From: Crocosphaera chwakensis CCY0110
Lineage (GTDB): Bacteria > Cyanobacteriota > Cyanobacteriia > Cyanobacteriales > Microcystaceae
Direction: 5' to 3'
Length of the DNA stretch: 26,861 nt
Assembly (NCBI RefSeq): GCF_000169335.1
Contig: NZ_AAXW01000058.1
Span: 1 to 26,861 of the forward strand
Part shown: positions 1 through 26,861 of the stretch, in pieces
How the letters are laid out: each line of letters begins with the position of its first letter
How positions within the stretch are numbered: the first letter of the stretch is position 1
Program-made: the position numbers and the translations under genes
Notes under the pieces: model-generated
The model's database searches: none
What the model saw: the letters and a program-made list of their open reading frames with translations, nothing else
What the model was told of the DNA's origin: nothing

Positions 1-753
1 AATATACAAATCTAAGCTATTTAGAATGATAGCTTAGATAAGATAAGTAAATCGCTTTGAATGTCAGAAATGATCTATATTTTTTAACACTGTTCTTTCA
101 ATGCACACTTATGTATGAACATAGTGAGACAGCATGAAAAAATAGTTGATATAACTGAGAAGGAAATGATAACCTTTTTTAAGGCTGAAGTCGATCAAAA
201 CTAGGTGAGGATGGGTTTTCATGGTGATTATATCTTTCGTGCAAAGTGGAATTTATAATTAACAGGATGGATTCAGTTAAAGCGGGTATAGTCAGCACAA
301 AGTAGACAAATATATGCTTGCCTAAACTCATTGAGAGTGGTTATATTTAATAACTTCTCGAAGAGACTGTTATTTCGCCTCGCGTCAAAGACTAACTTTC
401 TTAGAAGATGAAAATTAGCTTTTTATCAAAAGTAACTAAATTAATTATCTGTTAGCTTCATTATAAAGGTTAAACTTAGATTCCGCAAGGGTTTATTTGA
501 TAATTTATGATAATTTAAAGCTATTGATATTACTTATCGATTAATTTTGAAATCAGTCATCGATCAGTTTATTTAGTACAAGACTATTAACCAAAGAGCA
601 ACGATTTCCATTACAAAAATATATATTAAGGCTTTTATTATTATCATTAAACTCCACTTAAGAAAATCTTTAATTTATTTAAAGGATCTAATTATATTAC
701 TTAGGGTTAGGCTTACGATGAGATAGCAATTAAGAATAACGAGGAGAAAATAA

Positions 754-2370
754 ATGCACATTCACTCAGCGTTGCTTTTTCATTTTGCTCAAGTTCCGAT
801 AAAAAGCGAAAATATTAAGCTTTTCATGACGCAACCGATTCCAGATACTACCATAAACCCTAAATCTTTAGAGGTGAAGACAGCACAAGCTACTGGAAAT
901 TTCTTATTAATTATTCTAATAGTGTTTTTAGCAATAGGTTTTATAGTAGCTCTTTTTAAAGAACCTTTAGCTGCTTGGATGAGAACAGCAGGAGAATCCC
1001 AAAAACAAGAAGAATCTAAACAAGCATCTCAACAAGAATTTGCAGTATCTCTAAATATTTCTGATGTTCGTACCGAAGACTATTTTCGCGCAATAATACA
1101 GGGAACAGTTTACCTCAAAATTGACACGACAAAAAATGTAACTTTATTAAAGTCTACAGATGGCATTATTACTAATGAGAGGGTTATTAGTTTTTTTAAA
1201 GATACCTTTGAAAGTGCTATAAGAGAAGCAGCTAGTAGTAAGGGATTAGACGAAATTTATAAAAATAGAGTGCAGTTTAGTACACAAGTAAAAGGAATCC
1301 TTGATGGAATTATTCAGGGTTCTTTTTTAATGATTAAGTACGTTGTTATCGGTAATGTGGATGAAAGTAATAATTATGATCCTGATAATTATTTTGATGC
1401 TCAAGCTCTTCAAAAACGAATGGAGACAATTCAATTAGCAATTCTAGCAACTCGCAGAGTAGAATTAGCTAATGAGAAACTGATTGAAACAGAAGAATTA
1501 GAGTTTCAAAAACAGCACTTACAGAATAATAAAACTCTGGAAACAGAAAAAATAACTGTTGAATTTGAAATTGAAAAGTATAAAAACTCTAAAGACAATG
1601 AACTAGAACAAGAAATAGAAACATCAGCAATTAATATGATGAAAACAATTGAAGAATATAAAGCAAGCGTAGAAGAAGCAATTCAAACTGCAAAAAGAAA
1701 GATAGAAAAGGGAGAAATTAATACAAGGATAGACATTGAACAACATAGAGCGATAGAAGAAGAGAAAGTGGTGATAGCAAATAAAGCTTTACAAATAATA
1801 CAAAAACAAGCAGAACAAGAAATAGAACAAGCAGAAATAACAGCTACCATAACAACAATACAAGCAGAAACCACGAAATTAGAAGAAGAAAGACTGCGAG
1901 ATATCAAACTTGAAACAAATACTACAGATATTGAAATGAAGCAAGTTGAGCGTGAAAATGAAAAAACTAAGAGTATTAAGGACAACAGGTTAGAGAATGA
2001 AGTCGCAATTATTCAACAGTTAGCTGGAGCAGAAGAAAAACGCTATAAAGCGGTACCAATTAGTGATTTGGATAGTTTAATTAAACTGATTCGAGAGGAA
2101 TTATTAGCCAAAGGACAGGATGCACAACTAACGATAATTAAACAAATTGTTGAATCCCTTGCCCCTAAAGAAAATGCTTTAGGGAATTCAAATGTTTACA
2201 CTTTTTCTAATAGTGATGCAGAAGATATAAATAAATTAATGTTTTCTACCAGTGGAATGCACCTCATTAATTCTTTTCTGAATAGTAAATTAGGGCAACA
2301 ATGGCAAAATAACCTAACTAATGATAATGGAGCAAGTGAAAATTTAGTAGAGATGACTAACGTAGAATAA
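754..2370 (+). CDS. Flotillin-like SPFH/band-7 membrane protein (YqiK/FloT-like)
   Basis: 538-aa ORF with GGAG about 7 nt upstream of the ATG. One N-terminal TM helix (FLLIILIVFLAIGFIVALF). SPFH-like core ends in NYDPDNYFDAQAL, which resembles the E. coli YqiK segment as I recall it (HFNPNNAFDAEGL). This is followed by a roughly 200-aa E/Q/I/A-rich coiled coil and a flotillin-type tail. Confidence 0.7.
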   Translation: MHIHSALLFHFAQVPIKSENIKLFMTQPIPDTTINPKSLEVKTAQATGNFLLIILIVFLAIGFIVALFKEPLAAWMRTAGESQKQEESKQASQQEFAVSLNISDVRTEDYFRAIIQGTVYLKIDTTKNVTLLKSTDGIITNERVISFFKDTFESAIREAASSKGLDEIYKNRVQFSTQVKGILDGIIQGSFLMIKYVVIGNVDESNNYDPDNYFDAQALQKRMETIQLAILATRRVELANEKLIETEELEFQKQHLQNNKTLETEKITVEFEIEKYKNSKDNELEQEIETSAINMMKTIEEYKASVEEAIQTAKRKIEKGEINTRIDIEQHRAIEEEKVVIANKALQIIQKQAEQEIEQAEITATITTIQAETTKLEEERLRDIKLETNTTDIEMKQVERENEKTKSIKDNRLENEVAIIQQLAGAEEKRYKAVPISDLDSLIKLIREELLAKGQDAQLTIIKQIVESLAPKENALGNSNVYTFSNSDAEDINKLMFSTSGMHLINSFLNSKLGQQWQNNLTNDNGASENLVEMTNVE

Positions 2371-2415
2371 TTTTTTTAACAATTACTAACTTATTTTTCT
2401 AGAGAGAATAAAACA

Positions 2416-3537
2416 ATGACAGAACAAAAAAAGACAATTCATGTCGGTTATTGGTGGGCTTTTTTATTAACCTTTGGATGTGGGTTGGCTTTAGTCGCAG
2501 TTTTTACTATCCTGATCAGTCACAGTAACCCTACTGCTGCTCCAATTTATTTATCTTTAACCTTAGCTGGTGCTTTAGGTGGTATTCTTTACTCTATCTC
2601 AATTGATGGTTCGTTAGAATTACCAAAATGGGGAGATAATGGACATAGTGTTCATATTGGTTCTATTGGAGAGATTTTTTTAGGCATTTGTGGTGCTTTT
2701 ATTGCCTATGTTGCTTTACCTGAAGAGCTTAAATCTTCTATCACAGAAGATACAACACAACTAGCACAGCAATTAGCCAACCAAGGACTAACACAAGCAC
2801 AAATAGAATTAATTCTTGAACAAGCTGCAGAACAAGTAGATAGTGCAACATCTAGTCTCATTGCCTTTGTGACAGGATTAGTGGGAGGATATGGAGGTAA
2901 AGCTATCCTTAATGCTGCTTTAGGAAGGGTTATCGGTCAGGTTGAAAATGTTAATCTAATTGAAGAAAATAACAAAAGACTGGCTAAAGAAGCTAAACAA
3001 CTGAGTGATGAACAATCTATTATTAAACAGGTAAATCAACAACTTCAAGAAGGACTACCCACGTCAGAAGTTTATGATCTGGTTGAAGAGATCAAAAATG
3101 CGCCCCAAGATGTTCAAGAAGAAGCTTTCAGAAGAGCAAAAGAAATCCGTCGCTTGAGTTGGCGAACCAAAGCCTTTAAATCAGAAATACCCAAAACCAT
3201 TCCTATTTTTGAAGCTTTAGTAGACAGCGATCCCAGTAACCATGAATATCACGCTCAACTGGGTTACGCTTATAAAGATTCTCTTCCCCCCAGACTAGAA
3301 GAAGCTATTACTCAACTTAATGAAGCGATCGCCTTACGAGGAAATCAAATCATCAGTACAACCTGGAAATATGAACTAAACCGAGCTTTAACTAGGATGA
3401 TGCAAGAAGAACAGCAAGTTAGTAGCAATGGTCAAATGTCTCCCTGGCGCGAAGAAATCTGGCAAGATATTGTTAAAGTTGATCGCAACTATGGCATCAC
3501 CAAAATTTTAATTGAACTTCAGTGCGTCAGTCCCTAG
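2416..3537 (+). CDS. Polytopic membrane protein with C-terminal TPR-like region; probable 5' fragment of an IS-interrupted gene
   Basis: 373-aa ORF 45 nt downstream of the flotillin-like gene. It has 3-4 predicted TM helices (WWAFLLTFGCGLALVAVFTILI, IYLSLTLAGALGGILYSI, IGEIFLGICGAFIAYVAL, LIAFVTGLVGGYGG), a coiled-coil linker and one TPR-like unit (HEYHAQLGYAYKDSLPPRLEEAITQLNEAIAL). Its stop codon (3535-3537) lies inside the IS left-end hairpin. Confidence 0.6.
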   Translation: MTEQKKTIHVGYWWAFLLTFGCGLALVAVFTILISHSNPTAAPIYLSLTLAGALGGILYSISIDGSLELPKWGDNGHSVHIGSIGEIFLGICGAFIAYVALPEELKSSITEDTTQLAQQLANQGLTQAQIELILEQAAEQVDSATSSLIAFVTGLVGGYGGKAILNAALGRVIGQVENVNLIEENNKRLAKEAKQLSDEQSIIKQVNQQLQEGLPTSEVYDLVEEIKNAPQDVQEEAFRRAKEIRRLSWRTKAFKSEIPKTIPIFEALVDSDPSNHEYHAQLGYAYKDSLPPRLEEAITQLNEAIALRGNQIISTTWKYELNRALTRMMQEEQQVSSNGQMSPWREEIWQDIVKVDRNYGITKILIELQCVSP

Positions 3538-3559
3538 TCTCAGCGTAGCGGACTAGGGA
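3531..3559 (+). repeat. IS left-end (LE) subterminal hairpin
   Basis: TCCCTAGTC (3531-3539) pairs perfectly with GACTAGGGA (3551-3559), with loop tcagcgtagcg. A second interrupted hairpin follows at 3570-3603 (GACAATTT...AAATTGTC with inner GGAC/GTCC). Confidence 0.7.
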
Positions 3560-3606
3560 AGGAAAGCACGACAATTTGAGGACTCAATGTCCGAAAAATT
3601 GTCAAA

Positions 3607-4017
3607 TTAACTTTTCGGAGCATCTTGGTTCTTGATATATTCTTTTAACTTTTCAATAGGTGCGCCACCAGAAGAAGTGACATAATAAGACTTAGACCAA
3701 AAAGAAACTTTGTCTTTATAAAACTTAGTTACTTGTTCAGGAAAGTCTTTTTTCATGACTCTAGCTGTCGAACTTTTAAGACACCCTGCAACTGTAGAAA
3801 TAGAGTTTTTAGGATGGAAATCTAATAAGATATGGACATGATCCATTTCACCCGAAAACTCTAGTAACTCACAATCCATTTTGCGAGATACTTGCCAAAT
3901 CATTTCTCTTAATCGCTCTAGCATTAGGGCGGTTATTACTTTGCGTCTATAGTGAGTAACAAAAACAAAGTGTAACCGCACACTAAAAACACTATGTGAC
4001 CCTTTTCTTGGTTTCAT
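3607..4017 (-). CDS. tnpA: IS200/IS605 family Y1 (HUH) transposase TnpA
   Basis: 136 aa. HUH motif in MDHVHILLDF. C-terminal catalytic Tyr region SKSYYVTSSGGAPIEKLKEYIKNQ. N-terminus KGSHSVFSVRLHFVFVTHYRRKVI is typical of the family. Confidence 0.9.
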   Translation of the reverse strand: MKPRKGSHSVFSVRLHFVFVTHYRRKVITALMLERLREMIWQVSRKMDCELLEFSGEMDHVHILLDFHPKNSISTVAGCLKSSTARVMKKDFPEQVTKFYKDKVSFWSKSYYVTSSGGAPIEKLKEYIKNQDAPKS

Positions 4018-4018
4018 C

Positions 4019-4048
4019 TTGACACCCTACAGGTAATTAGACTAAAAT
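4019..4048 (+). promoter_or_regulatory. Candidate sigma70-type promoter for tnpB
   Basis: TTGACA (4019-4024), an 18-nt spacer, then TAAAAT (4043-4048), located 31 nt upstream of the tnpB ATG in the tnpA-tnpB divergent spacer. Confidence 0.35.
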
Positions 4049-4078
4049 CATCATATCAGTTCTGTTGAGGTCGGCAAC

Positions 4079-5341
4079 ATGGCTACTAAAAGAATCACGT
4101 TTAGACTTTACCCAAATAAAGAACAAAATGAGAAACTTCATTATTGGAGACGTTTACACAAAGATTTATACAATGCTTGTGTAGTTAATCGAAAAACTCA
4201 ATACAAAAAGTTTGGTAAATCCATTAATTACTTTGACCAACAAAACTCATTACCTGAGTTTAAAAAAGATTGGCCAGAATACAAAGACCTTGGTAGCCAT
4301 GCCCTTCAAGCAACTGTAAAACGGGTTGATTTTGCTTTCCAACGTTTTTTCAAGATTAAATCAGGTTATCCGAAACTAAAGTCTTCAAGAAGATATAAAG
4401 GGTGGACTTATCCTGATAAAGCTGGTTGGAAAATAGACAGTAATGGACATCATGGAAAGTTGACACTTTCTAATTTTGGAACAATAAAGATGAGGGGTAA
4501 AGCAAGAGATTGGGGAACACCAAATACTTGCACTATCATCTTTAAACAAGGAAAATGGTACGCTTCTGTTACTGTTAGTTGTGATCCAAAACGAGAAACA
4601 GGTAAAGAGGCTTGTGGTATCGATTTTGGGACTCATCATGCACTTGCTTTTGACGATGGCACTGTTATTGATAATCCTAGATTTCTCAAACAATCACAGG
4701 ATAAAATCAACAAAACAGCAAAGAAATCTAGAAAGAAACGTGCAGGAAAAAAGGGAGTAAAAGGGTCTAGAAGATGGAAAAAAGCTGTTAGAAAAATCGG
4801 TAAGATTCAATCTTTAGTTGGTCGTCAAAGACAAAACTGGCATCATCAAGTTTCCACACAAATAGTTAGCTGTAATAGCTTGGTGGCAACTGAGAAATTA
4901 AACCTAAAAGGAATGACCAAAAAAGCTAAAAGAGGTAGCAAAAGAAAACGTCAAAAGACTGGATTAAATCGGTCAATTCTTGACGTTGGAATTGGTAACT
5001 TAAAATCATTAATAAAAAGCAAAGTTACCGAAGCAGGTGGGTTTTACATTGAGGTTCCTACTCGAAAAGTTAAGCCATCTCAGACTTGTCCTAATTGTGG
5101 TCATCAAAAGAAAAAGACATTAGCAGAACGCCAGCACAACTGCGAAAAGTGCCTTTATAGTTGCGACAGAGATGTTGCATCAGCCCAGGTGTGTTTAAAC
5201 TGGGCAAGGGGGCAGGAACTGTCCTCTTTAGACGTAGAGTCGCCTAGCTCTACTTTATGCGGAAGCATGAGGCAACTAGGGGCGAAAAAGCACAACAATG
5301 CAAAGAAGCGTCAGAAACATCTAGCTCAACAAAGTGGCTAG
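4079..5341 (+). CDS. tnpB: TnpB (IS605 OrfB) RNA-guided RuvC-type endonuclease
   Basis: 420 aa. RuvC triad contexts are CGIDFGTHH (D), VATEKLNLKGM (E) and CDRDVASAQ (D). Zinc ribbon CPNCGH...CEKCLYSC. No internal stops, so it appears intact. Confidence 0.9.
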   Translation: MATKRITFRLYPNKEQNEKLHYWRRLHKDLYNACVVNRKTQYKKFGKSINYFDQQNSLPEFKKDWPEYKDLGSHALQATVKRVDFAFQRFFKIKSGYPKLKSSRRYKGWTYPDKAGWKIDSNGHHGKLTLSNFGTIKMRGKARDWGTPNTCTIIFKQGKWYASVTVSCDPKRETGKEACGIDFGTHHALAFDDGTVIDNPRFLKQSQDKINKTAKKSRKKRAGKKGVKGSRRWKKAVRKIGKIQSLVGRQRQNWHHQVSTQIVSCNSLVATEKLNLKGMTKKAKRGSKRKRQKTGLNRSILDVGIGNLKSLIKSKVTEAGGFYIEVPTRKVKPSQTCPNCGHQKKKTLAERQHNCEKCLYSCDRDVASAQVCLNWARGQELSSLDVESPSSTLCGSMRQLGAKKHNNAKKRQKHLAQQSG

Positions 5342-5368
5342 ATGTAGTTCATAGCAAAGACGAAGCCG
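5200..5368 (+). ncRNA. Predicted TnpB omega RNA (reRNA) scaffold plus flanking guide; extent approximate
   Basis: In characterised TnpB systems the guide RNA derives from the 3' end of tnpB through the right end, plus about 16 nt of flank. Local stems visible here are GTAGAG/CTCTAC (5234-5253), ATGC-GGAA-GCAT (5257-5268) and the RE hairpin (5317-5345). Confidence 0.4.
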
Positions 5369-7152
5369 TTGATATTCCCCTCAAAGATTGGTTAGAAATC
5401 AATCAGGATTGGATTAAACAACAAAGTGGAGGAACCCGTTTACTCGAAAAAGCCTTTAACGTTGCTCTCAGTCCAACCCCTCTTATTGAACCTGATATTG
5501 TAGAAAGAAATGGTGACAAAATAGGGATATTAAGAGGTCGCAAGGATGTTGAAACCCTCAAAGAAGAAGCCAAGTCAGGATCTGTAGGGACGCAGTTACT
5601 CAGAAGGAAGCGCAGTTCTAAATCTGATTTACTTCGCAAAAACACCAACTGGAAAACAGTTCCCTCTGGTACAAAAATTGAAGCAACTCACCTCACCTAC
5701 CTTAAACGTTACACTCTTAGCGCATTAGACCTTCAAGATGATCAAAAAGTTGAAGTTCCCGTCGGAAAAGATTACTATGTTCGTCAATATGCACCGACAG
5801 CAGACGGTCATTGCTTAGTGGAATTAGATTATGAGTCTGGGGTTTGGTATATTTGGCCAAGTCATTGGCATTTACCTTGGGAAGACCAGAATAAAGACAA
5901 TAGCCAAGAGTTATCCTCTAGTACAAGTGCAGTCATAGCCAAAAAGACTACAACAGATATTGTCACTCGCCAGCAAGCGAAATCAGTTTATGGACGAACT
6001 TTAACCGATCAACAATTTAACGACTTAAACGACTGTTTGAGGCGATTTGAGATTAATACCGTACCACGAGTCAGACATTTTCTCAGCCAAACTGCTCATG
6101 AAAGTGGGGGTTTAAAGTGGATGAAGGAAATTTGGGGACCAACTTCTGCACAGCGAAGTTATGATCCGCCTCATCGTAAAGCAAAAGAACTAGGCAATAC
6201 AAACATGGGTGATGGGAAAAAATATCGAGGCGGTGGTGTTATTCAATTAACGGGTAAATATAATTATCAAAAGTTTGCTAACTTTATTGATGATCCTAAA
6301 GTTATGCAAGGGGCAGATTATGTGGGTAGTATTTACCCTTTTAGTAGTGCCGGTTTTTGGTGGAAAAATAATAATATGAATGCACTGTGCGATGCAGGTG
6401 GAACTGTTAAGCAAGTCACCAGAAAAGTCAATGGTGGTTATAACGGACTCAGCGATCGTCAACGTTACTATGATAAAGCGGATCAGATAATCAAGTCGAT
6501 TCCTACTCCGAGTCCTGATGAGAAGGTAGAACCTATTGACAACCTGCCAGTTCCTATCATCGATCCATTAGCCAAGGATTACAATAATCCAGAAGCAGTT
6601 AAACGACAAATTGATAGATTAAGCAAATACTTGTCACCCGGAAAAACCTTAAATCTGGATGTCAAAACCAATTATTTTAGTCAACGAGACAACTATACTC
6701 AACCTCATCGGACTTGCAATAGTAGTAGTAATGCTATGTACTTAGATTGGTTACTGCGAGTTACCGGTAAACCAGGTTTAGGGGGAGATAATAACTATCT
6801 TCAAAAAGTTCTGGCAAAAGGGGATACGATTTATCATGGAATTCACACTCAAATCATCAAACAGTATGGTTTCAACACAAAATGGAATACAGATCGAGAT
6901 TTACCGTTTATTCATGATTTAATTAAGGCCGGTTTTCCTGTTCCTGTTAATCTACTTCATCGTGGCACTATTTCTGCTCCAACAGGCGGTCATGTCATTA
7001 TGTTGATTGGCTATAAAAATGATTCTTGGATTGCCCATGATCCCTACGGTACTTTAGAATCAAACTATACAGTCCATAACGGGGCTTATAGTCGTATCAG
7101 TGAACGAGAATTTAAAGCCAGGTGGCAAGGGGGTTACAGAATGTTAGCCTAA
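5257..7152 (+). CDS. GH19 (chitinase/lysozyme-like, COG3179-type) plus C39-like cysteine peptidase protein; probable 3' fragment of the IS-interrupted gene
   Basis: GH19 motifs: FLSQTAHESGGLKWMKEIWG, GDGKKYRGGGVIQLTGKYNY, SAGFWW, VNGGYNGLSDRQ. C39_2-like motifs: HRTCNSSSNAMYLDW (Cys), GGHVIMLIGY (His), HDPYG (Asp). The only in-frame ATG (5257) lies inside the IS. The next canonical start codon in frame is GTG at 5818. Confidence 0.7.
   Translation: MRKHEATRGEKAQQCKEASETSSSTKWLDVVHSKDEAVDIPLKDWLEINQDWIKQQSGGTRLLEKAFNVALSPTPLIEPDIVERNGDKIGILRGRKDVETLKEEAKSGSVGTQLLRRKRSSKSDLLRKNTNWKTVPSGTKIEATHLTYLKRYTLSALDLQDDQKVEVPVGKDYYVRQYAPTADGHCLVELDYESGVWYIWPSHWHLPWEDQNKDNSQELSSSTSAVIAKKTTTDIVTRQQAKSVYGRTLTDQQFNDLNDCLRRFEINTVPRVRHFLSQTAHESGGLKWMKEIWGPTSAQRSYDPPHRKAKELGNTNMGDGKKYRGGGVIQLTGKYNYQKFANFIDDPKVMQGADYVGSIYPFSSAGFWWKNNNMNALCDAGGTVKQVTRKVNGGYNGLSDRQRYYDKADQIIKSIPTPSPDEKVEPIDNLPVPIIDPLAKDYNNPEAVKRQIDRLSKYLSPGKTLNLDVKTNYFSQRDNYTQPHRTCNSSSNAMYLDWLLRVTGKPGLGGDNNYLQKVLAKGDTIYHGIHTQIIKQYGFNTKWNTDRDLPFIHDLIKAGFPVPVNLLHRGTISAPTGGHVIMLIGYKNDSWIAHDPYGTLESNYTVHNGAYSRISEREFKARWQGGYRMLA
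5317..5345 (+). repeat. IS right-end (RE) subterminal hairpin
   Basis: ACATCTAGC (5317-5325) pairs perfectly with GCTAGATGT (5337-5345). Loop tcaacaaagtg is 11 nt, the same length as the LE loop tcagcgtagcg and similar to it. It is preceded by GCGTCAGAA, compared with GCGTCAG at the LE. Confidence 0.7.
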
Positions 7153-7165
7153 TTTTTATCTCTTT

Positions 7166-7186
7166 AACTGATAACTGTTAGCTGTT
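7166..7186. repeat. STRR-like heptamer repeat (AACTGAT AACTGTT AGCTGTT)
   Basis: Three tandem heptamers sit between two convergent genes. The reverse complement contains AACAGTTATCAG, which also occurs at 24905-24916. Confidence 0.4.
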
Positions 7187-8341
7187 TCTTATTTCTTTCC
7201 AAAGGTTAATATATTGTTCTTGAACTTCCGTTGATAAAGGTTCTAAAAATTCACATTGCTCGAAAATAGTCTCATCAATAAATAATAAAGGATTATTCAT
7301 GATCTCTGGAGAAACTTCTTTTTTATCTATCCTATCAATCATCGGAGAAGCAGCATCAGCGAATAAAGAAATGATTTTTGCTGCTTGAGGTTGCCAACAA
7401 AAATTAAGCCATTGTTTAGCCGTTTCTGATAACTCGTTTTGGCCTTCTTTTACTTTTGGTTTTACCCAAATATCAGACCATAAAGAAGTCCCAGAAGTTG
7501 GAACCACTGCTTTAATATTACGGTTTTTAGTGATGAGAGGAATAATTTCATTTGACCATCCCACACTTACGTCAACATCTCCCACTAATAGGGGTTGTAA
7601 ATAGTGATCCGAACTATAATATTTGACTTGTTCATTTAAAGCTAAAAGTTCTGTTTTTAACTGAGGAACTTGAGCTAAATTTTCCGTATTGTAGGAGTGT
7701 CCTAAGTATTTTAAAGTTAATCCGATCACTTCTCTATATTGATCCACCATAGAAATGCGATCGCTTAATCGTTGATCCCATAAATCAGACCAATCTTGAG
7801 GTTGCCAATCTAGTTTATCGGATCGATAAGCAATTAAGGTGGTTCCCCAACGATAAGGCGCACCCCAAATTAACCCATTGTCTTGTAACTGTCCCTGTTT
7901 ATTCCGTTTGACCAATGTTTGCCAACGAGAGGGTAACTTATCCCAATTTTCAACCTGGGTTAAGTTTAGGGGTTCAATTAAGTCTTTTTTAATGGCATCA
8001 GCTAACCAGATATCTCCCAAAGTAACAAAATCACTCAGAGAAGGAGGGGGAGGATTAATAACAGGAATTTTCGGTATTTCTTGCCATAAACCCTTTTTGT
8101 TTTCATCTTTACCTTGCCAAGTTTCCAATAGAGAAAACAAGTCTTTTAATTGACCTTGAGGTTTAAAATCGAGAGAGGGTTGCGAAGAAAGATTTTGACG
8201 AAAAGCCTTGAGTAATTGAGGAGGAATAGAACCTTGTAGCAATAAAACCCGTAAATCAACGTTAGAACTAGCACAACTAGATAACAGATTTCCTAATGCT
8301 AAAATTCCTGCAGTAGTAAGAAAAGAACGACGGGTAAGCAT
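7178..8341 (-). CDS. Periplasmic polyamine (spermidine/putrescine)-type ABC substrate-binding lipoprotein, PotD/PotF-like
   Basis: 387 aa. Tat-like signal plus lipobox (MLTRRSFLTTAGILALGNLLSSC). Family-typical segments GAPYRWGTTLIAYRSD and TSGTSLWSDIW. Confidence 0.7.
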   Translation of the reverse strand: MLTRRSFLTTAGILALGNLLSSCASSNVDLRVLLLQGSIPPQLLKAFRQNLSSQPSLDFKPQGQLKDLFSLLETWQGKDENKKGLWQEIPKIPVINPPPPSLSDFVTLGDIWLADAIKKDLIEPLNLTQVENWDKLPSRWQTLVKRNKQGQLQDNGLIWGAPYRWGTTLIAYRSDKLDWQPQDWSDLWDQRLSDRISMVDQYREVIGLTLKYLGHSYNTENLAQVPQLKTELLALNEQVKYYSSDHYLQPLLVGDVDVSVGWSNEIIPLITKNRNIKAVVPTSGTSLWSDIWVKPKVKEGQNELSETAKQWLNFCWQPQAAKIISLFADAASPMIDRIDKKEVSPEIMNNPLLFIDETIFEQCEFLEPLSTEVQEQYINLWKEIRNS

Positions 8342-8474
8342 AAAATGTACTGTATCGAAGGTTACGGTTAAACTTATCGATTAATTAAGAGTAGTGAAGT
8401 AATCGTTAAATGAATCAGGAATCTGTAACTATCTTTCTCAGGTAATTCTAGGATTAACAGTAGCACAGTTTTTA

Positions 8475-8882
8475 GTGATGGGCATTCTTATGGATGGGTT
8501 ACAACAACAAATTAATGAACTTAATCAAAAAGTTACGCAACTCCATCATATTGTTGAAAAGCTTAGCTTACAGATGGGGACATCTCACCTTCACAGCGAG
8601 GCAGTGGTTAACGAAAAATCACATAACCAATCCCCCTCTATAGCCAATGTTTCTACTTCGGTTCCTCCGAATACACAGAGAAACAGCCATTATCAATCCG
8701 TGATGGAGCATAAAGACATTTTACTCGATGATAGTGAAAGTCACACCTTAATCGCTCCTGAAGAAGAACCTTTATTAACCACCGATCTTCAGGTGAGACG
8801 ATTAACCGCACAACTAACGGCAGCTTATAATCGTATCGCTGCCTTAGAAGAGCAATTATTAGCTTGTCGCATGATGCCTTGA
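8475..8882 (+). CDS. Hypothetical coiled-coil protein
   Basis: 135-aa ORF with heptad-like helices at both ends (QQQINELNQKVTQLHHIVEKL; LTAQLTAAYNRIAALEEQLL). Start is uncertain (GTG 8475, ATG 8478 or ATG 8490). No recognisable family. Confidence 0.45.
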   Translation: MMGILMDGLQQQINELNQKVTQLHHIVEKLSLQMGTSHLHSEAVVNEKSHNQSPSIANVSTSVPPNTQRNSHYQSVMEHKDILLDDSESHTLIAPEEEPLLTTDLQVRRLTAQLTAAYNRIAALEEQLLACRMMP

Positions 8883-8964
8883 CAGGGCAAAGTGACGAGA
8901 CAGAAGGGGCGTAAAAGCCGTTACAGAATCAGCCTCTGATGACATTAAGTTTTTCTGTTAAGGG

Positions 8965-9645
8965 TTAATTATTAGGCGTAGTGGTTTGAGGAATAGGTGA
9001 CCCATTGGGTTGAGACGGAAGTGCAGGATTAGTCGGATAATTACCTAGCCCGTTAGCAGGATTATTAGGATTGTTAGGCATAGTCGAAGGAAAATTATTA
9101 GGATAGCCTCCAGGTAAGCCATTTTGGGATGGTATTGGGCTTAAGCTCGGATCATTCCAGGTACTGCTGGCTTCATTTTCCCCAGGCAAGGTGGCTAAGG
9201 CAACGCGATCGCCCCCAACTTCTCGTAACATATCTAGAAGTTCAATCACCTCGTTATAAGTGGCATTTCTAGAAGCATGAAGTACCATTAAACCTTCAGG
9301 ATTCAATTGATGATAGCTCTTAATCTGATTAAATAATTGATTACGAGTCACCAATTGTTTTTCTACATACACTTGGCCAAAATCATCGAGACTCACCACC
9401 AACATCTCTCGCATTTGGGGGGTGCCTGATGCTGCTCTGGGTAAATCTAAACTAATGGCTTGCTGACGAGATAAACCCACAGCCCCAAGGATAAAGAAGG
9501 TCAAAATACAAAAGATCACATCGATCATGGGTAAAATTTCGATGCGAACTTCTTGCTGCCCTGAAGAATCTTGCCACAATCTAAGCGGACGGGAATGAAT
9601 CGAAGAATTACGGGATTTCTTATTAGAGGTTTTACTAACAGTCAT
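8965..9645 (-). CDS. exbD: ExbD/TolR family biopolymer transport protein with P/N-rich C-terminal extension
   Basis: 226 aa. Single TM with ILPMIDVIFCILTFFIL (conserved Asp). ExbD-type periplasmic domain (LVVSLD...VYV...LHASRNATYNEVIELLDMLREVG). Located directly downstream of the exbB-like gene. Confidence 0.8.
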   Translation of the reverse strand: MTVSKTSNKKSRNSSIHSRPLRLWQDSSGQQEVRIEILPMIDVIFCILTFFILGAVGLSRQQAISLDLPRAASGTPQMREMLVVSLDDFGQVYVEKQLVTRNQLFNQIKSYHQLNPEGLMVLHASRNATYNEVIELLDMLREVGGDRVALATLPGENEASSTWNDPSLSPIPSQNGLPGGYPNNFPSTMPNNPNNPANGLGNYPTNPALPSQPNGSPIPQTTTPNN

Positions 9646-9679
9646 AGGTCAATATTTAAGAAAATGAGTATATTCGTGC

Positions 9680-10369
9680 TTATTGCTCAAAAGTCTCTGT
9701 AAACTTTGAAGGAGTATTGCCAGAGAAAGCAGAGGGATTTCCTTCGCTGTCTGACCAGCGTTGACGATAAATTACTTCTAACTCACTGCCGGCTTTACGA
9801 AAAACCCTTACCTGATTAGACCAAAGGGACTGAAAAATCCGATAAAAGGTCAAACTGATAATGGCAACAATCAATCCTGTCGCAGTTGAAATGAGGGCTT
9901 CCCCGATACCCAGGGTAACACCTGTGGTTGAGGAAGTGCCGAGATCACTGATTTGGATATTGCCTAAAGAGGTAATCAGTCCTAAAACTGTCCCCAGTAA
10001 TCCCAATAAGGGAGATAAAGCAATCACTGCTTCTAGTACCTTATCCCCTCGTCTCATCAAAGCTAGTTCATCATCAGCTGATGATTCTAGGGCTAAATGG
10101 AAAACCTCTGGATCAGGATTATCTAATCTCAGAGGCCCATAGAGAAAATTACCGATGGGATGTTTACTATGCTCTTTGGCTACCTTGGGGGCAGCATCCC
10201 AGTTACGAGCAGCGGTTTCTAGGACTCGATTTAAAATTTTTCCTTCTTTGAGCAGAAATCGTATCCAAAATATAGAACGTTCAATAATGGTGCTTAAAGC
10301 TAATACAGACAAAATCAGAAGCGGCCACATAGCCACCCCGCCTTTTGTCATAATTTCTTGGATATTCAC
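9680..10369 (-). CDS. exbB: MotA/TolQ/ExbB proton-channel family protein
   Basis: 229 aa with three TM segments. Signature [15 protein letters not shown]...[20 protein letters not shown] start preceded by GGAGG. Confidence 0.8.
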
Positions 10370-10604
10370 AGTTTTGATTAACCTCCGTTGCTGATCCCCA
10401 TCGATAGACAGATTAACAGTTGTAATGATTTATTTACAATTTATTAGACTCATGTTTAGCAATCAATTATATCCTCAAAGAAGGAAACATTGTTTAGCCA
10501 CAAAAACAAAACTCACACAAATTATTACATAAGTGTTTATGCTGAGACACATTCGAGTTTTAAAGCTAACCACAGTGAACATTGCCGTATTGTAAATAGG
10601 ATGG

Positions 10605-11891
10605 ATGCTGATGAGGACTCTAAAAATGACGAAGGCCACGGTCGGCGTTCTTTCTATCTGTTGTTTGAGTGGTTTAATTGCTCTGTCAAAAACATACTTT
10701 TCTAGTATTTTTACCGACGTGAGAGGGTTACACGAAGTTTCCCCCAGAATGATTTTTCCTCAACCCACTCTACAAGAGAAACAGTTAGTGGATGCACAAG
10801 TGGAATTTGGCTTTAAGTTATTCTCTACTTTAACGAAAAATCAAAAACCCCAAAATATCTTTATCTCTCCTACCAGTATCGCGCTTACTCTATCTATGCT
10901 TTACAATGGGGCAACAGGAACCACTCAAAAAGAAATTGCTAGGGGTCTCAGCTTTCATGATATTAGTGTCGATACCCTCAACCGTGGCAATCAAATGCTA
11001 CAACATGACTTAAATAGTCATCCTTCCTATGGTTCTTTGGCTATTACTCATTCTCTTTGGGCTAGAGAAGGGTTTTCTTTTCGTTACCAATTTCTCAAAG
11101 ATAGTCGTAGTTATTATCAAGCTCAAATAACCAATTTAGACTTTGCTAGCTCTGAAGCACAAGGCATCATGAACCGTTGGATAACGGAGGAGACTCAAGG
11201 AGAGATTCAGACCATAGTCGATTCTACTCAGGCTGATGATGTTCTTTTTCTCATTAACACTGCTTCTTTTCAAGGATTCTGGAAAACTGGCTTTGATAGA
11301 AATTTAATCAAAGATAAACCTTTTTATATAACCGATACATCGGTTAAAATTTTCCCTTTTATGTCTCGAGAAGGAATTTATAATTTCCTAGAAACACCTC
11401 AATTAAAAGCCATAGAACTTCCCTACGACAATGATCGTTTTAGTTTATATTTATTTTTGCCAAAACCTGAATATAATTTATCTAAAATGGTAGAAAAGTT
11501 AACTGCTGAAAAGTTATCCAAACTATTATCTAAATTTCGGAAAACTCAAGCTTTATTAGAATTACCTCGCTTTAGGTTAAATTATGAGGTGGATTTAACT
11601 GAATCCTTAAAAAGCTTAGGATTTTCAACGATGTTTGATCCGGCTAAAGCAGAATTTTCGGAGTTAAGTTCTCACCCTACTTATGTCAACGGGCTCAAAC
11701 ATCAAACTCTTTTAGTTCTTGATGAACAAGGAATTAAACCTGCTACCCCAAACAATTTTGTTGTTGAAACAGCATCAGTTGATAATGTCGTAGAAAAATC
11801 ATCTTTTATTGTTGATCGCCCTTTCTTCTCTATTATCCGAGATAATCAAACAGGAAATATTTTGTTTATGGGAGTGATTGTCGAACCTTAA
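10605..11891 (+). CDS. Serpin-family protein (bacterial serpin) with signal/lipoprotein-like N-terminus
   Basis: 428 aa. Serpin motifs NIFISPTSIALTLSMLYNGATGTT and NRWITEETQGEI. C-terminal signature FIVDRPFFSIIRDNQTGNILFMGVIVEP. Start could be ATG 10605, 10611 or 10626. Confidence 0.85.
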   Translation: MLMRTLKMTKATVGVLSICCLSGLIALSKTYFSSIFTDVRGLHEVSPRMIFPQPTLQEKQLVDAQVEFGFKLFSTLTKNQKPQNIFISPTSIALTLSMLYNGATGTTQKEIARGLSFHDISVDTLNRGNQMLQHDLNSHPSYGSLAITHSLWAREGFSFRYQFLKDSRSYYQAQITNLDFASSEAQGIMNRWITEETQGEIQTIVDSTQADDVLFLINTASFQGFWKTGFDRNLIKDKPFYITDTSVKIFPFMSREGIYNFLETPQLKAIELPYDNDRFSLYLFLPKPEYNLSKMVEKLTAEKLSKLLSKFRKTQALLELPRFRLNYEVDLTESLKSLGFSTMFDPAKAEFSELSSHPTYVNGLKHQTLLVLDEQGIKPATPNNFVVETASVDNVVEKSSFIVDRPFFSIIRDNQTGNILFMGVIVEP

Positions 11892-12923
11892 AGTTTCTCT
11901 GAAATAATTAAAATTCAAGTCCGATAGTTGAATAGTTTGTATTATTTTTGGAGACATTTTCTTTAAGGATCTTCGATAAGCAGGATCGTAATGAACGATT
12001 AATAAATCTTGAACCAATTTTTTCCATTGTTTACTATCGATCCAATCATACCACTGACTCAGTTTATCCCATCCATAATAATTTTTTAAATATTGCAATT
12101 TATTTTTGAGAATTTCTGGATTTTCTGTTAAATAATGATATTCTTTTAATAAAAAATCAACTCTTCTTTCTAAAGGTAACTGAATTTCAAAACAAGAAGA
12201 TTGTTTCATTTTTTTCCATAAACTTCCTGGCAAGTAAACATTACCAATCTTATAACTTTCTGATTCTATCCAAATAGGCCGATTGAGATCAAATTTTTGA
12301 AATTCCTGTAATAATAAAGAATCAAAAAATTTTTGTGATGGTTGATTGATGATATTACCTTTCCATTGTTCTCCTAATAGTGATCCCCGATGGTTAGCAA
12401 TGTTTTCTAAGTCTAGAACTTGATAACCTTGTTGTTTTAAACTTTGTAAAAAATAAGTTTTCCCGGTTCCTGTTAATCCACAAAGAATATTATAATCAAA
12501 TTGTAATGGTAAACTTGCTAATTCTTTGCAAACATAAGAACGATAGGTTTTATAGCCTCCTTTCAAAACAGTCACTTGCCAGCCAATTTGAGCTAACATA
12601 ACCGCTAAACTTTGGGATCTTTGTCCCCCACGCCAACAATAAACTAAGGGAGAATAACAGGGATCTTTTTCTAAAAAATGTTGATTAATTTGATCAGCAA
12701 TATTATCAAAAACTAATGAGGCTCCTAATTTTTTGGCTTCAAAGGCAGAAACTTGTTTATAAATGGTTCCAATCTTTTTTCGTTCTTCATTATGAAGTAC
12801 AGGTAAATTAATTGCTCCAGGAATATGATCTTCAGCGAACTCATTTTCTGATCTAACGTCTATGATTTCACTAGGATGTTCTAATAAAGGAAACTGAGTA
12901 AACTTTGGTATTTTTAAAGTCAT
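11799..12923 (-). CDS. selU: tRNA 2-selenouridine synthase (SelU/MnmH/YbbB)
   Basis: 374 aa. N-terminal rhodanese domain with active-site loop YCWRGGQRS. P-loop GLTGTGKT. Length and domain order are as in E. coli YbbB. Confidence 0.85.
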   Translation of the reverse strand: MTLKIPKFTQFPLLEHPSEIIDVRSENEFAEDHIPGAINLPVLHNEERKKIGTIYKQVSAFEAKKLGASLVFDNIADQINQHFLEKDPCYSPLVYCWRGGQRSQSLAVMLAQIGWQVTVLKGGYKTYRSYVCKELASLPLQFDYNILCGLTGTGKTYFLQSLKQQGYQVLDLENIANHRGSLLGEQWKGNIINQPSQKFFDSLLLQEFQKFDLNRPIWIESESYKIGNVYLPGSLWKKMKQSSCFEIQLPLERRVDFLLKEYHYLTENPEILKNKLQYLKNYYGWDKLSQWYDWIDSKQWKKLVQDLLIVHYDPAYRRSLKKMSPKIIQTIQLSDLNFNYFRETLRFDNHSHKQNISCLIISDNREERAINNKR

Positions 12924-13258
12924 TGTTTATCTTATCGCTTCTCTCATTCTACCTTAAAATAATACTATTATCATCAAATTATTTTCATAGGTTTACTCTT
13001 TGCCATCTCTCTATCGGGATAATTATATTTTTTATTGTTATATTAATTAATACAAAATATATTTTTTTGTACTTAAAAATTTTTCTTTAAGGTGTTTAAG
13101 TTAAAAGCAAGTAATAATATAGTTAACTAAAAGTTAAGCAAAATAAATATTAAAATAAACTTTATTTTCTTGATTATCATTAAACATCTAAGTTAAGATA
13201 TCCGACGTTTGAAAACTGAAAAATTAGCCCTAACAATTAATTCATTTTGGAGATTATA

Positions 13259-14674
13259 ATGACCCTAAAATCTAATTTACTTAAAATCTTTTTTGGCGTT
13301 TGTCTTGCTACAAACATAACTCAAGTAGCCAGCGCACAAAATTATAAATTGACAAATTATGATTTTAATAATAGACCCAGTTTAGGACAAGTTCTTAATG
13401 AAAATGGCGAGTTGACTGATATTTTTCTAGGGGGACTTTCTGGCTTATATTTTGAAAGATTTAATGGTAATAATTTACAGTTTATTACCCATCCTGATCG
13501 CGGATCAATTCCCTTCCCTTTTCCTGATTTGCAGCCTGAGATTATTCGTTTTGAATTAGATACAACCAGCAATAATATTACAATTACAGACCGAATTAAT
13601 TTATTTCAATCTGATGGAACAACCCCTTTATCCGTACGTCCGAATTTACAAGCAGGAGAACAAGGAACCGCTTACACGGATCAATTTGGAGTAGATTTAT
13701 TCGGTAATTCAGTTTCTAATGATCCGTTAGGTGCAGACTTAGAAGGGATTGTTATTGATGAGCGTGATAATAGTTTTTGGATGGTGGATGAATATCGACC
13801 GGCAATCTATCATTTTAATCCTTCAGGAACCCTATTAAATCGTTTTGTTCCTATGGGGACAGCAGCAGCAGGAAATGAACCATTAGGAATCTTTGGAACA
13901 GAGATTATTCCTTCAGTTTATGCTCAAAGAAGAGCTAATCGAGGGTTTGAAGCAATTGCATTAAATCAAGATACTAATTCATTATATGCTTTCATTCAAA
14001 GTCCTATTGATAATCCCGATAATACAGGGGATACAACCTCAAGAAATAGTGATATTTTGCGTATCTTAGAACTGGATATTAGTAACCCTACAAATCCTTT
14101 AGTTAGTGGCCAATTTGTCTACTTACTCAATAATGATTTATATGACACTAACGTAGACAAAATTGGGGATGCTGTTTGGTTAGAAGATAATCGTTTTGCT
14201 GTGATTCAACGAGATTCTGATCTTGGTTTAGATGCTAATAAATTAGTGTTTGAAATTGATTTATCTGAAGCTACTAATTTAGAGACAGATGTTTTTAATT
14301 TACTACCGAATCAAACTTTAGAAGAACATACAGCAGAAGAGTTAGAAACAGCAGGAATTATTCCTGTTGATAAAACCTTCTTATTTAATTTACCCGACTT
14401 GGGTTATTTAGCAGGAGATAAACCAGAAGGGTTAGCTTTAATTCCTGGAAAACGACCTAGTTTTGTTGTTATTAATGATAACGATTATGGGTTATTAGAT
14501 GACGAAATTTCTGGCGATGGTCAACAAAATTTTAATCCCAATCCTATTCCTGTGGTAGTAGGTGTTATTACCCCAGTTCCTGAACCTTCTAATCATGCTT
14601 TATTAGGAACTGTTTTATTGCTAGGAATAGGTTCAATATTTCGTCGCTATGTCGATGTAGTTAGACGGGGTTAA
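13259..14674 (+). CDS. Phytase-like esterase family secreted protein with PEP-CTERM sorting signal
   Basis: ATG 13259 is preferred over TTG 13247, because GGAG at 13249-13252 overlaps the TTG. Signal peptide present. Motifs RGFEAIAL and DKPEGLALI. C-terminal VPEPS, hydrophobic helix (ALLGTVLLLGIGSIF) and RR correspond to PEP-CTERM. Confidence 0.7.
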   Translation: MTLKSNLLKIFFGVCLATNITQVASAQNYKLTNYDFNNRPSLGQVLNENGELTDIFLGGLSGLYFERFNGNNLQFITHPDRGSIPFPFPDLQPEIIRFELDTTSNNITITDRINLFQSDGTTPLSVRPNLQAGEQGTAYTDQFGVDLFGNSVSNDPLGADLEGIVIDERDNSFWMVDEYRPAIYHFNPSGTLLNRFVPMGTAAAGNEPLGIFGTEIIPSVYAQRRANRGFEAIALNQDTNSLYAFIQSPIDNPDNTGDTTSRNSDILRILELDISNPTNPLVSGQFVYLLNNDLYDTNVDKIGDAVWLEDNRFAVIQRDSDLGLDANKLVFEIDLSEATNLETDVFNLLPNQTLEEHTAEELETAGIIPVDKTFLFNLPDLGYLAGDKPEGLALIPGKRPSFVVINDNDYGLLDDEISGDGQQNFNPNPIPVVVGVITPVPEPSNHALLGTVLLLGIGSIFRRYVDVVRRG

Positions 14675-15833
14675 TTAGATGTTTTAATCCTTGCACTAAT
14701 CTTTCAATTCCTATGGTTGCTGTTTCCTGTTGTAGCGCACCATAAGCAATACGTAAATAGCAACCTTTTTTTATTCCGAATGTTTCCCCTGGTAGTACAG
14801 CTATGTTATAAGTTTCAATTAGCTTTTTCACTAATTCAAAATCCTTCATATCGGTATTAATTCTTAAGAAAAAGTAAAAGGCTCCTTGACTGGGGACTAA
14901 GGTACAAATATCTTGGAGTGGTTGAAGATGATTAATAAAAATATTTCTAACTTTATCAATTTCTCCTATGTATTTTTTATAGTAATTTTTCCCAACAGTT
15001 AAAGCTCCTAATGCTGCATATTGAGAGATGACAGGAGGACAAATCAAAATGGTATCTTGAATCTTTTTTACTGCTTCTAATAAATGGTTAGGAATGACCA
15101 TATATCCAATTCTCCAACTAGCAAATCCATAAGCTTTGGATAAACTATATAAGGAGATAGTATAGGAATCACTATCTATAATTGAAGCAGGAGAAAAATG
15201 TTTAATTCCATCGTAAGTAAAATATTCATAAGCTTCGTCAGAAATATGGTAAATACCTTTTTCTTGACAAAGTTGATTAACTTCTTTCAAACTTGACTCA
15301 GAATAAACCACACCAGTAGGATTATTAGGAGAAATGGTAACAATAGCACGAGTTCTAGGAGTAATTGCTGCTTTTATTTTATCTAAACAAAGTTGATAGT
15401 TATCATCAGTTTTTACTAAAATAGGGTGACAACTAGCCATTGTAATTGCCATTTCATGGTTAAAATAATAAGGAGTATTAAGTATAATTTCGTCTCCAGC
15501 ATTGGTAATGGCTAAAATAGCATTCATAAACGCCATATTTGACCCAGCGGTTACCACGATAGAACGATTATTATTAATATTTATCTGATTATCTTCTTGT
15601 AATTTTGTGACAATTTGCTTCAGTAAGGGATCAATACCTCGAACCGATTTATACTGATGATTAGCAGGATGATTTAAAAATTGACTAATCTTTTCAATTG
15701 CTTCTTGAGGAGGTGGATAAAAGACGACTCCTTGTCCTAAGGAAATAGTACCAGAATTTTCCCTTATCAACTGCCCTATTATGGGTATTATAGGAGATTG
15801 TACCCTATTCATTCTTGAATTGAAATGGTTCAT
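14661..15833 (-). CDS. PLP-dependent aminotransferase, class I/II (aspartate/aromatic type)
   Basis: 390 aa. Motifs NPNNPTG and SLSKAYGFASWRIGY (PLP lysine), plus C-terminal YLRIAYG. Overlaps the 3' end of the convergent gene by 14 nt. Confidence 0.85.
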   Translation of the reverse strand: MNHFNSRMNRVQSPIIPIIGQLIRENSGTISLGQGVVFYPPPQEAIEKISQFLNHPANHQYKSVRGIDPLLKQIVTKLQEDNQININNNRSIVVTAGSNMAFMNAILAITNAGDEIILNTPYYFNHEMAITMASCHPILVKTDDNYQLCLDKIKAAITPRTRAIVTISPNNPTGVVYSESSLKEVNQLCQEKGIYHISDEAYEYFTYDGIKHFSPASIIDSDSYTISLYSLSKAYGFASWRIGYMVIPNHLLEAVKKIQDTILICPPVISQYAALGALTVGKNYYKKYIGEIDKVRNIFINHLQPLQDICTLVPSQGAFYFFLRINTDMKDFELVKKLIETYNIAVLPGETFGIKKGCYLRIAYGALQQETATIGIERLVQGLKHLINPV

Positions 15834-16045
15834 TGATTGCCTTTATTTTTACTGATACGAGTGGTGCTTGTCTATAACATTAATCTTAATTATTTTAATA
15901 GCTATCATAGTTTGCTGACAATGAAAAGCATCAAATAACTTAAGAAAAAATTTATTAAATAAATATTATTAATTTTGTTGATTTAGATAAAATTAAATAT
16001 AATAAAAGTTAGTAGAAAATTGACTAAATAGCAAAAGGATAAATC

Positions 16046-16282
16046 ATGGATAAAGACACCCAATTTGCTTTATTGGTAATAGGATTACCCTTAGTTGGCT
16101 TAATGTATTGTGGATTAATTATTGCCTTTTTAATGAATAATCCTTTTGGTCGAGAACATCCCTTAATTACAGGATTTGTGGTGATGGTTGTTCCTTTTTC
16201 CACCGCAGCTACAATCTGGATTAAAGCCTCAGCTAAAGCCTATAAAGCACATGAATTAAGAAACCATCCCAATAAGGAATAA
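16046..16282 (+). CDS. Small hypothetical two-TM membrane protein
   Basis: 78-aa ORF with two hydrophobic helices. AAGGA lies about 7 nt upstream of the ATG. No family recognised. Confidence 0.4.
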   Translation: MDKDTQFALLVIGLPLVGLMYCGLIIAFLMNNPFGREHPLITGFVVMVVPFSTAATIWIKASAKAYKAHELRNHPNKE

Positions 16283-16307
16283 TAGAAAATAGTGATAATT
16301 GACTTTA

Positions 16308-17468
16308 TTAACGTACTTTTTGTTCAAGTAACTTATTAAAATCCATCCCCACCGCTTCAGAAATATGGGACAATTTATACTTGTTTAATTTCTTAACTAA
16401 TCCTTGGTTAATATTAGTAATACACCAAGGACCCTGATAAATCCAACCTGTATATAATTGTAATAAACTCGCTCCTGCGGTAATTTTTTCCCAAGCATCT
16501 TCCGCCGTAAAAATACCACCAACCCCAATAATAGGTAACGTTCCTTGGGTTTGTTCGTAAATAAAACGAATCACTTCCGTTGATCTTTTCCGAATCGGTT
16601 GGCCACTAATTCCTCCCGCCTCTTCTTGAATAGGATTGCCCGTTTTTTCGAGAATATTGGTTTTTAATCCTTCCCGTTTAATGGTGGTATTGGTAGCAAT
16701 AATTCCAGCTAATTCGTAAGTTTTAGCCAACTTAATAATTAACTTAATGGCTTCCCAATTTAAGTCCGGGGAAATCTTAACCAAAATAGGTTTTTTCCCT
16801 TGGTTAACTGATTGTAATTCGTGTAAAATAACATTGAGTTGTTCTCCTTCTTGTAGCGATCGCAGTCCAGGGGTATTAGGAGAACTAACATTAACCACAA
16901 AATAATCTGCATCTTTCTCAAGATAACGAAAACTACCCACATAGTCCATTGCTGCTTGATCTAAAGGGGTACTCTTCGACTTACATAAATTAATACCGAT
17001 AGGAATTTGACGAGGTTGCCGTTGCCAAGCTTTCTGTAACGTTTGGGCAACCTGCTGGGCCCCTTGATTATTTGCACCTAAACGGTTTAAAGCAGCTTGA
17101 TCCTGGGGTAAACGGAATAAACGAGGTTTTGGATTCCCAGGTTGAGCATGAAGGGTTACAGCCCCAATTTCAGCGAATCCAAAGCCCATATGACTCCAGA
17201 TACCAGATGCCAAACCATCCTTATCACACCCAGCAGCCAACCCCACAGGAGTTTTAAAGGTTAATCCCCATAAATTTTGCTGTAAACGGCTATCCTCAAA
17301 GGTGAAAGAATGATCTAAATTCCCTAATATCCACTTTCCCCATACAGTGTGGCGATTTTCGTCAAGACGGTGAAGGGTTTTCAGAAGTTGATGATGGGCA
17401 TTTTCTGGGTTATTTTTAGCTGCTGCTAGGACAAGGGGATAAAAAGGTTGGGCAAAATTAAACATCAT
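16308..17468 (-). CDS. pyrD: Quinone-dependent dihydroorotate dehydrogenase (class 2)
   Basis: 386 aa. Motifs [44 protein letters not shown] and GVGGI. Confidence 0.9.
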
Positions 17469-17682
17469 ATCTAAGGGAGTTGGAAGTTCAGGATTATTCC
17501 CTTTCTTTAAATTTAGGTTATATCTAGTTTAGGAGAATAAACCCAGAATCAGCATAACGCTATATTCTTACAAAAACTATTAATTAGATATTAATTTTTG
17601 ATCGTGAGGAGTAAATAGTTATATATTAGTTCATACTTTTCTTTTACACTAATTATTATCAATATCAATAAATATTTCTTAC

Positions 17683-18414
17683 TTATTCTAGTCCGCCATA
17701 ATTTTTTAGAACTTTAGCAACATTTTGATATCCTTTTTCTAACGCAAGTGTTAGAGAAGTTTTACCATTCAGCATACGAGCATTAACTTCTGCTCCATAT
17801 TGAAGTAAATACAAAACGACTTCTTCTCGTTCTATCCAAGAATTTGATGCCGAGTGTAAAGGAGTAGCTTTATTATTTGCTTTTGCATTAATATCCACTC
17901 CTTGTTCAAGCAATAATTTTATAATATCTTGATGACCATGACTTGCAGCCCAATGTAAAGTAGTATGTCCTTTTAGAGTTTTAGCATGAATATCTGCTCC
18001 ATATTGAATTAATAATCTTACAATTTTGCTTTTACCACTTATTACTGCACCATACATAGGCGAAATTCCTTCCTTATTTTTAGCATTAACATCTATTCCC
18101 TTTTCGAGCAAAAACTCGACTAACTTTTGATTCCTAGATATTGCTGCATGGTATAAAAAATTTGCCCCTTCAGTATCCTTAATATTAATATCAACACCTT
18201 GTTTGAGATATTTTTTGATAGTAGTAATATCTCCATTAATAGCTGCTTCATGTCTTCTATTTATGTAAATCGGTAGTATACTTGGAGCAGAAATAGTTAT
18301 CAAGCCAAACAACCACAAAAAATAGTAAAGCTTATTACCCGAATAGCTTTTGAAGGTTAAAGTAATAAAACAAATAAAAAGTATAAAAGCGAGTGACCGC
18401 GTAAAAAATAACAT
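17683..18414 (-). CDS. Ankyrin-repeat protein with N-terminal membrane anchors
   Basis: 243 aa. Two N-terminal hydrophobic helices, then about 5 ANK repeats (G.T.LH.A...GH..IIKLLLEQGVDINAK and similar). Confidence 0.85.
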   Translation of the reverse strand: MLFFTRSLAFILFICFITLTFKSYSGNKLYYFLWLFGLITISAPSILPIYINRRHEAAINGDITTIKKYLKQGVDINIKDTEGANFLYHAAISRNQKLVEFLLEKGIDVNAKNKEGISPMYGAVISGKSKIVRLLIQYGADIHAKTLKGHTTLHWAASHGHQDIIKLLLEQGVDINAKANNKATPLHSASNSWIEREEVVLYLLQYGAEVNARMLNGKTSLTLALEKGYQNVAKVLKNYGGLE

Positions 18415-18770
18415 ATAGTTGACTCGAAAAAATAAACGAATATAAAGATCGACGGACTCTTATTTAATACAAAATTACTATATTTTCAGTCTATTGGGTC
18501 AATTGGTATATTAATTAACAGTTTGGGATTATTTTAGGAGCGTCGAAGTAAAAATCTGACATAATGCGATCGCTTCTTTACATAAAAATTTAGTTTGATA
18601 ACGGGAAAATATGGGAATAATTTTCTAATTTTTACGATTTTCTAGACCATTCACATTTCTTTAACTTCAAAAAAGATTAAGCGTTCTTTAAATTTTTCTT
18701 GTTTCTGATTCCATTTTCAAGTATTGTCGTTATCATTACACACATATAACCTTACTCCATAAAAACTATC

Positions 18771-19193
18771 ATGAATCTATCCATAAGAAAGCCATATAAC
18801 TTATTGGCTTATGTAACAACTGCTACTTTTTTCTTAGGTATGACTCTAAGTTCCTCCGCATCAAATGCACCGTTGAAAAAGTATGAGAATATTAATCTCA
18901 AACAATTCAACGAATGTATAAAACCTCCCAGTTCTAATGGTTCAGAACAAGGTTGGGCTGATTACCAAGGCGAAAACCAAGGTAAAGTTGAGTTAAAAGT
19001 TAGGAATCAACCCATGATTTCTGATGGTACCGTTGCAGCCACCTTAAACTATAAATTTGAACCATCACAAGAATTATTAACCCTAGAAATCAAAGAAAAA
19101 ACCTCGTTTATGTTTGGCATGATTCAAGCATCAAACGAACAAATCTGGGAAGGATTCGACGGTTTAATTAAACAATGTCGTAGCTACAGCTAA
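18771..19193 (+). CDS. Hypothetical secreted protein
   Basis: 140-aa ORF with signal-peptide-like N-terminus (AYVTTATFFLGMTLSSSAS). No family recognised. Confidence 0.45.
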   Translation: MNLSIRKPYNLLAYVTTATFFLGMTLSSSASNAPLKKYENINLKQFNECIKPPSSNGSEQGWADYQGENQGKVELKVRNQPMISDGTVAATLNYKFEPSQELLTLEIKEKTSFMFGMIQASNEQIWEGFDGLIKQCRSYS

Positions 19194-19511
19194 TTAAAAA
19201 GGGAAAGACACCCTTACTCTTTCTTCGGGAGCAGGTCTTTCTTGACGAATATCAAGAGAAGGAGAACCATTCCTATCATTAATACGAATTCTGGTTTGAG
19301 GTCTTCTTTGTTCTTCGACCCCCACTGTCAAGCGACCATTCTCATCAAAAACTCTTACATTCGTTCGGCTGCGGCGACGACGTTCGTTAGAAAAATCGAC
19401 TCGAACATCATCCCCCAGTTCAATAATTTGAGCGTTAACGGTTTTCGTCCCCATTGAAGAAGTGATTACGACACTAAGGGTCAACATTGCAAACATAGAA
19501 ATCGATTTCAT
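19194..19511 (-). CDS. Hypothetical secreted Arg-rich protein
   Basis: ATG 19511 (MKSISMFAMLTLSVV, signal peptide) has GGAG 8 nt upstream, so it is preferred over the TTG at 19535. Its stop codon abuts the stop of the convergent ORF (19193/19194). Confidence 0.45.
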   Translation of the reverse strand: MKSISMFAMLTLSVVITSSMGTKTVNAQIIELGDDVRVDFSNERRRRSRTNVRVFDENGRLTVGVEEQRRPQTRIRINDRNGSPSLDIRQERPAPEERVRVSFPF

Positions 19512-19646
19512 GGGAAATTCTCCAAAAACACTCAATACGCAACAGACAATTATTACGATGCCTCAGGAAAATGTTACCCTTGATTTTTGTCGGGTTACTT
19601 CCCCCAGTTGTATGATTTATCTTTAAGATTTTTTACGGTTAAAACT

Positions 19647-19677
19647 AGCCCACGGATTCTAACCCGTGGGTTTTCTT
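19647..19677 (+). terminator. Intrinsic-terminator-like hairpin with no upstream plus-strand gene
   Basis: CCCACGG (19649-19655) pairs with CCGTGGG (19664-19670); with A-T and G.U extensions the stem spans 19647-19672. 8-nt loop, followed by TTTTCTT. Confidence 0.35.
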
Positions 19678-19756
19678 GATTTTAAGGCAGTCCAAATAAA
19701 GATAGGATAAAGAAAGAATAATTAAATAAATTTAGATTACTTAAATAACCCAATAA

Positions 19757-22549
19757 ATGCGCTGTTTAAACTGCCACCTTGATAACCTTCCCGAAACCAC
19801 CCAACTTTGTCCCAATTGTGGGGCGCAGGTTCTCTCTTTGTTACAAGAAGTGTTACCCCAAGGCACCCAACTGCGATCGCATACATACTGTTTAGACAAT
19901 GCGATGGGAAAAGGCAGTTTCGGCATTACTTATCGCGCTCATCATACCGCCTTAAAGAATCCTGTCGCCATCAAAGAATTCTATCCCGTCGAATATGTCT
20001 CCCGAAATATTGAAACCAAACTTTTAATTATTCCAGCTAAACATCAAGACGTATACAAACGAAGTTTATATCGTTTTTTACAAGAAGGACAGATACTCGC
20101 CAAGTTGAATCATCCTAACGTCGTTAAAGTTAGAGATTTATTTGAAGAAAGGGGTACCGCTTACATTGTCATGGAATTGGTACAGGGTAAAACCTTATTA
20201 CAAGAATTAGAAAATCAGCCTAATAAAAAACTATCTCCTCAAAGAATAGAAAAGTTAATTGAACAGTTAGTTAATGCCTTAACGACTATTCATGAAGCAG
20301 GCATTTATCATCTGGATCTTAAACCCGAAAATATGATCTTGACGCCTACAGATCAGTTAATTTTAATTGATTTTGGAGCAGCTACATTAGCCGATGATGC
20401 TAAACGAAAAAGAACTCGTTCTTTTACCGAATGTTATGCAGCCCCAGAAATTATGTCAGGGGGAGAAGTTGGACCCCAAAGCGATCTATTTGAAGTAGGA
20501 ATGATTCTCCACGAACTATTAACAGGAAAATTACCACCTCCAGCCATGACTCGCGTTTTAGAAACCGATACTTGGCAACCTCAAGGGTTAGACTATCCTT
20601 GGGATATGTTAATCGTTGATGCGTTAAGAATTCAACGAAGCGATCGCAGCCCCACTGTAGACCAATGGTGGGAATCACGAAAGCAAAAAGAAGGAGATAT
20701 TATTAGAATTGATCAAAAAAGCATTGAAAACTTACAAGGGAAATTCATATTACCTTTATTACAACAACAAGGAATGGTTCATAAATTGGGGCAAGGTTGT
20801 ATTAGAAAAGTGATTCCCATTAATCAAAATAAAGTATTAGTGATAGAAGCAGGAGGAGCCTCTTTATTAAATATTAATAATAGAACTACTCATTGGGAAA
20901 TTGACTGTCCTAGTTCCTGGGGAGACGTTAGTAAGAATAAAAAACTATTAGCCTTAGTTTGGCAACAAAACATCTATTTATGGGATTTGACCCAAGGAAA
21001 ATTCTTACGACAATTGCAAGGTCATTCAAAAAAAATTACTGGTCTTGCTTTTAATAAAGATGGCTCTTTATTACTATCAGGAAGCCTCGATGAAACCTTG
21101 ATTATATGGGAAATTAAAACAGGAACAAAACGTCATGAATTATCTGAACCAATGGGACGAATAACGGCTGTTGCTTTTAGCGAAGATAATCAATTTATTG
21201 CCTCTGGTTCCCATACCGGGATTGTTAGAATTTGGGGAGCCATATCTGGTCAAGAATGGCGATGTTTAGAAGGCCATGGAACAGCGATAGAAAGCTTGAT
21301 TTTTAGCTCAGATAGCAAAGTTTTGGCATCAGGAGGACGGGATAAAACCATCCATTTATGGAACGTTACTTCAGGAAAATCTCAACAAGTATTAGAAGGA
21401 CATCAGGACTGGGTAACGGCATTAAGTTTTAACCAAAATGCCGATAAATTAGCTTCTGCATCTACAATTAACGATAAAACTATTCGTATTTGGTCTGTTG
21501 CAAAACAACAACAAACTCAACAACTAAAGGGTCATACAAACAGTATTCAAGCGATTGCTTTTTGTCCCGATGATCGTTATTTGATCTCAGCAGCATCTGA
21601 CAACACTATCCGTCTCTGGGATCGAAAAACTGGAAAAGCAATCAAACAACTACAACAACACACCAATTGGGTGTATAGTGTAGCCTGTAGTCCAGACGGT
21701 CGTTGGATAGCCATCGGATACAATGATTGGACTGTGCGTCTTTGGGATATTATCGAGCAACGAGAAGTTAATTGTCTTGAAGGTCACGAAAGTTCTGTTT
21801 CTAGTGTGGCCTTTTGTCCTGATAATCAACATCTTATCTCCGGCAGTTGGGACGGAACCCTACGAGTTTGGGATATCCATACAGGAAAATGTAAACGTAT
21901 TTTACAGGATCATCAAAACTGGATCAGTAGCGTTGCAGTCAGTCCCAACGGTCAATGGGTTGCATCGGGGGGTTGGGATAAAACCGTCCATCTTTGGGAG
22001 ATTGCTTATAGTTGGACTCAGTTTCAAGCAACTAAACCCACTCGTATTTTACAAGGCCATTTAGAAGATATTGAAGGGGTTGCTTTTAGTCCGAATAGTC
22101 AATTAGTTGCTAGTTGTGGTAATGATAAAACGATTAAAATATGGGAAGTTGTATCTGGTCAACAAGTTCAACAATTAGAAGGTCATAAATATAGTGTGGA
22201 GGATGTAGTTTTTAGTCCTGATGGTCAATTTATTGCTTCAGTGAGTCGAGATAAAACTGTTAGAGTTTGGCACATTATTTCGGGTAAAGAAGTTCATAAA
22301 TTTCAAGGTCACACCAATTATGTTTATTGCGTAGCATTTAGTTTAGACGGTCATTATTTGATTTCAGGAGGAAAAGATAAAATGATTGCAATTTGGGATT
22401 TAATTTCAGGAGAATTAACTCAATTAATGCAAGGACATACCAACGATATTAATAGTATTGCTTTTACTGGAGACGGTTCTTTTTTAGTCTCTGGGGATAA
22501 TGATGGAGTGGTTCGGTTATGGAAACTACAGTTAGAAAATGGGAGTTAG
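19757..22549 (+). CDS. Ser/Thr protein kinase with N-terminal zinc ribbon and about 14 C-terminal WD40 repeats
   Basis: 930 aa. Zinc ribbon CLNCH...CPNCG. Hanks kinase motifs GKGSFGITY, VAIKEF, HLDLKPENM, DFG and APE. Repeated GH...V..VAFS.DG..L.SGS.D.T.R.W units. Confidence 0.9.
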   Translation: MRCLNCHLDNLPETTQLCPNCGAQVLSLLQEVLPQGTQLRSHTYCLDNAMGKGSFGITYRAHHTALKNPVAIKEFYPVEYVSRNIETKLLIIPAKHQDVYKRSLYRFLQEGQILAKLNHPNVVKVRDLFEERGTAYIVMELVQGKTLLQELENQPNKKLSPQRIEKLIEQLVNALTTIHEAGIYHLDLKPENMILTPTDQLILIDFGAATLADDAKRKRTRSFTECYAAPEIMSGGEVGPQSDLFEVGMILHELLTGKLPPPAMTRVLETDTWQPQGLDYPWDMLIVDALRIQRSDRSPTVDQWWESRKQKEGDIIRIDQKSIENLQGKFILPLLQQQGMVHKLGQGCIRKVIPINQNKVLVIEAGGASLLNINNRTTHWEIDCPSSWGDVSKNKKLLALVWQQNIYLWDLTQGKFLRQLQGHSKKITGLAFNKDGSLLLSGSLDETLIIWEIKTGTKRHELSEPMGRITAVAFSEDNQFIASGSHTGIVRIWGAISGQEWRCLEGHGTAIESLIFSSDSKVLASGGRDKTIHLWNVTSGKSQQVLEGHQDWVTALSFNQNADKLASASTINDKTIRIWSVAKQQQTQQLKGHTNSIQAIAFCPDDRYLISAASDNTIRLWDRKTGKAIKQLQQHTNWVYSVACSPDGRWIAIGYNDWTVRLWDIIEQREVNCLEGHESSVSSVAFCPDNQHLISGSWDGTLRVWDIHTGKCKRILQDHQNWISSVAVSPNGQWVASGGWDKTVHLWEIAYSWTQFQATKPTRILQGHLEDIEGVAFSPNSQLVASCGNDKTIKIWEVVSGQQVQQLEGHKYSVEDVVFSPDGQFIASVSRDKTVRVWHIISGKEVHKFQGHTNYVYCVAFSLDGHYLISGGKDKMIAIWDLISGELTQLMQGHTNDINSIAFTGDGSFLVSGDNDGVVRLWKLQLENGS

Positions 22550-22597
22550 GAGTCAGGAGTCAGAAGTCAGAAGTTAGGAGTCAGTAGACAGGAGTTA
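22542..22597. repeat. Heptanucleotide tandem array, 8 units (STRR-like)
   Basis: GGAGTTA GGAGTCA GGAGTCA GAAGTCA GAAGTTA GGAGTCA GTAGACA GGAGTTA. The array starts within the last codons of the kinase gene and fills most of the 79-nt spacer. Confidence 0.8.
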
Positions 22598-22628
22598 CAA
22601 TAAATTTGTTGGTAAATAGTGAAAAATA

Positions 22629-23024
22629 ATGGAACCGTTTACAACTGCAAAAATTCTAGAGTTTGTGATAGGTGCAGTGATTACAATGGGAGTCGAAAAT
22701 CTCCCAACTGCTACTAAAAAACTCTGGCAAACCATCCGTAACCGTCTGCAACATCAACCCGTTGCAAGCACAGCAATAGGGGAAATTGAAGAAAACCATT
22801 CGCCGAACCAAATTCAAAATTTAGCCCCCTTCTTAGACGTGGAAATGCTCAATGATGAGACGTTTAAACAAGAGGTGCAGCAATTAGCGAAAGAAGCCAT
22901 GAATCAAGACAAAGAAACCATTAATATTCATATTGCTAATGCTAACAGTAGTCCCGTTGTCGGTAAACAAGACGGAAGCAATAATACAATTATCGGTACA
23001 CAAGTTAACTTGGGAAAGGAATAG
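22629..23024 (+). CDS. Small helical protein with hydrophobic N-terminal helix and G/N/Q/V/I-rich tail; probable N-terminal module of the downstream NB-ARC protein
   Basis: 131-aa ORF. N-terminus is MEPFTTAKILEFVIGAVITMGV. C-terminus is INIHIANANSSPVVGKQDGSNNTIIGTQVNLGKE. The stop overlaps the open -1 frame that continues into the NB-ARC ORF. Confidence 0.55.
   Translation: MEPFTTAKILEFVIGAVITMGVENLPTATKKLWQTIRNRLQHQPVASTAIGEIEENHSPNQIQNLAPFLDVEMLNDETFKQEVQQLAKEAMNQDKETINIHIANANSSPVVGKQDGSNNTIIGTQVNLGKE
23012..23018 (+). promoter_or_regulatory. Candidate -1 ribosomal frameshift heptamer G_GGA_AAG (alternatively the site of a 1-nt indel)
   Basis: In the zero frame of ORF 22629 the codons read ttG GGA AAG gaa tag. 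The -1 frame reads GGG AAA GGA ATA and is open from 23009 into the NB-ARC ORF. Confidence 0.3.
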
Positions 23025-23116
23025 GGGAAAATGATGTACAACGACTCATAGAATTTTGGCAGGAAAAACCTGATAGAAAACCCACATTATCATCAAGTGT
23101 CATTACATCACCACCT

Positions 23117-24904
23117 GTGGTTAAACCTTGGGTGGATAGGTTAGAAGAAATGACCACTATTCAAAGTTGGATTGATGATAGTAACGTTAATTTACTGGGT
23201 ATTGTTGGGTTAGGTGGAATGGGAAAATCGGCCTTAGCTGCTTATTTTTACAACAATTTTTCTACTCATCAAAAATTTTGGGCTGATGTTAGTTTAAATC
23301 CCGATTTTGCTGCTTTTGCTGAATCCATTATTAAGGGGTTATCAGGAACAGTTAATGCGACGGGTGATGTTAATATTTTAATCGCTGACTTATTCAAGAT
23401 TTTACATCAAAATCCTTGTTTATTGGTGGTGGATAATGTAGAAACATTGTTAGACGAATCAGGAGAATGGCAAAACGAAAATTACGCATCATTCTTTCAG
23501 CGTTGGAAGCAACAAGGACACACCAGTATTTTACTATTGACCACAAGAGATAAACCAAACCTTTATCGAGGAGATAATTATTGGTATTCTCTGGGAAGAT
23601 TCACAGTTGATGAAGGGAAAACATTATTAAAAGCATTACAAATTGAAGGAAGTGACCAAGATTTAGGAAATTTAGTTACTAAAATAGATGGTCATGCTTT
23701 GACCTTAAGATTAGTAGCAGCATACCTCAGAGAATATTGTGATAGTCAACTAAGTCAAATTACAGAATTAGGGTTAGATGAATTTGAATTAATATATAAC
23801 GAAGCATCGGGACTGCATCGCAATAAAACCGATGCACAATTATCATGGATATTAGAACAACATTTAGACCGTTTAAGCGAAAAACAAAGACAGTTTTTAG
23901 TTAATTTATCTGTCTATCGTCAACCCTTTGACGTAACAGCAGCAACCAGAATGTATATCAATGCTAATTTGGTAGAAGGAGAGACAGAAGAACCCATTAA
24001 ACCGATAGAAGTAAAAAAAGAATTACAAAATTTATTCAATCGTTCCTTATTATCTCGTAGCAATAAAAAAGGTTATGACTGTCCCCTATTACTGAAACCC
24101 TATTTACAGAAAAAATATCCCGACTTAACTAACTGTCATCAAATAGCGATTAATTATTATTCATCCATTGTTCCCCCTCCACCTTGGACAAACCTGGATG
24201 AGATACAAGGATATTTAGAGATTTTCTATCATTACTATCAATTGGCAGAATATGACGAAGCATTAGACTATTTGCATTATATTGATGAATTTATGAACCT
24301 TCAGGGATATTATGATCTTCGGGTGAAATATTATTCAGATTTAGTAACGGTATATGAGGAGATAGATGATAAAAATAATTGGAAATATCCTGCTTCTCTT
24401 GGTTCTTTGGGGAATGCTTACGATTCCCTGGGACAATATCAAGAAGCGATAGAATACCATCAACAGTCTTTAGCTATCACTATAGATATTGGCAATAGAA
24501 ACGGTGAAGCATATTCCTATATAGGTTTAGGGAATGTTTACCAATCTCTGAGACAATATCAAGAAGAGATAGAATACTATCAACAGTCTTTAAATATTTT
24601 TATAGAAATAGGAGATAGAAACGGTGAAGCAAATACTTGGTTCAATTTAGGAAATACATTCAAGAAATTAAACCGTAAATCAGAAGCAAAAGAATGTTAT
24701 CAAAACTCTCGTCAATTATCTCAAGCAATGGGACTTGATAGAGATGTCCAAGAGTGTAACAATCAACTCATCAAATTACAAAGAGGATGGTTAGAAAAGA
24801 GTTTTTATTTTATCTTAGCAGTGATTAAGTTTCCTTTTGCTTTAGTTGTGTTTGTTTTATTAGTAATTTGGAGATGGATTAAATCAGTTATCAGTAAACA
24901 GTGA
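23117..24904 (+). CDS. NB-ARC (STAND/NLR-like) P-loop ATPase with TPR repeats and C-terminal TM helix
   Basis: Walker A GIVGLGGMGKSALA, Walker B LLVVDNVE, ILLLTTRD (RNBS-B-like) and GHALTL (GLPL-like). Three TPR units (LGNAYDSLGQYQEAIEYHQQSLAI and similar). Tail FILAVIKFPFALVVFVLLVIW. GTG 23117 has no SD, and the frame is open upstream to 23009 with no ATG. Confidence 0.85.
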   Translation: MVKPWVDRLEEMTTIQSWIDDSNVNLLGIVGLGGMGKSALAAYFYNNFSTHQKFWADVSLNPDFAAFAESIIKGLSGTVNATGDVNILIADLFKILHQNPCLLVVDNVETLLDESGEWQNENYASFFQRWKQQGHTSILLLTTRDKPNLYRGDNYWYSLGRFTVDEGKTLLKALQIEGSDQDLGNLVTKIDGHALTLRLVAAYLREYCDSQLSQITELGLDEFELIYNEASGLHRNKTDAQLSWILEQHLDRLSEKQRQFLVNLSVYRQPFDVTAATRMYINANLVEGETEEPIKPIEVKKELQNLFNRSLLSRSNKKGYDCPLLLKPYLQKKYPDLTNCHQIAINYYSSIVPPPPWTNLDEIQGYLEIFYHYYQLAEYDEALDYLHYIDEFMNLQGYYDLRVKYYSDLVTVYEEIDDKNNWKYPASLGSLGNAYDSLGQYQEAIEYHQQSLAITIDIGNRNGEAYSYIGLGNVYQSLRQYQEEIEYYQQSLNIFIEIGDRNGEANTWFNLGNTFKKLNRKSEAKECYQNSRQLSQAMGLDRDVQECNNQLIKLQRGWLEKSFYFILAVIKFPFALVVFVLLVIWRWIKSVISKQ

Positions 24905-24919
24905 ACAGTTATCAGATGA
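24885..24919. repeat. 35-nt heptamer-based repeat, left copy
   Basis: CAGTTATCAGTAAACAGTGAACAGTTATCAGATGA is 30/35 identical to 25434-25468. It overlaps the stop codon of the NB-ARC gene. Confidence 0.6.
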
Positions 24920-24928
24920 GGATGAAAC

Positions 24929-25234
24929 TTGATAAAATTTGAAATCATGACCCCTCTGGGTTTTACAGTTCGCACTTCCAATAATTATTGGCAAAGATTG
25001 ATAGAAAAACATCCTGACATTGAAGAACTTGAAGACTTAATCATGCAAAGTTTAGCTTCTCCTGATGAAATTCGACAAAGCAGAAGTGATGCCAATGTTT
25101 TATTATTTTATCAATCATATAAACAAAAACGTTGGGTTGTGGCAGTTGCTAAGCGTTTAAATGGAGAGGGATTTCTAATTACTGCTTATCAAACTAATGC
25201 TATTAAAGAAGGAGAAACACTATGGCACAAATAA
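24929..25234 (+). CDS. Hypothetical small protein, putative toxin partner of the DUF2283 gene
   Basis: 101-aa ORF. TTG start has GAGGA 6 nt upstream (alternative ATG 24947). Overlaps the downstream gene by 13 nt, consistent with translational coupling. Layout is loosely similar to the DUF4258 protein at 25742-26050. Confidence 0.5.
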   Translation: MIKFEIMTPLGFTVRTSNNYWQRLIEKHPDIEELEDLIMQSLASPDEIRQSRSDANVLLFYQSYKQKRWVVAVAKRLNGEGFLITAYQTNAIKEGETLWHK

Positions 25235-25446
25235 AAGTTTATTATGAACCCGAAACAGAACTTTTAACTATATTTTGGCAAACTCCTAGGAAAAATCAAA
25301 TCTGTACTGAATTAGATAATGGTATTATTTTAATTCAAGATTCTATTACAAATGAACCGATTGGTGTAGAAATTTTATCTTATCATCCAGGAGATAATCG
25401 TTTAGATAGTGTTAATGTAGAAATGGGTCAAATAAGTTATCAGTGA
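25222..25446 (+). CDS. DUF2283 (YuzE-like) family protein, putative antitoxin
   Basis: 74 aa. Pattern YYEPETELLTIFW...GIILIQDSITNEPIGVEIL is typical of DUF2283. Confidence 0.65.
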   Translation: MAQIKVYYEPETELLTIFWQTPRKNQICTELDNGIILIQDSITNEPIGVEILSYHPGDNRLDSVNVEMGQISYQ

Positions 25447-25468
25447 ACAGTGAATAGTTATTAGATAA
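25434..25468. repeat. 35-nt heptamer-based repeat, right copy
   Basis: AAGTTATCAGTGAACAGTGAATAGTTATTAGATAA. It overlaps the stop codon of the DUF2283 gene. Confidence 0.6.
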
Positions 25469-25505
25469 AAACAAATGAATTTCTAAGACATTTATTTTTG
25501 GATTC

Positions 25506-25739
25506 CTATCCTTTGTAAGCAAAAACATCAACTTGAATAGCTTTAATGGGTTGAGTATTTCCTTGAAGCATTAGACGAACCTTTTCAGCAATTTCACTAC
25601 TAAAAATAACTTCTCCACAACGATCGCAAACCTTAGCAGGAATATTTTCAACCATAACTAACTTTCCTTTAACCTCAAAAGTTTCATTAACGTTTCTTTC
25701 TTGAAAATCCTTTGATCCGCAATTATAACAAACAGACAT
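25506..25739 (-). CDS. YgiT-type (MqsA N-terminal-like) zinc-finger protein, putative antitoxin
   Basis: 77 aa. CYNCG...(26 aa)...CDRCGE, with the VENIPAKVC context typical of the YgiT finger. Confidence 0.7.
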   Translation of the reverse strand: MSVCYNCGSKDFQERNVNETFEVKGKLVMVENIPAKVCDRCGEVIFSSEIAEKVRLMLQGNTQPIKAIQVDVFAYKG

Positions 25740-25741
25740 AT

Positions 25742-26050
25742 TTACCTCCGTTTTGAATAATTAATCCACTCATTTATATCGGGTTCATAAAGAGTAATAA
25801 TAGTTGTTCTACTAGAATCTAATCGAGATGTTTGAATGTGTAATGGTCTATTTTTCTGAGTAAATCCTAATAAAAGACAACTGGGAGTATATTTATCATT
25901 GGGATAGTCTTCAATAATGATAGCATTTTTTCCTGTTTCCATAATTTCTTCTCTAGTAATATTACGTTCAACAATTCGCTTTAAAGCATGACGGGTTAAA
26001 TCAAATTGTCCAGAAACCAGTTGTTGACGAATTTCCTCTAGAGGTTTCAT
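25742..26050 (-). CDS. DUF4258-family protein, putative toxin
   Basis: 102 aa. TRHALKRIVERNITREEI...IIEDYPNDKYTPSCLLLG...PLHIQ pattern. Located 2 nt upstream of the zinc-finger gene. Confidence 0.7.
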   Translation of the reverse strand: MKPLEEIRQQLVSGQFDLTRHALKRIVERNITREEIMETGKNAIIIEDYPNDKYTPSCLLLGFTQKNRPLHIQTSRLDSSRTTIITLYEPDINEWINYSKRR

Positions 26051-26113
26051 TTTTCGATCTCGTTTATACCCACCAAATTATTTATATAAAATATATATTA
26101 ACCCACGCTGACT

Positions 26114-26560
26114 ATGATAAAGAAAACTAGACAAATGACTATTACTTTTAATAGAGACATTTACGGAAGTTTACTTGCTAAGTATCAACCTAAAATTATT
26201 AAAACTGAGGAAGAAAACGAACAAGCGCACCGCAAAGCGGATCTCTTCGAGATCGCCCTTTGTGAAAAACTTTCTCATCTTGAAAATATAAGTTTAGAAG
26301 AATCAGCGTTGTTGGAATTATCAATTACGTTAATTAAAAAATATGAAGCAGAAAATTATCCTATTCCCCAAGCATTACCTCATGAAATATTGGCTCATTT
26401 AATGGAAAGTAGAAACTTAGATGTAAAACAGCTATCAAACATTTTGGGAACAGATTTAATTAATCAAGAAGTATTAACAGGAGAACGAAAAATTACTGAT
26501 AAGGAAGCGATAATATTAAGTAATTTTTTTAATGTGTCTTCTGATTTATTTATAATATAA
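26114..26560 (+). CDS. HigA-type HTH (XRE-like) antitoxin/transcriptional regulator (COG5499-like)
   Basis: C-terminal HTH region ILAHLMESRNLDVKQLSNILGTDLINQEVLTGERKITDKEAIILSNFFNVSSDLF parallels the E. coli HigA C-terminus as I recall it. Start may be ATG 26114 or the internal MTITF. Confidence 0.65.
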   Translation: MIKKTRQMTITFNRDIYGSLLAKYQPKIIKTEEENEQAHRKADLFEIALCEKLSHLENISLEESALLELSITLIKKYEAENYPIPQALPHEILAHLMESRNLDVKQLSNILGTDLINQEVLTGERKITDKEAIILSNFFNVSSDLFII

Positions 26561-26585
26561 TCATTATTTGTACAAAAAAAGAACA

Positions 26586-26861
26586 ATGAAAAAAACACCG
26601 TTAACGATTAAACAGAAAATTGAAGAAAAAAGGACAGAAATTATTAAAATTGCGGCTAAATATGGTGCGGATAATATTCGTATTTTTGGTTCAGTTGCCA
26701 GAGGAGAAGAAACGGATCAAAGTGATGTAGACTTTCTTATGGATATAGAATCGGGACATAGTTTATTGCATCGTATTAGCTTAATTCAAGAATTAGAAGA
26801 TTTACTAAACTGTAAAGTCGATGTTGCTAAACCTCAAACCCTTCATGAATTGATTCGCGAA
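26586..26861 (+). CDS. MNT-type nucleotidyltransferase (HEPN/MNT antitoxin MntA-like), 3'-truncated by the window end
   Basis: The ORF is open from ATG 26586 to the window edge. Motif IFGSVARGEETDQSDVDFLMD is the Pol-beta-type GS...D.D signature. Confidence 0.8.
   Translation, partial: MKKTPLTIKQKIEEKRTEIIKIAAKYGADNIRIFGSVARGEETDQSDVDFLMDIESGHSLLHRISLIQELEDLLNCKVDVAKPQTLHELIRE

Follow-up and report, generated by a model that had tools for sequence, protein, structure and literature searches.

An IS200/IS605 element interrupts a gene for a predicted membrane-anchored, two-headed peptidoglycan hydrolase in Crocosphaera chwakensis CCY0110

Results

Organization of the locus

The window, that is, the whole 26,861-nt stretch of Crocosphaera chwakensis CCY0110 DNA analysed here, contains two ORFs, of 373 and 631 aa, that each run into an IS200/IS605-family insertion sequence lying between them. 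The relevant features are the following.

754..2370, + strand, SPFH/Band 7 coiled-coil gene (PF01145, 2.8e-9), the conserved partner directly upstream of the split gene
2416..3516, + strand, 5' part of the split gene, codons 1-367, aligned with the orthologues' N-terminal module; it covers the TM helices, the coiled coil and most of the helical TPR-like domain (hydropathy, orthologue AF2 model)
2416-3537, + strand, upstream ORF as assembled, 373 aa
2437..2925, + strand, membrane region, aa 8-170, with three strongly hydrophobic helices and one Gly-rich amphipathic helix (Kyte-Doolittle scan)
3512..3516, + strand, target motif TTGAA (core TGAA), directly 5' of the IS left end
3517..5352, + strand, IS200/IS605-family insertion sequence, 1836 nt (612 codons)
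3517..3537, + strand, six IS-encoded codons (LQCVSP) and a TAG stop, ending the truncated N-terminal product
3531..3559, + strand, left-end subterminal hairpin, 9-bp arms 3531-3539 and 3551-3559, stem TCCCTAGTC / GACTAGGGA
3607..4017, - strand, tnpA, Y1 (HUH) transposase, 136 aa (PF01797, 7.6e-36, model positions 1-121 of 121)
4019..4048, + strand, promoter-like site upstream of tnpB, TTGACA-18-TAAAAT, called by consensus match alone (11/12 matches)
4079..5341, + strand, tnpB, RNA-guided nuclease homologue, 420 aa (PF01385, PF07282, PF12323)
5257..5352, + strand, IS-borne ATG with 32 codons of IS sequence, sharing the frame of the 3' gene fragment
5257-7152, + strand, downstream ORF as assembled, 631 aa
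5317..5345, + strand, right-end subterminal hairpin, 9-bp arms 5317-5325 and 5337-5345, ACATCTAGC / GCTAGATGT
5353..7152, + strand, 3' part of the split gene, codons 368-966 and stop codon, colinear with the orthologues
5674..5886, + strand, beta-rich, putatively SH3-like module, about aa 475-545, with the family-wide conserved block ...TYLK...DGHCLVELDYG.G.WY.W..HW.LPW
6025..6486, + strand, GH19 endolysin-type glycosidase domain, AHESG motif at aa 613-617
6673..7047, + strand, C39-like (papain-fold) peptidase domain (PF13529)

The two ORFs are halves of one gene

According to the original prediction, both ORFs derive from a single gene split by the IS200/IS605 insertion, and the mapped IS ends and the continuous IS-free orthologues both agree with this view. 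Joining 2416-3516 to 5353-7152 in silico yields a single open frame of 966 aa with the junction KILIE/SKDEAVD; the IS therefore lies between codons 367 and 368 (E367/S368), and the remainder of the frame is undamaged. The flanking ORFs share the same phase, as had been proposed (2416, 5257 and 5353 each leave a remainder of 1 on division by 3), and the TAG stop at 3535-3537 falls inside the 5' arm of the left-end hairpin. A frame scan also recovered the 155-codon stretch after the IS (5353-5817), which lacks any in-frame ATG, GTG or TTG; beyond it, in-frame starts begin with the GTG at 5818, and ATG codons with that at 6121. The ATG at 5257 does lie upstream of the right-end hairpin. It had also been described as the only ATG of its ORF, which is true upstream of 6121 but not beyond, where internal Met codons occur.

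A search with the rejoined sequence, followed by alignment, showed that IS-free orthologous loci carry one continuous gene and not two. Intact orthologues of 920-1,060 aa, gap-free at E367/S368, were found in the same genus, in Prochloraceae and in Microcystis. Two same-genus genomes span the junction with 82% identity (G308, 1056 aa, 1.5e-194) and 78% identity (G311, 1.3e-184); the G311 ORF (P0002, 933 aa, named 'Crocosphaera sp.') contains both the GH19 and the C39-like domains. Further continuous orthologues are present in G304, G029 (923 aa), G150 (929 aa) and Microcystis (1045 aa). Around the junction, E367, V373 and D374 are invariant alignment columns. At the DNA level, the nearest intact locus reads ...AATCGAA/AGCCAAGAC..., with aaaattttaatCgaa/agcCaagacgaagccgtt aligned to the window flanks aaaattttaattgaa/agcaaagacgaagccgtt. 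None of the orthologous loci examined carries an element at this site. The calling of two ORFs in the assembly would fit two naturally separate genes with an IS between them; however, the frame runs on uninterrupted in every IS-free relative, with conserved residues flanking the junction on either side, and the first 155 codons downstream of the IS offer the 3' ORF no native start. Hence, we rejected this reading on the orthologue alignment and consider that it has virtually no chance of being correct.

Ends and content of the insertion sequence

The IS ends were mapped on five left-end and five right-end junctions of this genome, which contains three complete and four contig-end copies of the element (99-100% identical). 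Identical copies (100%) on contigs C112 and C143, together with contig-end fragments, define the ends, and these coincide with the boundaries proposed beforehand, after TTGAA (3516) and after TTCAT (5352), giving a length of 1836 nt, divisible by 3. At the left ends, a TGAA flank is followed by CTTCAGTGCG of the IS; every one of the five left flanks in the genome closes with this core, as ttgaa in three cases, gtgaa in one and ctgaa in one. Right ends all finish ...GTAGTTCAT (position 5352 here), beyond which the copies diverge. There is no target-site duplication, as the flanks rejoin without a gained or lost base with respect to intact orthologous DNA and protein. Both ends bear subterminal hairpins and lack terminal inverted repeats, and the left-end hairpin has a folding z-score of -3.9 (DNA parameters).

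The TnpA translation displays the HVHIL (HUH) and SYYV motifs. TnpB matches the ISDra2 TnpB structure (8EXA/8BF8) at 1e-21 over residues 4-369, with GIDFG, ATEKLN and CDRD aligned, and the RuvC D/E/D motifs and the zinc finger are present. Judged from their sequences, TnpA and TnpB look intact. An Rfam scan at permissive thresholds detected no omega-RNA or other RNA family in the IS. The other two complete copies also break coding frames, one a clear Fur-family regulator and the other a frame with a weak HicB-like match. A functional meaning for the multiple-of-3 length was considered and rejected, since a sister copy measures 1837 nt and seamless excision restores the frame at any length; divisibility by 3 is a consistency check only.

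Domain architecture of the rejoined protein

The 966-aa product would begin with TM helices at its N terminus, followed by a coiled coil and a helical TPR-like domain; next come an SH3-like module, a GH19 glycosidase of the endolysin type and, last, a C39-like peptidase. The polytopic membrane part of the original prediction is supported by the hydropathy scan and by the AF2 model of the orthologue P0002, in which the membrane-region helices span 10-38, 53-74, 93-109 and 124-140. The IS junction maps in this model within a folded helical domain and not in a linker. The TPR assignment is tentative: a helical TPR-like domain is modelled, but PF13414 scores only 19.6 bits against a cut-off of 26.8, and the Foldseek matches of the helical-repeat model to TPR proteins are weak (E about 0.02-0.04). 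The module that we tentatively label SH3-like corresponds to beta strands at 442-508 in the P0002 model, and no family match was obtained for it.

Both proposed catalytic domains were recovered. For GH19, phmmer aligned the PWe2 endolysin (PDB 9ms7) at 4.3e-30, including the AHESG motif, and Foldseek matched the orthologue model to 9ms7, 9eoi and 4ok7 with E values of 4e-10 to 4e-7 and a TM-score normalised to the target of 0.78. PF00182 (GH19) is sub-threshold in the window protein (19.1 bits, cut-off 25.5) and reaches 42.5 bits (8.5e-11) in the orthologue L009. The C39-like peptidase matches PF13529 at 6.7e-9 (36.9 bits, cut-off 24) over model positions 5-143 of 143. The motifs RTCNSSSNAMY and GGH.IML are conserved in the alignment across all GH19+C39 orthologues and are candidates for carrying the catalytic Cys/His dyad. 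No convincing solved relative of this domain was found by sequence; the best match, 3erv, annotated as a putative C39-like peptidase, is weak (E 0.58).

A conserved SPFH partner gene

The same SPFH gene lies directly upstream of the orthologues at L009, L029, L030, L032, L033 and the Microcystis loci L040/L041. In the proposed cassette, an SPFH/flotillin-like scaffold gene would precede the gene for a membrane-anchored protein with a conserved N-module, to which interchangeable cell-wall-lytic heads would be attached (GH19+C39, PF11860 muramidase, GH24, M15A or SLT). The PADLOC anti-phage defence models gave no significant match to the SPFH protein, to an intact orthologue or to either fragment, only a stray LmuA hit at 1.6e-3.

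Discussion

In this study, we found that two ORFs of C. chwakensis flanking an IS200/IS605 element almost certainly represent one 966-aa gene for a membrane-anchored two-headed peptidoglycan hydrolase, recently split by the 1836-nt element. The near-identity of the IS copies and the absence of damage elsewhere in the frame point to a recent insertion. The event is an ordinary IS insertional inactivation, a plain gene knock-out. Only a 373-aa membrane/TPR stub, made of 367 native and 6 IS-encoded residues, is clearly encodable from the interrupted locus, and the catalytic 3' part is cut off from its promoter-proximal start. Moreover, a genome search revealed no second intact paralogue, so the only copy of the gene is broken. 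To judge from the sequence, the split gene is probably functionally null in this strain.

It had been suggested that the IS-borne ATG could still express a TM-less lysin fragment. In such a scenario, the ATG at 5257 or the GTG at 5818 would give rise, through read-through from tnpB, to a soluble SH3-like/GH19/C39 protein. The 32 IS-encoded codons are indeed in frame and a promoter-like site precedes tnpB. Furthermore, a site scan detected no terminator-like site between tnpB and the 3' fragment, which may therefore be transcribed. However, no SD-like motif is found within 25 nt upstream of either start codon, and the ATG at 5257 lies within tnpB, out of frame. A product devoid of TM segment or signal peptide would remain in the cytoplasm, away from peptidoglycan. 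In addition, the in-frame arrangement is a one-in-three coincidence, and a sister copy measures 1837 nt. The fragment thus looks weak on these sequence features, and we deem its existence as a functional protein very unlikely.

On the other hand, a strain that looks null in the assembly might still hold an intact allele among its chromosome copies or within the culture, the assembler having followed the IS path. Cyanobacteria of Crocosphaera's group are commonly polyploid, and elements of this family excise seamlessly. The draft genome is also broken at other IS copies, which indicates that these repeats troubled the assembler. Yet the contig is continuous through both junctions, and empty sites would tend to regain the IS through TnpB homing. 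Mixed alleles are therefore unlikely, if somewhat less so than a functional fragment, and a fully interrupted gene remains our preferred reading.

The element would have arrived by peel-and-paste insertion 3' of TTGAA, bringing divergent tnpA and tnpB genes. Because such elements leave no footprint, precise excision would restore the gene, in line with the seamless excision described for the IS200/IS605 family (PMC8612924). The restored site, TTGAA followed by AGCAAAGACGAAGCC..., would constitute an exact TAM and guide target for the element's own TnpB/omega-RNA, TTGAA being the putative TAM by analogy with ISDra2; reversion is thus expected to be actively countered by homing, just as ISDra2 TnpB homing counters element loss (PMC8612924). 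It could be argued that the IS acts as a reversible or regulated on/off switch for a potentially self-lytic enzyme, similar in outcome to the elements excised during development from nifD, fdxN or hupL in heterocystous cyanobacteria, as excision restores the frame perfectly and the encoded lytic activities may be costly. However, at least two other, unrelated coding frames also harbour this IS (the Fur-family and the weak HicB-like ones), as expected of random TGAA hits, and no orthologue bears an element at this site. Besides, the element codes for a generic Y1 transposase and no dedicated site-specific recombinase, and its loss is expected to be opposed by TnpB. A switch is accordingly highly improbable, and simple insertional inactivation accounts for the locus.

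Nothing in the insertion would surprise a specialist, and the host cassette is more interesting than the insertion itself: an SPFH gene is paired with a hydrolase whose lytic domains vary between relatives. As a tentative proposal, which we hold to be possible but improbable, the broken gene may be half of an uncharacterised two-gene cassette present across Crocosphaera, Prochloraceae and Microcystis and forming a new envelope-lysis, remodelling or conflict module, of which this strain would be a natural null locked by TnpB homing. The interrupted locus provides a natural loss-of-function allele for an uncharacterised family of SPFH-linked peptidoglycan hydrolases. In terms of annotation, the 'hypothetical' ORFs 2416-3537 and 5257-7152 belong in a single entry, marked as a pseudogene disrupted by an IS, and the first 32 residues of the second ORF are IS sequence. 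The locus is also a textbook case of a recent IS200/IS605 burst knocking out Crocosphaera genes, as all three complete copies lie in coding frames. Finally, it would provide a ready native pair of TAM (TTGAA) and guide for TnpB homing in a cyanobacterium, the candidate target being TTGAA+AGCAAAGACGAAGCCG.

Comparison with known systems

The glycosidase domain matches the GH19 phage endolysins (PWe2 9ms7, SPN1S 4ok7 and Pseudomonas 9eoi) in sequence, fold and the AHESG catalytic-Glu motif. Unlike in these enzymes, GH19 here belongs to a chromosomal membrane protein of 966 aa that bears a C39-like domain as its second head, and the gene is paired with an SPFH gene, outside any phage lysis cassette. 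The dual-function cell-wall T6SS effector TseP (PDB 8xcl) likewise combines two peptidoglycan-targeting activities in one polypeptide, and its GH19-like domain is detectably similar to that of the split gene (4.7e-13, and by Foldseek). In contrast to TseP, the protein described here has an N-terminal polytopic membrane anchor and shows no T6SS context or marker; no immunity gene adjoining it was seen in the window.

In heterocystous cyanobacteria, nifD, fdxN and hupL are interrupted by site-conserved elements that are excised during development by dedicated site-specific recombinases. These are likewise mobile-element interruptions of cyanobacterial genes whose removal restores the frame, whereas the element studied here is a generic IS present in several copies, and none of the orthologous loci examined contains it. 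Its closest parallels are ISDra2 of Deinococcus radiodurans and the IS605/IS608 group, with which it shares a Y1 HUH TnpA together with TnpB, subterminal hairpins instead of inverted repeats and the lack of target duplication. All of them insert 3' of a fixed 4-5-nt motif, but the motif differs (TTGAT in ISDra2, TTAC in IS608 and (T)TGAA here). ISDra2 TnpB aligns end to end with the TnpB described here, whose RuvC triad is present and whose nuclease activity is predicted. The tnpA and tnpB genes are divergent, as in IS605, in contrast to the co-directional and overlapping arrangement.

Results

The stretch 2416-7152 was originally predicted to hold one gene of about 970 aa split by an IS200/IS605 element. 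The window corresponds to contig C106 of a 5.88-Mb assembly of 163 contigs.

Features of the interrupted region
2416-3537, plus strand, ORF of 373 aa (ORF call)
3531-3539/3551-3559, arms of the left-end hairpin (ends folded as single-stranded DNA)
3607-4017, minus strand, ORF of 136 aa, Y1 IS200-type transposase, TnpA (PF01797, 7.6e-36)
4019-4048, promoter-like site for tnpB, near-consensus (11/12 matches)
4079-5341, plus strand, ORF of 420 aa, TnpB (Pfam PF01385, PF07282, PF12323)
5257-7152, plus strand, ORF of 631 aa (ORF call)
5317-5325/5337-5345, arms of the right-end hairpin (ends folded as single-stranded DNA)

All landmarks of that prediction were borne out, apart from one slip. The first ORF stops at a TAG (3535-3537) within the 5' arm of the left-end hairpin, ATG 5257 lies inside the IS upstream of the right-end hairpin, and 2416, 5257 and 5353 share one phase (all 1 mod 3). 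Past 5352, 155 in-frame codons lack ATG, GTG and TTG, the first in-frame starts being GTG at 5818 and ATG at 6121. The slip concerns ATG 5257, which is present as claimed but is not strictly the only ATG of its ORF.

The genome carries two further complete IS copies (contigs C112 and C143) and four fragments at contig ends (two on C55, one each on C143 and C10), all 99-100% identical to the window copy. The left flanks invariably end in TGAA (5/5; ttgaa three times, gtgaa and ctgaa), followed by CTTCAGTGCG, and the right ends finish in ...GTAGTTCAT (5/5), with divergence starting directly after. Hence, the element spans 3517-5352, exactly the boundary proposed from the sequence, and is inserted 3' of (T)TGAA. 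Its length, 1836 nt, equals 612 codons. The C112 copy is identical, and that of C143 measures 1837 nt, with one extra G at the equivalent of 4430 that frameshifts tnpB, which indicates that the multiple-of-three length is incidental.

When 2416-3516 is joined to 5353-7152, the frame stays open over 966 aa and reads ...NYGITKILIE/SKDEAVDIPL... at the junction. Had the halves been two genes, IS-free orthologous loci should show them apart; single continuous frames were found instead. Across 300 genomes of the order, a six-frame search recovered uninterrupted frames spanning both halves in genomes G029 (931 aa), G150 (935 aa) and G228 (949 aa). The genus-level orthologue search covered 13 other genomes of the genus; open frames were found in G308 (1068 aa; 82% identity across the junction, 1.5e-194), G311 (945 aa; 78% across the junction, 1.3e-184) and G304 (965 aa; 57% identity). 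The G311 ORF is exactly protein P0002, named by NCBI "Crocosphaera sp. glycoside hydrolase family 19 protein", which places the window genome in Crocosphaera as GTDB defines the genus. None of the aligned orthologues is gapped at the junction, which is flanked by the invariant columns E367, V373, D374, K378, W380 and L381. The closest intact locus reads aaaattttaatCgaa followed by agcCaagacgaagccgtt, and the window flanks are aaaattttaattgaa and agcaaagacgaagccgtt; the insertion neither duplicated nor removed any base. Since the IS-free loci and the mapped IS length, the two tests named with the original prediction, both came out in its favour, we favour a single split gene. No paralogue was found elsewhere in the genome, so the only copy is disrupted.

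Regarding the product, hydropathy reveals three strong TM helices (about aa 12-34, 43-62 and 80-100) and a Gly-rich amphipathic helix (about aa 147-170). For the uninterrupted orthologue P0002, an AlphaFold2 model (38-sequence alignment, mean pLDDT 71.8) predicts TM helices, a long helix and a helical repeat domain reaching residue ~376 ahead of a disordered linker; a beta-rich SH3-like module comes next, then a helical GH19 domain and finally an alpha/beta domain at the C-terminus. Support for GH19 is strong: a phmmer search of PDB matches endolysin PWe2 (9ms7, 4.3e-30) with AHESG aligned, and the Foldseek matches are GH19 endolysins and chitinases. The C-terminal domain clears the Pfam cut-off for Peptidase_C39_2 (36.9 vs 24 bits). 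The polytopic membrane, GH19 and C39-like claims therefore stand, whereas the TPR match is below threshold. The junction is modelled between E341 and S342 of P0002, within the well-folded helical domain and outside the linker; accordingly, the 373-aa stub lacks the last helices of this domain and the whole catalytic part.

As for the IS proteins, TnpB residues 4-369 align with ISDra2 TnpB structures (8BF8/8EXA, 1e-21), including the GIDFG, ATEKLN and CDRD motifs of the RuvC triad, and the zinc-finger cysteines are present. The divergent tnpA-tnpB spacer is 61 nt; within 4019-4077, the tnpB promoter-like site overlaps an opposite-strand one for tnpA (4077-4050, extended -10). No Rfam model matched the 3' end of the IS.

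Discussion

Our results support an ordinary, recent insertional inactivation by an IS200/IS605 element, a new instance of a well-known type of event. That the frame is otherwise undamaged end to end and the IS copies are identical argues for recency. All that the native start, with its promoter-proximal context, now drives is a 367+6-aa product. The catalytic part lacks its native start, and its first native in-frame ATG, at 6121, comes only after the GH19 catalytic-Glu motif (about 6094-6108). Judging from these features, the gene is probably null in this strain. The proposal that a TM-less fragment may be expressed from ATG 5257 found no positive support: this codon lies inside tnpB, out of frame, no SD-like motif occurs within the 25 nt upstream, and the product would lack an export signal. 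Transcription of the 3' fragment is possible, given the promoter-like site 5' of tnpB and that no terminator-like site was found between tnpB and the fragment.

By analogy with ISDra2 (PMC8612924), the IS would excise seamlessly, and the gene would be restored. Excision would recreate TTGAA followed by AGCAAAGACGAAGCC..., a site that would be precisely the TAM-plus-guide target of the element's own TnpB/omega-RNA, and homing should therefore oppose reversion.

Both other complete copies also sit within coding frames. On C143 the IS (about 1505-3341 of locus L003) interrupts an opposite-strand gene; once rejoined, its flanks encode a Fur-family regulator of full length (PF01475, 1.8e-23). On C112 (L002, reverse strand) it interrupts a 139-aa frame with a weak, sub-threshold HicB-like antitoxin match once rejoined (PF15970, 6.2e-5). 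Other species of the genus hold related copies at 89-93% identity, plus decayed remnants; by these comparisons, the genus is home to this IS family, which has recently been active in this genome. A short element of genome G305 (C56:15690-16100) keeps only left-end-like and right-end-like segments (~81% identity) and looks like a miniature, non-autonomous (PATE-like) derivative.

More interesting than the insertion is the cassette that it hit. An SPFH/Band 7 coiled-coil gene lies directly upstream of the hydrolase gene (754-7152), and the pair recurs at five other loci (L009, L029, L030, L032, L033) and in Microcystis aeruginosa (L040/L041); the cassette occurs in Crocosphaera, a Prochloraceae MAG and M. 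aeruginosa. PADLOC did not recognise the pair. Some 80 cyanobacterial proteins, 760-1180 aa in length (P0001-P0079, alignment A1), share the conserved N-terminal module (aa 150-520). The conserved N-terminal parts are the TM, coiled-coil, TPR-like and SH3-like regions; the Microcystis homologue has a duplicated SH3-like module. The C-terminal lytic domains vary among GH19+C39, PF11860 N-acetylmuramidase, GH24 lysozyme, M15A peptidase and SLT, and even the closest relative, of the same genus and 82% identical in the N-terminal module, has a different lytic head. This swapping of C-terminal lytic domains resembles the pattern of polymorphic effectors.

What the first reader, a model, noticed from the sequence alone, without database searches (positions are those of the whole stretch)
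19757..24904. NLR-like cell-death/immunity candidate: helical membrane-type N-module plus NB-ARC plus TPR plus C-terminal TM, downstream of a WD40 Ser/Thr kinase and beside a TA island
The NB-ARC motifs (GLGGMGKS, LLVVDNVE, LLTTRD, GHALTL) with a TPR sensor give a STAND/NLR architecture like that of antiviral STAND (Avs-type) and other bacterial NLR-like proteins.

The 131-aa module in front begins with a hydrophobic amphipathic helix (MEPFTTAKILEFVIGAVITMGV). It ends in a G/N/Q/V/I-rich beta-prone tail (INIHIANANSSPVVGKQDGSNNTIIGTQVNLG). This resembles the layout reported for HeLo/Bell-type membrane-targeting executioner domains and NLR-associated amyloid-like signalling motifs in multicellular bacteria. 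That resemblance is by composition and architecture only, because I cannot test homology.

A predicted C-terminal TM anchor on an NLR-like protein is unusual. The upstream co-directional kinase-WD40 gene and the four downstream TA modules give a defence-island context.
Basis: inference. Interest (0 to 1): 0.72.

Follow-up and report, generated by a model that had tools for sequence, protein, structure and literature searches.

The report
Frameshift-linked Bell effector and NLR sensor
A cyanobacterial immune-type sensor (NLR) has no usable start of its own and appears to be made only when ribosomes slip back one base at the end of a small pore-forming-type "Bell" gene, so one stretch of DNA would give both a free killer protein and a sensor-tethered copy of it.

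Summary
- a Ser/Thr kinase-WD40 gene (19757-22549);
- a 131-aa ORF (22629-23024);
- an NB-ARC/TPR ORF with a C-terminal TM segment, in the -1 frame (open from 23009; annotated GTG start 23117; ends 24904).

The small protein belongs to a cyanobacterial family of about 135-aa proteins. Other members carry the published BASS9/BASS10 amyloid motifs of Bell-domain proteins. It has a MEP-type hydrophobic first helix, a confident six-helix model and a disordered tail.

The new point is the junction. In 14 of 14 distinct junctions of this tail type with DNA in hand (small proteins down to 24% identical):
- a top-efficiency slippery heptamer (G_GGA_AAG or A_AAA_AAG) sits in frame 0-1 codon before the stop;
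- the NLR ORF is always -1 and open across the stop.

Across 11 tabulated junctions no start codon is conserved. In relatives the first one lies inside the Walker A motif. The linker is under purifying selection only in the NLR frame.

Best reading: programmed -1 frameshifting makes free Bell plus a 758-aa Bell-NLR fusion, replacing the duplicated amyloid motif of two-gene Bell/NLR systems. The kinase is not conserved with the pair. All evidence is computational.

The parts
22629..23024 (+). Small ORF, the 0-frame product (131 aa). It is a Bell-type helical domain (residues 1-106) followed by a disordered G/N/Q/V/I-rich tail (residues 107-131).
   Evidence: ORF and translation. Homologues: 131-141-aa stand-alone orthologues in Crocosphaera; 61 representative clusters and 344 proteins in cyanobacteria. 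Family members carry the published BASS9/BASS10 strings. AF2: pLDDT 83, helices 6-106, tail below 50.
23012..23018 (+). Slippery heptamer G_GGA_AAG in the 0 frame (ttG GGA AAG). This is the predicted -1 frameshift site.
   Evidence: Sequence. An in-frame heptamer (G_GGA_AAG or A_AAA_AAG) is present at the same place in all 14 distinct junctions. Background frequency is about 4-8e-4 per codon. These are two of the three most efficient -1 motifs in E. coli (PMC4066793).
23022..23024 (+). 0-frame stop codon (TAG), one codon after the heptamer.
   Evidence: The stop lies 0 or 3 nt after the heptamer in every junction.
23018..23128 (+). Trans-frame linker in the -1 frame (GIGENDVQRLIEFWQEKPDRKPTLSSSVITSPPVVKP). 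It contains no ATG or TTG and a single GTG (23117, the annotated start).
   Evidence: Median dN/dS is 0.47 in the NLR frame against 1.15 and 1.60 in the other two frames. All indels are multiples of three.
23129..24142 (+). NB-ARC nucleotide-binding oligomerisation module. It runs from the WVDRLEEM motif through Walker A (GLGGMGKS), Walker B (LLVVDNVE), LLTTRD and GHALTL to the winged-helix region (LSVYRQPF) and a spacer.
   Evidence: Pfam NB-ARC E 1.2e-8. 78% identity to the orthologue in L001.
24143..24802 (+). TPR sensor region. It has fewer repeats than in relatives (628-aa against 921-aa -1 ORF) and contains a 120-nt tandem unit at 24406-24631.
   Evidence: Pfam TPR_12 E 2.5e-28. PADLOC TPR model, residues 379-601. 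Tandem repeat. Comparison with L001.
24803..24871 (+). C-terminal hydrophobic segment FYFILAVIKFPFALVVFVLLVIW, a predicted tail-anchor TM helix. It is followed by a basic tail to the stop at 24902-24904.
   Evidence: Kyte-Doolittle mean up to 2.96. Conserved in L001 and P0048. Absent from NLR homologues of other genera.
19757..22549 (+). Co-directional zinc-ribbon/Ser-Thr kinase/WD40 gene. It is a neighbour, not a conserved component.
   Evidence: Pfam Pkinase E 1.2e-42 and WD40. Present in L001-L003. Absent upstream of the pair in L012 and in the other loci whose upstream side is visible: L015, L016, L018, L022.

Best explanation
The locus is a Bell-effector/NLR cell-death module. Its two parts are joined at the level of translation by programmed -1 ribosomal frameshifting.

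Shown by the sequence:
- Ribosomes translating the small ORF (22629-23024) reach G_GGA_AAG at 23012-18, one codon before the stop.
- Termination there gives the free 131-aa protein: a Bell helical domain plus a disordered tail.
- A one-base backward slip would carry ribosomes into the -1 frame and give a 758-aa protein: Bell, tail, linker, NB-ARC, TPR and a C-terminal TM segment.

Inferred from conservation:
- The NLR part is normally made only in this way, because no start codon is conserved ahead of the nucleotide-binding domain.
- The free effector is in large excess over the sensor. Phage lambda gpG:gpGT is 30:1 by low-level -1 frameshifting.

Inferred by analogy with HET-S/NWD2, Bab/Agp and CC-NLR resistosomes:
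- A trigger, probably a phage protein, binds the TPR region.
- NB-ARC oligomerisation clusters the tethered Bell-tail modules at the membrane.
- These clustered modules seed recruitment of the free Bell-tail copies through the shared tail.
- The hydrophobic first helix is released and permeabilises the membrane, killing the infected cell.

On this reading the frameshift replaces the second, NLR-side copy of the amyloid motif found in ordinary two-gene Bell/NLR pairs.
For: Frame geometry.
1. The NLR ORF is in the -1 frame and is open across the small ORF's stop in the window and in every junction of this tail type examined (14 distinct junctions; small proteins down to 24% identical to the window's).
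2. An in-frame X_XXY_YYZ heptamer lies 0-1 codon before the stop in all 14. It switches between G_GGA_AAG and A_AAA_AAG while the surrounding residues change (LGKE, VKKD, NEKK, TKKD, VKK, LGK, VGKD, HEKK, EKKK). Chance expectation is about 1e-3 per ORF end.
3. These heptamers are among the three most efficient -1 sites in E. coli (PMC4066793). G_GGA_AAG is described as highly shift-prone (PMC5009743).

No independent start for the NLR.
4. In 11 tabulated junctions the first ATG/GTG/TTG in the NLR frame lies 13-67 codons downstream, at non-conserved places. In L015 and L018 it is the TTG codon for the Leu of the Walker A motif GLGG.
5. Gene callers start many NLR homologues from other cyanobacteria inside the Walker A motif: MGIQGLGGVGKS, MGGVGKS, MGKS.

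The linker is translated in the NLR frame.
6. Median dN/dS is 0.47 in the NLR frame against 1.15 and 1.60 in the other frames. The following NB-ARC codons give 0.38. All indels are in frame.

The fused architecture exists naturally.
7. P0048 is an in-frame fusion of Bell, NB-ARC and the same TM tail. P0076 is Bell, tail, linker and NB-ARC in frame, keeps gaG_GGA_AAG, and was found in three samples.

Identity of the small protein and the missing second motif.
8. The family profile retrieves proteins carrying the published Bell-side BASS10, BASS9 and PCC 7822 motifs. Its N-terminus MEPFT fits the 'MEPIS' region described for Bell, Hell and Avast2. The AF2 model is a helical bundle with a disordered tail.
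9. Loci of this type have no second copy of the tail on the NLR. Smith-Waterman scores equal shuffles, whereas a published BASS10 pair scores 67 against 17. A family member with a classical BASS10 tail (L019) has neither the heptamer nor a -1 ORF.
Against: - No fusion protein has been observed. Everything here is comparative sequence analysis.
- No conserved stimulatory RNA structure was found 3' of the heptamer: RNAalifold gave 0 pairs, and the single-sequence fold has z 0.38. I saw no upstream SD-like element by eye. Without stimulators these heptamers shift only about 0.3% in E. coli reporters.
- In the Crocosphaera clade a conserved ATG (the M of RLEEM, 20 residues before the P-loop) could allow independent initiation of a slightly truncated NLR. 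The window also has GTG 23117.
- Shiftiness of AAG depends on the tRNA-Lys set, which I could not check for this genome. The window holds no tRNA gene.
- Membership in the Bell family rests on profile similarity and motif strings, not on a curated model. Foldseek against the PDB found nothing significant.
- The window's own tail is not detected by my ad hoc BASS10 HMM.
- Defence function, membrane activity and amyloid templating are all inferred by analogy.
Confidence: 0.7

Rival explanations
1. Ordinary two-gene Bell/NLR pair. The small protein and the NLR are translated independently. The NLR starts at GTG 23117, at the conserved Met of RLEEM, or at a non-canonical codon. The heptamer is a by-product of Lys/Gly-rich C-termini.
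For: - Public annotation calls two genes (P0001, and P0075 starting MVKPWVDR...).
- No stimulatory RNA element was found.
- Heptamers alone shift only about 0.3% in E. coli.
- A Met 20 residues before the P-loop is conserved within the Crocosphaera clade.
- Two-gene Bell/NLR pairs are the published norm (Dyrka et al.).
Against: - There is no conserved start. In L015 and L018, and in many homologues, the first start is inside Walker A.
- The Met of RLEEM is Ile in the other clades, which read EEI.
- The linker upstream of every candidate start is under purifying selection in the NLR frame only.
- The frame relation is -1 and the heptamer is next to the stop in 14 of 14 junctions, despite indels in both tail and linker.
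- The NLR lacks the N-terminal motif that lets a separate NLR talk to a Bell protein.
Confidence: 0.17
2. Decayed gene. This is an ancestral in-frame Bell-NB-ARC fusion (like P0048 or P0076) broken by a frameshift mutation or an assembly error, so the NLR part is a pseudogene.
For: - In-frame fusions exist.
- The window's NLR has fewer TPR units than relatives.
- One paralogue (L015) is truncated at 250 aa.
Against: - The same split is found in at least 14 distinct sequences from isolates, MAGs and metagenomes.
- Long intact NLR ORFs (628-982 codons) with low dN/dS follow the split.
- The break is always at a slippery heptamer directly before the stop. Random frameshift mutations would not do this.
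Confidence: 0.03
3. Three-gene kinase-coupled system. The upstream Ser/Thr kinase-WD40 protein is the sensor or regulator of the Bell/NLR pair, for example by phosphorylating the NLR or the effector. It does not exclude the frameshift.
For: - The kinase gene is co-directional, 79 nt upstream, with no terminator-like site in between.
- The triad is conserved in the closest Crocosphaera genomes.
- The kinase domain resembles kinases of defence systems: PADLOC PD-T4-6 and mad6 at E 4.8e-46. These hits cover only the generic kinase domain.
Against: - The kinase is absent from the orthologous locus L012, where an oppositely oriented oxidoreductase gene lies upstream.
- It is absent from the other related loci whose upstream side is visible: L015, L016, L018, L022.
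- NCBIfam kinase hits are all far below their cut-offs.
Confidence: 0.1

Closest known systems
Bell-domain/NLR amyloid-signalling gene pairs with BASS motifs (Dyrka et al. 2020, bioRxiv 10.1101/2020.01.06.895854)
   Same: - A roughly 100-aa helical Bell domain with a hydrophobic first helix and an acidic residue at position 2.
- A short disordered G/N/Q-rich C-terminal tail.
- The gene lies immediately upstream of an NB-ARC/TPR gene.
- The host range is cyanobacterial.
- Relatives in the same profile family carry the published BASS9/BASS10 motifs.
   Different: - The NLR has no N-terminal copy of the motif and no start codon of its own.
- It lies in the -1 frame behind a conserved slippery heptamer.
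- A pair-based motif screen cannot detect such loci. The tail strings I searched for (VVGKQ, GGTHNH, VGKAE) are absent from the published table.
Bab/Agp abortive-infection system of E. coli (Ibarlosa et al. 2024, bioRxiv 10.1101/2024.11.07.622273; Bab structure PDB 9H9V)
   Same: - A small helical executioner with a conserved 'MEPIS'-type N-terminal helix and a C-terminal amyloid motif.
- It is activated by an adjacent sensor.
- This is the only experimental evidence that a Bell-type domain kills cells in phage defence.
   Different: [quoted passage not shown]
- Babybell is about 80 aa.
- No sequence or Foldseek match to this protein was found.
Phage lambda tail assembly chaperones gpG/gpGT (programmed -1 frameshift)
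   Same: - A short abundant protein and a rare C-terminally extended fusion are made from one start.
[quoted passage not shown]
- The ratio is fixed (30:1).
- Both products share the same N-terminal domain and act in one assembly (PMC5009743).
- From my own recollection, not checked here: the lambda site is also G_GGA_AAG and needs no stimulatory RNA structure.
   Different: The biology is unrelated (virion assembly). The extension there is a small T domain, not a roughly 630-aa STAND NTPase sensor.
NLRs with an in-frame N-terminal Bell/HeLo-like killing domain (Avast2, bNACHT02/11/23; plant CC-NLRs such as ZAR1; fungal HeLo-NLRs)
   Same: The predicted 758-aa product has this architecture: a membrane-targeting helical N-domain, then a NOD, then repeats. 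Natural in-frame versions exist in this family (P0048, P0076).
   Different: Here the fusion depends on recoding, a free copy of the N-domain is also made, and the NLR carries a C-terminal TM anchor.

Membership tests
STAND / NLR-like NTPase (NB-ARC type) | NB-ARC domain with Walker A, Walker B and downstream signature motifs | tested here: met
   Pfam PF00931 E 1.2e-8, above its cut-off. GLGGMGKS, LLVVDNVE and LLTTRD are read directly in the translation.
STAND / NLR-like NTPase (NB-ARC type) | C-terminal repeat sensor (TPR, WD40 or LRR) | tested here: met
   TPR_12 E 2.5e-28. PADLOC TPR model E 2.7e-33.
Antiviral STAND (Avs) families as modelled in PADLOC | Match to an Avs protein model | tested here: not met
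   There is no Avs hit for the NLR ORF or the small ORF. Only a generic TPR model matches.
Bell domain (Dyrka et al. 2020) | All-alpha domain of about 100 aa whose first helix is hydrophobic, with an acidic residue at position 2-3 | tested here: met
   The protein starts MEPFTTAKILEFVIGAVITMGV. The AF2 model has helices over residues 6-106, pLDDT 83, pTM 0.72. The feature is described.
Bell domain (Dyrka et al. 2020) | Sequence homology to published Bell proteins | tested here: met
   This is indirect. The authors' HMM was not available. A profile of the window's family retrieves proteins (E 1e-4 to 1e-12) whose tails carry the published Bell-side BASS10, BASS9 and Cyanothece PCC 7822 motifs at the published positions.
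Bell domain (Dyrka et al. 2020) | Gene adjacent to and co-linear with an NLR-architecture gene | tested here: met
Bell / HeLo / MLKL membrane-targeting superfamily | Detectable structural similarity to a solved member (Bab 9H9V, HET-S HeLo, MLKL 4HB, ZAR1 CC) | tested here: not met
   The best Foldseek PDB match has E 1.2 and there are no relevant hits. A PDB sequence profile search gave nothing below E 0.27. The authors themselves report very low structural conservation.
BASS amyloid-signalling pair | Recognisable BASS motif at the C-terminus of the effector | tested here: inconclusive
   An ad hoc HMM built from 12 published BASS10 instances hits 10 family members at E of 0.003 or better. 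One of these is the frameshift-type P0074. It matches only a fragment (TVVGKQEAENL, E about 0.2) in close relatives, and does not match the window's protein at all.
BASS amyloid-signalling pair | Matching motif at the N-terminus of the neighbouring NLR | tested here: not met
   The Smith-Waterman score of tail against NLR N-terminus equals shuffles in the window, L001, L013 and L021. A published pair scores 67 against 17.
BASS amyloid-signalling pair | Amyloid or prion-like assembly of the motif | not testable with these tools
   This needs ThT, EM or ssNMR, or in vivo foci assays.
Programmed -1 ribosomal frameshift | X_XXY_YYZ heptamer in the 0 frame inside the overlap of the two ORFs | tested here: met
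   G_GGA_AAG at 23012-23018.
Programmed -1 ribosomal frameshift | Site and frame relation conserved across diverged homologues | tested here: met
   14 of 14 distinct junctions, with the heptamer switching between G_GGA_AAG and A_AAA_AAG. Background frequency.
Programmed -1 ribosomal frameshift | The downstream ORF lacks its own initiation site, and the trans-frame region is under coding constraint | tested here: met
   The first start codon varies in position or lies inside Walker A. Median dN/dS is 0.47 in the NLR frame against 1.15 and 1.60 in the other frames. Caveat: an ATG 20 residues before the P-loop is conserved within the Crocosphaera clade.
Programmed -1 ribosomal frameshift | Stimulatory element (3' hairpin or pseudoknot, or 5' SD-like sequence) | tested here: not met
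   RNAalifold gave 0 conserved pairs. The single-sequence fold has z 0.38. There is no Rfam hit. The adjacent stop codon is the only conserved neighbouring feature.
Programmed -1 ribosomal frameshift | Trans-frame protein observed | not testable with these tools
   This needs proteomics, western blots or reporter assays.

The most novel reading that the evidence does not exclude
A conserved programmed -1 frameshift lets one cistron encode both the seed and the substrate of an immune cell-death switch.
- Rare slipping ribosomes make a membrane-anchored NLR that carries the Bell killer domain and its prion-like tail.
- Most ribosomes make the free Bell-tail protein.
- NLR oligomerisation nucleates the free copies through the identical tail.
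- Recoding therefore replaces the duplicated amyloid motif of two-gene systems and fixes the ratio of sensor to effector.

This would be a recoding event in an NLR-type immune receptor, and a lineage-wide one, seen in Crocosphaera and in uncultured relatives. NLR homologues in Xenococcaceae, Hyella, Symploca and Merismopedia whose called start lies in or just before Walker A hint that it is wider.
Probability: 0.5. Interest if true: 0.88.

Novelty: new variant of a known kind. Interest (0 to 1): 0.78.

Why it matters
- **Unannotated recoding.** It would add NLR-type immune sensors to the short list of cellular, non-mobile bacterial genes that use programmed frameshifting, alongside dnaX, copA and csoS2. 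Current annotation starts these NLRs at arbitrary internal codons, some of them inside the P-loop.
- **Sensor-to-effector coupling.** It offers a simple answer to how a sensor couples to a separate executioner without a second copy of the signalling motif, and how a dangerous sensor is kept rare relative to its effector.
- **Missed systems.** Motif-pair screens for bacterial amyloid signalling cannot find such loci, so the count of Bell/NLR systems in cyanobacteria is probably too low.
- **Testability.** The junction is a compact object for experiment. One synonymous change to the heptamer, or one base inserted, separates the free and fused products.

Tried and rejected
**Searches that gave nothing**
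- Pfam, NCBIfam and PADLOC on the small protein: no hit.
- Pfam on all 58 family members: only noise, best HetE-N in 4 members at E 0.003.
- PDB sequence profile search: nothing below E 0.27.
- Foldseek of the AF2 model against the PDB: best E 1.2, no HeLo, Bab or MLKL hit.
- Conserved RNA structure 3' of the heptamer: none.
- Rfam and tRNA scans of the window: empty.
- Cluster look-up for organism names of the distant small proteins: no names.
- Literature searches combining frameshifting with NLR/STAND, NB-ARC plus cyanobacteria, and Bell domain: no relevant paper in the held library. The GeneTack survey text does not mention TPR or NB-ARC.

**Readings considered and rejected**
- A paired amyloid motif on the NLR N-terminus: absent.
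- Transcriptional slippage: the G_GGA_AAG variants have no homopolymer run long enough (inspection of the junction sequences).
- Sequencing error or pseudogene: the split recurs in many independent assemblies with long intact ORFs.
- The kinase-WD40 gene as a core component: not conserved with the pair.
- A large defence island: upstream genes are ordinary, namely dihydroorotate dehydrogenase, phytase-like, rhodanese, serpin, a solute-binding protein, one TnpB and an ankyrin protein.

Full report
**1. What is at the coordinates**

The window is a contig of Crocosphaera chwakensis, a unicellular diazotrophic cyanobacterium (source names). The span 19757-24904 holds three co-directional ORFs.

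| ORF | Coordinates | Size | Content |
|---|---|---|---|
| Kinase-WD40 | 19757-22549 | 930 aa | zinc ribbon, Ser/Thr kinase, WD40 (Pfam Pkinase E 1.2e-42; WD40) |
| Small ORF | 22629-23024 | 131 aa | no Pfam, NCBIfam or PADLOC hit |
| NLR ORF | open from 23009; annotated from GTG 23117; ends 24904 | 631 codons open | NB-ARC E 1.2e-8; TPR_12 E 2.5e-28 |

- The C-terminal hydrophobic segment is strong, with a Kyte-Doolittle mean up to 2.96. It is conserved in orthologues.
- The NB-ARC ORF is in the -1 frame relative to the small ORF, and it is open across that ORF's stop codon.

**2. The small protein is a Bell-type effector**

- Close homologues are 131-141-aa stand-alone proteins of Crocosphaera.
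- A profile search over 1.8 billion representatives found 61 clusters, almost all 90-180 aa.
- A second profile search found 344 proteins. Every named one is cyanobacterial: Crocosphaera, Pseudanabaena, Phormidesmis, Phormidium.
- Members of this family carry motifs listed in Table S2 of Dyrka et al. 2020 for Bell-domain proteins, at residues of about 104-135:
  - BASS10 (for example NIQVNANAYNDSTVKQVGKIDANQV);
  - BASS9 (NAKGWQTKVEGGTAYI-like);
  - the Cyanothece PCC 7822 motif.
- An ad hoc BASS10 HMM hits ten members at E of 0.003 or better.
- The window's protein starts MEPFT. This fits the hydrophobic, acidic-at-position-2 first helix of Bell domains and the 'MEPIS' region of Bab, Hell and Avast2.
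- AlphaFold2 with the family alignment gives pLDDT 83 and pTM 0.72, helices across residues 6-106, and an unstructured tail over residues 108-131.
- Foldseek against the PDB and a PDB sequence search found nothing significant. Family membership therefore rests on sequence, motifs and gene context.
- The window's own tail is at best a diverged BASS10 relative.

**3. The junction**

I compared the window with every related locus I could fetch (L001-L024). In 14 distinct junctions the same four things hold. The junctions are the window, L001, L005, L006, L007, L010, L012, L013, L014, L015, L017, L018, L020 and L021. Their small proteins are down to 24% identical to the window's.

a. The NB-ARC ORF is in the -1 frame.
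b. It is open across the small ORF's stop. L017 ends 30 nt after the stop but is open that far.
c. A canonical X_XXY_YYZ heptamer lies in the 0 frame.
d. The 0-frame stop follows the heptamer after 0 or 1 codon.

The heptamer is G_GGA_AAG in the window (23012-23018), L010, L014, L015 and L018. It is A_AAA_AAG in the other nine. The encoded C-termini differ (LGKE, VKKD, NEKK, TKKD, VKK, LGK, VGKD, HEKK, EKKK), yet the pattern is kept.

- In-frame occurrences of these two heptamers run at about 4-8e-4 per codon in the same genomes.
- According to Sharma et al. 2014 they are two of the three most efficient -1 motifs in E. coli.
- Atkins et al. 2016 call G_GGA_AAG highly shift-prone.
- A family member with a classical BASS10 tail ending VSF* (L019) has no heptamer and no -1 continuation.

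**4. The NLR has no start of its own**

- In the 11 tabulated junctions the first ATG/GTG/TTG in the NLR frame lies 13, 33, 33, 39, 44, 45, 45, 45, 48, 63 or 67 codons after the heptamer.
- In L015 and L018 it is the TTG codon for the Leu of the Walker A motif GLGG.
- Among NLR homologues of Xenococcaceae, Hyella, Symploca, Merismopedia and others, gene callers begin many proteins at MGIQGLGGVGKS, MGGVGKS or MGKS. That is inside the P-loop.
- The 37-codon linker (GIGENDVQRLIEFWQEKPDRKPTLSSSVITSPPVVKP) is conserved as protein, and its indels are all multiples of three.
- Linker dN/dS:

| Region and frame | Median dN/dS |
|---|---|
| Linker, NLR frame | 0.47 |
| Linker DNA, other two frames | 1.15 and 1.60 |
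| Following NB-ARC codons | 0.38 |
| Small ORF | 0.18 |

- The linker is therefore translated in the NLR frame although nothing conserved can initiate it.
- One caveat: within the Crocosphaera clade the Met of RLEEM, 20 residues before the P-loop, is conserved and could serve as an internal start. In the other clades that position is Ile.

**5. Fused versions exist**

- P0048 (658 aa) is an in-frame fusion of Bell, NB-ARC and the same C-terminal TM tail.
- P0076 is an in-frame fusion of Bell, tail, linker and NB-ARC. It was found on contigs from three samples and still carries gaG_GGA_AAG. Its stop has been lost and the frame restored further on, and the ORF ends after the winged-helix region.
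- P0088 has a TIR domain fused in frame through the same linker.
- So the predicted trans-frame product has a natural architecture, and the position in front of the linker is an effector slot.

**6. No second motif**

- In two-gene Bell/NLR systems the NLR N-terminus repeats the effector's tail.
- Here the tail and the NLR N-terminal 65-70 residues are no more similar than shuffles. A published BASS10 pair scores 67 against 17.
- The frameshift product would itself carry the tail, which removes the need for a second copy.

**7. Stimulators and efficiency**

- I found no conserved RNA structure 3' of the site and no Rfam match.
- By eye there is no conserved SD-like element 5' of it.
- The adjacent stop codon is the only conserved neighbouring feature.
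- Without stimulators these heptamers gave about 0.3% in E. coli reporters.
- Lambda gpG/gpGT is maintained at 30:1 by low-level -1 frameshifting.
- A low yield suits a sensor that should be rare relative to its effector. This is an inference.

**8. Mechanism proposed**

| Status | Statement |
|---|---|
| Shown | the frame geometry, the conserved heptamer, coding constraint on the linker, the absence of a conserved start, the domain content, and fused relatives |
| Inferred | -1 frameshifting yields a 758-aa protein of Bell, tail, linker, NB-ARC, TPR and TM, alongside an excess of free 131-aa Bell-tail protein |
| By analogy | a trigger bound by the TPR region oligomerises the NB-ARC; clustered tethered Bell-tail modules recruit free copies through the shared tail; helix 1 inserts into the membrane; the cell dies before phage release (HET-S/NWD2, Bab/Agp, and CC-NLR resistosomes) |

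The C-terminal TM anchor would place the sensor at the membrane where the effector acts. That anchor is specific to the Crocosphaera clade and P0048.

**9. Context**

- The kinase-WD40 gene is adjacent in the closest genomes. It is absent from the orthologous locus L012, and from L015, L016, L018 and L022 where the upstream side is visible. I treat it as a neighbour.
- Downstream lie two TA-like pairs and one doubtful HTH ORF.
- The TA cassettes differ between strains at the same position: HicAB and HepT/MNT in L001, HicAB in L012.
- Upstream genes are ordinary chromosomal genes, plus one TnpB and an ankyrin protein.
- No terminator-like site separates the three ORFs. A hairpin lies upstream of the kinase gene at 19647-19672.

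**10. Novelty**

- Bell/NLR pairs, BASS motifs and NLRs with in-frame Bell-like N-termini are known.
- A recoding link between effector and NLR did not appear in any paper retrieved from the held library.
- Public annotation treats the two ORFs as unrelated genes.
- I rate this a new variant of a known kind. It is well supported by comparative sequence evidence and untested experimentally.

Noticed in passing
window 22542-22595 and 24883-24915: Two heptanucleotide tandem arrays sit exactly at gene ends. GGAGTCA x7.7 spans the kinase stop and the intergenic region before the small ORF. ATCAGTT x4.7 spans the NLR stop. To my recollection they resemble cyanobacterial STRR-type repeats.
   Followed up: no
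window 23031-23051: A tiny 0-frame ORF (ATG ATG TAC AAC GAC TCA TAG) follows the small ORF's stop. Its ATG and TAG recur at the same place in the Crocosphaera-clade loci (sequences). This may simply reflect the conserved -1 frame peptide NDVQRLIE.
   Followed up: partly
window 24143-24811 compared with L001 8420-11182: The window's NLR has far fewer TPR units than its orthologues: 628 against 921-982 codons. It keeps the NB-ARC (78% identity) and the TM tail. A 120-nt unit is repeated at 24406-24631 with 83% matches. This is the repeat-number variation typical of NLR sensors.
   Followed up: partly
L015 4001-5367: A second Bell/NLR copy lies in another Crocosphaera assembly (small protein 48% identical). 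It has G_GGA_AAG directly followed by TAG. Its NLR ORF ends after 250 codons counted from its first start, the TTG codon for the Leu of Walker A GLGG (320 codons open in frame). It carries an SPTSPASPASPTSPASPS insertion after the P-loop, so it is probably decaying.
   Followed up: partly
P0088 (771 aa) and P0109 (266 aa): P0088 has a TIR domain fused in frame to the same linker and NB-ARC, which is effector swapping at the slot occupied here by Bell. P0109, from a Crocosphaera MAG, joins the Bell helical domain directly to the TPR region, skipping the tail and NB-ARC. It may be a deletion variant or a misassembly.
   Followed up: no
window 24929-26560; L001 11182-12801; L012 11371-11837: The stretch between the NLR gene and the conserved AMP-binding gene holds different TA cassettes in different strains. 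The window has DUF4258-like/DUF2283-like and MqsA-YgiT/DUF4258. L001 has HicAB, HepT/MNT and HicAB. L012 has HicAB. It looks like a small variable hotspot.
   Followed up: partly
window 19757-22549: The kinase begins with a CxxC...CxxC zinc ribbon. It has HLD instead of HRD in the catalytic loop (YHLDLKPEN) and keeps VAIK, DFG and APE. PADLOC kinase models of PD-T4-6 and mad6 match only the generic kinase domain.
   Followed up: no
window 4079-5341 and 17683-18414; L001 1956-3470: The window holds a TnpB-type ORF (OrfB_IS605 plus Cas12f-like TNB) and an ankyrin-repeat protein. Relatives carry a group II intron reverse transcriptase a few kb upstream of the kinase gene.
   Followed up: no
window 19647-19672: A GC-rich hairpin with T runs on both sides looks like a bidirectional terminator. 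It lies between the 113-aa minus-strand ORF and the kinase gene.
   Followed up: no
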